Assembly: GCA_963422645.2 (NCBI GenBank) | Contig: CAXXVO010000005.1 | Location: forward strand, 288,001 to 352,000 | Reading direction: 5' to 3' | From: Alphaproteobacteria bacterium | GTDB taxonomy: Bacteria > Pseudomonadota > Alphaproteobacteria > UBA828 | Length of the DNA: 64,000 nucleotides | Part shown: positions 1 through 64,000 of the stretch, piece after piece | How the letters are laid out: every line of letters starts with the position of its first letter | How positions within the stretch are numbered: the stretch's first letter is position 1 | Program-made: the position numbers and the translations under genes | The notes under the pieces: generated by a model | What the model was told of the DNA's origin: nothing | Databases searched by the model: none | What the model saw: the letters and a program-made list of their open reading frames with translations, nothing else

Positions 1-1
1 C

Positions 2-946
2 TCGCACATGGGCCAGCTGCGGCTTGCCGGCGACGGTGCCGCCCAGGCGCTGGAGCGCCTCGTGCCGGGCGATATCGCTGGCCTCGCCCCCTGGGCCATG
101 CGTTACACCCAGTTCACCAACGAAGACGGCGGCATCCTCGACGACCTGCTTGTCACCCGCAGCGACGACGGGTTGATTCTCGTGGTAAACGCGTCCCGCA
201 AGGACGAGGACATCGCCCATCTCGAACGCCGGCTCGATGCCGGCGTTGACTTGACGGTGCTCAGTGAGCGCGGCCTCATCGCGCTGCAGGGGCCGAAGGC
301 GGCGGCGGTGCTGGAGCGCCACGCGCCGGGTTGCGCCGGGCTCGGCTTCATGACCGCCGGTTGGTTCACGGTGGGCGGCGCGGACGCGCTGATCTCACGC
401 TCGGGCTACACCGGCGAAGACGGCTTCGAGATATCGCCGCCCGCAAACCAGACCGCGGCGATTTGGCGGCGGCTCATCGCCGATCCCGAGGTCGAGCCGG
501 TAGGGCTCGGCGCCCGCGATTCGCTGCGCCTGGAGGCGGGGCTCTGCCTCTACGGCCACGACATCGACGAGACCACCACTCCGGTCCAGGCCGGGCTCGC
601 CTGGTCGATCGGCAAGCGCCGCCGGCAGGAGGGCGGCTTCCCCGGTGCCCCGCGCATTCAGCATGAGCTGGCGGAAGGCCCCCGGCGCCGGCGCGTCGGC
701 ATTCTGCCCGATGGCAAGGCCCCGGCGCGCGAAGGCACGGCGGTGCTGAACGCGGACGGCGGTGAAATCGGCATCGTCACCAGCGGCGGCTTCGGGCCGA
801 GCGCGGGCGGCCCCGTCGCCATGGGCTACGTCGCGGCCGACGCCGCCGAGATCGGCAGACCGGTATCGCTCCTGGTGCGGGGCAAGCCCCGGCCGGCGAC
901 CATCGTCAAGCTGCCCTTCGTCCCCCACAACTATCACCGAGGCTGA
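2..946 (+). CDS. gcvT: Glycine cleavage T protein (aminomethyltransferase), 5'-truncated by the window
   Basis: Opens within the SHMG motif; [13 protein letters not shown] and [18 protein letters not shown] motifs; followed by gcvH and gcvP. Confidence 0.97.
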
Positions 947-959
947 GTCGGAGGATTCC

Positions 960-1343
960 ATGAGCGGGCTCAAGTACAGCAAGGAACACGAGTGGGTGCT
1001 GGTGGATGGCAATGTCGCCACCGTCGGCATCTCCGACTACGCGCAGGATCAGCTCGGCGACGTGGTCTACGTCGAGCTGCCGGAGGTGGGCCGAAGGGTC
1101 GCCCAGAACGAGGAGGCCGCCGTGGTCGAATCGGTCAAGGCCGCGAGCGAGGTCTATGCGCCGGTCTCGGGCGAGGTGGTCGAGGTCAACCAGGCGCTGG
1201 AAGACGACCCCGCGCTCGTCAACGGCGACCCGACCGGCGAGGGCTGGTTCCTCAAGCTCCGGCTGAGCGCGCCCGGCGAGCTGGACGGGCTGATGGACGA
1301 GGCGGCCTACGCCGACTTCGTCGGCGGGCTCGGCGACGATTAG
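960..1343 (+). CDS. gcvH: Glycine cleavage H protein
   Basis: ATG at 960 after GGAGGA; KYSKEHEW and lipoyl motif [13 protein letters not shown]. Confidence 0.97.
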
Positions 1344-1369
1344 TTTCGTCGCTTGAATAGGCGACGAAA
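1344..1369. other. Intergenic hairpin between gcvH and gcvP
   Basis: TTTCGTCGC-N8-GCGACGAAA, perfect 9-bp stem; no U-tract on the + strand, so function is uncertain. Confidence 0.4.
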
Positions 1370-1431
1370 AGGCATTTGCGGGACGCGGCACCCATAAGCC
1401 GACGTCCGCCGACAGGGAAGGAACGACCGCG

Positions 1432-4326
<2,895 letters not shown>

Positions 4327-4596
4327 CGGGCGCGCCTCTCGTTCGTCTTCCGTCGTCATCCCCTGTGGACACAAAACGACCGCGCCCCTAATATGCGCGG
4401 GGCGACGCAAGGGAGGTAACTCGTGGGATGCCGCCCCCGTCACCGCTGCTATGCTGCGTCACCGGGGGCGGGCTTCTTTAGTCTATCCTAACAGGTGGTT
4501 GCAACCACACCGCTTCCTCCTTTCCGTTGGTTTCGTCCGGCGCGGCTTGGTAGGGCCGTGTGCGCCGAGCGCTCGAAGTACTTTGGCGGCGGGGGA

Positions 4597-5421
4597 TCAA
4601 TACTCATCCTCCGCCGCTCTTGCCTTACCCGGTTGACCCTCGACGGTTATTGCCCCTTCGCCCTGATAAATGAGGTCGAAGCACGTAGCCGCAGCCTTTA
4701 GCCATGCTACGCGCCCCTCTATGGACCACACCGTGTTTGGGCTGGGAAGGGTTTGTAGCAAGCCCTCGACGAACGGATGTCGAGTTCCACCACCGCCGCC
4801 GTTTTCGGCACGCCTTGGTGGATCGTCAATTTCATTGGGCGGTTGCGGCGGCGGCGCTCCCTTATTCTCAGCGAAGCCGGGTTTCACCAATCGATTCCTG
4901 CCTTGGTTGAAATACCCGGCAGATTGCGCTGACCGCTCAAATGATGACCGAGCCTTTCCGGTCTGCTTTTGGGCAACGCCTAGAACATGGAACTCTCGTT
5001 CAAGTGCGGCGGCTGGAGGAAGAGAATTGCCGCGATACTTCTCAAACACGGCGCGGAATAGAGGTACCTCTAAGAACGCCTCCACCTTTGCCGCACTCGC
5101 CTGAGAAGAGTCCACGATCCTTAGACCAAGGTCGGTCAGCTTATGAACTCCATGAGATTGACTCTCAATCAGGCCAAACATTTTGGATGCGTAGACGCGC
5201 AGTCGATAGCTGCTGCTCTTTTGGCTTGATGAGAGCCAAGGGGCGAGCTGATCGTCTGCACACTCGCCGGCACTCACATTCTTGTGGATAGCGGAGGCTA
5301 GCTCCACCGCCTCATCCAGGGTCTGGTATGGGAAACCGATGCTGGACCGCTCTCGCTTGGTCTCGCTCCGTTCCGCTTTGGCTCCCGAGATGGGCTCTTG
5401 CCCTTGTGCCGAACCATCCAT
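4597..5421 (-). CDS. Hypothetical protein, possible winged-helix N-terminus, AT-richer than neighbours
   Basis: 274-aa ORF with globular composition (FPYQTLDEAVELA...FGLI...LTDLG) filling the gap between gcvP and the adenosyltransferase gene. Confidence 0.75.
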   Translation of the reverse strand: MDGSAQGQEPISGAKAERSETKRERSSIGFPYQTLDEAVELASAIHKNVSAGECADDQLAPWLSSSQKSSSYRLRVYASKMFGLIESQSHGVHKLTDLGLRIVDSSQASAAKVEAFLEVPLFRAVFEKYRGNSLPPAAALEREFHVLGVAQKQTGKARSSFERSAQSAGYFNQGRNRLVKPGFAENKGAPPPQPPNEIDDPPRRAENGGGGGTRHPFVEGLLQTLPSPNTVWSIEGRVAWLKAAATCFDLIYQGEGAITVEGQPGKARAAEDEY

Positions 5422-5574
5422 CTGGTTGCCGCCTTTCCGATCTAGTGGTTAGTGCCTCGGCTCAGCGTGCGACTCTATTGGATAGTGGCGGATAGCGCAA
5501 GCCCTGTTGAAGGGGTGCGGATAGGAATGTGGATATGACCGGATATGGCGCTCCCACCCGCCTTTGCGGGCGCC

Positions 5575-6129
5575 CTACCTGTTGGCGCCGGGGACCCAGA
5601 GGGTGTCGGTGGCGCCGTCGTCGTTGAGGTGGCGGGCGAGCACGAAGAGGTGGTCGGAAAGCCGGTTGGCGTAGATTACCGCCAGCGGATTGACCGGCTC
5701 CTGCTCAGCCAGCGCCGTGATCAGCCGCTCGGCGCGGCGGACCACCGTGCGCGCGAGGTGAAGGGCGGCCGCAGCCCGGCTGCCGCCGGGCAGGACGAAT
5801 GACTCGAGCGGCTTCAAGCGCTCGTTGAGGGCATCGATCTCGCTTTCCAGCCGGTCAATCTGCGACTGGACGATGCGCAAGCCTTCGTCGAGCGAGCCCG
5901 GCCGGCAGAGGTCCGCGCCGAGGTCGAAGAGGTCGTTCTGGATGCGCTCCAGCATCGCATCCGCCTCGCCCTCGGTCTCCAGCCGCGCGAGGCCGATCGC
6001 CGCGTTCGCCTCGTCCACCGTGCCGTAGGCCTCGACGCGGGCGTCGTGCTTCTTCACACGCGCGCCGCCGCCGAGCGAGGTCTCCCCCGCATCGCCGCCA
6101 CGGGTATAGATCTTGGTGAGTCGGACCAC
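5575..6129 (-). CDS. Cob(I)alamin adenosyltransferase, PduO type
   Basis: KIYTRGGDAGETSL, EAYGTVDEAN, ARTVVRRAER, NRLSDHLF motifs. Confidence 0.95.
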   Translation of the reverse strand: MVRLTKIYTRGGDAGETSLGGGARVKKHDARVEAYGTVDEANAAIGLARLETEGEADAMLERIQNDLFDLGADLCRPGSLDEGLRIVQSQIDRLESEIDALNERLKPLESFVLPGGSRAAAALHLARTVVRRAERLITALAEQEPVNPLAVIYANRLSDHLFVLARHLNDDGATDTLWVPGANR

Positions 6130-6132
6130 GGC

Positions 6133-6327
6133 CTACTTCTGGACGACGAACACCAGGAGCGCGAGCAGCGCGATCGCCGCGAACTGGAGCCCGACCCGCC
6201 AGCGCATGAAATGGTTGCTCTTGCTGTTCTTGCCGCCGGAATACATGGCGCCGAGCCCCATCACGAGTGCGACCACGACCGCACCCATCAGGACGTAGAC
6301 GACGATTTCGAGAATTTCGGCCAGCAT
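6133..6327 (-). CDS. Twin-transmembrane-helix small protein (HIG1-like)
   Basis: Two hydrophobic helices around SNHFMRWRVGLQF; typical neighbour of PduO-type genes in alphaproteobacteria; ATG at 6327. Confidence 0.85.
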   Translation of the reverse strand: MLAEILEIVVYVLMGAVVVALVMGLGAMYSGGKNSKSNHFMRWRVGLQFAAIALLALLVFVVQK

Positions 6328-6482
6328 GGCAGTCCTCGCGGCCCCCGGGCCGGCAATGAATCCGTCCCTCGGCAGGTTATAGCGCGTCCCGCCGGTGCTG
6401 CCCACGACCTTCGCGCATGGTTGGCCCTATAGTGACCGGAACCCTTATCCGAGAGAGAAAGCGAGAGAGGAGCGAACAAGCC

Positions 6483-7511
6483 ATGGCGGACACCAACTGG
6501 CGCAATCGCAAGACCCTGATTCTCAGCCGCAGCGAAATGGTCGGCCTGCTCGAGCCTGAGGAGTATGTCCGCTGCGTGGAGACAGCCTTCCGGCGCATGG
6601 GGGAAGGCCGCGTCTACATGGAGCCTAAGGGTCATATCGTGCTGGACAAGTATCCGGGCGAGTGGGAGATCATGCCCTCCTACATCGAGGAGCCGGAGGC
6701 CGCACCCGCCGCCGCGTGCAAGTGGGTCTCCATCCGTTTCGAGAACCGCGCCAGGTTCAATCTCCCCACCGTGTTCTCGATCCTGATCTACACCGAGCCC
6801 GAGACCGGCTTCCCGCTCGCCATCGTGGACGGCACCCATCACACCCTGATGCGCACCGGCGCGTCCGGCGCAGTCTCCGCGAGATGGATGGCGCGCGAGG
6901 GCTCCTCCGTCCTTGCCCTGGTCGGCGCCGGCGACGTGAACACCGGCGCCTTCCGCACCTGCGTCGCCACGCATGACTGGAAGGAGGTTCGGGTCTGGAG
7001 CCGGACCCAGGCGACGCTGGATGCGTTCATGGCGAGCGAGCAGCCAAACCATCCCGATCTCGTGATCAAGCCGTCCACCCTTCTCCAAGATGTCGTGCCG
7101 GGCGCCGATGTCGTCGTCACCGGGACGACAGGCGAGACGCCGGTCCTCGGCAACGAACTGATCGAGGACGGCATGCACATCGCAGCCCTCGGCGGCGGTC
7201 TTGCGGGCACGCAGGAGCTCGATGTCGCGATCCTGCAGCGCTCTCGAATCATCGTCGACGACATGCGCCAGTGCGTCACCGACGGCGAGATCAACGTGCC
7301 GCTGACCAAGGGCGAGCTGCGGGAGAGCGACGTGGCGGGCGATATCGGCGAGGTGATCACGGGCAAGATCCCTGGGCGCACGTCTGCGAGCGAGGTCACG
7401 CTCTTCGATTCGACGGGAATCGCGCTCCAGGATTCCGCGACTCTGCCGCTCGAATACGAACGCGCCATCGCGGCAGGCGTGGGCATCGAAAAGAAGATGA
7501 TTTCGACGTGA
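6483..7511 (+). CDS. Ornithine cyclodeaminase / mu-crystallin family protein
   Basis: GFPLAIVDGTHHTLMRTGA, Rossmann VGAG, TLFDSTGIALQD; ATG at 6483. Confidence 0.92.
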   Translation: MADTNWRNRKTLILSRSEMVGLLEPEEYVRCVETAFRRMGEGRVYMEPKGHIVLDKYPGEWEIMPSYIEEPEAAPAAACKWVSIRFENRARFNLPTVFSILIYTEPETGFPLAIVDGTHHTLMRTGASGAVSARWMAREGSSVLALVGAGDVNTGAFRTCVATHDWKEVRVWSRTQATLDAFMASEQPNHPDLVIKPSTLLQDVVPGADVVVTGTTGETPVLGNELIEDGMHIAALGGGLAGTQELDVAILQRSRIIVDDMRQCVTDGEINVPLTKGELRESDVAGDIGEVITGKIPGRTSASEVTLFDSTGIALQDSATLPLEYERAIAAGVGIEKKMIST

Positions 7512-7632
7512 GCGCGGCGGGAGCGGCAGCCCGTTCGGTAACGGGTCTCGATCGCACCGGCCGCGCCTTGTGCCGGGCGAAGCGCGCCGCCATGATCCGC
7601 GCGTCTTTCAACAGGCTTGGCGGGGAGAGAGC

Positions 7633-8289
7633 GTGAGTGCCCTGACGGGACCGGAACGGCCGCCGGCGGGCGGCGGTCAGCCGCGCAAGCTGGTCCTGCT
7701 ACTGCATGGCCTCGGTGCCGACGGCAACGACCTGATCGGCCTCGCCGAGCCCTGGGGGCGGCTCGTGCCTCACGCCTGCTTCGCCGCGCCGGACGCGCCG
7801 GAGCCCTGCGACATGGCACCCACGGGGCGCCAGTGGTTCAGCCTGAGCGACCGTTCGCCCGAGAGCATGGCCGACGGCGTCGCCCGCGCAGCAGACGCGC
7901 TCAACGCCGATATCGACGCGCGGCTCGCGGCGCTCGGGCTCGGCGAGCAGGATCTCGCACTGGTGGGCTTCAGCCAGGGCACGATGATGTCGCTCCACGT
8001 CGCCTACCGCCGCGCCGCACCCTGCGCGGGCGTGTTGGGTTTCTCCGGCCGCCTCGTGGGCGGTGAGCACCTGAAGAGCGCGCTGCGCGCCAGGCCGCCG
8101 GCCTTGCTGATTCATGGCGACGCGGACGATTTGGTGCCCGTGGGCGCGCTCTTCGAGGCGGCGACCCTCCTCGGCGCCTGCGACGTGCCGGTGCAATGGC
8201 ACGTGAGCCGGGGCATCGGCCACGGCATCGCGCAGGACGGGCTGGAGTTCGGCGGACGCTTCCTCCGCGACATCCTGGGCGAAGGCTGA
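7633..8289 (+). CDS. Phospholipase/carboxylesterase (alpha/beta hydrolase)
   Basis: LHGLGADGNDL, nucleophile GFSQG, HGDADDLVP, GHGI; GTG at 7633 after GGAGAG. Confidence 0.92.
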   Translation: MSALTGPERPPAGGGQPRKLVLLLHGLGADGNDLIGLAEPWGRLVPHACFAAPDAPEPCDMAPTGRQWFSLSDRSPESMADGVARAADALNADIDARLAALGLGEQDLALVGFSQGTMMSLHVAYRRAAPCAGVLGFSGRLVGGEHLKSALRARPPALLIHGDADDLVPVGALFEAATLLGACDVPVQWHVSRGIGHGIAQDGLEFGGRFLRDILGEG

Positions 8290-8414
8290 ACGCCGCGCTG
8301 GAGCGTGTCCGTCGTTGACGGACGCGCGACAGGCCGCGACCGCGGCCCGCCGCTTTGCGGCGCCCTCGCGGAGGTGCCGGCCGCAGGCCGGCTACCGTGA
8401 GCGATAAAGTGAGT

Positions 8415-8443
8415 GAGCGTTTCCGGGTGAAACGGAAACGCTC
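8415..8443. repeat. Palindromic intergenic repeat, copy 1
   Basis: GAGCGTTTCCG-GGTGAAA-CGGAAACGCTC, 11-bp stem between convergent genes; 25/29 identical to the copy at 15828-15856. Confidence 0.7.
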
Positions 8444-8450
8444 GACGGCC

Positions 8451-9692
8451 TCAGTCGAGGCCGATGTCGCTCTCTCGCAATGCCGAGACCGCCTCGTCAT
8501 CGAGGTCGAGCCAGTCGCGCAGGACCGTATCAGCGTCCTCGCCCAGCATCGGAGCCGCGCGCGGATAGTCGACCGGCGTCTCCGAGAACTTGATCGGGTT
8601 GGCGGGGTAGTCCACCTCGACGCCGAGGCTGTGCGGGATGCTCACCTTCATGCCGCGGGCCTCGACTTGCGGGTTGGCGAAGACCCGGTCGAGGGTGTTG
8701 ATCGGCCCGCAGGGCACACCCACTGGCTCCAGCACCGCGCTCCACTCGTCCATGGTGCGCTCGCGGGTGATGTCGTTCAGCGTGGCGATCAGCTCCACGC
8801 GGTTCTGCAGCCGGCCGATATTGGTCGCGAAGCGGGGGTCGTCGGGAATCTCCGGGTGGCCGGCCACGTCGCAGAACTTGCGAAGCTGGCTGTTGTTGCC
8901 GATGGCGAGCGCAAAGAACCCGTCGCGGGTGGGGAAGACCCCGTAAGGCACGATGTTCTGATGCTCGTTGCCGGCGCGCCCCGGCGCCTCGCCCCCGATC
9001 AGGTAGTTCATGGCCTGGTTGGCGAGCCACGCCACTTGCGTGTCGAGCAGCGCGAGGTCGATATGCTGGCCGCGCCCAGTGCGCTCGCGGCTGGCATGCG
9101 CGGCGAGGATCGCGGTCGCCGCGTACATGCCGGTCATCAGGTCGGCGGCGGCGACGCCCACCTTCTGCGGGCCGCCGCCGGGCAGGTCGTCACGCTCGCC
9201 GGTGATGCTCATGATCCCGCCCATGGCCTGGGCGATCAGATCGTAGCCGGTGCGGTGCGCATAGGGCCCCGACTGGCCGAAGCCCGTGATCGAGCAGTAG
9301 ATGAGGCGTGGATTGACGTCGCTGAGCGAGGCATAGTCGAGGCCGTACTTGGCGAGCCCGCCCACCTTATAGTTCTCGATCAGGACATCCGCGCATTCGA
9401 CGAGCCGCTTCACCACGGCCTGCCCCTCGGGCGCGGCGAAGTCGAGGGTGATCGAGCGCTTCCCCCGGTTGGCGGACATGTAATAGGCGGCATCGGTGGT
9501 CTCGGCCCCCGAAGCGTCGCGCAGGAAGGGCGGCCCCCAGCCGCGCGTGTCGTCGCCCACGCCGGGCCGCTCGACCTTGACCACGTCGGCGCCGAAATCG
9601 GCCAGCAACTGGCCCGCCCAGGGGCCCGCGAGGATGCGGCTCAAGTCGAGCACCTTGAGGCCCGCGAGCGGGCCGGATCTGTCTTGATTCAT
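8451..9692 (-). CDS. CaiB/BaiF (class III) CoA-transferase
   Basis: LAGLKVLDLSRILAGPW, NRGKRSITLD, GYDLIAQAMGG. Confidence 0.95.
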   Translation of the reverse strand: MNQDRSGPLAGLKVLDLSRILAGPWAGQLLADFGADVVKVERPGVGDDTRGWGPPFLRDASGAETTDAAYYMSANRGKRSITLDFAAPEGQAVVKRLVECADVLIENYKVGGLAKYGLDYASLSDVNPRLIYCSITGFGQSGPYAHRTGYDLIAQAMGGIMSITGERDDLPGGGPQKVGVAAADLMTGMYAATAILAAHASRERTGRGQHIDLALLDTQVAWLANQAMNYLIGGEAPGRAGNEHQNIVPYGVFPTRDGFFALAIGNNSQLRKFCDVAGHPEIPDDPRFATNIGRLQNRVELIATLNDITRERTMDEWSAVLEPVGVPCGPINTLDRVFANPQVEARGMKVSIPHSLGVEVDYPANPIKFSETPVDYPRAAPMLGEDADTVLRDWLDLDDEAVSALRESDIGLD

Positions 9693-9701
9693 GGATGCTA
9701 C

Positions 9702-10265
9702 CTAGTCTCGGTCAGCGCCGCCCGCGAAACTCTCCAGCGCTTGGAGGTTCTCCCGCGTGGTGTTGTCGAGGGCGATGCCATGAGCGTCCGCCGCGCGGGC
9801 GGCGCGGTGCACGATCCGCTCGAACCCCTCGATCTGCGAATCGATCCTGAGGCTCCGGCGCCCGGCCTTGAGGGTGAGCTGCATCCAGCCGCGATCGCGG
9901 TTTCGCCTGGTGGAGTAGTAGCCGAGGGTGCAGCGGGTCAGCCGCTCCCACGGCAGGTGCCGGCGAAGGACGCCGTGCACGGTGATGCCGTCCTCGCCCA
10001 CGCTGAGCCATGTGCGGTGCCTGAGCACAGTGCGGACACCGTAAACGGCAAAGAGCGCGGCGAGCGCGCTGAGAATCCACGCCGCGGGGCCCGACGGCGC
10101 CGTGCCCGCCATCGGGCCTACGGTGAAGAGCAGGCCGAGGCCCGAATAGAAATAGTCGAGCAGGACCGCGCGTGGCGGGTAGCGGTGGCGGCTCTCGCCC
10201 GCCTCCGCCGCCTGAGGGCTGTCGGACGCGCTCTCGGGCAGGGCCTCGTGCACAGGCGCGCTCAC
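9702..10265 (-). CDS. Hypothetical membrane protein (two TM helices plus possible bacterial PH-like domain)
   Basis: GTG at 10265 overlaps the ligase TGA (GTGA); hydrophobic helices then VGEDGITV...LPWERL. Confidence 0.7.
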   Translation of the reverse strand: MSAPVHEALPESASDSPQAAEAGESRHRYPPRAVLLDYFYSGLGLLFTVGPMAGTAPSGPAAWILSALAALFAVYGVRTVLRHRTWLSVGEDGITVHGVLRRHLPWERLTRCTLGYYSTRRNRDRGWMQLTLKAGRRSLRIDSQIEGFERIVHRAARAADAHGIALDNTTRENLQALESFAGGADRD

Positions 10266-11641
10266 CGGGAGGACCCCAGCCGCTCGCGCCTGATGCGCAC
10301 GCCTGCGGCCTCGCGGTCCCAACTGTCCGCCGTGATGCCCTCTGCGCGCAGCCTGTGCTTCTCGATCTTCTCGGTCGGCGTCTTGGGCAGGACGTCGACA
10401 ATGCGCACGTAGCGCGGAATCATGAAGTGGGCGAGGCGCGGCTCGAGGAATTCCAGCAGCGCTGCCGGGTCGAGCTCCTGCCCCGGCTGCAGCGCGACCA
10501 CCGCCATGACCTCGTCCTCGCCGAGCTCGCTCGGCACCGGCACCGACGCGGCCTCGCGCACCGCCGGGTGCGCCGCAACCTCGGTCTCCACCTCCAGGGA
10601 CGAGATGTTCTCGCCGCGCCGGCGGATCGTGTCCTTCAGGCGGTCGACGAAGTAGAGGTTGCCGTCCTCGTCCACGCGGCCGGCATCGCCGGTGTGGAAC
10701 CAGCCGTTGCGCCACGCCCGCGCGGTCGCCTCCGGCTCCTTGTAGTATCCGTGGTTGATCGCCCACGGGGTGTCCGCCCGCACCACGATCTCGCCGACCG
10801 CGCCCGTCGGCACCTCGCAGTCGTTGGCATCGACCACGCGAAGCTCGCAGCCCGGCCGCACCCGCCCCGCGCTCCCCGGCACGGTCATGGGCACGGTCGT
10901 CATCACCGGGCAGCAGAGCTCGGTCATGTTGTAGATCGAATAGACCTCCAGGCCGAAGCGCTCCATGAACGCGTCTACATCGTTCACCAGCGGCACCATG
11001 CCGACCGTGCGCAAGGGATGATCGCGGTCGTCCGGTCTGGGCGGCTCCTTCTCCAGGAACTGCGCCATGACGCCCAGCAGGAACACCGAGGTGACCCCGG
11101 TGCGGCGCACGGTGTCCCAGAACGCCTGCGTCTTGAAATGCTCGACCAGCGTGATCGAGGCATGCTGGCAGAGCATGGCGTAGGCGATGGTCGCGCCGCC
11201 GAGGTGGAAGAGCGGCAGGCTGATGAGGTAGCGGTCCTCCGGCGTGATGAACCGCCAGGTGTCGGGCCCGAAATTCGAGAACGCGTGGCAGTAGGAGCTG
11301 AGCACCGCCTTCGACGGCCCCGTGGTGCCGGAGGTGAAGATGATCGATTGCGTGTCCCAGGGCTCGATCGGCCGCTCCAGCGGGCCGAGCGACCCGCCCT
11401 CAGGGTGAAGCGCCGCCTCGTCCAGGACCCTGAGGTCGTCGATGGCGGGCGGTAGGCCGCCGACGGCCACCAGGGTCTCCAGGCTGGCGCGTCCGATGCT
11501 GACGAGCCTCGGCGCGAGCTCCGCGTGGGCAACCATGATGCTGGCGTCGGAGCGCGCCACCACGTGCTCCAGCACCCGGCCCTTGTAGGCCGTGTTGATG
11601 GGCACGTAGACGGCGCCCAGATAGTTCGAGCCCAGGAAGAC

Positions 11642-13529
11642 GTAACTGCCCAGGTCGTCTGATTTGTCATTTTGGGCCAGTGGATTGAGGCGTTTCTCGT
11701 TCGGAGTTGGTGGAAAGGGCTTGACGGGAATTTCGGGAAATGACTCAACAACGACATGAGCAATCCCGAGTCGCCGCGCGGCCCTTCGACGGGAGCAGCG
11801 CCCGAAACGCCCGCGCAGAAGATCGCCCGCCTGGAGGAGGAGAACGCCCGGCTTCGGGAGGAAAATGCCTGGCTTCGGCAGCAGAACGCGCGGCTGGAAG
11901 AGCAAGTCGCGCGTCTCGTCGAGCGCATCGAGGAGTTGGAGCGCCGTCTCGGCCTCAACAGCGGCAACAGCGGCAAGCCGCCTTCGAGCGATGGGCTGAG
12001 GAAGCCGAATTCGAAGCGGCGAACCCGAAGCCTGCGCGGCAAATCGGGCCGCAAGCCCGGTGGCCAGCCCGGCCACAAGGGCAAGACGCTGCGCCGCGCC
12101 GATCACCCGGATCGGGTGAAGGATCACGTCCCGGCTTCCTGCAAGGGATGCGGTTCGCCGCTTTCGGACGCGGCCAGGGCGGGAACGCCCGTCGCCCGCC
12201 AGGTGTTCGATCTGCCCGAGCCGAGCCCCCTGGAGGTGACCGAGCACCGGGCGCATGCCAAGTGCTGCGGGCATTGCGGGACGGTGACCCGGGCGGCGTT
12301 CCCCGACGGGGTGTCGGCGCCGGTGCAGTACGGCCCGCGCATTGCCGGGGTGGCGGTCTACCTTCAGCACGCTCACTTCCTGCCGGAGGATCGGCTGTCG
12401 CAGGTGATGGCCGAGCTCTTCGGCGCGCCGGTGACGGCTGCGACGTTGGCGACGATGAGCGAGAGGGCGGCCGAGCGGCTGCGGGACGCGGCCTTGCACA
12501 TACAGGACCTGGCGGCGGGCACGGCGCGGGTGAAACACATGGACGAGACCGGCTTGCGGATCGGCGGTCAGACGCAGTGGCTTCATGTGATCTGCACGCC
12601 GCTGCTGGCGGCGTACCGGGTCAGCGGCAAGCGCGGCGCCCTGCTCTCGGGTGTCTCCGGCATCGTCGTGCACGATCACTGGAAGCCGTACTTCGCGATG
12701 GAAGGGGTGGAGCACGGCCTGTGCAACGCCCATCACCTGCGGGAGTTGCAGGCGCTGGTGGACATCGAAGGGGAGGCTTGGGCCCGGCGGATGCAGCAGC
12801 TCCTGCGCCGAGCCAATCGCGCCGCCCGCATCGCGCTGGACAAGGATATCGCCGTTCCGGCGAGGCTTGTGGCGCTGATCGAGCGCCGATACGACGAGAT
12901 CATCGCCGATGCGCTGGCCTTTCACGAGAGCCAACCACCGTTCTCGCCTGGCAAGAGGAAGAAGCGCCGGAAGCGAAGGATCGGTCACAATCTGGCCTTG
13001 AGGCTGCGCGACCACAAATGCGCGGTGCTCCGGTTCCTGATCGACCTCGAGGTCGGGTTCACGAACAACGAGGCCGAGCGCGACCTTCGGATGATGAAGC
13101 TGCGCCAGAAGATCTCCGGGGGCTTCCGGTCCGCGCAGGGGGCCGAGAACTTCGCCATCCTGCGCAGCGTCATCACCACCGCCAGAAAGCAGGGCTGGAA
13201 TATCATCGAAGCCCTGACCAGCCCATCGGATCGGCTCATCGCCACCGTCAAGTGCGCGTAAGCTCACCTGGCACGGGTTCTCCAACAGCGGAGCCATTCT
13301 CATAAACGATCATGGTCGACGCCGTGCTGGACCACCCCATAGAATGAAAATCGGTGCCCGTCGCGCGGGCGGACTTCGGGCCACATCGGGGTAGCTTACC
13401 GGTCGCAGTCCGCAAGAGGGGCATCGTGAGCTGTGAAACCCGGCGACCACAGAGGAGCACACGGGCGTCGCGTGGGTAGCGTTGTGCCGAATCCCAGAGA
13501 ATTTTCACAGCAAGAACCTGGGCAGTTAC
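11642..13529 (+). mobile_element. IS66-family element, single-ORF (ISBst12-like) type
   Basis: Perfect 14-bp IRs GTAACTGCCCAGGT (11642-11655, 13516-13529); 8-bp TSD AGGAAGAC (11634-11641, 13530-13537). Confidence 0.95.
11756..13261 (+). CDS. tnpC: IS66 DDE transposase
   Basis: Coiled coil, NSGKPPSSD, GGQPGHKG, Cys pairs, HMDETG, VHDHW, TNNEAERDLR. Confidence 0.95.
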   Translation: MSNPESPRGPSTGAAPETPAQKIARLEEENARLREENAWLRQQNARLEEQVARLVERIEELERRLGLNSGNSGKPPSSDGLRKPNSKRRTRSLRGKSGRKPGGQPGHKGKTLRRADHPDRVKDHVPASCKGCGSPLSDAARAGTPVARQVFDLPEPSPLEVTEHRAHAKCCGHCGTVTRAAFPDGVSAPVQYGPRIAGVAVYLQHAHFLPEDRLSQVMAELFGAPVTAATLATMSERAAERLRDAALHIQDLAAGTARVKHMDETGLRIGGQTQWLHVICTPLLAAYRVSGKRGALLSGVSGIVVHDHWKPYFAMEGVEHGLCNAHHLRELQALVDIEGEAWARRMQQLLRRANRAARIALDKDIAVPARLVALIERRYDEIIADALAFHESQPPFSPGKRKKRRKRRIGHNLALRLRDHKCAVLRFLIDLEVGFTNNEAERDLRMMKLRQKISGGFRSAQGAENFAILRSVITTARKQGWNIIEALTSPSDRLIATVKCA

Positions 13530-13880
13530 AGGAAGACTCGGAGCGCATCGGCGCCGTTGGGCAGCCACGAGAGCACGTGGTCGCCCTGGCGCACGCCGAG
13601 CGCCTGCAGGGCGATGGCGGTCTTGATGACCTCGGCCCGGGTGCGTGCGTAGCTCCACGCCGTGCCGTCCTCGAAGACGCAGAAGATCTTGTCCGGGGTC
13701 GCCGCAGCCAGCCGGTCGAGCAGGTAGCGCAGCACGCACCTGTCCGCCGCAGGGATGCGCGGATCGCTGTGTGACGCCGCAGGGTGCTCCACCGCCCTCG
13801 CTCGCTCGTTGCCTGCCGTCTCGGACGGCCCCTTGTAGCCCGGAGCCGGCTTTGGATTAACCCGGATTTCTTGCCGCAGG

Positions 13881-15023
13881 TCAGGCGTCGGTGAGCGCGG
13901 CGTCGAGGGCGCGTTGCAGCGTCGCGGCGGCGCTCTCGATCCCGTGCTCTTCCTGCACCCGTGCCGCTGCCGCCGCGCTCATCGCCTGGCGCCTTTCGAC
14001 GTTGGTGGAAAGCTCGACCACCGCGCCGGCGAAGGCCACGTCGTCGTGGCGCGGCGTGAGCAGCCCTGTCTCGCCATTGGCGACCACTGCGGCAGCGCCG
14101 GGCCAGTCCTGCGCCACGACCGGGAGGCCCGCCGCCTGCGCCTCCAGCATGGCCATGCCGAGGACCTCCTGATAGGCGGGCCAGACGAAGAGATCGCAGG
14201 CCGCATAGAGCGCCGGCAGCGCGTCCTCCGCGCGGGCGCCGGCGAAGACCGCCACGTCCGGCCCAAGCGGTGCCAGCGCCTCCTCCACCAGCCACCGCGC
14301 CTCCCCCTCGCCGACGACAACCAGTTGCCAGGGCGGGTTCGCGATGAGGTTGAGCGAACGCCCCAGCAGGCGCCAGGAGGCAAGGGAGGCGCCGGTCTGC
14401 ATGGGTGCGACCGTCAGCAGCCACGGGCGTTCCAGATCGAGTGTCAGCTCTGCCGCGAGCGCTCGGCGTGCCGCGCTGCGGTGAATCGCCCGGTAGGGCG
14501 CGAGGTCGAGGAAGGGCGCCAGCCGGTAGAGCCGCGCGGTGCTCGGGACCAGCGGCCTGATGCTCTCTTCGTCCTCGGCGGTCAGCGAGAATACCGCCCG
14601 CGCCCGCGCGATGGCGCGGGCCGTGTACGAGAGCCAGCGCGCGTGAGCGCCGCCGGCCTCGGCCCGGGCGTAGGATGCGCCCGCCAGCAGATAGGGGATG
14701 CCGAGCACTTCGGCCACGGCGGGGCCGATCAGGTCCGGCGCGGTGTGGCGCAGGTCGCAGGTGAGCCACGCTTTGGGCCGGGCGACGGCGGGCAGGTCCC
14801 GATAGGCGATGACGAGGCGGCGGGCGCGCGCGGCGGCCTTTCGCTCCAGTGCCGTATGCCGGCGGCTCTCTCCGGCGTTCCCATCGCTCCGAAACTCGGT
14901 AGGCGCAATCGCCTGATGACCGGCAGCGTCGAGCGCCCGCGCGATCAGGTGCATCAGCCGCGGTCCACCCCACGGTGCGCTCGGGTCGGGACGAGCGGCG
15001 GGCGTGTAGAGCGCGATTGGCAT
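13881..15023 (-). CDS. Glycosyltransferase family 4 (GT-B)
   Basis: YAACDLFVWP and EVLGMAMLEAQAAGLPVV motif. Confidence 0.9.
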   Translation of the reverse strand: MPIALYTPAARPDPSAPWGGPRLMHLIARALDAAGHQAIAPTEFRSDGNAGESRRHTALERKAAARARRLVIAYRDLPAVARPKAWLTCDLRHTAPDLIGPAVAEVLGIPYLLAGASYARAEAGGAHARWLSYTARAIARARAVFSLTAEDEESIRPLVPSTARLYRLAPFLDLAPYRAIHRSAARRALAAELTLDLERPWLLTVAPMQTGASLASWRLLGRSLNLIANPPWQLVVVGEGEARWLVEEALAPLGPDVAVFAGARAEDALPALYAACDLFVWPAYQEVLGMAMLEAQAAGLPVVAQDWPGAAAVVANGETGLLTPRHDDVAFAGAVVELSTNVERRQAMSAAAAARVQEEHGIESAAATLQRALDAALTDA

Positions 15024-15120
15024 GTCAGGCGGCGGGCAGCAGCACTGCCGGTGCAGCGGGGTTTGCGCCCCCTACCCTCCATCGGCGAATATCCGGCGCC
15101 AGCAACAGGGAGGATCCCCG

Positions 15121-15828
15121 GTGACCGAGACACCCCTCAACGAGTCCGAATTGGCCGCTCTGCGCGCCTACGACACGCCCACGATCTGCAACGCGCTCGA
15201 GATCGTCTGCCCCGAGCGCCGCGCCATCGGCTTCACGACCGAGACGCTGATCTGCTCTTTCCCCGACCTCGCGCCGATGGTGGGCTACGCGCGCACCGCG
15301 ACGATCCGCTCGATGGAAAAGCCCGCGAAGGACGGCGACGCCATGGCCACCGACCGCGTGGCCTACTACCGCTATGTGGAGGAGGGCCACGGGCCGTCCA
15401 TCATGGTGATCCAGGATGTCGACTCCCGGCCGGGCGCGGCCTCCTGGTGGGGGGAGGTACATTCCGCCGTGCATCAGGCCCTGGGCTGCCTCGGCGTCGT
15501 GACCAATGGCGCGGTCCGCGATCTCGACATGATCGCCGACGGCTTCCAGTTCCTCTCGGGTACTGTGGTGCCCTCCCACGCCTGGGTCCATCTGGTGAGC
15601 CACGGCGAGCCCGTGGACGTGAGCGGCATGCTGACGCACTCGGGCGACCTGGTGCACGCGGACCGCCACGGCGCGGCCATCATCCCGCATGAGGCGGCAC
15701 GCGACGTGCCGGCGGCGGCCGAGCTCTGCATGCGCCGGGAGGCGCCGATCCTGGCTGCGTGCAAGGAGCCGGACTTCTCGGCGGACGTGATGGAGCGGGT
15801 TCTGCGCGAGGCGAATGAGATTCATTAG
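15121..15828 (+). CDS. RraA / HMG-aldolase family protein
   Basis: DTPTICNALE, WWGEV, VTNGAVRDL, GDLVHADRHGA; GTG at 15121 after GGAGG. Confidence 0.88.
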   Translation: MTETPLNESELAALRAYDTPTICNALEIVCPERRAIGFTTETLICSFPDLAPMVGYARTATIRSMEKPAKDGDAMATDRVAYYRYVEEGHGPSIMVIQDVDSRPGAASWWGEVHSAVHQALGCLGVVTNGAVRDLDMIADGFQFLSGTVVPSHAWVHLVSHGEPVDVSGMLTHSGDLVHADRHGAAIIPHEAARDVPAAAELCMRREAPILAACKEPDFSADVMERVLREANEIH

Positions 15829-15858
15829 AGCGTGCCCGTCTGAAACGGAAACGCTCTA
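15826..15858. repeat. Palindromic intergenic repeat, copy 2, containing both convergent stop codons
   Basis: TAGAGCGTGCCCGTCTGAAACGGAAACGCTCTA; TAG 15826-28 and CTA 15856-58 are the stops of the two flanking genes. Confidence 0.7.
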
Positions 15859-16620
15859 GCCCGCGCGCGAGGCGGCCCTGTCGCGGGCGGCCTCGCCGAA
15901 CGCGTCGAAGAGCGCCATCGAGAAGGGGTCCTCCGTCACTTTCCACTCGGGGTGCCACTGCACGCCGAGCGCGAACGCCGGCGCGTCGGTGACGCGCACG
16001 GCCTCGATCTGGCCGTCCGGGGCGACCGCCTCGATGGCGAGCCGGGGCGCGGGGCTGTCGATCCCCTGGGCATGCAGCGAGTTGACCGTGACCTCGCTCG
16101 TGGGCCAGAGGGAGGCCAGCAGACCGCCGGCGGCAAGCGTCACCTGATGGGCGGGCCCGTACTGCACGTCGCGGGGCTGGTCATCGTCCGAGCGATGGTC
16201 GATCCGCCCCGGCACGCGGTGAAGCTCCTGATGGAGACTGCCGCCAAGGGCGACGTTTAGCTCCTGAAAGCCGCGGCAGATGCAGAGAATGGGAATCCCT
16301 GCGTCGATCGCGTTCCGGATCAAGGGCAGCGTCGTCGCGTCGCGCTCCGGGTCGTGGAGCGTTCCGTCGGCGCTCGGCGGCCCATCATAGTGAGCCGGCT
16401 CCACGTTCGAGGGGCTTCCGGTGAAGAGCAGGCCGTCGCAGCGGTCCAGCACCGCGTCCTGGTCCAGCGCCCCGCCGAGTGCGGGCAGCGCCACGGGCAG
16501 CCCGCCTGCGGCGGCCACTACCGCCCGCATGTACTTGTCGCCGACGACGTGGAAGGGGTGGATGCCGATATCCCGCACACAGGCGGGGAGGCCAATCAGG
16601 GGAACCGGCGGTGCGGTCAT
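15856..16620 (-). CDS. Gamma-glutamyl-gamma-aminobutyrate hydrolase family (PuuD-like, peptidase C26)
   Basis: TGSPSNVEP, ICRGFQELNV, VNSLHAQG, GVQWHPEW. Confidence 0.93.
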   Translation of the reverse strand: MTAPPVPLIGLPACVRDIGIHPFHVVGDKYMRAVVAAAGGLPVALPALGGALDQDAVLDRCDGLLFTGSPSNVEPAHYDGPPSADGTLHDPERDATTLPLIRNAIDAGIPILCICRGFQELNVALGGSLHQELHRVPGRIDHRSDDDQPRDVQYGPAHQVTLAAGGLLASLWPTSEVTVNSLHAQGIDSPAPRLAIEAVAPDGQIEAVRVTDAPAFALGVQWHPEWKVTEDPFSMALFDAFGEAARDRAASRAG

Positions 16621-16626
16621 GCCGGC

Positions 16627-17988
16627 TCAGCTATCACGGGGCTGATCTGCGGGCAAGAAGCCGCCGCGCCGCTGGATTCCCAGATAGATTGCGCCGAGCC
16701 CCGCGCCCCGCACCACGTAGAGCAGCGTCATCGCGAGCCAGAGGCCGTGATTGCCCATGGGCTCGCGCAGCAGCCAGGCGCAAGGTGTAAAGACGGCGAA
16801 CGCCAGCATCATCGTGTTCCGCATGTCGGCGGTGCGCGTAGTGCCGGTGAACACGCCATCGAGGAAGATACCCCAGACCGCCACCAGCGGCAGCGCGATC
16901 AGCCAGGGCAGGAAATCGTACGCCACGGCGCGCACATCCTCGATATCGGTGAGCACGCGGACAATCGGCGCACCGGCGAGGCCATAGATGGCGACCGTCA
17001 GGAAGGCGAGCGCGAAGCACCACAGGAAGCAGACGCGGATGGCGCGGGTCATGTCGTCGCGCCGCCTGGCGCCCAGCGCACGGCCGGTGAGCGCCTCGGC
17101 GGCGAAGGCGAAGCCGTCGAAGCCGAAGTTGAGGAAGACCACGAAGTTGAGCAGCACCGCGTTCGCGGCGAGCACCACGTCGCCCTGGCGCGCGCTGAGG
17201 GTCGTGAACAGCGCGAACGCCGTGATGACGAAGAGCGTGCGCAGGAAGATATCGCGGTTGATGCCGAGGAAGCGCCGCATGGCGGCAGTATCGAGCACGA
17301 GGCGGGCGCGCCAGCGGCCACCATGGCGCTGCGCGAGGCGGGCGGTGACGGCGATGCCCAGAATCAGCCCTGAATAGTCGGCGGCCACCGTGGCCCAGGC
17401 GACTCCGGGGACGCCGAGCTCATAGATGAACACCAGCACCAGGTCCAACACGATGTTGATGCCGTTGACGGTGAGCAGCAGCGCCAGCGCCGCGCGGGTG
17501 TTCTGCATCCCGATGAACCAGCCGACGAGCGCGATGTTGGCGAGAGTGGCCGGCGCTCCCCAGATGCGAATGAAGAAGTAGCGCGCGCCCTCGCTGGCAA
17601 CCGCCTCGCTCGGCTCGACCAGATAGAAGGCGAGCCAGCCGATCGGCCCCTGCAGCGCGAGAAGCGCGAGCGCGAGAACAAGCCCAATTATTAGCGCGCG
17701 GGCGAGCGTGGCGCGTGTCTCGTCACGATCGCGGGCACCGAAGGCCTGGGCGGTGAGCCCCGTGGTGCCCATGCGCAGGAAGTTGCAGCCGAAATAGAGG
17801 GTGTTGAATATCAGCGCGCCGACCGCGACCGCCCCGAGAAAGTGCGGCTCGGGCAAGTGACCGATCACCGCCGTATCGACCGCGCCGAGCAGCGGGATCG
17901 ACAGGTTGGAGACGACCATCGGCCAGGCCAGCCGCCAGACCCGCCGATGCCAGGCCCAATCACCCATCGGCAGCAACCGCCGCATCAA
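16627..17988 (-). CDS. MATE efflux transporter (DinF-like)
   Basis: SNLSIPLLGAVDTAVIGH, FLRMGTTGLTAQA; many TM helices. Confidence 0.93.
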   Translation of the reverse strand: MMRRLLPMGDWAWHRRVWRLAWPMVVSNLSIPLLGAVDTAVIGHLPEPHFLGAVAVGALIFNTLYFGCNFLRMGTTGLTAQAFGARDRDETRATLARALIIGLVLALALLALQGPIGWLAFYLVEPSEAVASEGARYFFIRIWGAPATLANIALVGWFIGMQNTRAALALLLTVNGINIVLDLVLVFIYELGVPGVAWATVAADYSGLILGIAVTARLAQRHGGRWRARLVLDTAAMRRFLGINRDIFLRTLFVITAFALFTTLSARQGDVVLAANAVLLNFVVFLNFGFDGFAFAAEALTGRALGARRRDDMTRAIRVCFLWCFALAFLTVAIYGLAGAPIVRVLTDIEDVRAVAYDFLPWLIALPLVAVWGIFLDGVFTGTTRTADMRNTMMLAFAVFTPCAWLLREPMGNHGLWLAMTLLYVVRGAGLGAIYLGIQRRGGFLPADQPRDS

Positions 17989-18027
17989 GTCTTAGCTCCG
18001 GCGGCGGGGCGGCCGGGCGGTGACCGC

Positions 18028-18723
18028 TTATGGTCGACCGGTCTGCTTCTTGCGCGGGTCGTCGAACACGAAGAGCCTGCGCGGCAGCCTGATGTTGGTC
18101 CTGAGGTTGTGCAGGGTAACCGTGGTGGCGCGCCCCTGGGCGTCTCTCACCCGCCAATGGGTGAGGCGCAGCGGATCGGAGTCCAGGAACAGGGTCAGGC
18201 TCCCGCCGGTCGGGTCATCCTCCTGCACCACTGTAATCCCGATGCGCCCGCCGCGCTCCATGAATGCCGTTACATCGACGTCCTCGCCGAAGCGCGTCAC
18301 CTCCTTCGTGAGCGCGCCCAGCGGCGTGTCGTAGATGAACCAGTCGTCGATCTGGCCAAGCTCCTTGTCGTGATAGTGAATCAGGAAGCCGTCGCCGACG
18401 ATGAGCACAGGCACCGGCGGCGCGTATTCCACGCGGAGCAGGCCCGGCCGGCGCATGTAGATGACCCCTTCGGCGGGTTCGCCGTCGGGCCCGACCTGCG
18501 TGAAGTCCGCCTTCAGGGTCTGAAGCCCGTTCAGGTAGCCTTCCACGGCGGCGAGGGTTTTCCGCGCCGCTTCATCGAGGACGATAGAATTCGCAGCCTG
18601 AGCGGGCGTGGGCTGGACGGCAGTAAGCCAGGCCGCGAGCATCGGGGCGAGGCATAGGAGAGCGGCAGCGCGGATCAACATCGGCATGGTGTGGAATGTA
18701 AGGTGCGCGGGCCGCGCGAACAA
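18028..18723 (-). CDS. lolA: Outer-membrane lipoprotein carrier LolA family (start uncertain)
   Basis: Signal peptide; TLKADFTQ, RRPGLLRVEY, DTPL; downstream of ftsK. Confidence 0.88.
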   Translation of the reverse strand: MFARPAHLTFHTMPMLIRAAALLCLAPMLAAWLTAVQPTPAQAANSIVLDEAARKTLAAVEGYLNGLQTLKADFTQVGPDGEPAEGVIYMRRPGLLRVEYAPPVPVLIVGDGFLIHYHDKELGQIDDWFIYDTPLGALTKEVTRFGEDVDVTAFMERGGRIGITVVQEDDPTGGSLTLFLDSDPLRLTHWRVRDAQGRATTVTLHNLRTNIRLPRRLFVFDDPRKKQTGRP

Positions 18724-18741
18724 TCACATGTCGTTGATGGC

Positions 18742-21159
18742 TCAGCCGGCCGAGTGGTCGGAGACCAGCACCTCGCGCTTGCCGACATGGTTGGCCTGGC
18801 TGATGACGCCTTCGCTCTCCATCCGCTCGATGATCCGGGCGGCTCGGTTGTAGCCGATCTGGAGATGGCGCTGCACGAAGCTGGTGGAGGCCTTGCGCTC
18901 GGCCGCGACCAGCGCCACGGCCCGGTCGTAGAGCGGGTCCTCGTCGCCGCCCTCGTCGATCCCGGCGGCGGCCGTATCGGGCTCTTCGGTGATCCCCTCG
19001 ATGTAGTTGGGCCGCCCGCTGGCGCGCAGGAAGTCGGTCACACGCTCGACCTCCGCATCGCTCACGAAGGGACCGTGCACCCGCGCCACGCGCCCGCCCG
19101 CACTGAGATAGAGCATGTCGCCCTGGCCCAGCAGCTGCTCGGCGCCCGCCTCGCCGAGGATGGTGCGGCTGTCGATCTTGGACGTGACCTGGAAGCTGAT
19201 CCGTGTCGGGAAGTTGGCCTTGATGGTGCCGGTAATGACATCGACCGAGGGCCGCTGCGTGGCCATGATCAGGTGGATGCCGGCGGCACGCGCCATTTGC
19301 GCCAGCCTCTGCACCGCGCCCTCGATGTCCTTGCCCGCGACCAGCATGAGGTCGGCCATCTCGTCCACGACGACGACGATGAAGGGCATGGGCGTGAGGT
19401 CGATCTCGAATTCTTCGTGGATCGGCGCGCCGGTCTCGGCGTCCATGCCGACGTTGACCCGCCAGGTGAGCTGCTCGCCCTTCGCCCGGGCTTCGGCGAG
19501 CCGCTTGTTGTAGCCCGAGATATTGCGTACCCCGAGCTTCGACATCGCCTTGTAGCGGGACTCCATCTCCCGCACGGTCCACTTCAGCGCGACGACCGCC
19601 TTGGCGGGCTCGGTCACCACTGGCGTGAGCAGGTGCGGAATGTCGTCGTAGACCGAGAGTTCCAGCATCTTGGGGTCGATCATGATCAGCTTGCACTGGT
19701 CCGGCGGCAGCCGATAGAGCAGTGACAGGATCATGCTGTTGATCGCGACCGACTTGCCCGAGCCGGTGGTTCCGGCGACCAGAAGGTGGGGCATGCGCGC
19801 GAGATCCGCCATCACCGGGTTGCCGCCGATATCCTTGCCGAGCGCGAGCGTGAGGCTGGACTCGGTGCTCTCGTATGCGGCGCTCGCCAGCAACTCGCGC
19901 AGCAGCACGGTCTCGCGTTGCCCATTGGGCAGCTCGATGCCAATGACGCTGCGCCCGGGAATCGTCGCCGCGCGGACCGAAATCGCACTCATCGAGCGCG
20001 CGATGTCGTCGGCGAGCCCGATCACCCGCGAGGTTCGCGTGCCCGGCTGCGGCTCGAGCTCGTAGAGCGTGACCACGGGCCCCGGCCTGACCTGAGTGAT
20101 CTCGCCGAAGACCCGGAAATCCTCGAGCACGGAGACCAGCATCCCCGCGTTCTGCTTCAGCCCCTCTTCACTCGCGCTATTTGCCTTGTTGGCAGCATCC
20201 GCGTCAGCGAGAAGCGCGAGCGGCGGCATCGTGTATTTGACACTGTCCTCGAGATCGAGGTCGGGCTGGCGCTCCTTCTTCTCCCGCTTGCCAGGCTTCG
20301 CCTTGCGCCGGGGCTTCTCGACGATGCTGGGCTCGGCCGGCTGTTCCTCCACCGCGGTCGGTGCCACAGGTAGCAGGCTCGGCTCGCGCCGGCGCCCGCT
20401 CTTAGTCTTCTCGGCAGATCGCGCGAAGCGTCGCGGCCTGTCCGGGGGTGCGGCCTGCTCGTCGTCCTCGATGCCGGCCGCCCGGTCTCCGCTCCTGCCG
20501 GAGGACCAACGGGCAGCCCAGGCGGCGCAGCTGACCACGCTGCGCAAGAGCCAATAGGCGCCCCGAAAGAGCTGGCGCCACTCGCGCCAAGGTACTCCGA
20601 GTGCAAAGACCAGCGCACCTGCGGCGGCAACCAGGAACACCGCACCGATGCCGGCGGCGGTCATCCCGGTGGCGTTGCCGAGCCCCGCCGAGCCCAGCGC
20701 GGACAGCGCAAGCTCGCCTGCGGCCCCGCCCGCCCCGGCAGCGGCTGGCCAGTCGGCAATACCCAGCGACGCGCAGCCGACTGCGGCGAGCAGGACGGAG
20801 AGCGGCGCGAGGGCGAAGCGCACCAGCCGCCGCGTCAGCCCGCGATGGCTGAGCAGAGCCCAGGCCCAGGCCGCGAGAATCGCCGGCACCAACGCGGCAG
20901 CGAGGCCGAGCCACTGCAGCAGAAGGTCCGCGCCGTAGGCGCCGGGGCGGCCGACCAGATTGGCGGGCGTGCCGCCGCCTGCGCTGTTGAAGGAGGGATC
21001 GGCTGCCGAATACGTGATCAGCGCGACCGCCAAGACGGCCGCAATGCCGCCGAGCGCGAGCCCTCCCAACTCGCTCAATCGGCGCGCGAAGAAGGGACCC
21101 GAGCCCGTGGGCAGAAGTGGCACGCGTGCTTCGCGTTCGGCAGTCGCTGCCAACGTCAA
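18742..21159 (-). CDS. ftsK: DNA translocase FtsK
   Basis: N-terminal TM domain, Walker [20 protein letters not shown], gamma domain [15 protein letters not shown]. Confidence 0.97.
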
Positions 21160-21298
21160 CTCCCACCTGCGTCCGATGCCGAATCGAACATCGCATCCAT
21201 TACAGGGGTTTATATAGTTATGTTACGGAGGAGTCAAAACTGAGGCATTTGGATCAAAGCGGGTACAAAAGCCCCGGCACCTGTGATCCCCGTTCCCC

Positions 21299-21727
21299 TT
21301 AGAACGAGACGCAGGCCTCCGTCACGACGCGGAGCACGCTCGATTGGCCGAAAGCCCGCTTGTACGCGTCTGCGATCTCATCCGTGCGCCGCATGGCGTC
21401 CTTGCCCGGCGGAGCGAGGACGAGCAGGAGCTTGGTGCGCTCCCGCACGATCTTTTCCGAGCCGTCGCGCCACTGCCCCGCAGCATCGAGCACGCTAAGG
21501 CCGTCCGGAAAGCGGGGCGTAACCTCCTCGGCGAGGAAGGCGCGCCAAGCCTCCTCGCTCACCACCTCGACGTCGCCCTGGCTCCGTCCGAAGAAGAGCC
21601 TGTATTCGGCGAATAGCTCGGTGCCGGACGGGCAGGTCGCTGCATTGGCACCGGGCGTGGGCGCGGCGGCAAACGCGAGGCCCGCGAGGGCCGCCGCAGC
21701 CACGAGGCGGCGCGCCCGCGCGATCAT
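21299..21727 (-). CDS. Exported DUF3574-family protein
   Basis: Signal peptide; LFFGRS, EVTPRFPDGLSVLDAAGQW, F-GQSSVLRV...CVSF. Confidence 0.85.
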   Translation of the reverse strand: MIARARRLVAAAALAGLAFAAAPTPGANAATCPSGTELFAEYRLFFGRSQGDVEVVSEEAWRAFLAEEVTPRFPDGLSVLDAAGQWRDGSEKIVRERTKLLLVLAPPGKDAMRRTDEIADAYKRAFGQSSVLRVVTEACVSF

Positions 21728-21756
21728 GGTTCGTACGCTGCTGTGCGCTCGCGCGC

Positions 21757-30369
<8,613 letters not shown>

Positions 30370-30569
30370 GGTACCCCTCTCGGACTCTCGGCTCCGGCCG
30401 CGGCTTGAGCGCCGCGGCGGGCCGTGGGTTAGTCGTTACGTGCGGTGCGGCGGCACACGCCGCGCAGCCGTGGCCGCGCGGAGTCGTACCCGCCCACGCC
30501 GCAGCGCGACAGCGGGGCCGGTGCTACCCGGCACGTGACCGGGCGTGCGCCGGCGATAGCCAATCGTCG

Positions 30570-30947
30570 CTACTTGACCTCGACGGTCGCGCCGGCAGCT
30601 TCGAGCTGCTCCTTCATCTTGGCTGCGTCGTCCTTGGACACGTCTTCCTTGACCGCGTTCGGCACGCCCTCGACCAGCGCCTTGGCCTCCTTGAGGCCGA
30701 GGCTGGTGATCGCGCGCACTTCCTTGATCACGTTGATCTTCTTCTCGCCGAAGGATGTCAGCACCACGGTGAATTCGGTCTGCTCTTCGGCCTCCTCGGC
30801 CGCTGGCGCGGCACCGGGGGCGGCGGCGATGGCAACGGGGGCGGCCGCGGAGACCCCCCACTTCTCCTCGAGCATCTTGCTCAACTCGGAGGCCTCGATC
30901 ACCGTCAGGGTCGAAAGCTCGTCTGCAATTTTGGCTAGATCAGCCAT
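30570..30947 (-). CDS. rplL: 50S ribosomal protein L7/L12
   Basis: [33 protein letters not shown]. Confidence 0.98.
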
Positions 30948-30995
30948 GTCGTTAGTCTCCTGGGGGGTTGGACTATTCTTGGTGTGCGTTGGCTA

Positions 30996-31538
30996 TTAAT
31001 CGCCGGCTGGGTCGCTCTTGCTGGCGGTGTCTCCTTGTTCAGAATAGGCGTTGAGGACGCGCGCGAGCTGGCCTGCCGGCGCGCTCAGCACGGCGGCGAT
31101 CTTGGTCGCCGGCGCATTCAGCACACCGATCAGCTGGGCACGTAGCGTATCGAGCGAGGGCAGCTCTGCGAGCGAGCGCACATCGCCCCGATCGAGCGCG
31201 GCGCCGCCGAGGGCGCCGCCCACGATGATCAGCTTCTCGTTCCCCTTGGCGTAGGTCACCGCGACCCTGGCCGCGGCCACCGGATCGTCCGAATAGGCGA
31301 TCGCGCTGGTGCCCGTGAAGAGGTCCGCGAGCGGGGCGAAGGACGTGCCTTCGACCGCCCGCTTCGCGAGCCGGTTCTTGGTGACGCGGAAGGTGGCGCC
31401 GGCCGCGCGCATCTGGCGGCGCAGGTCGGAGGCCTCCGCCACCGAGAGCCCGCTGAACTGCGTGACGACGACGAGATTCGTGTTCTCGAAGATGCCGCGC
31501 AGGGCTTCGACGATCTCTTCCTTCTTGACTCGTTCCAC
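30996..31538 (-). CDS. rplJ: 50S ribosomal protein L10
   Basis: RVTKNRLAKRA, LAELPSLDTLRA; operon position. Confidence 0.97.
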   Translation of the reverse strand: MERVKKEEIVEALRGIFENTNLVVVTQFSGLSVAEASDLRRQMRAAGATFRVTKNRLAKRAVEGTSFAPLADLFTGTSAIAYSDDPVAAARVAVTYAKGNEKLIIVGGALGGAALDRGDVRSLAELPSLDTLRAQLIGVLNAPATKIAAVLSAPAGQLARVLNAYSEQGDTASKSDPAGD

Positions 31539-31598
31539 GACTTCCTCCGGCTTATCCGGCAGACGCGAGGCGCAGACACGCGCCGCTCACGCCGCCAG

Positions 31599-32309
31599 TC
31601 ACGATGCCGCTGTCTCCGCCTGCAGGGCGGCGACGTCGAGCTTCACGCCCGGCCCCTGGGAGGAGCTGAGCGCCGCCCGCTTCATGTAGATTCCCTTGGC
31701 GCCGCTCGGCTTCGCCCGATTGAGCGCGTCCACCAGCGCGCGCGCATTTTCGGCCAGCGCCTGATCCGCGAAGCTCGCCTTGCCGATGCCGGCGTGGACG
31801 ATGCCGGCCTTCTCGACCCGGAACTCCACCTGGCCGCCCTTGGCCGCCTGCACGGCCTCGGTCACGTCGGGCGTCACCGTGCCGAGCTTCGGGTTGGGCA
31901 TGAGCCCGCGCGGGCCCAGAATGCGGCCGAGCTTGCCGACGATGGGCATCATGTCGGGCGTCGCGATGCAGCGGTCGAATTCGATCTTGCCGCCCTGGAC
32001 CTCGGCTGCGAGGTCCTCGTCGCCGACTATGTCGGCGCCTGCTTCACGCGCGGCCTCGGCCTTGTCGCCCTTGGCGAAGACCGCGACGCGCACGGTCTTG
32101 CCGGTGCCGTGGGGGAGTGCCACGACGCCGCGCACCATCTGGTCCGCGTGGCGGGGGTCGACGCCGAGCCCGACGCTCATTTCGACGGTCTCGTCGAACT
32201 TCGCCTTCGCGCCCTGCTTCACCAGCGTGATCGCCTCGCCCAGCACATAGGTCCTGTCGCGGTCGATCCGCTCCTTGGCCTGCCGCAGCCTTTTTCCGAT
32301 CTTCGCCAT
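31599..32309 (-). CDS. rplA: 50S ribosomal protein L1
   Basis: [23 protein letters not shown]. Confidence 0.98.
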
Positions 32310-32314
32310 CGCCC

Positions 32315-32746
32315 TTAGCCCACCACCTGGATGCCGATGGACCGCGCCGACCCTTCGATGATGCGGCAGGCGGCGTCCATATCGTCGGCGTTGAGGTCTA
32401 CCATCTTCTTCTCCGCGATCTCGCGAACTTGCGCCTGCGTCACCTGGCCCACCGGGTCGACCCGGCCCACCGTCTCGGAGCCCTTGTCGATTCCCGCCGC
32501 CTTCTTGAGGAAGAAGCTGGCCGGCGGGCTCTTGGTCACGAACGAGAATGTCCGATCGTGATAGACCGAGATCACGGTCGGGATCGGCATCCCCTGCTCG
32601 AGGTTCTGGGTCTGCGCGTTGAAGGTCTTGCAGAACTCCATGATGTTGAGCCCTGCCTGACCCAGCGCCGGGCCGATCGGCGGCGACGGGTTGGCTTGCC
32701 CCGCCGGCACCTGCAGCTTGATCGTCCCTGTGACTCTCTTGGCCAT
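32315..32746 (-). CDS. rplK: 50S ribosomal protein L11
   Basis: [24 protein letters not shown]. Confidence 0.98.
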
Positions 32747-32764
32747 GTTGCTCCCGCCCTACCC

Positions 32765-33343
32765 TCAGGCCTTCTCGACCTGCGCGTATTCCAGCTCGAC
32801 CGGCGTCGCCCGGCCGAAAATCGATACCGCGACCTTGAGCCGCGCCCGCTCCTCGTCGATCTCCTCCACCAGTCCGCTGAAGGAGGTAAAGGGGCCGTCG
32901 CAGACCCGCACGGTCTCGCCGATCTCGAAGATGACCGAGGGCTTCGGCCGCTCGACCCCATCCTTGATCTGCTTCAGCACGCGGTCCGCCTCGTCGTCGC
33001 TGATCGGCACCGGCTTGCCGCCGCTCCCGAGAAAACCGGTCACCTTCGGCGTATTGTTGATCAGGTGCCAGGTTTCGTCGGTCATGCTGATGTGCGCCAG
33101 CACGTAGCCGGGGAAGAACTTGCGCTCCGACTTGACCTTGGCGCCGCGCCGCATCTCGACGACCTCTTCCGAGGGCACCATGACGTCGGCGATCAAGTGA
33201 TCGAGGCCCTGCTGACTGGCCTGCTCGCGGATCGAATGCGCCACCTTCTTCTCGAAGCCCGAGTAGACGTGGACGATGTACCAGTGCCGCGCCGGCCCCT
33301 GGCCGTCATCCATGTGCGCCTCTGCTGCCGGCATGTCCGTCAT
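32765..33343 (-). CDS. nusG: Transcription termination/antitermination factor NusG
   Basis: [24 protein letters not shown] domain, [12 protein letters not shown]. Confidence 0.98.
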
Positions 33344-33537
33344 CCGCCGAGCCCCAGAATCGCCCGCACCCCGATGGAGAGCACCTGATCAATCAGGAAG
33401 AAGAAGATTGCCATGATAACCACCATGATCAGCACCATGATGGTGCTGATGACGGTCTCCTTGCGGGTGGGCCATGTGACCTTGCCAATCTCCTGGCGTG
33501 CTTGGCGCAAAAACTCGAGCGGCGGCGTGCGGGCCAT
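33340..33537 (-). CDS. secE: Preprotein translocase subunit SecE
   Basis: [13 protein letters not shown] followed by one TM helix. Confidence 0.96.
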
Positions 33538-33565
33538 GGTCAGCGCCCGCCCCTACCTGCACAGA

Positions 33566-33641
33566 TGGCAGGAGTGGAGGGTCTCGAACCCCCAACCTCC
33601 GGTTTTGGAGACCGGCGCTCTACCAATTGAGCTACACTCCT
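33566..33641 (-). tRNA. tRNA-Trp (CCA)
   Basis: 76 nt; anticodon arm CCGGT-CT-CCA-AA-ACCGG, GGTTCGA T-loop, encoded CCA end. Confidence 0.97.
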
Positions 33642-33675
33642 AATCCGTTTGCGTGCTGCGGCGGGATGCCGCGCT

Positions 33676-34866
<1,191 letters not shown>

Positions 34867-34957
34867 CGGTGTCCCATTCCTCGACCGCCACGTAGTCGCG
34901 GCGGCTAAAAAGACGTCACAAGCCGCGCACCGCTGCTGCGGTGACGGCCCTATACTC

Positions 34958-35031
34958 TGGAGCGGGTGATGGGGATCGAACCCACGTAACCAGCTTGGAA
35001 GGCTGGGGCTCTACCATTGAGCTACACCCGC
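34958..35031 (-). tRNA. tRNA-Gly (TCC)
   Basis: 74 nt; anticodon arm CCAGC-CT-TCC-AA-GCTGG, CCA end. Confidence 0.96.
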
Positions 35032-35082
35032 TCGATCTCAAGTCCCCCGCGCCCTGCGTCGCGCATGCGCGCGCCGCCCGTG

Positions 35083-35168
35083 TGGTGGAGGGGGTAGGAT
35101 TCGAACCTACGTAGACATACGTCGGCAGATTTACAGTCTGCTGCCTTTAACCACTCGGCCACCCCTCC
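35083..35168 (-). tRNA. tRNA-Tyr (GTA)
   Basis: 86 nt with long variable arm; GCAGA-CT-GTA-AA-TCTGC, CCA end. Confidence 0.96.
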
Positions 35169-35355
35169 GCGCCGAGGTGGACGCGCCCAGGACTCGGAAC
35201 GGCGCACTATGAACATCCGCGTTCGATTGTCAACGCCCAAAGGAGCTCTCCGTGACGGCCCACCGCGCCATCGGCCGCGGCGTCAGCGCGCGCCGGGCGG
35301 CCCGAATGCCGGGGCGTCTCGCAAAAGGGATTGAAGTCTTATAATAGGGTGCGTC

Positions 35356-36192
35356 ATGGCACGCAACAGTTCTCGCCGCCCGCGCGAGCGTGGAGCCGGG
35401 CGCCGGCGTACGCATCAGGAGCAACGCGCCCAGGCGCGACCCCGTCGCGAGCGGCTCTATGGCACCCATGCCGTGGCCGCCGCGCTCTCCAACCCGAGCC
35501 GCCGCTGCCATCGGCTGATCGTGACCGAGGAGGGAGCTGCGCTGCTCGCCGAGCGAACCGACTTCCGAATGCTTCCGCTCGCCGCCCGTGCCTTGCTCGA
35601 AGCGCCGCAGATCGTCTCGCGCCAGGATGTCGCCGCCCTGTTGCCGGAGGGCACCGTTCATCAGGGCATCGTGCTCGAGACGGCGCCGCTGCCGGCGGTC
35701 GACCTCGCTTCTGCCTGCCGCGGCGTGGTGCAGAGGGCGGAGGGCGCGCGCATCGTGGTCGTGCTCGACCAGGTAACGGATCCGCACAACGTCGGCGCGA
35801 TTCTGCGCTCGGCGGCGGCCTTCGCGGTGGGGGCCGTCGTGGTTCAGGACCGGCATTCGCCGCAGGGCGCCGGCGCGCTCGCCAAGGCGGCGTCCGGCGC
35901 GCTGGAGACGGTGCCGCTTGCCCGGGTCGTCAACATCGCGCGCGCCCTTATCGTGCTGAAAGAGCTGGGGTTCTGGTGCCTCGGCCTCGACCATGACGCG
36001 CTCGAGCCGCTCAGGGCCGTCAGCGTGAAGGCGCCGCTCGCGCTCGTGCTGGGCGCCGAAGGCCAGGGCATGCGCCGGCTCACTCGCGAGCGCTGCGATT
36101 CGACCGCGAGCATCCCCATGCCGGGCTCGATGGCGAGCCTCAACGTCTCCAACGGCGCCGCCATCGCGCTCTACGAAGTTTCGCGGCAATGA
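35356..36192 (+). CDS. rlmB: 23S rRNA 2'-O-methyltransferase, SpoU/RlmB family
   Basis: LDQVTDPHNVGAILRS, LGAEGQG, SLNVSN; divergent from tRNA-Tyr. Confidence 0.92.
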   Translation: MARNSSRRPRERGAGRRRTHQEQRAQARPRRERLYGTHAVAAALSNPSRRCHRLIVTEEGAALLAERTDFRMLPLAARALLEAPQIVSRQDVAALLPEGTVHQGIVLETAPLPAVDLASACRGVVQRAEGARIVVVLDQVTDPHNVGAILRSAAAFAVGAVVVQDRHSPQGAGALAKAASGALETVPLARVVNIARALIVLKELGFWCLGLDHDALEPLRAVSVKAPLALVLGAEGQGMRRLTRERCDSTASIPMPGSMASLNVSNGAAIALYEVSRQ

Positions 36193-36313
36193 GCGGGGCG
36201 ACTGGAAAGGAACGCCGGGCGCGGCAGCGCGGCGCCCTTCGCCTTGACTCGGCTGGCAGGCCGCGCTTGATAGCGGGTCTTCCATGATCGCGCGCGCCTG
36301 CAGCGGCCGATCG

Positions 36314-36389
36314 GCCGGCGTAGCTCAACTGGTAGAGCACTTGATTTGTAATCAAGGGGTTGCGGGTTCGAGTCCTGCCGCCGGCACCA
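36314..36389 (+). tRNA. tRNA-Thr (TGT)
   Basis: 76 nt; CTTGA-TT-TGT-AA-TCAAG, GGTTCGAGTCC, CCA end. Confidence 0.96.
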
Positions 36390-36435
36390 ATCGAGTTGGG
36401 CTGCGGAACGCCGCCGCCCGCGCCACGGATCCAGC

Positions 36436-37659
36436 ATGGTCAGCGCCGCTGCCCTGATCGTCGCCGCCGGGCGCGGCCACCGGGTCGGCGGGCCCCTGCC
36501 CAAGCAGTACCGCCAGCTCGCGGGGCGCGCGGTGCTGGGCCACAGCATGCAACGCTTCGCGACCCACCCGGGCATCGACAGGGTCAGGGTGGTGATCAAC
36601 CCCGCCGACCAGTCCCTCTATGACGAGGCGGTGCGCGAAAGTGGCGGTGTGGCTGGCGGCGCGCTGCTCGCGCCGGTGGCCGGCGGCGAGACCCGGCAGG
36701 ACTCCGTGCGAAAGGGCCTGGAAAGCCTGGCGGACGCACCGCCCGACCTGGTGCTGATCCACGACGGCGCGCGGCCCCTGGTTTCCGCCGCCGTGATTGA
36801 CGGCGCGCTCGATGCGCTCGAAGGCCACGACGGGTCGCTGCCTGCGCTCGCGGTGAGCGACAGCCTCAAGCGGGCGGCGCCGAGCGGTGCCGTGATTGCG
36901 GGCGCGGTGCCGCGCGAGGGGCTCTGGCGCGCCCAGACCCCGCAGGGCTTCCGCTATCCCGCCATCCTTGACGCCCACCGCGCTGCGGCCGGCAGCGCGC
37001 TGACCGACGATGCCGCGGTGGCCGAGCAGGCCGGGCTCTCCGTGGCGCTCAGCCCCGGCGACGAGGACAACCTCAAAATTACCACCGAGCAGGATTTCGC
37101 CCGTGCCGAGCGCATCCTGGCGGCGCAGGGTGCGCGCGACGTCGCTACTGTGGCCGCATTCGAAACCCGCGTCGGCATGGGCTTCGACGTCCACCGCTTC
37201 GGCCCCGGCGACCACCTCATGCTGGGCGGCGTGGCGGTGCCGCACGCCCAGGGCGTGGTCAGCCACTCCGACGGCGACGTTGTGCTCCACGCCATCGTCG
37301 ACGCGCTGCTGGGCGCCTTGGCGGCGGGCGATATCGGCACCCACTTCCCGCCCTTCGACGAGGCCTGGCGGGACGCCGAGTCCGCGCGCTTCGTAACCCA
37401 TGCGCTGAAGCTCATGGCGGAGCGCGGCGGCCTCCTCAGCCATGTGGATGTCACGGTGATCTGTCAGCGGCCCAAGATCGGCCCGCACCGTGAGGCCATG
37501 ATGGCGCGGCTCGCCACTCTTCTGGGCTTGGACCCTGCCCGCATCAGCCTCAAGGCGACCACGACCGAGCACCTCGGCTTCACCGGACGTGGCGAGGGCA
37601 TCGCTGCCCAGGCAGTCGCCACGGTCCGACTGCCCATCGAGAGCGGAAATGACCGCTGA
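36436..37659 (+). CDS. ispDF: Bifunctional IspD/IspF (MEP pathway)
   Basis: AAGRG..PKQY, IHDGARP, GFDVHRF, HSDGDV, KATTTE. Confidence 0.96.
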
Positions 37660-38134
37660 GGCGGAGCCGGCCCGCTTCAACCTGCGCGATCCGGCGGCCC
37701 TGATCGCGACATGCTTCGGCGCGGGCCTCGTCCGCTGGGCGCCGGGAACGGTGGCGTCGGCATTGGCGCTGCCTCTAGCCTGGCTGCTCAGGACCTACAC
37801 CGGCATGCTTGGCCTCGCCATCGCGACCCTCGTGCTCATCGTGATCGGCATCTGGGCTGCCGGCGCCTACGAGCGCCGCACCGGGACCCGAGACTCATCG
37901 GCAATCGTGATCGACGAGGTCGCGGGTCAGTTCGTGGCCCTGCTGCTGGTGCCGCCGACGATTGCCGTCTACGCGGTGGGCTTCGTGCTGTTCCGCCTGT
38001 TCGACGTGGTGAAGCCCTGGCCGATCAGCCTGCTCGACCGGCGCGTGAAGGGCGGGCTCGGCGTGATGCTGGATGACGTCGTCGCCGGCGCCCTGGCGGC
38101 GGTCCTGCTCTGGAACGTCTGGATATGGCTGTGA
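37649..38134 (+). CDS. pgpA: Phosphatidylglycerophosphatase A
   Basis: [32 protein letters not shown]. Confidence 0.93.
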
Positions 38135-38631
38135 CCTTCCCTGCGGACATCATCGAGCGGGCCGAGCGGGTGCTCTCGCTCTGCCGCACGAAGGGCCTGC
38201 GCGTCGCGACGGCGGAATCCTGCACCGGCGGGCTGATCGCCGCTTGCCTGACCGAGATCGCAGGCTCATCGGATGTCGTGGACCGCGGCTTCGTGACCTA
38301 TGCCAACGAGGCCAAGCGGGACCTGCTGGGCGTGCCCGACGAGCTGCTGATGCGCGTGGGCGCGGTCAGCGAGGAGGTGGCGCGGGCGATGGCGGAAGGC
38401 GCGCTCGCCCGCTCCGACGCCACCCTCGCGGTCGCGGTGACCGGCATCGCAGGGCCCGGCGGGGGAACCGCGGCCAAGCCGGTCGGCCTGGTGCACCACG
38501 CCTGCGCCGGGCCGGGCGGCGCGCTCCTTCACCGGCGCGTGGTCTACGCTGGAGATCGCGGCGCGGTCCGCCTGGCAACCGTCGCGACCTCGCTCGACAT
38601 GCTGATCGACGGTACCGAAGGGAGGACTTAG
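38125..38631 (+). CDS. cinA: CinA C-terminal domain protein (NMN deamidase PncC family)
   Basis: ATAESCTGGLIA, GAVSEEVARAMA, TGIAGPGGG..KPVG. Confidence 0.93.
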   Translation: MAVTFPADIIERAERVLSLCRTKGLRVATAESCTGGLIAACLTEIAGSSDVVDRGFVTYANEAKRDLLGVPDELLMRVGAVSEEVARAMAEGALARSDATLAVAVTGIAGPGGGTAAKPVGLVHHACAGPGGALLHRRVVYAGDRGAVRLATVATSLDMLIDGTEGRT

Positions 38632-38635
38632 CGCC

Positions 38636-39808
38636 CTGGCGGCGAGCGAAACGACCACTCCTCCGGACGCGCGCGACGCGATCCTCGCTCGCGCCCGCTC
38701 GCTCGGGTTCCAGGCCGTGGGCGTGGCCAGTGCCGACGATGCGCCGGCGGACGGCGAGGGGCTCCAGAAGTTTCTGCGCCTGGGCTACGCCGGGGACATG
38801 GCGTGGCTGCCCCGCACCGCCGAGCGACGCGCCGCCCCCCGCGCGCTCTGGCCCGAGGCGCGCAGCATCGTGGTGGTGGGCCTGAACTACGGCCCGGCGC
38901 ACGACCCGCTGCGTCTGCTGGCCACGCGCACGCGGGGCATCGTCTCGGCCTATGCGCAAGGGCGCGACTACCACGACGTGCTCAAGCGCCGGCTCCGGCG
39001 GCTCGCGCGCTTCGTCGCAGACACCTTCGGCGCCGAGGTGAAGCTCTTCGTGGACACGGCGCCGGTGATGGAGAAGCCGCTTGCGGCCCGCGCTGGGCTC
39101 GGCTGGCAGGGAAAGCACACCAACCTCGTCTCCCGCCGCCACGGCTCGTGGCTCTTCCTCGGTGAGCTGTTCACGACCCTCGACCTCGCGCCCGACGAGC
39201 CCGAGGCCGATTACTGCGGCTCCTGCCGCCAGTGCCTCGACATCTGCCCGACCGACGCCTTCCCCGCGCCCTACCGGCTCGATGCCAGGCGCTGCATCTC
39301 GTACCTCACCATCGAGCACAAGGGCCACATCGCGCCCGAGTTCCGCGAGGCCATGGGCAACAGGATCTATGGCTGCGACGATTGTCTCGCGGTCTGTCCG
39401 TGGAACAAGTTCGCCCGCCGGACCGAGGAGTACGCCTTTCTGCCGCGCGCTGAGCTGACGGCGCCCCGGCTTGCCGACCTCGCCGCGCTGGACGACAGGA
39501 CCTTCAGGACCGTCTTCTCAGGCAGCCCGATCAAGCGCACTGGGCGCGACCGCTTTGTGCGCAACGTGCTGATCGCCATCGGCAATAGCGGGGATGCCGC
39601 ACTTTGGCCGGCGGCCCGGCGGCTGCTCGGCGACCCCTCGCCCCTGGTACGGGCCATGGCTGTGTGGGCGTCGCGGCGGCTCGCGCCAGCGGCCGCTTTC
39701 GCCGCACTCCGCGCCCGCCACGCACCCGTCGAGCGCGACCCTGCCGTCTTGGCGGAATGGCAGGGTGCGGGGCCCCCGTCGGGGTGTTCCGGTCACGCCC
39801 GACCATGA
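38636..39808 (+). CDS. queG: Epoxyqueuosine reductase
   Basis: YAQGRDYH, FVDTAPVMEK, CGSCRQCLDICP, GCDDCLAVCPWN; homology extends upstream of GTG 38717 to a CTG at 38636. Confidence 0.93.
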   Translation: MAASETTTPPDARDAILARARSLGFQAVGVASADDAPADGEGLQKFLRLGYAGDMAWLPRTAERRAAPRALWPEARSIVVVGLNYGPAHDPLRLLATRTRGIVSAYAQGRDYHDVLKRRLRRLARFVADTFGAEVKLFVDTAPVMEKPLAARAGLGWQGKHTNLVSRRHGSWLFLGELFTTLDLAPDEPEADYCGSCRQCLDICPTDAFPAPYRLDARRCISYLTIEHKGHIAPEFREAMGNRIYGCDDCLAVCPWNKFARRTEEYAFLPRAELTAPRLADLAALDDRTFRTVFSGSPIKRTGRDRFVRNVLIAIGNSGDAALWPAARRLLGDPSPLVRAMAVWASRRLAPAAAFAALRARHAPVERDPAVLAEWQGAGPPSGCSGHARP

Positions 39809-40698
39809 CGACGGCACATGACAAGGGGCTGTTCTGCTTCGGCTACGGGTTCAGCGCCTCGGCCTTGGGCGAACTGCTCGGCCCCGCCGGCTGGTCCCTC
39901 GCCGGCACCGGCCGAAGGGCCGAGGGTTGCGGCGCGCTGGCGGAAGCGGGCGTCGACACCGTCCCCTTCTCACGCGAGGCGCCGCTTGCGCACCCGGCGC
40001 GGAACCTCGCCGGCGCGACACATATCCTCCTCTCGATCCCGCCCGATGCGGAGGGCGATCCCGCGCTCGACTGCCACGGCGCCGATATTGCCGCCATCGA
40101 GGGCCTGGAATGGATCGGCTATCTCTCCACCACGGGGGTCTACGGCGATAGCGGCGGCGCCTGGGTGGATGAGAGCGCCGCACCTTCGCCCACCGGCACG
40201 CGCGGCAAGCGCAGGCTCGAAGCGGAACGGGGCTGGCTCGCCCTCGGCGAGGATCACGGGCTTGCCGTGCAGGTCTTTCGTCTGGCCGGAATCTATGGGC
40301 CGGGCCGCAACGCGCTGGCCACCGTGAGGCGCGGCGAGGCCAAGCGCATCGCGAAGCCGGGGCAGGTCTTCTCCCGCATTCATGTGGCCGACATCGCACA
40401 GGTGCTGGCCGCCTCCATCGCCAAGCCCCGCGCAGGGGCCATCTATAATGTGTGCGACGACGAGCCGGCGCCCGCGGCGGACGTCGTCGCGCACGCCTGC
40501 GCCTTGCTGGGCGTCGCGCCACCGCCGCTCATGCCCCTGGAGGACGCGGACCTCTCGCCAATGGCGCGGAGCTTCTACGCCGACAGCCGGCGGGTCTCCA
40601 ACGACCGCATCAAGAAAGAGCTGGGCGTCACGCTGCGTTATCCGAATTATCGCGCCGGTCTTGCCGCCTTGCTCGCCGAGGAGGCGGGTGCGCCCTAG
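39805..40698 (+). CDS. NAD(P)-dependent epimerase/dehydratase (atypical SDR)
   Basis: FGYGFSA, YLSTTGVYGD, FRLAGIYGPGR, SRIHVADI. Confidence 0.9.
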   Translation: MTTAHDKGLFCFGYGFSASALGELLGPAGWSLAGTGRRAEGCGALAEAGVDTVPFSREAPLAHPARNLAGATHILLSIPPDAEGDPALDCHGADIAAIEGLEWIGYLSTTGVYGDSGGAWVDESAAPSPTGTRGKRRLEAERGWLALGEDHGLAVQVFRLAGIYGPGRNALATVRRGEAKRIAKPGQVFSRIHVADIAQVLAASIAKPRAGAIYNVCDDEPAPAADVVAHACALLGVAPPPLMPLEDADLSPMARSFYADSRRVSNDRIKKELGVTLRYPNYRAGLAALLAEEAGAP

Positions 40699-40848
40699 TG
40701 CCCCGGCGGGTGGCGCAGACGACGGCAAGAGTCGATAATGGCGCGCGAACGCGCTCGTCGCTTGGGGTCAGGGCCGAGAGTCAGCGCCGGGACGGATGGT
40801 CTCTTGGCTGTCGCGCGTGCTGGCCGGCCGCCACGCGGGAGGCATCCG

Positions 40849-41889
40849 ATGCATCCTCTCATTCGCTCTCTTCTGGTTGTCATCGCTACCGCCGGCTTCG
40901 CGTCGGGCGACATCCTGAGCGATTCCGGCAATGCAACCCTGGCTCAGGATCTGGCGCCGGTGCAGGTGTCGCTCGCCGGCGAAGCGGGCGAGGCCGCAGT
41001 CGCCGCGCACCGCAGCGTCCTCGCCGCCGAGCGCCTGTCCGACTGGGAGCGACCGGTCGGGCAATGGCATAGCTTCGTCCTGACGCACACCAGCCGGCGC
41101 GCGGTCGATGCTCCGCCGCGCCTCGGCGAGGCGCACGCCGATGAGCACGCCGTGACTCTAGGCTTTGGCCAGGGGCCCGAGACCAACTGCTGGTGGGGCG
41201 TCGCGCTGAGCCTGGGCCGCCACGACAATACCGTCTCGAATGCCCGCCTGGAGGGCGACACGGCCGTCGGCTCGCTCTACGGGACCTGGGGGCAGGGCGG
41301 ATTCTACGCGGGCGGCGGACTGCAACTGGGCAGGACCGGGCTGGACATCGAGCGCTCGATGACCCTTGGGTCCGCGGTAAGCACCGAGCGCGGCTCGACG
41401 GTGGCGCGTCAGGTCGGCCTCGATCTCATTCTCGGCTGGACGATGGGTGAGATGGGAGGGGCCCGCCACGGCCCGGAGCTCGGCCTCTCCTGGCTCGATC
41501 AAGAGGTGAGGAGCTATCGCGAAAAGGGAGCCTCTCCCACCGCCATGAACTTCTCCGAGTTCGAGCGGAACTCCCTCGTCGCCCGCGCCAGCTACCGGAT
41601 CACGTTCGAGGCGGGCTCGGAGAGCCTCGGCATTCGCCCTTACGCCGCCGTCGCCTACGAGACGGCGCTCGACGGCGATCCCGTTGCGGTCACGGCAGGC
41701 TCCAACACCATGGCGGGGCAGTTCACGGCGGAAGGGTTTGTGCCGCCCGAGTCCTGGCTAAGCGTCGATCTCGGCGTTTCCATGAGCTTCGGCGGGCAGG
41801 CGAGCGCGGTCCTGGGCTACTCAGGCCGCACCGGCGACGGCTCCCGCAGCGACCACCTCGTGAACGTGGGCCTGCGCGTCGCGTTTTAG
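40849..41889 (+). CDS. Autotransporter beta-barrel domain protein lacking a passenger
   Basis: Signal peptide, short helix, amphipathic beta-strands, terminal ...VGLRVAF (OMP Phe motif). Confidence 0.8.
   Translation: MHPLIRSLLVVIATAGFASGDILSDSGNATLAQDLAPVQVSLAGEAGEAAVAAHRSVLAAERLSDWERPVGQWHSFVLTHTSRRAVDAPPRLGEAHADEHAVTLGFGQGPETNCWWGVALSLGRHDNTVSNARLEGDTAVGSLYGTWGQGGFYAGGGLQLGRTGLDIERSMTLGSAVSTERGSTVARQVGLDLILGWTMGEMGGARHGPELGLSWLDQEVRSYREKGASPTAMNFSEFERNSLVARASYRITFEAGSESLGIRPYAAVAYETALDGDPVAVTAGSNTMAGQFTAEGFVPPESWLSVDLGVSMSFGGQASAVLGYSGRTGDGSRSDHLVNVGLRVAF
41796..41833 (+). repeat. 38-bp direct repeat, copy 1
   Basis: GCAGGCGAGCGCGGTCCTGGGCTACTCAGGCCGCACCG, identical to 44179-44216. Confidence 0.92.
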
Positions 41890-41932
41890 TGCGAGGCGCC
41901 GGCCCCCGATTCACTGCTCAAACTCGACGCCC

Positions 41933-41957
41933 CCGGGGGAGCCGAAGTCTCCCCCGG
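41933..41957. terminator. GC-rich hairpin between convergent genes (possible terminator)
   Basis: CCGGGGGAG-N7-CTCCCCCGG; no clear U-tract. Confidence 0.45.
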
Positions 41958-41978
41958 AGCGCCTGATAACGCCTGCGC

Positions 41979-42992
41979 CTAGCGCAGGTCGGCCTCGAAG
42001 ACCCGCCGCTTCACCGCTTCGATGTTGACCGAACTGATGACGGCAGGGCCGGTCAGGATATTGCTCGAGGGAATCATGCCCCAATCGAGATAGGTGCGGG
42101 CGAGCACCGCCGGCAAATACCCCTGCAAGTACATCAGCTGATCGATACCGCCGATCGCCTCGCCCGAAGCGACCGCTTCCAGCTGCTCAGGCGATACGTC
42201 GAAGGTCGTCAACGTGATGTCGTCGGTGCGCTCCTCGCGTCTTACGACCGCCAGCGCGGCGCCGAACGATGCCGGCCCGGCATCCATCGCGAAGATGGCG
42301 TCCGTGTCGGGATTGGCGGTGAGGTAGTTGGATATCGTCGCCTCGGTGACGCTGATGTCGAGCGAGACCGGGATCACCTCTCCGGGCGCGCCCGAGCCTT
42401 CGTTCATCCCGTCAAGGAAGCCCCGGCACATGGCGTCGAGGCCGACATGCCCTGGCGCGTTATGCAAGCACAGCGCCCGCTTTGCGTCGGGACGCTCGGC
42501 AAGCACGAGCGCCGATGCTTCCTTGCCGCTGAGGTACATGTCTGCACCGATATAGAGCAGATAGGGAACGCGCTCGCCACGCGGCGCCGGATCCTCGACG
42601 TTGATGGCGATGACCGGAATCCCGTCGGCAGCGGCCTTCTCGAGCGTAGGCCGCATGGTGACGGGGTCGGTTGCAGTGATCACAAGCAGGTCCGGCCTCT
42701 CGGCGACCGCGGCTTCCATGCGGTTGACCGTGTCTTCGATGCTGAAGGTGTCGGACTGGGTCCACTTCATCCTGAGGCAATTGTCCGCCGCGCCGCGCAC
42801 CGCGCCCCGACGCACCGTCTCCCATACCGGATGCGGGATGGCATGAGTGGCATAATAAATGAAGTGCTCGGTGCGACCCTCGCAGGAGTCGGCAGCGTCG
42901 GCGACCTGCGGGACGCCGGCGATGAGGCCGAGCGACAAGACGGCCGCGCCGAGCGCGGCGGTTAAGAGTTTCCTGGCATTCGGGCGTTTCAT
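41979..42992 (-). CDS. Sugar ABC transporter substrate-binding protein (RbsB-like)
   Basis: Signal peptide; GIPVIAIN, YIGADMY, IDQLMYLQGY. Confidence 0.92.
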   Translation of the reverse strand: MKRPNARKLLTAALGAAVLSLGLIAGVPQVADAADSCEGRTEHFIYYATHAIPHPVWETVRRGAVRGAADNCLRMKWTQSDTFSIEDTVNRMEAAVAERPDLLVITATDPVTMRPTLEKAAADGIPVIAINVEDPAPRGERVPYLLYIGADMYLSGKEASALVLAERPDAKRALCLHNAPGHVGLDAMCRGFLDGMNEGSGAPGEVIPVSLDISVTEATISNYLTANPDTDAIFAMDAGPASFGAALAVVRREERTDDITLTTFDVSPEQLEAVASGEAIGGIDQLMYLQGYLPAVLARTYLDWGMIPSSNILTGPAVISSVNIEAVKRRVFEADLR

Positions 42993-43076
42993 TATTTCCT
43001 CCCTGGTTGGGACGGCCGAGAACGGCGAGGTCTCGCCATCGTCGGCGGGCCCGGATTGCGCCGCACTACGCTCCCC

Positions 43077-44099
43077 TTATGCATGCAGGCGCTTGCGCAC
43101 CATCAGGTTTATGACCGCGGCGGCGATCAGCAAAATGCCGATCCCGGCACGATACCAGTAGACCTGGACACCGAGAAGTATGAGGCCCTGCTGCACCATG
43201 GCGACAATCAGAACCCCCAACGCTGCGCCGACGATGCTGCCGTAGCCGCCGGTGAGCGACGCGCCGCCGATAACGACCGCCAGAACGACCTCCAGCTCCA
43301 TGCTCTGGCCGCGCAGACCGTCCGTGCTGGAAAAGCGTGCCACCGAGATGAAGCCGGCAAAGGCGGCCATCATGGAGCACAACATGAACGCCGTGACCTG
43401 AGTGCGCACCGTGTGGATTCCCACGGCAACGGCAGACTGCACATTGCCGCCCACGGCGTAGATGTGGTTGCCGAAGCGGTGCCGCACCAAGACGATATGA
43501 AAGACGAGGACGAGGACGATGAACCAGAAGAACGGCCCCTGGAGCCAACCGTTGGGCGGCGGCCCCCAGATGAAGTCGAAGGCTTCCAGGAAGGAGTGCT
43601 TGGCGTTGAGCCGAATTGGAAAGCCGCCGGTTAGCGCCAGCAGGCAACCGCGATAGAACATCAAGGCGCCCAGGGTGATGATCAAGGAGTGAATACCGAG
43701 CTTGGTCACCAGAAGACCGTTGACGGCGCCGATGGCGAGACCCGCGATCAAGGTGATGACGAGAACGGCGGGCGCATCGACGCCCGCGTTCAGAAGCGTG
43801 AGCGCGATGCCGGACGCGAGGCCGTAGACCGAGCCGACGGAGAGGTCGAACTGTCCCGCTATCATCAGCAGGCCGACGCCGACCGCGAGGATGCCGAGCG
43901 TCGCCGAGCTCAACATGACCGTGCCGATGACGCGATCGCTGAAGAAATGCGGCGAGGCGAGCGAGAAGAACACGAAGACGACGATGGCCGCGGCGAAGGC
44001 GCCGGTCTCCGGCCGCGCCAGGTTGCGTACGAGCCAGCTACGCTGACGGCGCCTGCTGAGCGCCGCTGAGGATTGCTCGAGTGGCGCTTCAGTCGGCAT
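43077..44099 (-). CDS. Sugar ABC transporter permease (RbsC-like)
   Basis: GQFDLSVGS, FGNHIYAVGGN, ELEVVLAVVIGGASLTGGYGS. Confidence 0.93.
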   Translation of the reverse strand: MPTEAPLEQSSAALSRRRQRSWLVRNLARPETGAFAAAIVVFVFFSLASPHFFSDRVIGTVMLSSATLGILAVGVGLLMIAGQFDLSVGSVYGLASGIALTLLNAGVDAPAVLVITLIAGLAIGAVNGLLVTKLGIHSLIITLGALMFYRGCLLALTGGFPIRLNAKHSFLEAFDFIWGPPPNGWLQGPFFWFIVLVLVFHIVLVRHRFGNHIYAVGGNVQSAVAVGIHTVRTQVTAFMLCSMMAAFAGFISVARFSSTDGLRGQSMELEVVLAVVIGGASLTGGYGSIVGAALGVLIVAMVQQGLILLGVQVYWYRAGIGILLIAAAVINLMVRKRLHA

Positions 44100-44178
44100 G
44101 CCGCCGCCTCCCCCGCCTCGCCTCCTTCGCCTTGCGGGCATTCTGGAGCGTTCCGACCCGAGTGACCAGCCTCAGCGC

Positions 44179-44216
44179 GCAGGCGAGCGCGGTCCTGGGC
44201 TACTCAGGCCGCACCG
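44179..44216 (+). repeat. 38-bp direct repeat, copy 2
   Basis: Identical to 41796-41833 (3' part of the autotransporter gene). Confidence 0.92.
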
Positions 44217-44334
44217 CCGAGAGCCAAACCTGCTTCACTGCTGCAGGATATGACCGCGTGTGAGCGGAAAGTGCTTCAACCGAAGCCTTGCCGTCCATGA
44301 ATACCTATCCATACCCCAAACCATTCCGGAATTA

Positions 44335-45196
44335 GGTTCTGTACCCATAAAATAATTGCCGGAGAGAGCGAATCATGATTCAAGCTCCCAAATTGCGGGA
44401 GCCTGCCGATGAACCGCTACGACCTGACCGACTTCGAATGGAGCGTGATCGAACCGTTGCTGCCGAACAAGCCTCGCGGCGTCCCGCGTGTGGATGATCG
44501 GCGCGTCCTCAACGGCATCATGTGGGTACTGCGCTCTGGCGCCCCCTGGCGAGACCTGCCCGAGCGCTACGGGCCTTACACGACCTGCTACAACCGCTTC
44601 AACCGCTGGCGCAAGAAGGGCATCTGGGATCAACTTATGGACGCTATCGTAGAAGCTTACGACGGTAACATACAGATGATCGACAGTTCCAGCGTCCGCG
44701 TTCACCAGCATGCGGCGGGCTCAAGAAGAAGGGGGGGCCGGATCGTTGCATGGGTCGTTCCCGAGGCGGACTGACGACGAAGGTGGTCATCGTGCGCTCC
44801 GCGCGCGTTCCGCGCGACGCCAGCGGCTTGCCGCTCCGCTTCACCTTGAGCCCTGGCCAAGCCCATGACAGCACGGCCGCTGAAGCTCTGCTCGAAGATC
44901 AACTTCCTGCAGACAGCTTCCTCCTCGGCGACAAGGCCTACGACGCCGAATGGATCAGAACGATGATCGAGGCGCAGGACGCCGTGGCGATCATTCCCGA
45001 CCGCAGCAACGCCAAGGCTGCCCATGCCTTCAGTCACATTCTCCACCGCCTGCGTAATCGGGTCGAGCGATTCTTCACCAAACTCAAGCAGTTCAGGTGC
45101 ACCGCAACACGCTACGAAAAACTCGCCGCAAACTACCTCGCGATGATCAAACTCGCCACAATCCGCATCTGGTTGCGCGCTAATGAGTCCACGCCC
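44335..45196 (+). mobile_element. IS5-family element (IS427-like group)
   Basis: Imperfect IRs GGTTCTGTACCCATAA / GGGCGTGGACTCATTA, TA on both flanks; the transposase stop is formed by the target TA(G). Confidence 0.8.
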
Positions 45197-45199
45197 TAG
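44409..45199 (+). CDS. IS5 transposase in two frames (44409-44774 and 44750-45199, -1 shift)
   Basis: LTDFEW, WRDLPERYG, IDSSSVRVHQH, GRSRGGLTTK, GDKAYD, RNRVERFF, ATRYEK. Confidence 0.88.
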
Positions 45200-45553
45200 T
45201 CACCTGAATCTAAAGTTCGTGGCATAAATTCAGACTTCCTGACCTCGTGATGCTGGCTGTTCTGGGCAGCGTGCCGGGAACTCCTTGAATTCTGATACAT
45301 TTCGGTTGTTTCAGGCGGTTTTTCGCTGGGTGTCGCGCCCGAGGTCTGATATGTCAATCGGCTTTCAATACTGACCCCCGATCGGCGTGCAAAATTGACC
45401 CCCCTGAGTGGCACGGCGGAGGTTGTCCCGGTAGCCAATAGGGGGGACCCGCGCGGCTTCGTGTGGCGCCCTGCGCTACGCGGAGCGAAGCCGCGTGGGG
45501 GGTCCCTGTTGGCCCACCGGGGCAACCGGGCCGCAAGGGAGGCCGGCGGCGGG

Positions 45554-46282
45554 TCAGGAGCGGTTCTTGAAGCGCCAGCTCTCGTTGCCGGTCTCGATGA
45601 TCTCGCAATGATGGGTGAGGCGATCGAGCAGCGCTGTGGTCATCTTGGGGTCGCCGAAGACGGATGGCCATTCGCCGAAGGCGAGGTTTGTGGTGATGAC
45701 GATCGAGGTGCGCTCGTAGAGCCGGCTCATCAGATGGAAGAGCAGCTGCCCACCGGCCTGGGCGAAGGGCAGGTAGCCGAGCTCGTCGAGGATGACGAAG
45801 TCGCGGCGGACGAGCTGGTCTGCAGTGCGGCCCTGGCGTCCGGCGCGAAGCTCGGCCTCGAGGAGGTTGACCAGGTCGACGACGTTGTAGCACCGGCCGC
45901 GCGCGCCCTTGCGGATGCAGGACCGCGCGATGGCGACGGCGAGATGGGTCTTGCCGGTACCGGTGCCGCCGACCAGCACGATGTTGCGTTTGCCCTCGAG
46001 GAAGCCGCCGCCGGCGAGCTCCTGGATCAGGGGCTCGTTGACCGGCGAGGCGGCGAAGTCGAAGTCGGCCAGCTCCTTGACCGTCGGCAGCTTGGCGGAG
46101 GCCATCTGGTACTTGATCGAGCGGGCCCTCTTGTCGGCGATCTCGACCTGCAGCAGCGTACCGATGATCTGTTGCACCGGATGGCGGCGCTTGAGCCCGT
46201 CGGCAAGGATGTCGTCGTAAGCGGCGCGCATACCTGCGAGCTTCAGCTGGGTCATCATCTCCAGCACATCATGACGCTCCAT
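45554..46282 (-). CDS. istB: IS21 helper AAA+ ATPase
   Basis: [34 protein letters not shown]. Confidence 0.97.
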
Positions 46283-47783
46283 GACCGGCCTCCCTCAGGC
46301 TGTCGTAGCGCTGACAGTCGGCTACCGGCTTGTGGCGAAGCTGCAGGCCCTCGGGCGTCGGGATGATTGCCGGCGGTGCCGGCTGGCGCTGCCGGGCGAG
46401 GATGTTGAGCACCACGTCGGCGCTGCAGGCACCGCAGTCGAGCGTCTCGGCACAGGCCGCCTCAACCGCCTCCAGTCCGTCCTCCAGCACCGCCGCGAGC
46501 ACCTTGACGAACTGCCGGTCGCCGTCGTCGTGGCCCGCGAGCCGGGTTCGCAGGCGGCCGAGCGCGTTGGGCAACTGCCAGTCCTTGAAGGGCGCGCCAT
46601 TGCGTAGCGCGCCGGGCTTCCGCGTCAGGATCGGCACGTAATGCCACGGATCGTAGACGAACCGGCCGCGCCCGAAGCTGCGGGGGTGCTCGGCAACGGT
46701 CTCGCCGTCCTGGCGGATGACGATCCGATCGGCATAGGCCCGCACGTCCACCGGCCGGCCGACGGCGCGGGCCGCGACGCTGTACTGGTTGTTGTCGAAG
46801 CGCACCAGACAGGTCTTCGAGACCGACACCTCGCTGGCATGGAAGCCGTCGAAGGGGCCGCGATACGCCATCAGGAAGGGCTGCTCCTCCTCGAACACCT
46901 GCCACACCGTCTTGCCCGGGATTGTCGGATGCGGATGCTTCTTGGCGTCCTCGATGCACCGATCCATCAGCCACTCGTTGATCTCGGCGTAGGAGCGGCC
47001 CCGCGGGATGGGCACGAACAGGCGGCCGCGAAGGTCACCCACCTGCTTCTCGACCTGCCCCTTCTCCCAGCCAGCCCCTGGCGTGCACGCCACAGGCTCC
47101 ACCAGATGGTGCGAGCACAGCTCCTGGAAGCGGCGGTTGTAGTCCCGCTTCTTGCCCACGAAGATCGTGCTCACCGCCGTCTTCATGTTGTCGTAGATGC
47201 CCCGCCGGCAGACCCCGCCGAAGAAGCGGAAGGCACGCTCGTGCGCCTCGAAGACCATCTCCTGGCTCTCGCGGGGAAAGATCTGGACCAGATACATCCG
47301 GCTGTGGCACAGCCGCATGTGCGCCGCCTTCACCCTGGTCGTCGCGCCCGACAGACGCGCGTACTCGTGGCTCCAGTCGAACTGGTAGGCCTCGCCGGGA
47401 TCGAAGATCAGCGGCACATAGGCCTGCGCCGGCGACAACAGCCGCCACCGGCGCCGCCAGGCCCTGGCATAGCGGCGAACCGCGTCATAGCCGCCCTTGT
47501 AGCCCAGCGACACAAGGTCTTCATGAATCCGCAGAAGAGACAGCCGATCCTTGCGTGCCTTCTTCTCGTTGGCCTTCAGCTGGCGCTCAAGCTCCTCCAC
47601 CCACAGCCCAAGCTTCGGCATCGGCTGGATCTTGCGCTCGTAGCTGTGCGAGGTCGCATCGCCCCGCACCACCTTGCGTATCGTGTTCTTGGAAACCCTC
47701 AAATCCCGGGCGAGCTTCTTGATCGGAACGCCCTTCACCAGATGATCCCGACGGATCTTCGCGATCGTTTCCACAACCAGCAT
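46269..47783 (-). CDS. istA: IS21 transposase
   Basis: N-terminal [30 protein letters not shown]. Confidence 0.96.
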
Positions 47784-48085
47784 CTCCCCCACCACCCCGT
47801 CCGTCCAAACGACGAGGTGTGTTCATGGACACAAATCCAAGGGGGTCAATTTTGGACGCCGATCACCCCCAATAGGGGGTCACTTTTCCACGCTTAACAA
47901 CAAACTGCTCGGCGCGGCCGAAGTGAATGGAGCCCGGCCCTGCCGAAGCGGTCGCAGAGTTAAAGAATATGCGTGACCTTGCGGCTTATCTCGTTTCGCG
48001 CGCGGGATATATTGTCTCGGACCGGGGTCTTATCCCGAAGAGGTGTATGAAAGAGCTTATGTGATGCGTCCCGGTAGGGGACACA

Positions 48086-48382
48086 TTACGCGGCGTCGGC
48101 GGGTCGCACGCGCTCAGCGATCTCAGCTCCGCGTTCCCGTTCGACCCGAGCGATGTCGTACTGGCTCTGGAGACCGATCCAGAATGGCGCGCCGTTGCCA
48201 AAATAGAGGCCGAGACGCACCGCCGTGTCGGCGGTGATCGACCGGCGGCCATTCAGAATGTCGGTCACACGGCCGGACGGAACGCTGATGTCCAGCGCCA
48301 GCCTGTTGGCGCTCAGGCCCCGCGCCTCGAGCTCGCGCTTGAGCAGCCTGCCGGGGTGTGAAATCGGTGTCATGGCCTTCAT
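48086..48382 (-). CDS. higA: HigA-family antitoxin (XRE HTH)
   Basis: HPGRLLKREL, ILNGRRSITADTAVRL, FWIGLQSQYD. Confidence 0.94.
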   Translation of the reverse strand: MKAMTPISHPGRLLKRELEARGLSANRLALDISVPSGRVTDILNGRRSITADTAVRLGLYFGNGAPFWIGLQSQYDIARVERERGAEIAERVRPADAA

Positions 48383-48666
48383 CCCCTGTGGTAGTCGACG
48401 ACCTCGACCTCGTAGGCGTCACCCGCCCGAAACTCGAAGCAAATCCGCCAAGGCCCGTTCACCGTCATCGCCCATTGACTTGCCCGCGTCCCCTTGAGCT
48501 TGTGCAACCCGACGCTCTTGAGCGGGCTCAGGTCGCGGAGCGTGTCGGCGGCATTGAGCGCAAGCAGCAAGTCGATGGCGGCGGCGTGGTCCAGGCCACG
48601 AAACCGGTTCGGCGTCTCACCTTCCCAGACCCTTCGGCTGGCCGCGTTGCACCATGAGCGGATCAC
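48379..48666 (-). CDS. higB: HigB-family (RelE-like) toxin
   Basis: LHKLKG, WAMTVNGPWRICFEF, VVDYH; toxin-first order overlapping higA. Confidence 0.92.
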   Translation of the reverse strand: MIRSWCNAASRRVWEGETPNRFRGLDHAAAIDLLLALNAADTLRDLSPLKSVGLHKLKGTRASQWAMTVNGPWRICFEFRAGDAYEVEVVDYHRG

Positions 48667-48848
48667 GGCAAAAACATACTACGTCGGTCGGACAAGTACA
48701 ATGTCATGCCGAGCGTGAAAGCCGATGGACGTGATGTCCGGCATCGGACATGTTCTCGAATCCCGAGGCTTGGTTGGTCTCCTCACGTGGCGATGCGCTG
48801 TCCCGCATGAAGCCTGGCCCCGCCGGGATGACCAGAACATAACAGGCA

Positions 48849-50063
48849 TCAAGGCGGCACGGGTCGATCGGTGCCGCTCCCGGCTTTGGAGATCAGGAGA
48901 TCGGCTCCGATGCTGGCGGCAATCAGGGCCGCAGCCTCGTGCATCGAGTCGCGCGCCAGATGGGCGTACCTGGCTGTTGTCTCCATCTGAGTGTGACCGA
49001 GAAGCCGGCCGATAACGGGCAGGCTCTCACCGAGAGCCAGTGCCCGGGAAGCCCAGCTGTGTCTGAGGTCGTGAAGCCGCACGTCCTCAAGCCCGGCTCG
49101 TTTCCTGACGCGATCCCATTGCTTGCTGATGTTGGACAGGCGCTCGCCTAGCCGTCGACTGGCGATCACCCAGGGGTTGCCCGCAACGCGCGGCAGGTCC
49201 GCCAGAACCTTTAGTGCCTCCGGAGACAGCGTCAGTGTGCGGGCGCCCGTCTTGGTGTCGGCGAGGTTCAGCTCGCCCACATCGAGATCGACATCCTCCC
49301 AGCGCAGCATCCCGATTTCGTTGCGCCGGCAGCCGGTCAGCATGAGAAGTCGAAGCGCCGCCGCCGCATGGGGGGACAGGCTGCCTTCAGTCTCCATCTC
49401 GTTGAGCACGCGGCCGAGACGGTCGAACTCTTCGTCGGTCAGGAACCTCTCGCGCCTTTGGCCCCTGTACTTGACCACGAAGCGGCAGGGATTGCCGCCC
49501 TCCGTCGCCACGCCCCAGGTCCCGGCTGCGTTGAACATCCGCGACAGGAAGGCGACCACCGTGTTGGCCATCGCCGGCGTGTCGCGCAGCTTGTAATGGA
49601 GATCGGCGACATGCTCCCGGCTTACAGCGGCGAGAGGCAACGTGCCGAGTGTGGGGAGAATGTGCTTATCGAGCACCATCCGCCACAGGGTACCGGTGTT
49701 CGGTTTGCAGTGGACGATGACATGCTTTTCCAGGTATCGCGCAGAAAACTCGGCCACGGTCGGTTCCGATCCTGGCTTAGGCGCTACTGGTGCGGGGATT
49801 GCGCCCTCGCCTGCCTTGACGCGGGCGATGATCAGCGCTGCCCGCTGGCGCGCCTGCTCTGCTGTAATGACGCCGTGACGGCCCACCGTGACGCGTTTGG
49901 ATTTTCCCTTCGCCCGCGTCTGCACGATGTAGACCTTCGACCCGGAGGGATAGACGCGCACGCCGAAGCCCGGCAACTCGCTGTCCCAATACACCATGTC
50001 CCTCTCGACAGAGAGTGACTCGACCGTTCGCTTCGAGATGCTTCTGCGGTGAAGTTTGGTCAT
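48849..50063 (-). CDS. Tyrosine recombinase/integrase with arm-binding domain
   Basis: WDSELPGFGVRV, TGCRRNE, KTG, HDLRH, LLGH, TARY. Confidence 0.95.
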   Translation of the reverse strand: MTKLHRRSISKRTVESLSVERDMVYWDSELPGFGVRVYPSGSKVYIVQTRAKGKSKRVTVGRHGVITAEQARQRAALIIARVKAGEGAIPAPVAPKPGSEPTVAEFSARYLEKHVIVHCKPNTGTLWRMVLDKHILPTLGTLPLAAVSREHVADLHYKLRDTPAMANTVVAFLSRMFNAAGTWGVATEGGNPCRFVVKYRGQRRERFLTDEEFDRLGRVLNEMETEGSLSPHAAAALRLLMLTGCRRNEIGMLRWEDVDLDVGELNLADTKTGARTLTLSPEALKVLADLPRVAGNPWVIASRRLGERLSNISKQWDRVRKRAGLEDVRLHDLRHSWASRALALGESLPVIGRLLGHTQMETTARYAHLARDSMHEAAALIAASIGADLLISKAGSGTDRPVPP

Positions 50064-50075
50064 CGCAGCCTCCGC

Positions 50076-51290
50076 TTATCCGGTGCTGGCACGCGGGCTC
50101 ACGGGGGAGCTGGCTGCGGATTGCGCCAGGACGTGCGCGCCGATACTTCCACCTACTCTGGCTGCCGACGTCCTCTCCGTCTCGCGCGCCAGATGGGCAT
50201 AACGAGCGGTGGTCGACACCTTCGTGTGGCCAAGGAGCCGACCTATCATTGTGAGACTTACGCCGAGAGCCAGGGCGCGGCTCGCGTAGCTGTGTCTGAA
50301 ATCGTGGATTCGCACATCGTCGAGACCGGCCTGCGATCGAAGCCGATACCAGTGCTCGCGGATCGTCGATAGACGCTGGACGCCCGGCCTGCTGCTGACG
50401 ATGACCCAGGGATTGCCCGGAACGCGGGGAGTGGCCGCGAGCACCTCCCTGACCGTCGGCGTCAACGGCACCGACCGCGGTCCCGTCTTGCCATCGCGGA
50501 TGCGGAGCTCGCCCGCCGTCCGGTCCACGTCGTCCCACCGCAGGAACAGTATCTCGTTCAGCCGGCAGCCGGTGAGCATCAACAGGCGGATGGCCGCAAC
50601 CGCATACACCGACGCGCCGCCCTCGGCCTCGGCCTGGTCCAGCACCTTGCCGAGACGGCGGGTTTCGCCAGGAGAGAGGAAACGCTCGCGTTGCTTCTCC
50701 TTGTAACGGCGCACGGTGCGGCAGGGATTGGCGCCGGCCGGCCGCAGGTCCCAGGCTACGGCCAGAGAGAGCATCTTGCTCAGAATGTCGATCACTCGGT
50801 TGGCCGTGACGGGCTTGGTCCGAAGTGCGTAGTGAAGGGACGAGACATGGGCGGGTTCAACCGTGCGGACCGTCAGGGCGCCCAGGGCGGGAAGGATGTG
50901 TTTGTCGAGGGCGAGGCTGTAGAACCCGGCCGTGGCCGGCTTGCAGTTGACCTCCACGTGGGCGCGCATGAATCTCTCGGCGAGGTCGGCCACGGTGGGC
51001 TCGGGTTGGGCCGGCGCGGGCACCGGGTCCTCGCCGCGCTTGATGCGATCGATGATGGCGGCGGCCTGCTTGCGGGCCTCATCGGCCGTGATTGTCCCGT
51101 GCTGTCCGATGGTGACGCGCTGCGACCCATTGGGCCCCCGGCATTGGATGACATAGGACTTCCGTCCGGAGACGTAGACCCGGACACCGAAACCGGGAAG
51201 GTCACGGTCCCAGTAGAGAGCATCGCTGCCGTCGGCAGGAAGGGCATGGACGGCCCGCTTGGAGATAGTACGGTGTTGTGGTCGCGGCAT
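50076..51290 (-). CDS. Tyrosine recombinase/integrase with arm-binding domain (tandem paralog)
   Basis: WDRDLPGFGVRV, TGCRLNE, KTG, HDFRH, LLGH, TARY. Confidence 0.95.
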   Translation of the reverse strand: MPRPQHRTISKRAVHALPADGSDALYWDRDLPGFGVRVYVSGRKSYVIQCRGPNGSQRVTIGQHGTITADEARKQAAAIIDRIKRGEDPVPAPAQPEPTVADLAERFMRAHVEVNCKPATAGFYSLALDKHILPALGALTVRTVEPAHVSSLHYALRTKPVTANRVIDILSKMLSLAVAWDLRPAGANPCRTVRRYKEKQRERFLSPGETRRLGKVLDQAEAEGGASVYAVAAIRLLMLTGCRLNEILFLRWDDVDRTAGELRIRDGKTGPRSVPLTPTVREVLAATPRVPGNPWVIVSSRPGVQRLSTIREHWYRLRSQAGLDDVRIHDFRHSYASRALALGVSLTMIGRLLGHTKVSTTARYAHLARETERTSAARVGGSIGAHVLAQSAASSPVSPRASTG

Positions 51291-51314
51291 GGTGTGCCCC
51301 GGCGTGTCGCATGC

Positions 51315-51449
51315 GTAATGCTTCCGTTCTCAGGTGATGGATGGTGATTTCACCGATTGAGTGTCCGCTTCCAGTCTCGTCGGAGAGGCCGCAGCCAGAT
51401 GTCCCTCCTGGGCTCGGCCCGCTTCATGTGCGTGTCGTAGCGCCCGCGC
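51315..51449 (-). repeat. Left 135-bp inverted repeat (inverted copy of the right end)
   Basis: Reverse complement of 57546-57680 with one mismatch. Confidence 0.93.
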
Positions 51450-51494
51450 AAAAGCCTCTGGTAACGCCGCCGGTGATTCGATATCGTCTCGCCC

Positions 51495-53933
51495 ATGGCG
51501 ATGCGAGACGAGGATTTCGGGACGGCGCTGACACCGACCGAGGGGGACGAGGCGATCTGGTCGCCCCCCATGTCGGCGCCGGCGAGCGAGCCGCGCGACT
51601 GGCAATCTCTGTGCGAACAGGCGCAGGCGCGGGCGGAAGCAGCGGAAGCGCGTGCGGAAGAGTTGCGCTGGGCGGAAGTCGCCGCCCGCAGCGATGCGGG
51701 TGCGTGGAAGTCGCGGTTCAAGGCCTGCCGGCAGAGGCTGAGCGAGGCCGAGGAAGAGACCGGGGACCTCCGCCGCGCGGCCAAGGACGTGCCGGCCTTG
51801 CAGGCCGAAGTGGCGCACTTGCAGGAGTTGCTCTCCGAAGCCCGCAGCGTATCGAGCGAGTTCGGCACGATCGAAGCGCTGCGCGACGAGGTTGCTCAGT
51901 TGCAAGAGGCCCTGGCGTCGAAAGCCCGGAAGGACGCGACGGGGCCACTGTCGAGGGAGAATGCCCGGCTCCGCAAGACCCTGGAGCGGTCGCAGGGACA
52001 GAAGGACGAGGTCGCGGCGTTGCGCGGAGAGGTCTCGGCGCGGCGCAAGTCGGAGCGGGCCGCGCAGACGGCGCTGTCGAAGGAGAGCATCCGGCTGGGC
52101 AAGGCGCTGGAACGGACGCAGAAGCAGAAGGACACGGTCAAGGCGCTGCGCGAGGAAGTCGATTCCCTGACCCGGGAGACCCGTCGGCAGAACCGGGAGA
52201 ACGGCCGGCTGCGCCGCGAGCTGGAGTGGTTGCAGGGCATCAGGGCGACGGCACGTGGGTTGTCCGACGAGGTCGAGCTGCTGCGCGCGGAACTGGCGGA
52301 ATACCACGACCAGACGAACTTCATCGATTGGCAGGACAGGCGCATCGTCGACTTGCAAATTGCCCTGGATACGTCGGCCTTCAAGACCGAGCGGCTGGAG
52401 GCCGAGCTTGCCGAACGTCCCCTGCTGCCTGCGGCCTTGAAGAGATTGCGCCAGCAGGAGAAGACCATCGAGTCCCTGCGGGCCCGGATCGAGACGCTGG
52501 AAGAGGAGCTGGCCAAGCTGCGCTCGAGCCGGGCCGTCCTGTCGAAGGCGCTCCACGGCAGGAAGAGCGAGCAGCAGCAGAAGCCCGGTACGGGGCGCAA
52601 GCGCGGCCAGCAACGCGGCGCGCCCGGCCACGGCCGCACCCCGCGGCCCAAGCTCCAGGAGAAGAAGGAACGGCGCAACCCGCCGAAGGATGCGCGCATC
52701 TGTTCCTGTTGCGGCAAGCCCTATGTCGCCAACGGCGAACGCTCCACGAGCCTGATCGAGATCGAGGTCAAGGCCCACATCCGCAGGATCGTGCGGCCGC
52801 GCTACCGCCGGGGCTGCGAGTGTGCGTCCTCGCCCCTGGAAGCGATTGCGCCGCCGGTGCCGCGGCTGTTCCCCGGAACGCTCTTCGGAACCAGCTTCTG
52901 GGCACGGTTCCTGTTCGAACACTGTGGGTGTCTGCGCCCGCTGTGCCGGGTCGCCGCGTGGTACGGGGACCAGGGGCTGCCGGTCTCGCCGGGTACGCTG
53001 GCCAACAGCCTGAAGCGCTTCGTGCCGCTGTTCGACCCGCTCTACGAGGCGATCCTCGCGCACCAGAACACCGCGGCGTTGCGCCATGCCGACGAGACCG
53101 GCTGGCGGGTACAGGAGTTCCGCGACACCGGCCGTTCGAGCCGCGCCTGGCTGTGGGTCTCGGTCAGCAAGGATTCGGTCTACTACATCATCGACCCCTC
53201 GCGCAGCGCCGAGGTCGCAAGGACCCTGTTCCGCGACACCGCCTGTATCGTCTTCCTGGTCTGCGACCGCTACAGCGCATACAAAACGCTGGCGCGCGAA
53301 CTCGCCGGCAAGGTGATCCTGTGCTGGTGCTGGGCACATCAGCGACGCGACTTCGTCGACTGCGCGACCGGGCAGGAGGCGCTGACCGAATGGTGCCAGG
53401 AATGGGTCGAGCGGATCGCGCTCGTCTACCACCTGAACGACGAACGGCTGAAGCATTACGACCCCGCTCTCGAACGCCAGACACGGGCCTTCGACGCGGC
53501 GCAGCGCAAGCTCGGAAGGGCGGTCAAGCGCCTGTTCGCGGACGCCGAGGCGGAACTGGCCGGCCTGCCGGACAAGGACCGTCGGGCAAAGCCCTTGCGC
53601 TCGCTGCTCAACCACCGCGAAGGGTTGTGCGTCTTCGTCGACAATCCCCAGGTTCCGATGGACAACAACGCCGGGGAGCGGGCGATCCGCGGGCCGGCCA
53701 TCGGGCGCCGATTGAGCTTCGGTTCCAACAGCGAGGACGGCGCGAAGTTCACCGCGACCATGTACTCCGTCATCGGCACGCTCTCGATGAACGGCATCGA
53801 CGTGCCGCGCTGGCTGGAGGCATGGTTGAAGGCCTGCGCGGAGAATGGCGGCAAACCGCCCGACGACCTGTCCCCATGGCTGCCGTGGACGATGAGCGAG
53901 GCGCGCAGGCGCAAGTTCACGGCGCAGGAATGA
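51495..53933 (+). CDS. tnpC: IS66 transposase with a long N-terminal coiled coil
   Basis: HGRKSE, RGQQRGAPGHGR, Cys pairs, HADETGW, VCDRYSAY, DNNAGERAIR; 812 aa. Confidence 0.92.
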   Translation: MAMRDEDFGTALTPTEGDEAIWSPPMSAPASEPRDWQSLCEQAQARAEAAEARAEELRWAEVAARSDAGAWKSRFKACRQRLSEAEEETGDLRRAAKDVPALQAEVAHLQELLSEARSVSSEFGTIEALRDEVAQLQEALASKARKDATGPLSRENARLRKTLERSQGQKDEVAALRGEVSARRKSERAAQTALSKESIRLGKALERTQKQKDTVKALREEVDSLTRETRRQNRENGRLRRELEWLQGIRATARGLSDEVELLRAELAEYHDQTNFIDWQDRRIVDLQIALDTSAFKTERLEAELAERPLLPAALKRLRQQEKTIESLRARIETLEEELAKLRSSRAVLSKALHGRKSEQQQKPGTGRKRGQQRGAPGHGRTPRPKLQEKKERRNPPKDARICSCCGKPYVANGERSTSLIEIEVKAHIRRIVRPRYRRGCECASSPLEAIAPPVPRLFPGTLFGTSFWARFLFEHCGCLRPLCRVAAWYGDQGLPVSPGTLANSLKRFVPLFDPLYEAILAHQNTAALRHADETGWRVQEFRDTGRSSRAWLWVSVSKDSVYYIIDPSRSAEVARTLFRDTACIVFLVCDRYSAYKTLARELAGKVILCWCWAHQRRDFVDCATGQEALTEWCQEWVERIALVYHLNDERLKHYDPALERQTRAFDAAQRKLGRAVKRLFADAEAELAGLPDKDRRAKPLRSLLNHREGLCVFVDNPQVPMDNNAGERAIRGPAIGRRLSFGSNSEDGAKFTATMYSVIGTLSMNGIDVPRWLEAWLKACAENGGKPPDDLSPWLPWTMSEARRRKFTAQE

Positions 53934-54833
53934 CCGGCGCCATCGAGTGCCGGTACTACGGGCGCGACTTCACCGCCGAGGAGATGGCGCTCCTGCGCGT
54001 GCTCATCGCCGCCGGCCCACCGCCCAACCGCCATGCCCTGTCGAGGGAGTTCTGCCGGCGCATCGGCTGGTTCAAGCCTGACGGCGGGCTCAAGGACATG
54101 ATGGCCAGGGTGACGATGCTGGCCATGCACAAGGACGGCCTGATCGTCCTCCCGCCGCCGAAATGGCCGCGCCCGCCGCGCCCGCCGCGTCGGCCCATGG
54201 TCTTCGGACCCGACACCGAGCCGCCGGTGCATCCGGCGCCGACATCCCTCGACGCGGTTCGCCCGCTCGATCTGCGGCCTGCCGTCCGCTACAGCCGCGA
54301 GGGCAAGCTGTGGAACGAGTTCGTCGCCCGCTACCACTATCTCGGCTACAAGACCCTGGTCGGCGCCCAGATGCGCTACGCCGTCCACGACCGTGACGGC
54401 CGGCCCATCGCCATGCTCGGCTTCAGCACCGCGGCGCGAAAGCTCGCACCCCGCGACCGCTTCATCGGATGGACGCCGCAGTCGCGCGAGAAGAACCTCC
54501 CGCTTGTGATCGACAACCCGAGGTTCCTTATTCTGCCCTGGATCGTCATCCCGAACCTGGGCTCGCACATCCTCTCGCTCGTGCGCCGGCAACTGCCCGG
54601 CGACTGGGAGGCGCGCTTCGGAGCGCGCCCGGTTCTGGTGGAGATGAAGGCTTCATAATGCTTCTCCGTTGTGCAGGTGGGCGGGCGTTTCTACCGCATT
54701 GATAGAAAAGGCGGTTTGGATTCCGTTGTTGCCGCCGCGGCGACCTTTACATCGTGCCGGACGTGATTTTCCAGTATCGCACGTTGGAGGTGCGGATCTG
54801 CATCGGGCGTTTTGCCTGACGGTCCGGGCATGG

Positions 54834-57014
54834 TCACCCCCCATCACCGTTGAGCCCGCGCAGCAGCGGCAGTTCGTCCTCGACCGGCAAACGCACATAC
54901 AGTCCGCGCGTCTTGCCGCGGGTCACATGGCAGCTGTCCAGCCTGCCCGCCTTGATCCGTTCCCAGACCGTCTGCCGCGTGACACCCAGACGATCCATTG
55001 CCACAGCGAGGGGAACAAACCCCTCCGGAGGCGCCTCACGAAAGCGCTCGCGCAAGGTCGGGGTCATCCGGATCCGAAGAGGAGCACCTTCGATATCGGG
55101 CTGGGCAACCGGAACCAGCCCCTCGCGGATCCAGCGATAGATGGTGTCATCCGAGACTCCGATCTCCTTCGCCACATCGGCAACGCCCATGAGCACCGGC
55201 TCGTCCCCGTCGGGCTGGTAGGGCGCAATGCCATGGCGGCGACGCAGGCTGCCAACAAGCTCGGCCGTGAAATCCAGACCCCGTGCTGTGCGCCGTCCCT
55301 GGCGGGTGAGAACCTTCGCGGTCTCCCGGTCGTTGTAAAAGCATGACAGCTTGCGCACGAGCTCGACCGTGCTGCGCTCATCGCGCCGGGGTGTCGGAGA
55401 GCCCGCGAGCATCGGCAAAGTGATCTCGTCGATCTGCCCGCCACGCCAGCGCAATGTTGCCATGATCTCACGCTCCTGTCGCGCAAGCTCGATCGTCACC
55501 TCGTCGAGGAGGCAGGCGAGCAGGCGCTTGCGCTCGCGCATGGTCGTCGACGACGCCCCCCAGACCTGCGACAGGCGCGCGCCGAGACCCTCGAAAACCG
55601 CCGGGGCAGGGGCCGCGGGCTGACGCGCCCGTGCCGCCTCAAGCGCTTCCTGTGCAGCCTTCTCGGCGCGAAGCGCCTTCTCCCACTCGCGCTCCAGCGT
55701 TGCCGCAATCAGACGGTTGTCGGGATCGACCTGCTTGTAGCGCCGCTCGGCAAGCCGCGCCTCGTACCGGCAGTGCTCAAGATCCAGCTCCCAACGGCGC
55801 AACGCGCGCAGGCCGCGTTCAGCAACATCACAAGCCGCCTGCCGGGCCGCCTCCACCCCCGCCGGCGTGACCGCATCGAGAAACAGACGGGCAACTTCCG
55901 CATCAACGCGCTTGCCGCCTGTCGACCAACAACCGCCGCGCCGGCGCGCAGCATCGCGCTTGCGGCACTCATACCCCCAGCCCGTCTTGCTGTAGTAGAC
56001 GGTCATCGGCAATCCGCAGCCGCCGCAGACCGCGAGACCCTGGAGCAGAGCCGACCCTTCCCGCGCCGCGCCGCGGGCTCCGTCCGGAGCCATGTGGTTG
56101 CGGGCCAGCTGCTCCTGTACTTCAAGCCATTCTGCCCAACTGACATATCCCTCATGCTTCTCCGGCTGAAGAATATCCCAGCGCTCCTGGACCGGCCGCA
56201 GCGGCGCACCGTGACCAACGCCGCGTTTGAAGCCGTAGGCATAGGCGCCGCCCATCGCCGGGTTGGTGAGGATGCGGTACACCCGTTCATAGCGCGCCGG
56301 GCCCCATTCCAATGCTGCCCCCGGGTGCCGGCGAGAGGGAACATCCTCGCCCGCCTCACGCAGCAGCATCGTCGCCTGGCGGGCCGAACCGGCTTGCCGA
56401 AAACGCGCAAAGACCGTTGCAATCGCCGCCTGAACCCGGGCATCCGGATCCTTCCGCAAAGTCGAGCCATCCCGCACAAATCCGATCGGAACGCGCGAGT
56501 ACAACTCGCCACGAAGCGCCTTGTTCCGCTTTCCGCCCTCCATCCGGGCGCGAATAAGAGACAGCTCAGCGGCGCTCACGGTTCCCTTGATCCCCAGGAC
56601 AAGGGAGTCGTCGTCCCGGCTCGGGCAGTAGATGTGGCAGTCCTCAACCAGAACCGTGTCGTGCCTGCGACATAGATCGAGAAGCTGAAACCATTCCATC
56701 GTGTTCCTGGCGAGCCGCGAAACCTCAATCCCGAAGATGCCCCCGACATGGTCCCGGGCGATCAGGTCGCACATCTCCCGAAAGCCGCCACGCTCGCCGC
56801 GCGCCTTCTCGCTTGCGCTCTCGCCAAGATCGGCGTCGATCGTCCGTATCCGCTCGGCCGGCCAGCCAATCTCCCGGGCACGCTCGCCAAGCGCGTATTG
56901 GCGCAGCTGCGATTCCTGGTGCGCGTTCACTTGCAAGGGTGTCGACTGGCGAACGTAGACAACTGCAAGACGCTCAAGATGACGCTGGGTGATCTTCGAC
57001 GGATCGACCGTCAT
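54834..57014 (-). CDS. Large serine recombinase (catalytic, recombinase, Zn-ribbon and C-terminal HTH domains)
   Basis: KITQRHLERLAVVYVRQST, DADLGES, EVSRLARN, CGGCG, VDPDNRL; ATG 57014 with GGGAGG upstream. Confidence 0.94.
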   Translation of the reverse strand: MTVDPSKITQRHLERLAVVYVRQSTPLQVNAHQESQLRQYALGERAREIGWPAERIRTIDADLGESASEKARGERGGFREMCDLIARDHVGGIFGIEVSRLARNTMEWFQLLDLCRRHDTVLVEDCHIYCPSRDDDSLVLGIKGTVSAAELSLIRARMEGGKRNKALRGELYSRVPIGFVRDGSTLRKDPDARVQAAIATVFARFRQAGSARQATMLLREAGEDVPSRRHPGAALEWGPARYERVYRILTNPAMGGAYAYGFKRGVGHGAPLRPVQERWDILQPEKHEGYVSWAEWLEVQEQLARNHMAPDGARGAAREGSALLQGLAVCGGCGLPMTVYYSKTGWGYECRKRDAARRRGGCWSTGGKRVDAEVARLFLDAVTPAGVEAARQAACDVAERGLRALRRWELDLEHCRYEARLAERRYKQVDPDNRLIAATLEREWEKALRAEKAAQEALEAARARQPAAPAPAVFEGLGARLSQVWGASSTTMRERKRLLACLLDEVTIELARQEREIMATLRWRGGQIDEITLPMLAGSPTPRRDERSTVELVRKLSCFYNDRETAKVLTRQGRRTARGLDFTAELVGSLRRRHGIAPYQPDGDEPVLMGVADVAKEIGVSDDTIYRWIREGLVPVAQPDIEGAPLRIRMTPTLRERFREAPPEGFVPLAVAMDRLGVTRQTVWERIKAGRLDSCHVTRGKTRGLYVRLPVEDELPLLRGLNGDGG

Positions 57015-57165
57015 CGGCCGCCTCCCGATCCGCAATCCGAACCATCAGATCGGCCAGACCCTGCACGACGCGATCCCGGTCCGGAGCCGGAAACGCCAGC
57101 CACCGGTCCCGGCGCTCCTCCCACTCCATCAGCGCGATCAGCGCCAACTCCTGCTCCGCATCCAT
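56974..57165 (-). CDS. Small hypothetical protein upstream of the recombinase
   Basis: MDAEQELAL...WLAFPAPDRDRVVQGLADLMVR, helical; overlaps the recombinase start. Confidence 0.5.
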   Translation of the reverse strand: MDAEQELALIALMEWEERRDRWLAFPAPDRDRVVQGLADLMVRIADREAADDGRSVEDHPASS

Positions 57166-57469
57166 CGCGCCTGAGTTCCCTCTCATCAAGGTCATTCAGA
57201 AGATTAAGGAGGGTGAGGAAATCAGACAACTCTCCGATCAGGCGTGGTGCATCCTCGGGACGGGCTCCAAGGCTCGTCCATGCCGCTGGTATCCAACAAC
57301 AGCTGCCGTCCGGCATCCGAACCTTCAGAGTCCGGCCCCCGTAACCTCCTTTGCGCCGATCGAGAATCTCGATCGCCTCACCGTCGAAAGGATGCTTGTA
57401 GCGTCGAATGCGAACGGGCTCAGGAGCCTCGGAAGCCTGCAAGATAGTAGTCTGTGACGTTCGTGGAGA
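57011..57469 (-). CDS. Accessory ORF (DUF5372 / Y4bD-like); no SD-supported start in the integrated state
   Basis: VRIRRYKHPFDGEAIEIL...MPDGSCCWIPAAWT; TGA overlaps the recombinase ATG (ATGA); frame is open through the GTGGAGA core. Confidence 0.65.
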   Translation of the reverse strand, partial: SPRTSQTTILQASEAPEPVRIRRYKHPFDGEAIEILDRRKGGYGGRTLKVRMPDGSCCWIPAAWTSLGARPEDAPRLIGELSDFLTLLNLLNDLDERELRRDGCGAGVGADRADGVGGAPGPVAGVSGSGPGSRRAGSGRSDGSDCGSGGGR

Positions 57470-57545
57470 CCTTCGTCGAGACGCCCCGCTACACCGGCGC
57501 CGTCTACAAGGCATCCGGCTGGATCCGCGTCGGGACCACCCAGGG

Positions 57546-57680
57546 GCGCGGGCGCTACGACACGCACATGAAGCGGGCCGAGCCCAGGAAGGACATCTGG
57601 CTGCGGCCTCTCCGACGAGACTGGAAGCGGACACTCAATCGGTGAAATCACCATCCATCACCTGAGAACGGAAGCATTAC
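57546..57680 (+). repeat. Right 135-bp inverted repeat, including the DUF4338 3' end
   Basis: Ends ...GGAAGCATTAC, followed by the TSD. Confidence 0.93.
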
Positions 57681-58033
57681 TCGCATGCGCCCCTCGCGCC
57701 TATGGCGGCGAGTAAGCGGACCGCAAGCGAGTGATGTCGAGCGTGCGAGTATTGGAGCGTAGGATTGTGACGAGCGCAAGGGAGAATTGGGCCGGGGCGG
57801 AAACGAAAGATGCGACAGAACAGCTAGTTATCGTATACACGCGTACCGCGGCGTACTCGTGACATAGAGGGATTTCACGGAATCACAATTATATTCCTCA
57901 AGCGCCGGGCGCGCGCACCAGGCTGCTTCGCGACCCGGTCTTGCCCGTGTCAAATGTCCCGCGGTTGCCGCCGGCGCTCTTGTTGTCAGTGCACGCTTCC
58001 ATGGCATACTGAAGTCGAGACGGGAGACTGCCG

Positions 58034-58330
58034 ATGCAGACCGACAGCCACATTCTCGACGACGTGGCCCGGGTCGCCACCGGGGCGATGGGGGCCGCGA
58101 GCGGGCTCAAGGGCGAGCTCGATGCCATGGTCAAGCGGCGCCTCGAAGGAATTCTGGCGCAAATGGACCTCGTCCCGCGCGACGAGTTCGATGCGGTCAA
58201 GGAAATGGCGGCGCGCGCCCGAAGCGAAAGTGAAGCGCTGGCCGAGCGGGTCGCCCAGCTGGAAGCGAAGCTCATGGCGGTCGAGGGCGCGCCGCAAGCC
58301 GGCGCCAGGGAGGCAGACGATGGACGATAA
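58034..58330 (+). CDS. Accessory factor UbiK / BMFP family
   Basis: ILDDVARVA, MDLVPRDEFDAVKEMAARAR, coiled coil. Confidence 0.88.
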   Translation: MQTDSHILDDVARVATGAMGAASGLKGELDAMVKRRLEGILAQMDLVPRDEFDAVKEMAARARSESEALAERVAQLEAKLMAVEGAPQAGAREADDGR

Positions 58331-58622
58331 GACCCAGATCGAGCTGGAGGCCGCCGCCTTCCGCACCCTCGTCGCGCACCTGCGCAAGCGCACGGACGTG
58401 CAGAACATCGAGCTGATGAACCTCGCCGGCTTCTGTCGCAACTGCCTCTCCAAATGGTACCGCGCCGCGGCCGAGGAAAAGGGGCTCGACATGAACCTGG
58501 AGGAGGCGCGCCAGCAGGTCTACGGCATGACCTACGCGGAGTGGAAGGAGCACTTCCAGACCGAGGCGACGTCCGAGCAGAAGGTCAAGTACGCCGAGGA
58601 GGCCGCGAAACACGGCTTCTGA
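58320..58622 (+). CDS. DUF1244 family protein
   Basis: ELEAAAFRTLVAHL, DVQNIELMNLAGFCRNCL, VYGMTYAEWK. Confidence 0.92.
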   Translation: MDDKTQIELEAAAFRTLVAHLRKRTDVQNIELMNLAGFCRNCLSKWYRAAAEEKGLDMNLEEARQQVYGMTYAEWKEHFQTEATSEQKVKYAEEAAKHGF

Positions 58623-58848
58623 TTTGTTTGATCATTTCCCTCAGTCGCCGGGCGCTCGCTCCGCTCGCTTGGCTACGCGCCGTTAGGCGCGCGGCGCAGT
58701 CGCGCCGTCCGGGCCTGCGGCCCGGTAACTTCGATGCGCCACACCCGTGGGCTGCCAGTTGCGAATGTGCTCCGCTCGCCTGTAAGTAAGTCTTTGGAGC
58801 GTGAGCGGTTGGCGCTCTCAGCGACTCCCTGAAGCAGAGAGGCCGTCG

Positions 58849-59937
58849 ATGACGAAACCGGTCGGTGTCGGGTTCTTGGGTTCGCAGTTCGTGAGCGGGA
58901 TTCATGCCCGCGCGCTCGTGCGCAACCCCAATGCGAAACTCATCGGCGTGGCATCGCCCACACCCGGCAATGCCGAGACCTTTGCCCAGACCTATGGCCT
59001 GCCCCACCACTGGACCGATCACCGCCCGCTGCTGGAGCGCGACGATATCGACATGGTGGTCATCGGCACGCCCAACGACACCCACTGCCCGCTGGTGCTG
59101 GATTGCGCCGCCGCCGGCAAGCATGTCGTGCTGGAGAAGCCGATGTGCTTGAGCATGGCCGAGGCCGACAGCATGGTGGCTGCCTGCAAGGATGCCGGCG
59201 TGCTCTTCATGTACGCCGAGGAGGTGTGCTTCGCACCGAAGTACGTGCGCATGAAGTCCCTGCTCGATGCCGGGGCGCTCGGCCGGCCGACCCTCGTCAA
59301 GCAGTCGGAGAAGCACGACGGCCCCCACGCGCCCCACTTCTGGGATGTCGATCGCGCGGGCGGCGGCGTGGTCGCGGACATGGGCTGCCACGGCATCGCC
59401 TTCGCCCGCTGGATGCTCGACCGGTCGCCGATCGTCTCGGTCTATGCCCAGCTGTCGACCCAGGTGCACGGCGACAAGACCAGGGGCGAGGATAACGCGC
59501 TGCTCATCCTCGAGTTCGAGAACGGCTGCCTCTTCCTCAACGAGACCAGCTGGACCAAGCCCGGCGGCATGGACGACCGGGCCGAGGTGCACGGCTCCGA
59601 AGGCGTGGCCTATGCCGACCTGCTCCATGGCAACTCCATCGAGACCTACAGCCGCAGCGGCTACGACTACGCCGTGGAGAAGGGCGGCGAGACCTCGGGG
59701 TGGAGCTTCACCATCTACGAGGAGGAGTGGAACTACGGCTTCTGGGCCGAGTTCGACCACTTCGTGGATTGTGTGCAGAAGGGCACGGAGCCGCTGGTGA
59801 CGGGAGAGGACGCGCGTGCCGTCCAGGAAGTGCTGTTCGCAGCCTACGAGTCCGCCCGCACCGGTGCCAAGGTGGCGCTCCCCTTCAGGAGCGACGCGGC
59901 CAAGCCTTGGGACCTGTGGCAGGGCGGCGCGGGCTGA
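58849..59937 (+). CDS. Gfo/Idh/MocA oxidoreductase
   Basis: TPNDTH, GKHVVLEKP, GGGVVADMGCH. Confidence 0.93.
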   Translation: MTKPVGVGFLGSQFVSGIHARALVRNPNAKLIGVASPTPGNAETFAQTYGLPHHWTDHRPLLERDDIDMVVIGTPNDTHCPLVLDCAAAGKHVVLEKPMCLSMAEADSMVAACKDAGVLFMYAEEVCFAPKYVRMKSLLDAGALGRPTLVKQSEKHDGPHAPHFWDVDRAGGGVVADMGCHGIAFARWMLDRSPIVSVYAQLSTQVHGDKTRGEDNALLILEFENGCLFLNETSWTKPGGMDDRAEVHGSEGVAYADLLHGNSIETYSRSGYDYAVEKGGETSGWSFTIYEEEWNYGFWAEFDHFVDCVQKGTEPLVTGEDARAVQEVLFAAYESARTGAKVALPFRSDAAKPWDLWQGGAG

Positions 59938-59941
59938 CGCG

Positions 59942-60670
59942 GTGCGTTTCACCGTCCACCCGGATGGGGAGGCGCTGGATCGTGAGGCCGCGGCCTTCAT
60001 TTGGGAGGCGGCCGGCGCCAAGCCCGACCTCCTGATCTGCCTCGCGAGCGGGGACACGCCGACCGGCACTTACGCCCTGCTCGCTCAAAACCCGGAACGC
60101 CTCGCACACGCGCGCTTCATCCAGCTCGACGAGTGGGCGGGCGTTGCTCCGGAGGATCCGGCGAGCTGCGCCGACTATCTGCACCGCACGGTGCAGGGTC
60201 CCCTCGCGGTGCCGCCGGAGCGCTGGATCGGAATCCGCGGCGACGCGCCGGATGCCGCCGCCGAGTGCCGGCGGGTGGGCGCCGCGTTGGAGGCGGCCGG
60301 GCCCATCGACCTCTGCATCCTGGGGCTCGGGCTGAACGGGCATCTGGCGCTGAACGAGCCGGCGGAAAGCTTTGATCCCTTTTGCCACGTCGCCACGCTT
60401 GCCGCGCAGTCCCGCACCCACCCGATGGTGGCCGCGGCCGCCCACCCGGTCCGCCAAGGGCTGACGCTCGGCCTGGGCGACATCATGCGCGCGCGCCGCA
60501 TCCTGCTCATGGTCTCCGGCGCCGCCAAGCGAACGCCCCTCGCCCGGCTTGCGGCCCGGCGCATCACGCCTACGCTGCCCGCGTCGTTCCTGTGGCTGCA
60601 CGGCGACGCGGTCTGCCTCTGCGACCGGGAGGCCGCGGCCGACACCGGGCTCGACGACGCCGACCCATGA
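59942..60670 (+). CDS. Glucosamine/galactosamine-6-phosphate isomerase family (NagB/AgaI-like)
   Basis: LASGDTP, QLDEW, ILGLGLNGHLALNEP, PASFLWLH. Confidence 0.88.
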   Translation: MRFTVHPDGEALDREAAAFIWEAAGAKPDLLICLASGDTPTGTYALLAQNPERLAHARFIQLDEWAGVAPEDPASCADYLHRTVQGPLAVPPERWIGIRGDAPDAAAECRRVGAALEAAGPIDLCILGLGLNGHLALNEPAESFDPFCHVATLAAQSRTHPMVAAAAHPVRQGLTLGLGDIMRARRILLMVSGAAKRTPLARLAARRITPTLPASFLWLHGDAVCLCDREAAADTGLDDADP

Positions 60671-61570
60671 GCCCCTGCGCCCTCGGCGTCGATATCGGCG
60701 GCACCAAGATCGCGGTCGGCGCGGTCGATGCAAGCGGCGCAGTGCATGCGCGGCGGACCATCGCGACCGACGCCGAGGCCGGCTTCGATGCGGGGCTTGA
60801 GCGGCTCACCCAAGCCATCGACGAGACCCTGGCCGAGGCCCGTGTCGATGCGGCGGCGCTCTCCGGCATCGGCCTCGGCTGCCCCGGCCCCTTCGACGAG
60901 GCGAGCGGGCGGATCGAGAATTTCTACACCCTCCCAGGTTGGGAGGGGAACGACATCGTGAGCCCGCTCGTCGCCCGCTTCGACACGCCGGTGCGGCTCA
61001 TCAACGACGCGGATGCGGCGCTGCTGGGCGAGGCGCTGGCCGGCGCTGCCCGCGGAGCCCGCGTCGCACTGATGCTGACCATCGGCACCGGCCTCGGCGG
61101 CGCGGCGCTGATCGACGGCGCGATCCTTAGCGGTGCCGCGCGCGAGCATCCCGAGATCGGCCATGTGATCGTCGACCCGGCCGGGCCGGAGTGCTACTGC
61201 GGCAACCGAGGCTGCCTCGAAGCCCTCGCAGCGGGGCCCGCGCTCGCGCGCGCCGGCGCGGAACACGGCTATGCCGACGCAGAGGCCGTCTTCACCGCTT
61301 CCGAGGCCGGCGCAGAACCCGCCAGGGCGATCATCGTCCGTAGCACGGACGCGATGGAGACGGCGGTCTGGAGTCTCGTCCATACGCTCCTGCCCGAGGT
61401 GATTCTCATCGGCGGCGGCATCGGCGAGCGCCACTTCGCGCTCTATCGCGAGGCTGCCGAGCGCGCCATCGCCCGCGCCGTGCTCGCACCCGCCGGAGCG
61501 ATCCGCGTGGTCAAGGCGGCGCTCGGCAACGATGCCGGCATGGTGGGTGCCGCGGCGTTGATGCTCGACC

Positions 61571-61578
<8 letters not shown>
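60667..61578 (+). CDS. ROK-family sugar kinase
   Basis: GVDIGGTK, NDADAA, TIGTGLGG, EIGH, CYCGNRGCLE. Confidence 0.93.
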
Positions 61579-63199
<1,621 letters not shown>

Positions 63200-63232
63200 C
63201 CAGCGCTCGCCTTCGACCGTCCCCCATGATGA

Positions 63233-63719
<487 letters not shown>

Positions 63720-64000
63720 TGTCAATCGGCTTTCAATACTGACCCCCGATCGGCGTGCAAAATTGACCCCCCTGAGTGGCACGGCGGAGGTTGTCCCGGT
63801 AGCCAATAGGGGGGACCCGCGCGGCTTCGTGTGGCGCCCTGCGCTACGCGGAGCGAAGCCGCGTGGGGGGTCCCTGTTGGCCCACCGGGGCAACCGGGCC
63901 GCAAGGGAGGCCGGCGGCGGGTCAGGAGCGGTTCTTGAAGCGCCAGCTCTCGTTGCCGGTCTCGATGATCTCGCAATGATGGGTGAGGCGATCGAGCAGC
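63720..64000 (-). mobile_element. IS21-family element, copy 2 (istB end; continues beyond the window)
   Basis: Matches 45352-45632 by eye, same orientation; includes the istB 3' end. Confidence 0.93.

Follow-up and report, generated by a model that had tools for sequence, protein, structure and literature searches.

A compact serine-recombinase element interrupting DUF4338 genes of insertion sequences at a single codon boundary in an alphaproteobacterium

In the window studied here, a stretch of 64,000 nucleotides from the genome of an alphaproteobacterium, a DUF4338/"DruA" open reading frame is interrupted by a 2825-bp insert that carries a serine recombinase gene, which raises the question of what the interruption is. 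The original prediction offered two answers: an excision-controlled switch for a defence-associated gene, or an element that parasitises a motif conserved in another transposon. The parts of the split gene and its junctions are as follows, in window coordinates.

53930..54644, plus strand: DUF4338/GNAT-like accessory gene, 5' part (Pfam match, ORF reading)
54641..54644, no strand: GAGA core of the left junction (attL), the sole bases common to all left junctions and the right end of the element
54645..57469, minus strand: inserted element, 2825 bp including one copy of the core (ends compared across copies)
57466..57469, no strand: GAGA core of the right junction (attR), from the sequence at this junction
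57470..57645, plus strand: DUF4338/GNAT-like gene, 3' part (Pfam match, joined ORF)

The present 5' frame stops at 54658, four codons into the element. When 53930-54644 and 57470-57645 were joined by script, an 891-nt frame of 296 aa with a single, terminal stop resulted, which bears out the predicted insert and the restoration of the gene by removal of 2825 bp. The joined product is identical at 243 of 296 positions to an uninterrupted copy in the same genome (C13). Its 5' part matches Pfam DruA/DUF4338 with E 1.2e-27 at profile positions 56-178, and the 3' part (57454-57642 as read) at positions 186-225 with E 2.8e-4, a match that alone is below the gathering score. The repeat GTGGAGA was found, as predicted, at both 54638-54644 and 57463-57469.

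Whole-genome BLAST with the element located its left end 11 times and its right end 10 times, with 99.9-100% identity. Because the same 2825 bp recur with the same ends, and empty sites exist, the boundaries do not represent a chance repeat. All 11 left and all 10 right junctions fall on the same DUF4338 codon boundary (E-TFV, the hyphen marking the junction) in the same orientation. The flanks comprise five distinct sequences on the left and four on the right, and GAGA alone is common to all of them; GTGGAGA is peculiar to the flank type of the window, so that it holds as a junction repeat for this copy but not in general. A test for a GA-containing core found GAGA at 21 of 21 junctions of the genome and in three close relatives from elsewhere (L043, L044 and L048), with no target duplication beyond the core; the crossover, a 2-bp stagger in large serine recombinases, presumably lies inside these 4 bp. 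The recombinase ORFs of the copies are intact and identical in six cases, contain one TAA in two, are frameshifted in two and N-terminally short in one.

Two kinds of host carry these copies: IS66-type elements and, unrelated to them, an IS4-family transposase to which a DUF4338 domain is fused. Uninterrupted copies of the host transposons are likewise present: 13 empty sites are of the IS4 type, further ones lie in IS66-type copies, and C13 carries an identical target that is unoccupied, so that occupancy is not saturating. Occupied and empty copies of the IS4-type host could not be told apart by their SNPs. Support is found for the predicted parasitism of a motif conserved in another transposon, since 11 of 11 left junctions and three of three close relatives lie at E-TFV of IS-borne DUF4338 genes, and the other copies all share this site rather than occupying unrelated targets.

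The host of the window copy is delimited by the following features.

51307..51314, no strand: left 8-bp target-site duplication of the host IS, TCGCATGC, with its right copy at 57681-57688
51315..51449, no strand: left terminal inverted repeat of the IS66-family host, 135 nt, arms 99% complementary
51495..53933, plus strand: IS66-family transposase, 812 aa, open (PF03050, 3.9e-58; NF033517, 288 bits, cut-off 180)
57546..57680, no strand: right terminal inverted repeat of this host, which takes in the final ~100 nt of the DUF4338 ORF

The IS66-family element thus spans 51315-57680, bounded by inverted repeats of 135 nt and flanked by a target duplication of 8 bp; 8-bp duplications were found at three IS66-type copies. 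In canonical IS66 elements, the transposase gene is preceded by tnpA and tnpB as accessory genes. Both are absent from this host, whose 3541 bp fit only the transposase and the DUF4338 gene, and the start ATG of the latter overlaps the transposase stop (ATGA). A Druantia defence gene was considered and rejected, as the gene lies between the IS inverted repeats with only the transposase beside it. No Druantia partners (DruB-E or DruH-E genes) adjoin the split gene, and the PADLOC DruA model matches it weakly (18.9 bits, E 1.6e-4), the Pfam DruA domain itself being present. The split gene is an accessory gene of an IS66-family insertion sequence, not Druantia.

DUF4338 forms a separate downstream gene in the IS66-type elements and the N-terminal domain of the transposase in the IS4-family elements, where the second kind of host combines PF14236 (7.3e-25) with PF01609 and scores 156.7 bits against NF033592 (cut-off 115). 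With more than 5186 IS66-type homologues and 940 IS4 fusions among the sequences scored, the domain that takes its name from DruA of Druantia is for the most part a transposon accessory module; a "DruA" label beside a transposase is therefore not evidence of defence. DUF4338 is termed a GNAT domain in PMC10853773. The Foldseek PDB matches shown for an AlphaFold model of the split gene, itself of low confidence (pLDDT 60.7), were all GNAT enzymes and weak (best E 1.3e-3, TM 0.25/0.38).

Three ORFs are read from the element.

54834..57035, minus strand: large serine recombinase, 733 aa, TTG start (PF00239, PF07508, PF13408, PF12728; phrog_95)
56974..57195, minus strand: small ORF B, 73 aa, no Pfam family; 49% identity over 43 aa in L048
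57179..57442, minus strand: small ORF A, DUF5372-like (PF17342, E 0.0021, 18.5 bits, below cut-off)

The recombinase is intact, as had been expected from its YVRQST motif: the 733-aa frame contains the motif and no internal stop, and an alternative ATG lies seven codons inside the TTG start. Its catalytic domain matches PF00239 Resolvase at residues 24-177 (E 8.7e-17), followed in the search by the PF07508 Recombinase domain (E 2.5e-10, 41 bits, cut-off 21.1), a Zn-ribbon PF13408 slightly under its cut-off (24.2 against 25.3 bits), an excisionase-type HTH at the C-terminus and the "integrase" family phrog_95 (5.8e-43 over residues 20-537). By these matches, the predicted protein carries the large-serine-recombinase domain set. 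Its best solved-structure match is the catalytic domain of a "putative conjugative transposon recombinase" (E 5.6e-5), and SprA (YokA) is also among such matches (E 1.9e-4). DUF4368, a marker of multi-targeting TndX-like recombinases that is reported in 63% of the members of this clade (PMC10083194), is absent from the 13 Pfam matches of the recombinase (E up to 0.01).

ORF A starts ~20 bp inside the right end of the element and its frame is open as far as 57011, which leaves its true end uncertain; L048 has a counterpart with 46% identity over 84 aa. Clear DUF5372 genes were found upstream of related recombinases in three of four other genomes searched, and our literature search found no mention of DUF5372. 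Both small ORFs may encode accessory or directionality factors. Rfam gave nothing above threshold on the element and one sub-threshold snoRNA-like match. A scan of the element for sigma-70-like promoters returned 0 sites, a terminator scan was no higher than shuffled controls, the computed circle junction is spanned by no hexamer pair with 8/12 matches, and inspection of the att arms by eye revealed no clear dyad symmetry.

An intact recombinase (in six copies) with an excisionase-type HTH, a precise insertion whose excision would restore an open frame, and the presence of occupied and empty targets side by side in one genome would all fit a domesticated interruption that toggles the DUF4338/GNAT gene, and in the IS4 fusions also the transposase, for the cell or for the host IS. 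The skin/SpoIVCA, SPbeta/SprA and fdxN/XisF systems are alike in that a large serine recombinase element splits a gene which excision would restore. However, those elements are single-copy in a chromosomal developmental gene and often immobile, whereas 11 copies are found here in genes that belong to mobile elements, in at least five flank contexts and two unrelated IS families, with the same target in other taxa. The recombinase also reaches only 68.2 bits against the XisF equivalog NF041201 (cut-off 375). Regulated excision left no sign in the assembled contigs of four runs (Logan), where no excision joint with the window copy's own flanks was present, although contigs cannot show rare forms; Logan contigs of X2, X4, X6 and X7 contain loose ends matching empty sites of other host types, and those of X7 one joint from 54573 to 57466, derived from a diverged host. 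We therefore regard a gene switch as highly improbable. In particular, the predicted switch for a defence-associated gene finds no support in a gene that is translationally coupled to an IS66-family transposase and in an element that is multi-copy in several IS lineages. Repeated insertion at one codon pair of an IS-carried gene looks like the work of a parasite of jumping genes rather than a defence-gene switch.

Outside this genome, close relatives occupy the same site in two MAGs of other families and in one metagenome contig, all of them truncated relics. In L043 (92.5% DNA identity) and L044 (~93%), position 1 of the element adjoins a fragment of DUF4338 whose last residue is the same Glu; in L048, whose recombinase shares 74% aa identity, the element ends with GAGA-CCTTCGT at the contig edge. 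Other recombinases of the genus and class reach no more than 43% identity and do not lie in DUF4338 genes, and only one of 26 related loci has a nearby DUF4338 match, which is uninterrupted. Uncharacterised elements of the same genus resemble ours in combining a multi-copy recombinase (35-43% identical, 3-6 copies per genome) with a DUF5372 gene, ~1 kb upstream. They differ in not residing in split DUF4338 genes and in that their flanks are mutually unrelated (in G020, all three differ). Flanks were unrelated for the related multi-copy elements of G020, G005 and G009, which means that the wider family does not as a rule specialise on one target. A plasmid collection yielded 469 records with recombinase matches, all below 60% identity and mostly from rhizobia, with no DUF4338 target in the three contexts examined.

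The flanks of the copies provide insight into the spread of the element within the genome, beginning with one tract at the window copy.

54608..54644, plus strand: 37-bp foreign tract adjoining the element, the same as in the IS4-fused DUF4338 lineage but different from IS66-type relatives

This tract matches the IS4-fused host at 37/37 positions compared with 18-21/37 for three IS66-type copies, and the peptide it encodes fits the IS4-fused subfamily, not the IS66 type. It shows that flanking DNA was transferred between the two IS families. Two IS66-type copies carry the element together with the foreign tract and have different 8-bp duplications, TCGCATGC and ATAGGGGT, which shows that the composite IS has evidently moved and that the element rides on its host. 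The host at C8:743390 is identical to that of the window in the left flank (242/242) but only at 133/189 positions in the right. Swapped flanks were also seen between two copies. Together, mosaicism and swapped flanks show homologous exchange to be active in these regions, and part of the copy number may stem from composite transposition or recombination, not from independent integrations.

We also have to consider that all copies might descend from one ancient insertion into a DUF4338 gene, spread passively by composite-IS transposition and homologous recombination or gene conversion, the shared position being a matter of descent. The IS4-type tract in an IS66-type host, the host at C8:743390 that equals the window's on the left side only, the two composites with different duplications and the occurrence of two frameshifted element copies in different hosts are what such a passenger would leave behind. 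Yet around the site, the wider flanks of the two main host families agree at no more than 136/242 and 86/189 positions, a poor substrate for homologous exchange. L048 has the same junction at 74% aa identity, which indicates that the association is old while the element ends stay exact. All 21 ends are base-exact at the junction, and six intact, identical recombinase genes are expected of an active enzyme. A purely passive spread is in our opinion improbable.

We consider it probable, with good confidence, that the element is a serine-recombinase transposon of the TndX/TnpX kind that lacks cargo and has specialised on a protein-constrained motif in GNAT-like genes of insertion sequences, and that it also rides on its host IS. 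Its only enzyme is the large serine recombinase, preceded by two small conserved ORFs, and its size and copy number are like those of an IS. By analogy with TndX and TnpX, the recombinase would excise the element to a circle and re-integrate it by a GA-type crossover. Insertion is in one orientation at the GAGA that spans the Glu-Thr codons of the PVL(V/I)E-TFV strand; it truncates the GNAT-like gene and, in IS4 fusions, also cuts the transposase ORF in two. Because selection on the protein keeps the target constant, and because host IS are many and mobile, the element would gain many safe landing sites and extra mobility. The 37-bp flank was probably acquired when the element spread from an IS4-type into an IS66-type host, through co-conversion dependent on homology. 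More tentatively, it is possible, if somewhat doubtful, that the element is an obligate hyperparasite of GNAT-bearing IS, which cannot change the motif without protein damage: it would disable GNAT or transposase and brake transposition in a genome rich in IS, and its spread between unrelated IS families, in part homing-like, would co-convert tens of bases, with the 37-bp tract as footprint.

Insertion sequences specialised on a conserved sequence of another transposon have a precedent in IS4321/IS5075 (IS1111 group), whose insertion sites are the terminal repeats of Tn21-family transposons. Those employ an RNA-guided DEDD transposase and a non-coding inverted repeat as target, whereas the element of the window has a serine recombinase and a coding motif. 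Our literature search found no description of a serine-recombinase element that targets IS genes and, judged by titles, no paper on DUF4338 in insertion sequences. TnpX and TndX are described as integrating and excising without helpers (PMC4430133, PMC2475636). In Tn5397 of Clostridioides difficile, TndX alone moves the element, the target has a central GA and the preferred target encodes a conserved domain, Fic (PMC4430133); the counterparts in our element are the GAGA core and a target that codes for a conserved GNAT-like strand. Tn5397 is, however, a 21-kb conjugative tetracycline-resistance transposon of Firmicutes with only a distant sequence relation between recombinases, while our element measures 2.8 kb, is alphaproteobacterial and multi-copy, lacks cargo and DUF4368, carries the C-terminal excisionase-type HTH and targets an IS-carried gene. 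TnpX of Tn4451/Tn4453 is likewise a bidirectional serine transposase without accessory factor, and its target is reported to resemble the joint of the circular form (PMC2475636). Similarly, the right arm of our element resembles the left half of its target, by reading of the junctions. Tn4451 differs in its resistance and mobilisation genes, and no specialisation on another transposon's gene is known for it. Many large-serine-recombinase clusters of Durrant et al. 2022 use a single conserved site within one gene family, but the elements are described as mostly phages, ICEs or IMEs in chromosomal genes (PMC10083194).

The locus represents a nesting of selfish DNA on three levels, genome, insertion sequence and recombinase element, in which the innermost layer picks its target through a protein-constrained coding motif common to two unrelated transposon families. 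Its large serine recombinase is compact, seems to be self-sufficient and comes with donor and target sites defined by nature. Should the element make its host IS less active, it would act as a natural control on transposon load.

The split DUF4338 gene and the element that splits it are a real feature of this genome. The GTGGAGA repeat lies where the original prediction had placed it (54638-54644 and 57463-57469), and the frame is restorable as proposed: the two parts, joined in a script, give 891 nt, i.e., 296 codons with one terminal stop, and the rejoined product agrees at 243 of 296 positions with a copy on contig C13 that lacks the insert. The upstream part (53930-54644) matches positions 56-178 of the Pfam DruA/DUF4338 profile (E 1.2e-27), the downstream part positions 186-225 (E 2.8e-4). 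Mobile elements are piled up in this part of the window:

45554-47795, minus strand: IS21-type pair, made up of an IstB-like ATPase (PF01695, 3.2e-75) and a transposase of the rve/Mu-C type
48849-51290, minus strand: tyrosine integrases with arm-binding domains, two in tandem (404 aa each), abutting the host IS at its left terminus
51315-51449 and 57546-57680: terminal inverted repeats of the host IS, 135 nt, 99% complementary
54834-57035, minus strand: recombinase ORF of the element, 733 aa, with Resolvase and Recombinase domains (Pfam)

The recombinase ends in an excisionase-type HTH and has a zinc-ribbon match slightly below the cut-off (both Pfam). Against phage protein families it hits the serine integrases of phrog_95 (5.8e-43); among solved structures it hits a conjugative-transposon recombinase and the SprA protein of SPbeta. 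DUF4368, the marker of the multi-targeting clade, was not found in the Pfam search of this protein.

The inverted repeats enclose an 812-aa IS66-family transposase (NF033517, 288 bits at a cut-off of 180) and the DUF4338 gene, whose start overlaps the transposase stop, and the 8-bp duplication TCGCATGC lies at both flanks. Minus the insert, this host IS measures 3541 bp; an uninterrupted relative, which the original prediction had advised looking for, is present at C13:253005-256536 (96% identity, with its own 8-bp duplication). The repeats are unusually long, and the DUF4338 ORF runs into the right one with its final ~100 nt, which leaves a mirrored copy of the end of the gene at the left terminus. 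The element had also been proposed as a switch for a defence-associated gene. The split gene, enclosed together with a transposase by IS inverted repeats, does not belong to a defence locus, and the PADLOC DruA model gives it no more than a weak match (18.9 bits); such a switch is unlikely.

A BLAST search of the whole assembly with the 2825-bp element recovered 16 pieces at 99.9-100% identity, which together represent 11 left and 10 right ends. Seven copies are uninterrupted, and the remainder are truncated or cut by other insertions. Comparison of their targets, as had been recommended, placed every junction (11/11 left, 10/10 right) at the same DUF4338 codon boundary, …E|TFV…, with the recombinase antisense to the target gene in every copy. 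The flanks fall into five left and four right sequence types, and the hosts are:

window IS66-type host: 2 copies
three further IS66-type variants: 3 copies
IS4-type host: 6 occupied copies

GAGA is the sole sequence common to the left flank and the right end of the element across all junctions; GTGGAGA is common in two flank types only.

The IS4-type host (~2.5 kb, 30-nt inverted repeats) lies at C3:135094-137591 of the source genome (L056:795-3292) and 18 other places; beside the six occupied copies, thirteen are empty at the target site. Its single long ORF has DUF4338 at the N-terminus and an IS4-family transposase behind it (PF14236 7.3e-25, and PF01609; NF033592, 156.7 bits at a cut-off of 115). 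At L056:1395-1415 the N-terminal part of this ORF changes frame at a four-G run; copies of the IS differ by 1-6 gaps, so this may be an assembly homopolymer error rather than a programmed shift.

The same target was found in 3/3 close relatives beyond the source genome. Two of them came from a scan in which each species was represented by one genome. The Thalassobaculaceae MAG locus L043 shares 92.5% identity with positions 1-1950 of the element, and the Paracoccaceae MAG locus L044 is ~93% identical and degraded; DUF4338 fragments ending in '…LLAE' and '…PVLIE', respectively, adjoin element position 1. In L043, three successive tyrosine-recombinase-like ORFs truncate the related element at position 1950. 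The third relative, metagenome contig L048, has a recombinase 74% identical to that of the element, keeps its two small ORFs preceding the recombinase (ORF A, 46%; ORF B, 49% identity), and ends on the right in …GAGA followed by seven target bases, CCTTCGT, and the contig edge.

Judging from homology and anatomy, the element is most likely a transposon moved by a serine recombinase, as TndX and TnpX move theirs. It would accordingly excise to a circle, cross over within GAGA, and integrate at a new DUF4338 site. TndX of Tn5397 requires a central GA and prefers DNA encoding a Fic domain, and TnpX and TndX integrate and excise without helpers (PMC4430133 and PMC2475636). We propose the working mode of Tn5397 and Tn4451 for the element and do not assign it to their clade. 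An unoccupied target of identical sequence is present in the same genome (C13). An excision joint for the window copy was not found in the assembled contigs of four runs; empty sites of other host types were seen there as loose ends.

Transposition of the composite is a second route of spread. The two occupied copies of the window IS66-type host carry different 8-bp duplications, TCGCATGC in the window and ATAGGGGT on contig C8, which implies that element and host moved as one unit and that the split GNAT gene is dispensable in cis for that movement. An occupied IS4-type copy on C10 has its own duplication. The C8 copy (C8:580323-601633) is nested to four levels: ~14 kb are inserted in the host IS and ~1 kb in the element, whose recombinase contains a TAA stop. 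Two further occupied IS4-type copies, C5:338963-333642 and C6:279425-284745, have swapped flanking duplications (left of one equals right of the other), as expected after recombination between copies, i.e., a large rearrangement.

In the 37 bp directly left of the element (54608-54644), all 37 positions agree with the IS4-type host, against 18-21 of 37 with three IS66-type copies; the wider flanks of the two hosts agree at 136/242 and 86/189 positions. The encoded peptide follows the IS4-fused subfamily pattern and not the IS66-type pattern, and the IS66-type homologues among the matches listed have …DWTERYNTTPVLIE or near variants at this position. Both tract-bearing IS66-type copies are also occupied by the element. 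The host at C8:743390 is identical to the window host on the left (242/242) and at only 133/189 positions on the right. We read these patterns as a probable exchange of flanks associated with the element. Flanking DNA would not be transferred by a clean serine-recombinase reaction; gene conversion from the shared 2.8 kb, ending in a 15-bp conserved block, would most simply account for the exchange. Within the tract, at 54612-54631, two perfectly complementary 8-bp arms (GGCGCGCT / AGCGCGCC) enclose a TCGG loop.

The right end of the element (57445-57469) has an in-frame stop, a GTG and then '…TFVE' codons in the frame of the downstream piece; L048 has the identical arrangement with '…VLVE'. 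This end thereby mimics the left half of the target and could restart translation of the DUF4338 3' part. A promoter search of the element in place and of the computed circle junction found none, which matters because the operon begins ~20 bp inside the right end.

More distant recombinases are 35-43% identical at best across 60 related genomes, and one of 400 other genomes of the class has a match at E ≤ 1e-130 (43%). These relatives lack the DUF4338 target: one of 26 loci has a nearby DUF4338 match, and it is uninterrupted. The flanks of multi-copy relatives are mutually unrelated, including three flank pairs in genome G020. In 3/4 other genomes searched (G008, G009 and G020), the recombinase is preceded at ~1 kb by a clear DUF5372 gene (55-76 bits); none was found upstream of the G005 relatives. 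The element and these distant relatives share the gene module; ORF A of the element matches DUF5372 weakly (18.5 bits). The related large-serine-recombinase elements of G008, G009, G020, G005 and G011 (L060-L078; 3-6 copies per genome) are an undescribed IS-like family, with ~3.0-3.4 kb of common sequence in G020, G005 and one G009 family. Relatives also occur in 469 plasmid records, mostly rhizobial.

IS4321/IS5075, which insert at Tn21 ends, are an earlier case of an IS that targets another transposon. The element differs from known cases in lacking cargo, in its IS-like size and copy number, in the C-terminal HTH of its recombinase and in its specialisation on a gene that other transposons carry. 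Our literature search found no paper on a serine-recombinase element of such target specialisation and none on DUF5372; the DUF4338 papers, by title, do not concern insertion sequences. Durrant et al. (PMC10083194) report that many large serine recombinases use one conserved site within a gene; DUF5372, DUF4338, PF14236 and DDE_Tnp_IS66 are absent from six of its supplements.

DUF4338 is named a GNAT acetyltransferase domain in PMC10853773. The predicted structure of the protein is of low confidence (pLDDT 60.7) and finds weak fold matches (E 1.3e-3 for the best), each match listed being a GNAT enzyme; in this model the insertion point falls in strand 232-238, ahead of helix 245-250. IS66-associated homologues are very common, numbering 5186 among 8000 candidates at E ≤ 1e-5, the best 120 being 78-92% identical and mostly 293 aa long. 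DUF4338-IS4 fusions are likewise common in the protein collection at the same threshold, and two among the matches listed bear the NCBI name 'IS4 family transposase'. The 940 fusions and more than 5186 IS66-linked homologues together suggest that 'DruA' serves mainly as a module of transposons.

What the first reader, a model, noticed from the sequence alone, without database searches (positions are those of the whole stretch)
54645..57469. Accessory gene whose start is assembled only on excision of a serine-recombinase element
Seen: the minus-strand accessory ORF at the right end (HPF...DG...IPAAWT, resembling DUF5372/Y4bD) stays open through the GTGGAGA core. Inside the element its only early start is a TTG at 57442 with no SD. 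The opposite end carries, on the same strand and pointing outward, GGAG-7nt-ATG AAG CCT TCA (SD 54667-54664, ATG 54656-54654). Joining the ends at the core gives an in-frame 156-aa protein, MKPSSPRTSQTTILQASEAPEPVRIRRYKHPF..., whose TGA overlaps the recombinase ATG. In the integrated state that ATG drives only a short antisense peptide into host DNA. Inference: the accessory factor (directionality or integration cofactor) is translated only from the excised circle. This is analogous to junction promoters of IS3/IS30/IS110 circles, but acts on the RBS and start codon. A chance in-frame fit has probability about 1 in 3, so conservation across homologs is the test.
Basis: partly seen in the sequence, partly recalled or inferred. 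Interest (0 to 1): 0.92.

Follow-up and report, generated by a model that had tools for sequence, protein, structure and literature searches.

The report
Recombinase cofactor gene completed only by excision
A small mobile element keeps the ribosome-binding site and start codon of its first gene at its opposite end, so the gene becomes whole only when the element is cut out as a circle; the same layout appears in distant relatives and probably tells the element which state it is in.

Summary
A 2.8-kb large-serine-recombinase (LSR) element lies at window 54641-57467. It sits in a DruA-like gene of an IS66-type insertion sequence. Its minus-strand operon has three genes: a DUF5372-like ORF "A", a small ORF "B" and the LSR.

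ORF A runs open through the crossover site. Its only canonical internal start is an SD-less TTG. GGAG-7nt-ATG at the far end falls in frame with A once the ends are joined.

I fixed crossover sites from empty sites or from continuity of the split target protein. In 16 of 16 elements, 7-8 lineages with six target genes, the far end supplies an in-frame ATG 8-22 nt before the crossover. The ATG moves in 3-nt steps between lineages. Six of the 16 have no ATG/GTG/TTG before the conserved motif when integrated.

In all 9 three-gene elements checked, A's stop overlaps or lies within 6 nt of the LSR start. A complex model docks A on the LSR zinc-ribbon domain and coiled-coil base (0.69, best control 0.00).

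No circle junction, transcript or peptide was seen, so excision-dependent translation is inferred, not shown. I rate this a new variant of state-dependent expression in mobile elements.

The parts
54638..54644 (.). Left copy of the 7-bp repeat GTGGAGA. The crossover dinucleotide is GA at 54641-54642.
   Evidence: attL/attR comparison across target variants and the G061 copy. Empty sites.
54645..54667 (-). Far-end stub that points out of the element. It holds SD GGAG (54667-54664), a 7-nt spacer, ATG (54656-54654) and three more codons (MKPS) up to the repeat.
   Evidence: It is in frame with ORF A across the junction. Equivalent stubs are present in all 16 elements examined.
54668..54833 (-). 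Spacer between the LSR stop and the far-end SD. Its role is unknown. The stop-to-ATG distance is 178 nt here, unusually long; other lineages have from an overlap to 27 nt.
   Evidence: No sigma-70-like promoter was found by the simple scan.
54834..57014 (-). Large serine recombinase, 726 aa. Domains: resolvase, recombinase, zinc ribbon, coiled coil, and a C-terminal excisionase-like HTH.
   Evidence: Pfam and NCBIfam.
56974..57195 (-). Small ORF B. It starts at ATG 57195 or, more likely, 57165. It overlaps the tail of ORF A in another frame and runs 40 nt into the LSR gene.
   Evidence: It is conserved in L014. It is annotated as a 52-55 aa hypothetical protein in plasmid relatives. In the RT-targeting group it has its own strong SD, and substitutions fall at the third positions of this frame.
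57011..57469 (-). Body of ORF A, which is DUF5372-like. It has an SH3-like barrel, one long helix and a disordered tail. It has no ATG or GTG before the conserved HPF motif. Its TGA overlaps the LSR ATG.
57440..57442 (-). TTG, the only canonical in-element start before the conserved domain. It has no SD.
   Evidence: It aligns within one residue of the Met of homolog P0002.
57463..57469 (.). Right copy of the repeat GTGGAGA. The crossover is GA at 57466-57467.
53948..54640 (+). 5' part of the interrupted target, a DruA-like (PF14236) gene of an IS66-type insertion sequence. The 3' part is at 57468-57645.
   Evidence: Pfam E 3.7e-27. The deduced empty site restores ...RPVLVETFVETPRY..., and 13 such empty sites exist in the genome.
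51315..57680 (+). Host insertion sequence. It has 135-nt inverted repeats at 51315-51449 and 57546-57680, an 812-aa IS66-family transposase and the DruA-like gene.

Best explanation
The element is a minimal site-specific LSR element whose first cistron, ORF A, spans attP.

Integration cuts the gene after codon 4-8. The RBS, the ATG and the first codons end up at one end of the element, pointing outward. The body of the gene, with no start, ends up at the other end.

Excision rejoins the two parts, so full-length A can be translated only from the circle or from any other DNA that carries the junction.

In the three-gene lineages A's stop overlaps the LSR start (ATGA or TGATG). Translation of A should therefore also raise LSR synthesis by coupling. 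In two four-gene elements the far-end ATG overlaps the LSR stop instead.

A is predicted to bind the LSR at the zinc-ribbon domain and the base of the coiled coil, which is the region through which directionality factors act. My reading is that A is a circle-specific cofactor that commits the LSR to integration. The small protein B, which has its own RBS in both states, would be the candidate excision factor.

Shown here: the anatomy, its conservation, and the absence of starts in the integrated state. Inferred: translation from the junction, coupling, binding, and the direction of A's effect.
For: 1. Anatomy is confirmed.

2. Ends are fixed independently of the hypothesis.
- Own-genome occupied and empty sites.
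- Seven empty IS110 sites in G233/G197 moved my first guess of the core to AC.
- The deduced empty site restores an uninterrupted, recognisable target protein in 14 of 16 elements.

3. In 16 of 16 elements an ATG 8-22 nt before the crossover is in frame with A, with no stop between.
- ATGs in the last 45 nt of the far end fall 19 in frame, 6 at +1 and 1 at +2.

4. Position varies while the frame is kept.
- The Mesorhizobium elements that target group II intron reverse transcriptase (RT) have ATG at -14 and -8.
- The pWW53-type elements have it at -11, beside an identical core-proximal GGATCC.
- Among the four pWW53-type elements the SD (AAGGG) and ATG are constant, while the spacer and codon 2 vary (CAG, AGA, CGC, CAC).

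5. Six of 16 have no ATG/GTG/TTG before the HPF motif when integrated, either inside the element or in the open part of the flank. Eleven of 16 have none in the flank. In L056 a flank stop sits four codons from the core.

6. L014, 51% identical to ours and in the same target, also has no internal start.

7. The strand P-x-x-V-x-I, 5-10 residues before HPF, is conserved in 28 aligned sequences. A Met at -5 in some database entries therefore cannot be the true start.

8. Annotation pipelines leave the ORF uncalled in the plasmid gene tables, or call a CDS that starts after HPF.

9. A's stop overlaps, or lies within 6 nt of, the LSR ATG in all 9 three-gene elements checked.

10. A folds confidently: pLDDT is 90 or more for 59 residues.

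11. The complex model scored 0.69 against a best control of 0.00.
- That mark was reached by 58 of 80 solved complexes and 2 of 110 mismatched pairs.
- Runs agree in at least 79% of contacts, and partner pLDDT is at least 68.
- The interface is on LSR residues 330-335, 381-394 and 466-528.
Against: - There is no direct evidence. Logan contigs of four runs showed empty sites but no circle junction, and no RNA run was available.
- attP is an imperfect palindrome and the far-end ATG lies inside one arm. Part of its conservation could therefore be due to recombinase binding.
- This copy has an internal TTG (57442) that aligns within one residue of the Met of homolog P0002.
- Ten of 16 elements have some internal ATG/GTG/TTG 2-16 codons before His.
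- The elements share ancestry, so 16 of 16 overstates independence.
- No promoter was found.
- If A were a classical RDF, making it only after excision would be paradoxical. The direction of its effect is a guess.
- The alignments used for the complex model were my own (5 and 28 rows), so the calibration counts hold only roughly.
Confidence: 0.75

Rival explanations
1. The in-frame ATG and SD-like run are by-products of the recombinase-binding arms of attP. On this view A is translated in both states from an internal or non-canonical start, such as TTG 57442 here.
For: - attP arms are imperfect inverted repeats. The ATG at -14 mirrors a CAG/CAC at +12 on the other arm in three lineages (read).
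- Ten of 16 elements have some internal ATG/GTG/TTG.
- Homolog P0002 starts with Met one residue from our TTG.
Against: - The ATG shifts by 3 nt between lineages whose core-proximal sequence is identical. It sits at -22, -10 or -9 elsewhere, always in frame.
- Six of 16 elements have no canonical start at all when integrated.
- Most internal starts (2-7 codons before His) would delete the conserved P-x-x-V-x-I strand.
- The spacer and second codon vary while the SD and ATG are kept.
Confidence: 0.12
2. A is made in the integrated state by translation that starts in the flanking target DNA and reads in across attR.
For: In this copy the frame is open for 80 codons before His, with GTG and ATG codons in the flank.
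Against: - Eleven of 16 elements have no start codon in the open part of the flank.
- In several, flank stops lie within 19-30 codons of His.
- Copies in this genome have different right flanks.
- The operon is antisense to the target gene in the 14 elements whose target frame is open.
Confidence: 0.04
3. A is a classical RDF. One rare excision makes A from the circle, and A then acts in trans to release the other integrated copies in a burst (11 copies in this genome).
For: - The predicted docking site is the zinc-ribbon domain and coiled-coil base, which is where RDFs act according to PMC5814800 (title and start of the abstract, from the search listing) and PMC11722253 (abstract and opening text read).
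- The element is multi-copy.
Against: - An RDF would block reintegration of a circle that cannot replicate.
- The first excision would still need another factor.
- Nothing here tests direction.
Confidence: 0.15

Closest known systems
[quoted passage not shown]
   Same: It is a serine-recombinase element that excises as a circle. Joining the ends creates an expression signal for the element's own recombination genes.
   Different: In Tn4451 a promoter is assembled. Here the RBS, the start codon and the first 4-8 codons of a coding sequence are joined to its body, and the gene affected is a cofactor upstream of the recombinase. No split promoter was found here.
ICEclc Pcirc and ICEKp1 P3'end (PMC13023037, Discussion passage read); junction promoters of IS3/IS30/IS110 circles (recalled)
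   Same: Expression depends on state. A signal at one end drives a gene at the other end only after circularisation.
   Different: Those systems act on transcription and use tyrosine or DDE/DEDD enzymes. Here the control acts on translation start and ORF integrity.
Genes that span attP: the SSV1-type integrase gene split by integration, and integration-dependent immunity of mycobacteriophages (both recalled, not checked in a call)
   Same: The crossover lies inside an element's own ORF, so the integrated and free states encode different products.
   Different: In those cases the integrase itself is split, or the 3' end of a repressor is altered. Here the 5' end (RBS plus ATG) of an LSR-binding cofactor is removed, in IS-sized elements.
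Recombination directionality factors of large serine integrases, such as gp3 of phiC31 and the SPbeta RDF (PMC5814800: title and start of the abstract, from the search listing; PMC11722253: abstract and opening text read)
   Same: Both are small proteins encoded next to the LSR and predicted to bind its zinc-ribbon / coiled-coil region.
   Different: There is no sequence or fold match to a solved RDF; the best Foldseek PDB hit has E 0.061. Expression restricted to the excised state is the opposite of what an excision factor needs.

Membership tests
Large serine recombinases | N-terminal resolvase catalytic domain followed by a recombinase domain and a zinc-ribbon domain | tested here: met
   PF00239 E 8.5e-17 (residues 17-170). 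PF07508 E 2.4e-10 (196-306). PF13408 E 4.7e-5 (323-362; 24.1 bits, just under the 25.3 cut-off).
Large serine recombinases | Site-specific insertion with a short identical core at both junctions and precise empty sites | tested here: met
   There are 8 occupied and 13 empty sites with one 23-nt flank probe. The core is narrowed to 2 nt.
DUF5372 (PF17342) | Score above the Pfam gathering threshold | tested here: not met
   The score is 18.3 bits against a cut-off of 25, E 0.0023. There is no NCBIfam hit.
DUF5372 (PF17342) | Homology to family members by sequence search | tested here: met
   P0002 carries PF17342. The representative search gave 69 relatives at E <= 1e-3. The HPF...LPDG...WT(D/S) motifs align. 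tblastn with the G231-type ORF hits genes annotated 'DUF5372 family protein'.
Circle-junction expression switches (Tn4451, IS, ICEclc type) | An expression signal is formed only by joining the two ends | tested here: met
   At the sequence level the SD and ATG lie at one end and the ORF body at the other, in 16 of 16 elements. Function was not measured.
Circle-junction expression switches (Tn4451, IS, ICEclc type) | -35 and -10 promoter boxes contributed by or near the joined ends | tested here: inconclusive
   The integrated sequence has no sigma-70-like site. I did not scan the joined form with a tool.
Recombination directionality factor | Binds the cognate LSR | tested here: inconclusive
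   This rests on a model only: score 0.69 against a best control of 0.00.
Recombination directionality factor | Switches the LSR from attP x attB to attL x attR | not testable with these tools
   This needs recombination assays.

The most novel reading that the evidence does not exclude
These are an undescribed, widespread class of 2.6-3.4-kb LSR elements that parasitise other mobile elements. Their targets are IS66 TnpB and TnpC, IS21 IstA, IS110 transposase, group II intron RT and a DruA-like IS gene, and the operon lay antisense to the target in every element whose target frame was open.

They sense their own topology through a split gene. The circle makes protein A. A displaces or counteracts the excision factor on the LSR and, by stop-start coupling, boosts the LSR. 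This commits the circle to integration. Integration then destroys the A gene and resets the switch.
Probability: 0.35. Interest if true: 0.9.

Novelty: new variant of a known kind. Interest (0 to 1): 0.8.

Why it matters
1. It gives a simple, testable logic for a long-standing question: how a minimal serine-recombinase element, which cannot replicate as a circle, tells "integrated" from "excised" and sets the direction of recombination.

2. It assigns a context and a likely partner, the LSR zinc-ribbon / coiled-coil region, to DUF5372. A full-text search found no paper that names this family.

3. It shows a systematic annotation gap. Gene callers cannot call an ORF whose start lies at the other end of the element, so these genes go unannotated or are truncated.

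4. LSRs with a built-in, state-dependent cofactor are of interest as genome-engineering tools.

5. The elements insert only into genes of other mobile elements, which makes them a clean case of hyperparasitism.

Tried and rejected
**Searches that gave little**
The single LSR protein then gave only two relatives at 87-88% identity, both riddled with insertions.
- Random genome samples rarely hold the family: 5 of 61 relatives, 6 of 401 in the class and 3 of 401 in the phylum, own genome included.
- The far end of the L014 element was not found in G010, which is 62% complete.

**Loci dropped before the 16-element count, because an end or the LSR is missing or degenerate**
- Short contigs: L014 and L062.
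- L078 (G316): no LSR downstream.
- L088 (G013): an ABC ATPase abuts the LSR stop.
- L085 and L087.
- L058: LSR in fragments.
- L112: remnant.
- L115: far end not examined.
- L083: interrupted.
- L082: a third G233 copy, not counted separately.
- G061: only 92% diverged from ours, same ends.
- L109 and L110: never examined.

**A wrong first reading**
My first reading of the IS110-type core (AAGGG) put the ATG out of frame with a TGA. Seven empty sites showed the true core is AC, which puts the ATG in frame.

**Reads**
- No RNA holder was listed.
- Four runs were laid as Logan contigs only. They showed empty sites and the 2836-nt repeat unit but no back-joint. Contigs drop rare forms.

**Other negative results**
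- Foldseek against PDB gave only generic SH3/Tudor/chromo likeness, best E 0.061.
- Papers: 'DUF5372' gave 0 hits. 'y4bD' gave 6 unrelated hits. 'circular form' + 'serine recombinase' + 'translational coupling' gave 0. Three other term sets gave nothing on such elements. These cover only the held library.
- I did not try to open any supplementary files of papers.
- I did not search public collections for the circle junction, because that would require typing a joined sequence.
- B-LSR binding could not be modelled because the cap is one job.
Full report
**What is there**

The window region 54400-57700 holds three minus-strand ORFs.
- The largest is a 726-aa large serine recombinase (LSR). Pfam finds a resolvase domain (E 8.5e-17), a recombinase domain (E 2.4e-10), a zinc ribbon (E 4.7e-5) and a C-terminal HTH_17 (E 4.9e-10). 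NCBIfam adds an excisionase-like HTH at 609-637.
- A 73-aa ORF "B" lies at 57195-56974.
- An ORF "A" is open from flanking DNA to TGA at 57013-57011, which overlaps the LSR ATG. A matches DUF5372 only weakly (E 0.0023, 18.3 bits, cut-off 25).

The flanks are the two halves of a DruA-like gene (PF14236, E 3.7e-27). That gene lies inside an IS66-type insertion sequence with 135-nt inverted repeats.

**The element and its ends**

The own genome carries 11 copies at 98.7-100% identity.
- The 11 left junctions fall into two flank types for the last 7 bp before the element (GGTGGAG and CATCGAG), on three upstream flank variants. All 10 right junctions read GTGGAGA, followed by different flanks.
- A 23-nt left-flank probe finds 8 occupied and 13 empty sites. 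Empty-site contigs also appear in four public runs.
- These comparisons, together with a 92%-identical copy in another genome, narrow the crossover to GA at 54641-42 / 57466-67.

**The observation**

- The only ATG/GTG/TTG in frame between the core and the HPF motif is TTG 57442, without an SD.
- GGAG-7nt-ATG at 54667-54654 points outward on the same strand.
- In the integrated state this ATG yields a 36-residue peptide.
- Joined at the core, it is in frame with A.

**Is A a real gene, and where does it start?**

- A whole-library profile-free search gave 69 relatives at E <= 1e-3. The word-indexed search gave one, which carries PF17342.
- In a 28-row alignment the motifs HPF..G, LPDG and WT(D/S) are conserved, as is a strand P-x-x-V-x-I that lies 5-10 residues before HPF. 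Database entries that begin with a Met at -5 are therefore truncated calls. Other entries carry long, unrelated N-terminal extensions, as expected if gene callers ran into flanking DNA.
- L014 is 51% identical, sits in the same target, and also has no canonical start between the core and HPL.

**The conservation test**

I collected related elements from plasmid records and genomes.

I fixed each crossover without reference to the hypothesis, in one of two ways.
- From empty sites: ours, and G233/G197. In G233/G197, seven empty IS110 copies corrected my first, wrong core.
- From the requirement that the two flanks restore the split target protein.

As a check, the deduced empty site gives an uninterrupted, recognisable target ORF in 14 of 16 elements. 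The two exceptions, pWW53 and P. mandelii, have decayed flanks but the same ends as two elements that pass.

Results, for 16 elements in 7-8 lineages with six target genes:
- The targets are the DruA-like gene, group II intron reverse transcriptase (RT), IS110 transposase, IS66 TnpB, IS66 TnpC and IS21 IstA.
- All 16 have an ATG 8-22 nt before the crossover at the far end, in frame with A and with no stop between.
- ATGs in the last 45 nt of the far end fall 19 in frame, 6 at +1 and 1 at +2.
- Six of 16 have no ATG/GTG/TTG before HPF in the integrated state, either inside the element or in the open flank. Eleven of 16 have none in the flank.

An SD-like run precedes the proximal ATG in most elements (read): GGAG, AGGGGG, AAGGG, GAGGTG, AAGGAG and AGGTG. 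It is weak or absent in two, Rhizobium K15/93 copy 1 and K84.

**Start codon or binding motif?**

attP is an imperfect palindrome and the ATG lies in one arm, so DNA-binding constraints are a fair rival. Three points argue against it.
- The two RT-targeting groups share the core-proximal GGATCC-AA. One has ATG at -14 and -8, the other at -11. Position moves by 3 nt while frame is kept.
- Among four pWW53-type elements the SD and ATG are constant, but the spacer and codon 2 vary (CAG, AGA, CGC, CAC).
- Elsewhere the ATG is at -22, -10 or -9.

**Operon logic**

- In all 9 three-gene elements examined, A's stop overlaps the LSR ATG (ATGA or TGATG) or lies 6 nt after it (G197).
- A's tail overlaps ORF B in another frame. 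In the RT group B has its own strong SD, and substitutions fall at B's third positions. B is therefore the constrained frame there, while A simply stays open up to the LSR start.
- The far-end ATG follows the LSR stop by 13-27 nt in most lineages and overlaps it in K84 and S. meliloti. The 178 nt in our element is the exception.
- In the circle the genes thus form a head-to-tail ring. Any transcript that passes the LSR stop runs across attP into A.
- The operon is antisense to the target gene in the 14 elements whose target frame is open.
- No sigma-70-like promoter was found in the integrated sequence.

**What A may do**

- AlphaFold gives an SH3-like barrel (residues 19-61), a long helix (81-103) and a disordered tail. 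Mean pLDDT is 75.9, and 59 residues reach 90 or more.
- Foldseek finds only generic SH3/Tudor/chromo likeness, best E 0.061.
- A complex model of A (15-105) with the LSR scored 0.69, with a best control of 0.00. That mark was reached by 58 of 80 solved complexes and 2 of 110 mismatched pairs. Runs agree in at least 79% of contacts, and partner pLDDT is at least 68.
- In that model A's helix lies on LSR residues 466-528, 381-394 and 330-335, the zinc-ribbon domain and the base of the coiled coil.
- RDFs are reported to act through this region. For PMC5814800 I saw the title and the start of the abstract in the search listing. For PMC11722253 I read the abstract and opening text.
- A factor made only after excision cannot be the trigger of excision. 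I therefore favour a circle-specific factor that commits the LSR to integration, with B as the candidate excision factor. This step is inference.

**What is missing**

No circle junction, transcript or peptide was observed. Only assembled contigs could be laid, and no RNA run was listed. In this copy, weak initiation at TTG 57442 remains possible; it aligns one residue from the Met of P0002. The 16 elements share ancestry.

**Comparison and novelty**

Known analogues assemble a promoter at the circle junction. These are Tn4451 TnpX, ICEclc Pcirc and ICEKp1 P3'end (passages and reference list of PMC13023037), and IS circles (recalled). Others split or alter an element's gene at attP: the SSV1 integrase and integration-dependent immunity (both recalled).

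Here the RBS, the ATG and the first codons of an LSR-binding cofactor gene are separated from its body, in IS-sized LSR elements that target only other mobile elements. My searches of the held library found no description of this. I rate it a new variant of a known kind.

Noticed in passing
window 51315-57680; own genome: The host element is an IS66-type insertion sequence. It has 135-nt inverted repeats, an 812-aa transposase with a long coiled-coil N-terminus, and a DruA-like (PF14236) second gene. At least 21 copies share an exact 23-nt stretch at the LSR target site: 13 empty and 8 occupied.
   Followed up: partly
all related loci (L054-L059, L079-L086, L111, L113-L117): Every lineage inserts into a gene of another mobile element: IS66 TnpB, IS66 TnpC, IS21 IstA, IS110 transposase, group II intron RT or the DruA-like IS gene. 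In the 14 elements whose target frame is open, the LSR operon is antisense to the target gene.
   Followed up: partly
window 57011-57200 (minus strand): The tail of ORF A and the small ORF B overlap out of frame for about 55 codons. GC3 and substitution patterns favour B as the constrained frame. Even so, frame A stays open exactly to the LSR start in all 9 three-gene elements checked, including relatives from Pseudomonas and Mycetohabitans plasmids.
   Followed up: partly
window 54837-55190 (LSR residues about 608-726): The LSR carries one or two C-terminal excisionase/MerR-like HTH domains (HTH_17 E 4.9e-10; TIGR01764 28.2 bits against a cut-off of 28.8). This is unusual for serine integrases.
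   Followed up: no
L114 5040-5252 (S. meliloti pSmeAK21b): The annotated 'DUF5372 family protein' CDS starts after the conserved HPF motif (His at 5007). The pipeline evidently chose a downstream start because none exists upstream.
   Followed up: yes
L116 (Rhizobium sp. K15/93 Ti plasmid), about 1000-3400 and 5000-8350: Two different LSR-DUF5372 elements lie within 5 kb. One sits in an IS66 TnpC gene and one in an IS66 TnpB gene. Each has its own in-frame far-end ATG.
   Followed up: yes
G000 C8:600123-601175; C5 near 30303-34410 and 441762-447627; L059; G061 C1:3504291-3511889: Several copies of the element are themselves broken by further insertions. Examples are a roughly 1-kb insert in the C8 copy, a transposase-bearing insert in the Cupriavidus LSR gene (read as IS256-like from its translation; no family search was run), and three inserts in the G061 copy.
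   Followed up: partly
window 54668-54833: The LSR stop and the far-end ATG are 178 nt apart in this lineage, against an overlap to 27 nt in all others. The extra DNA (the 166 nt at 54668-54833) has no ORF or promoter match, and its role is unknown.
   Followed up: no
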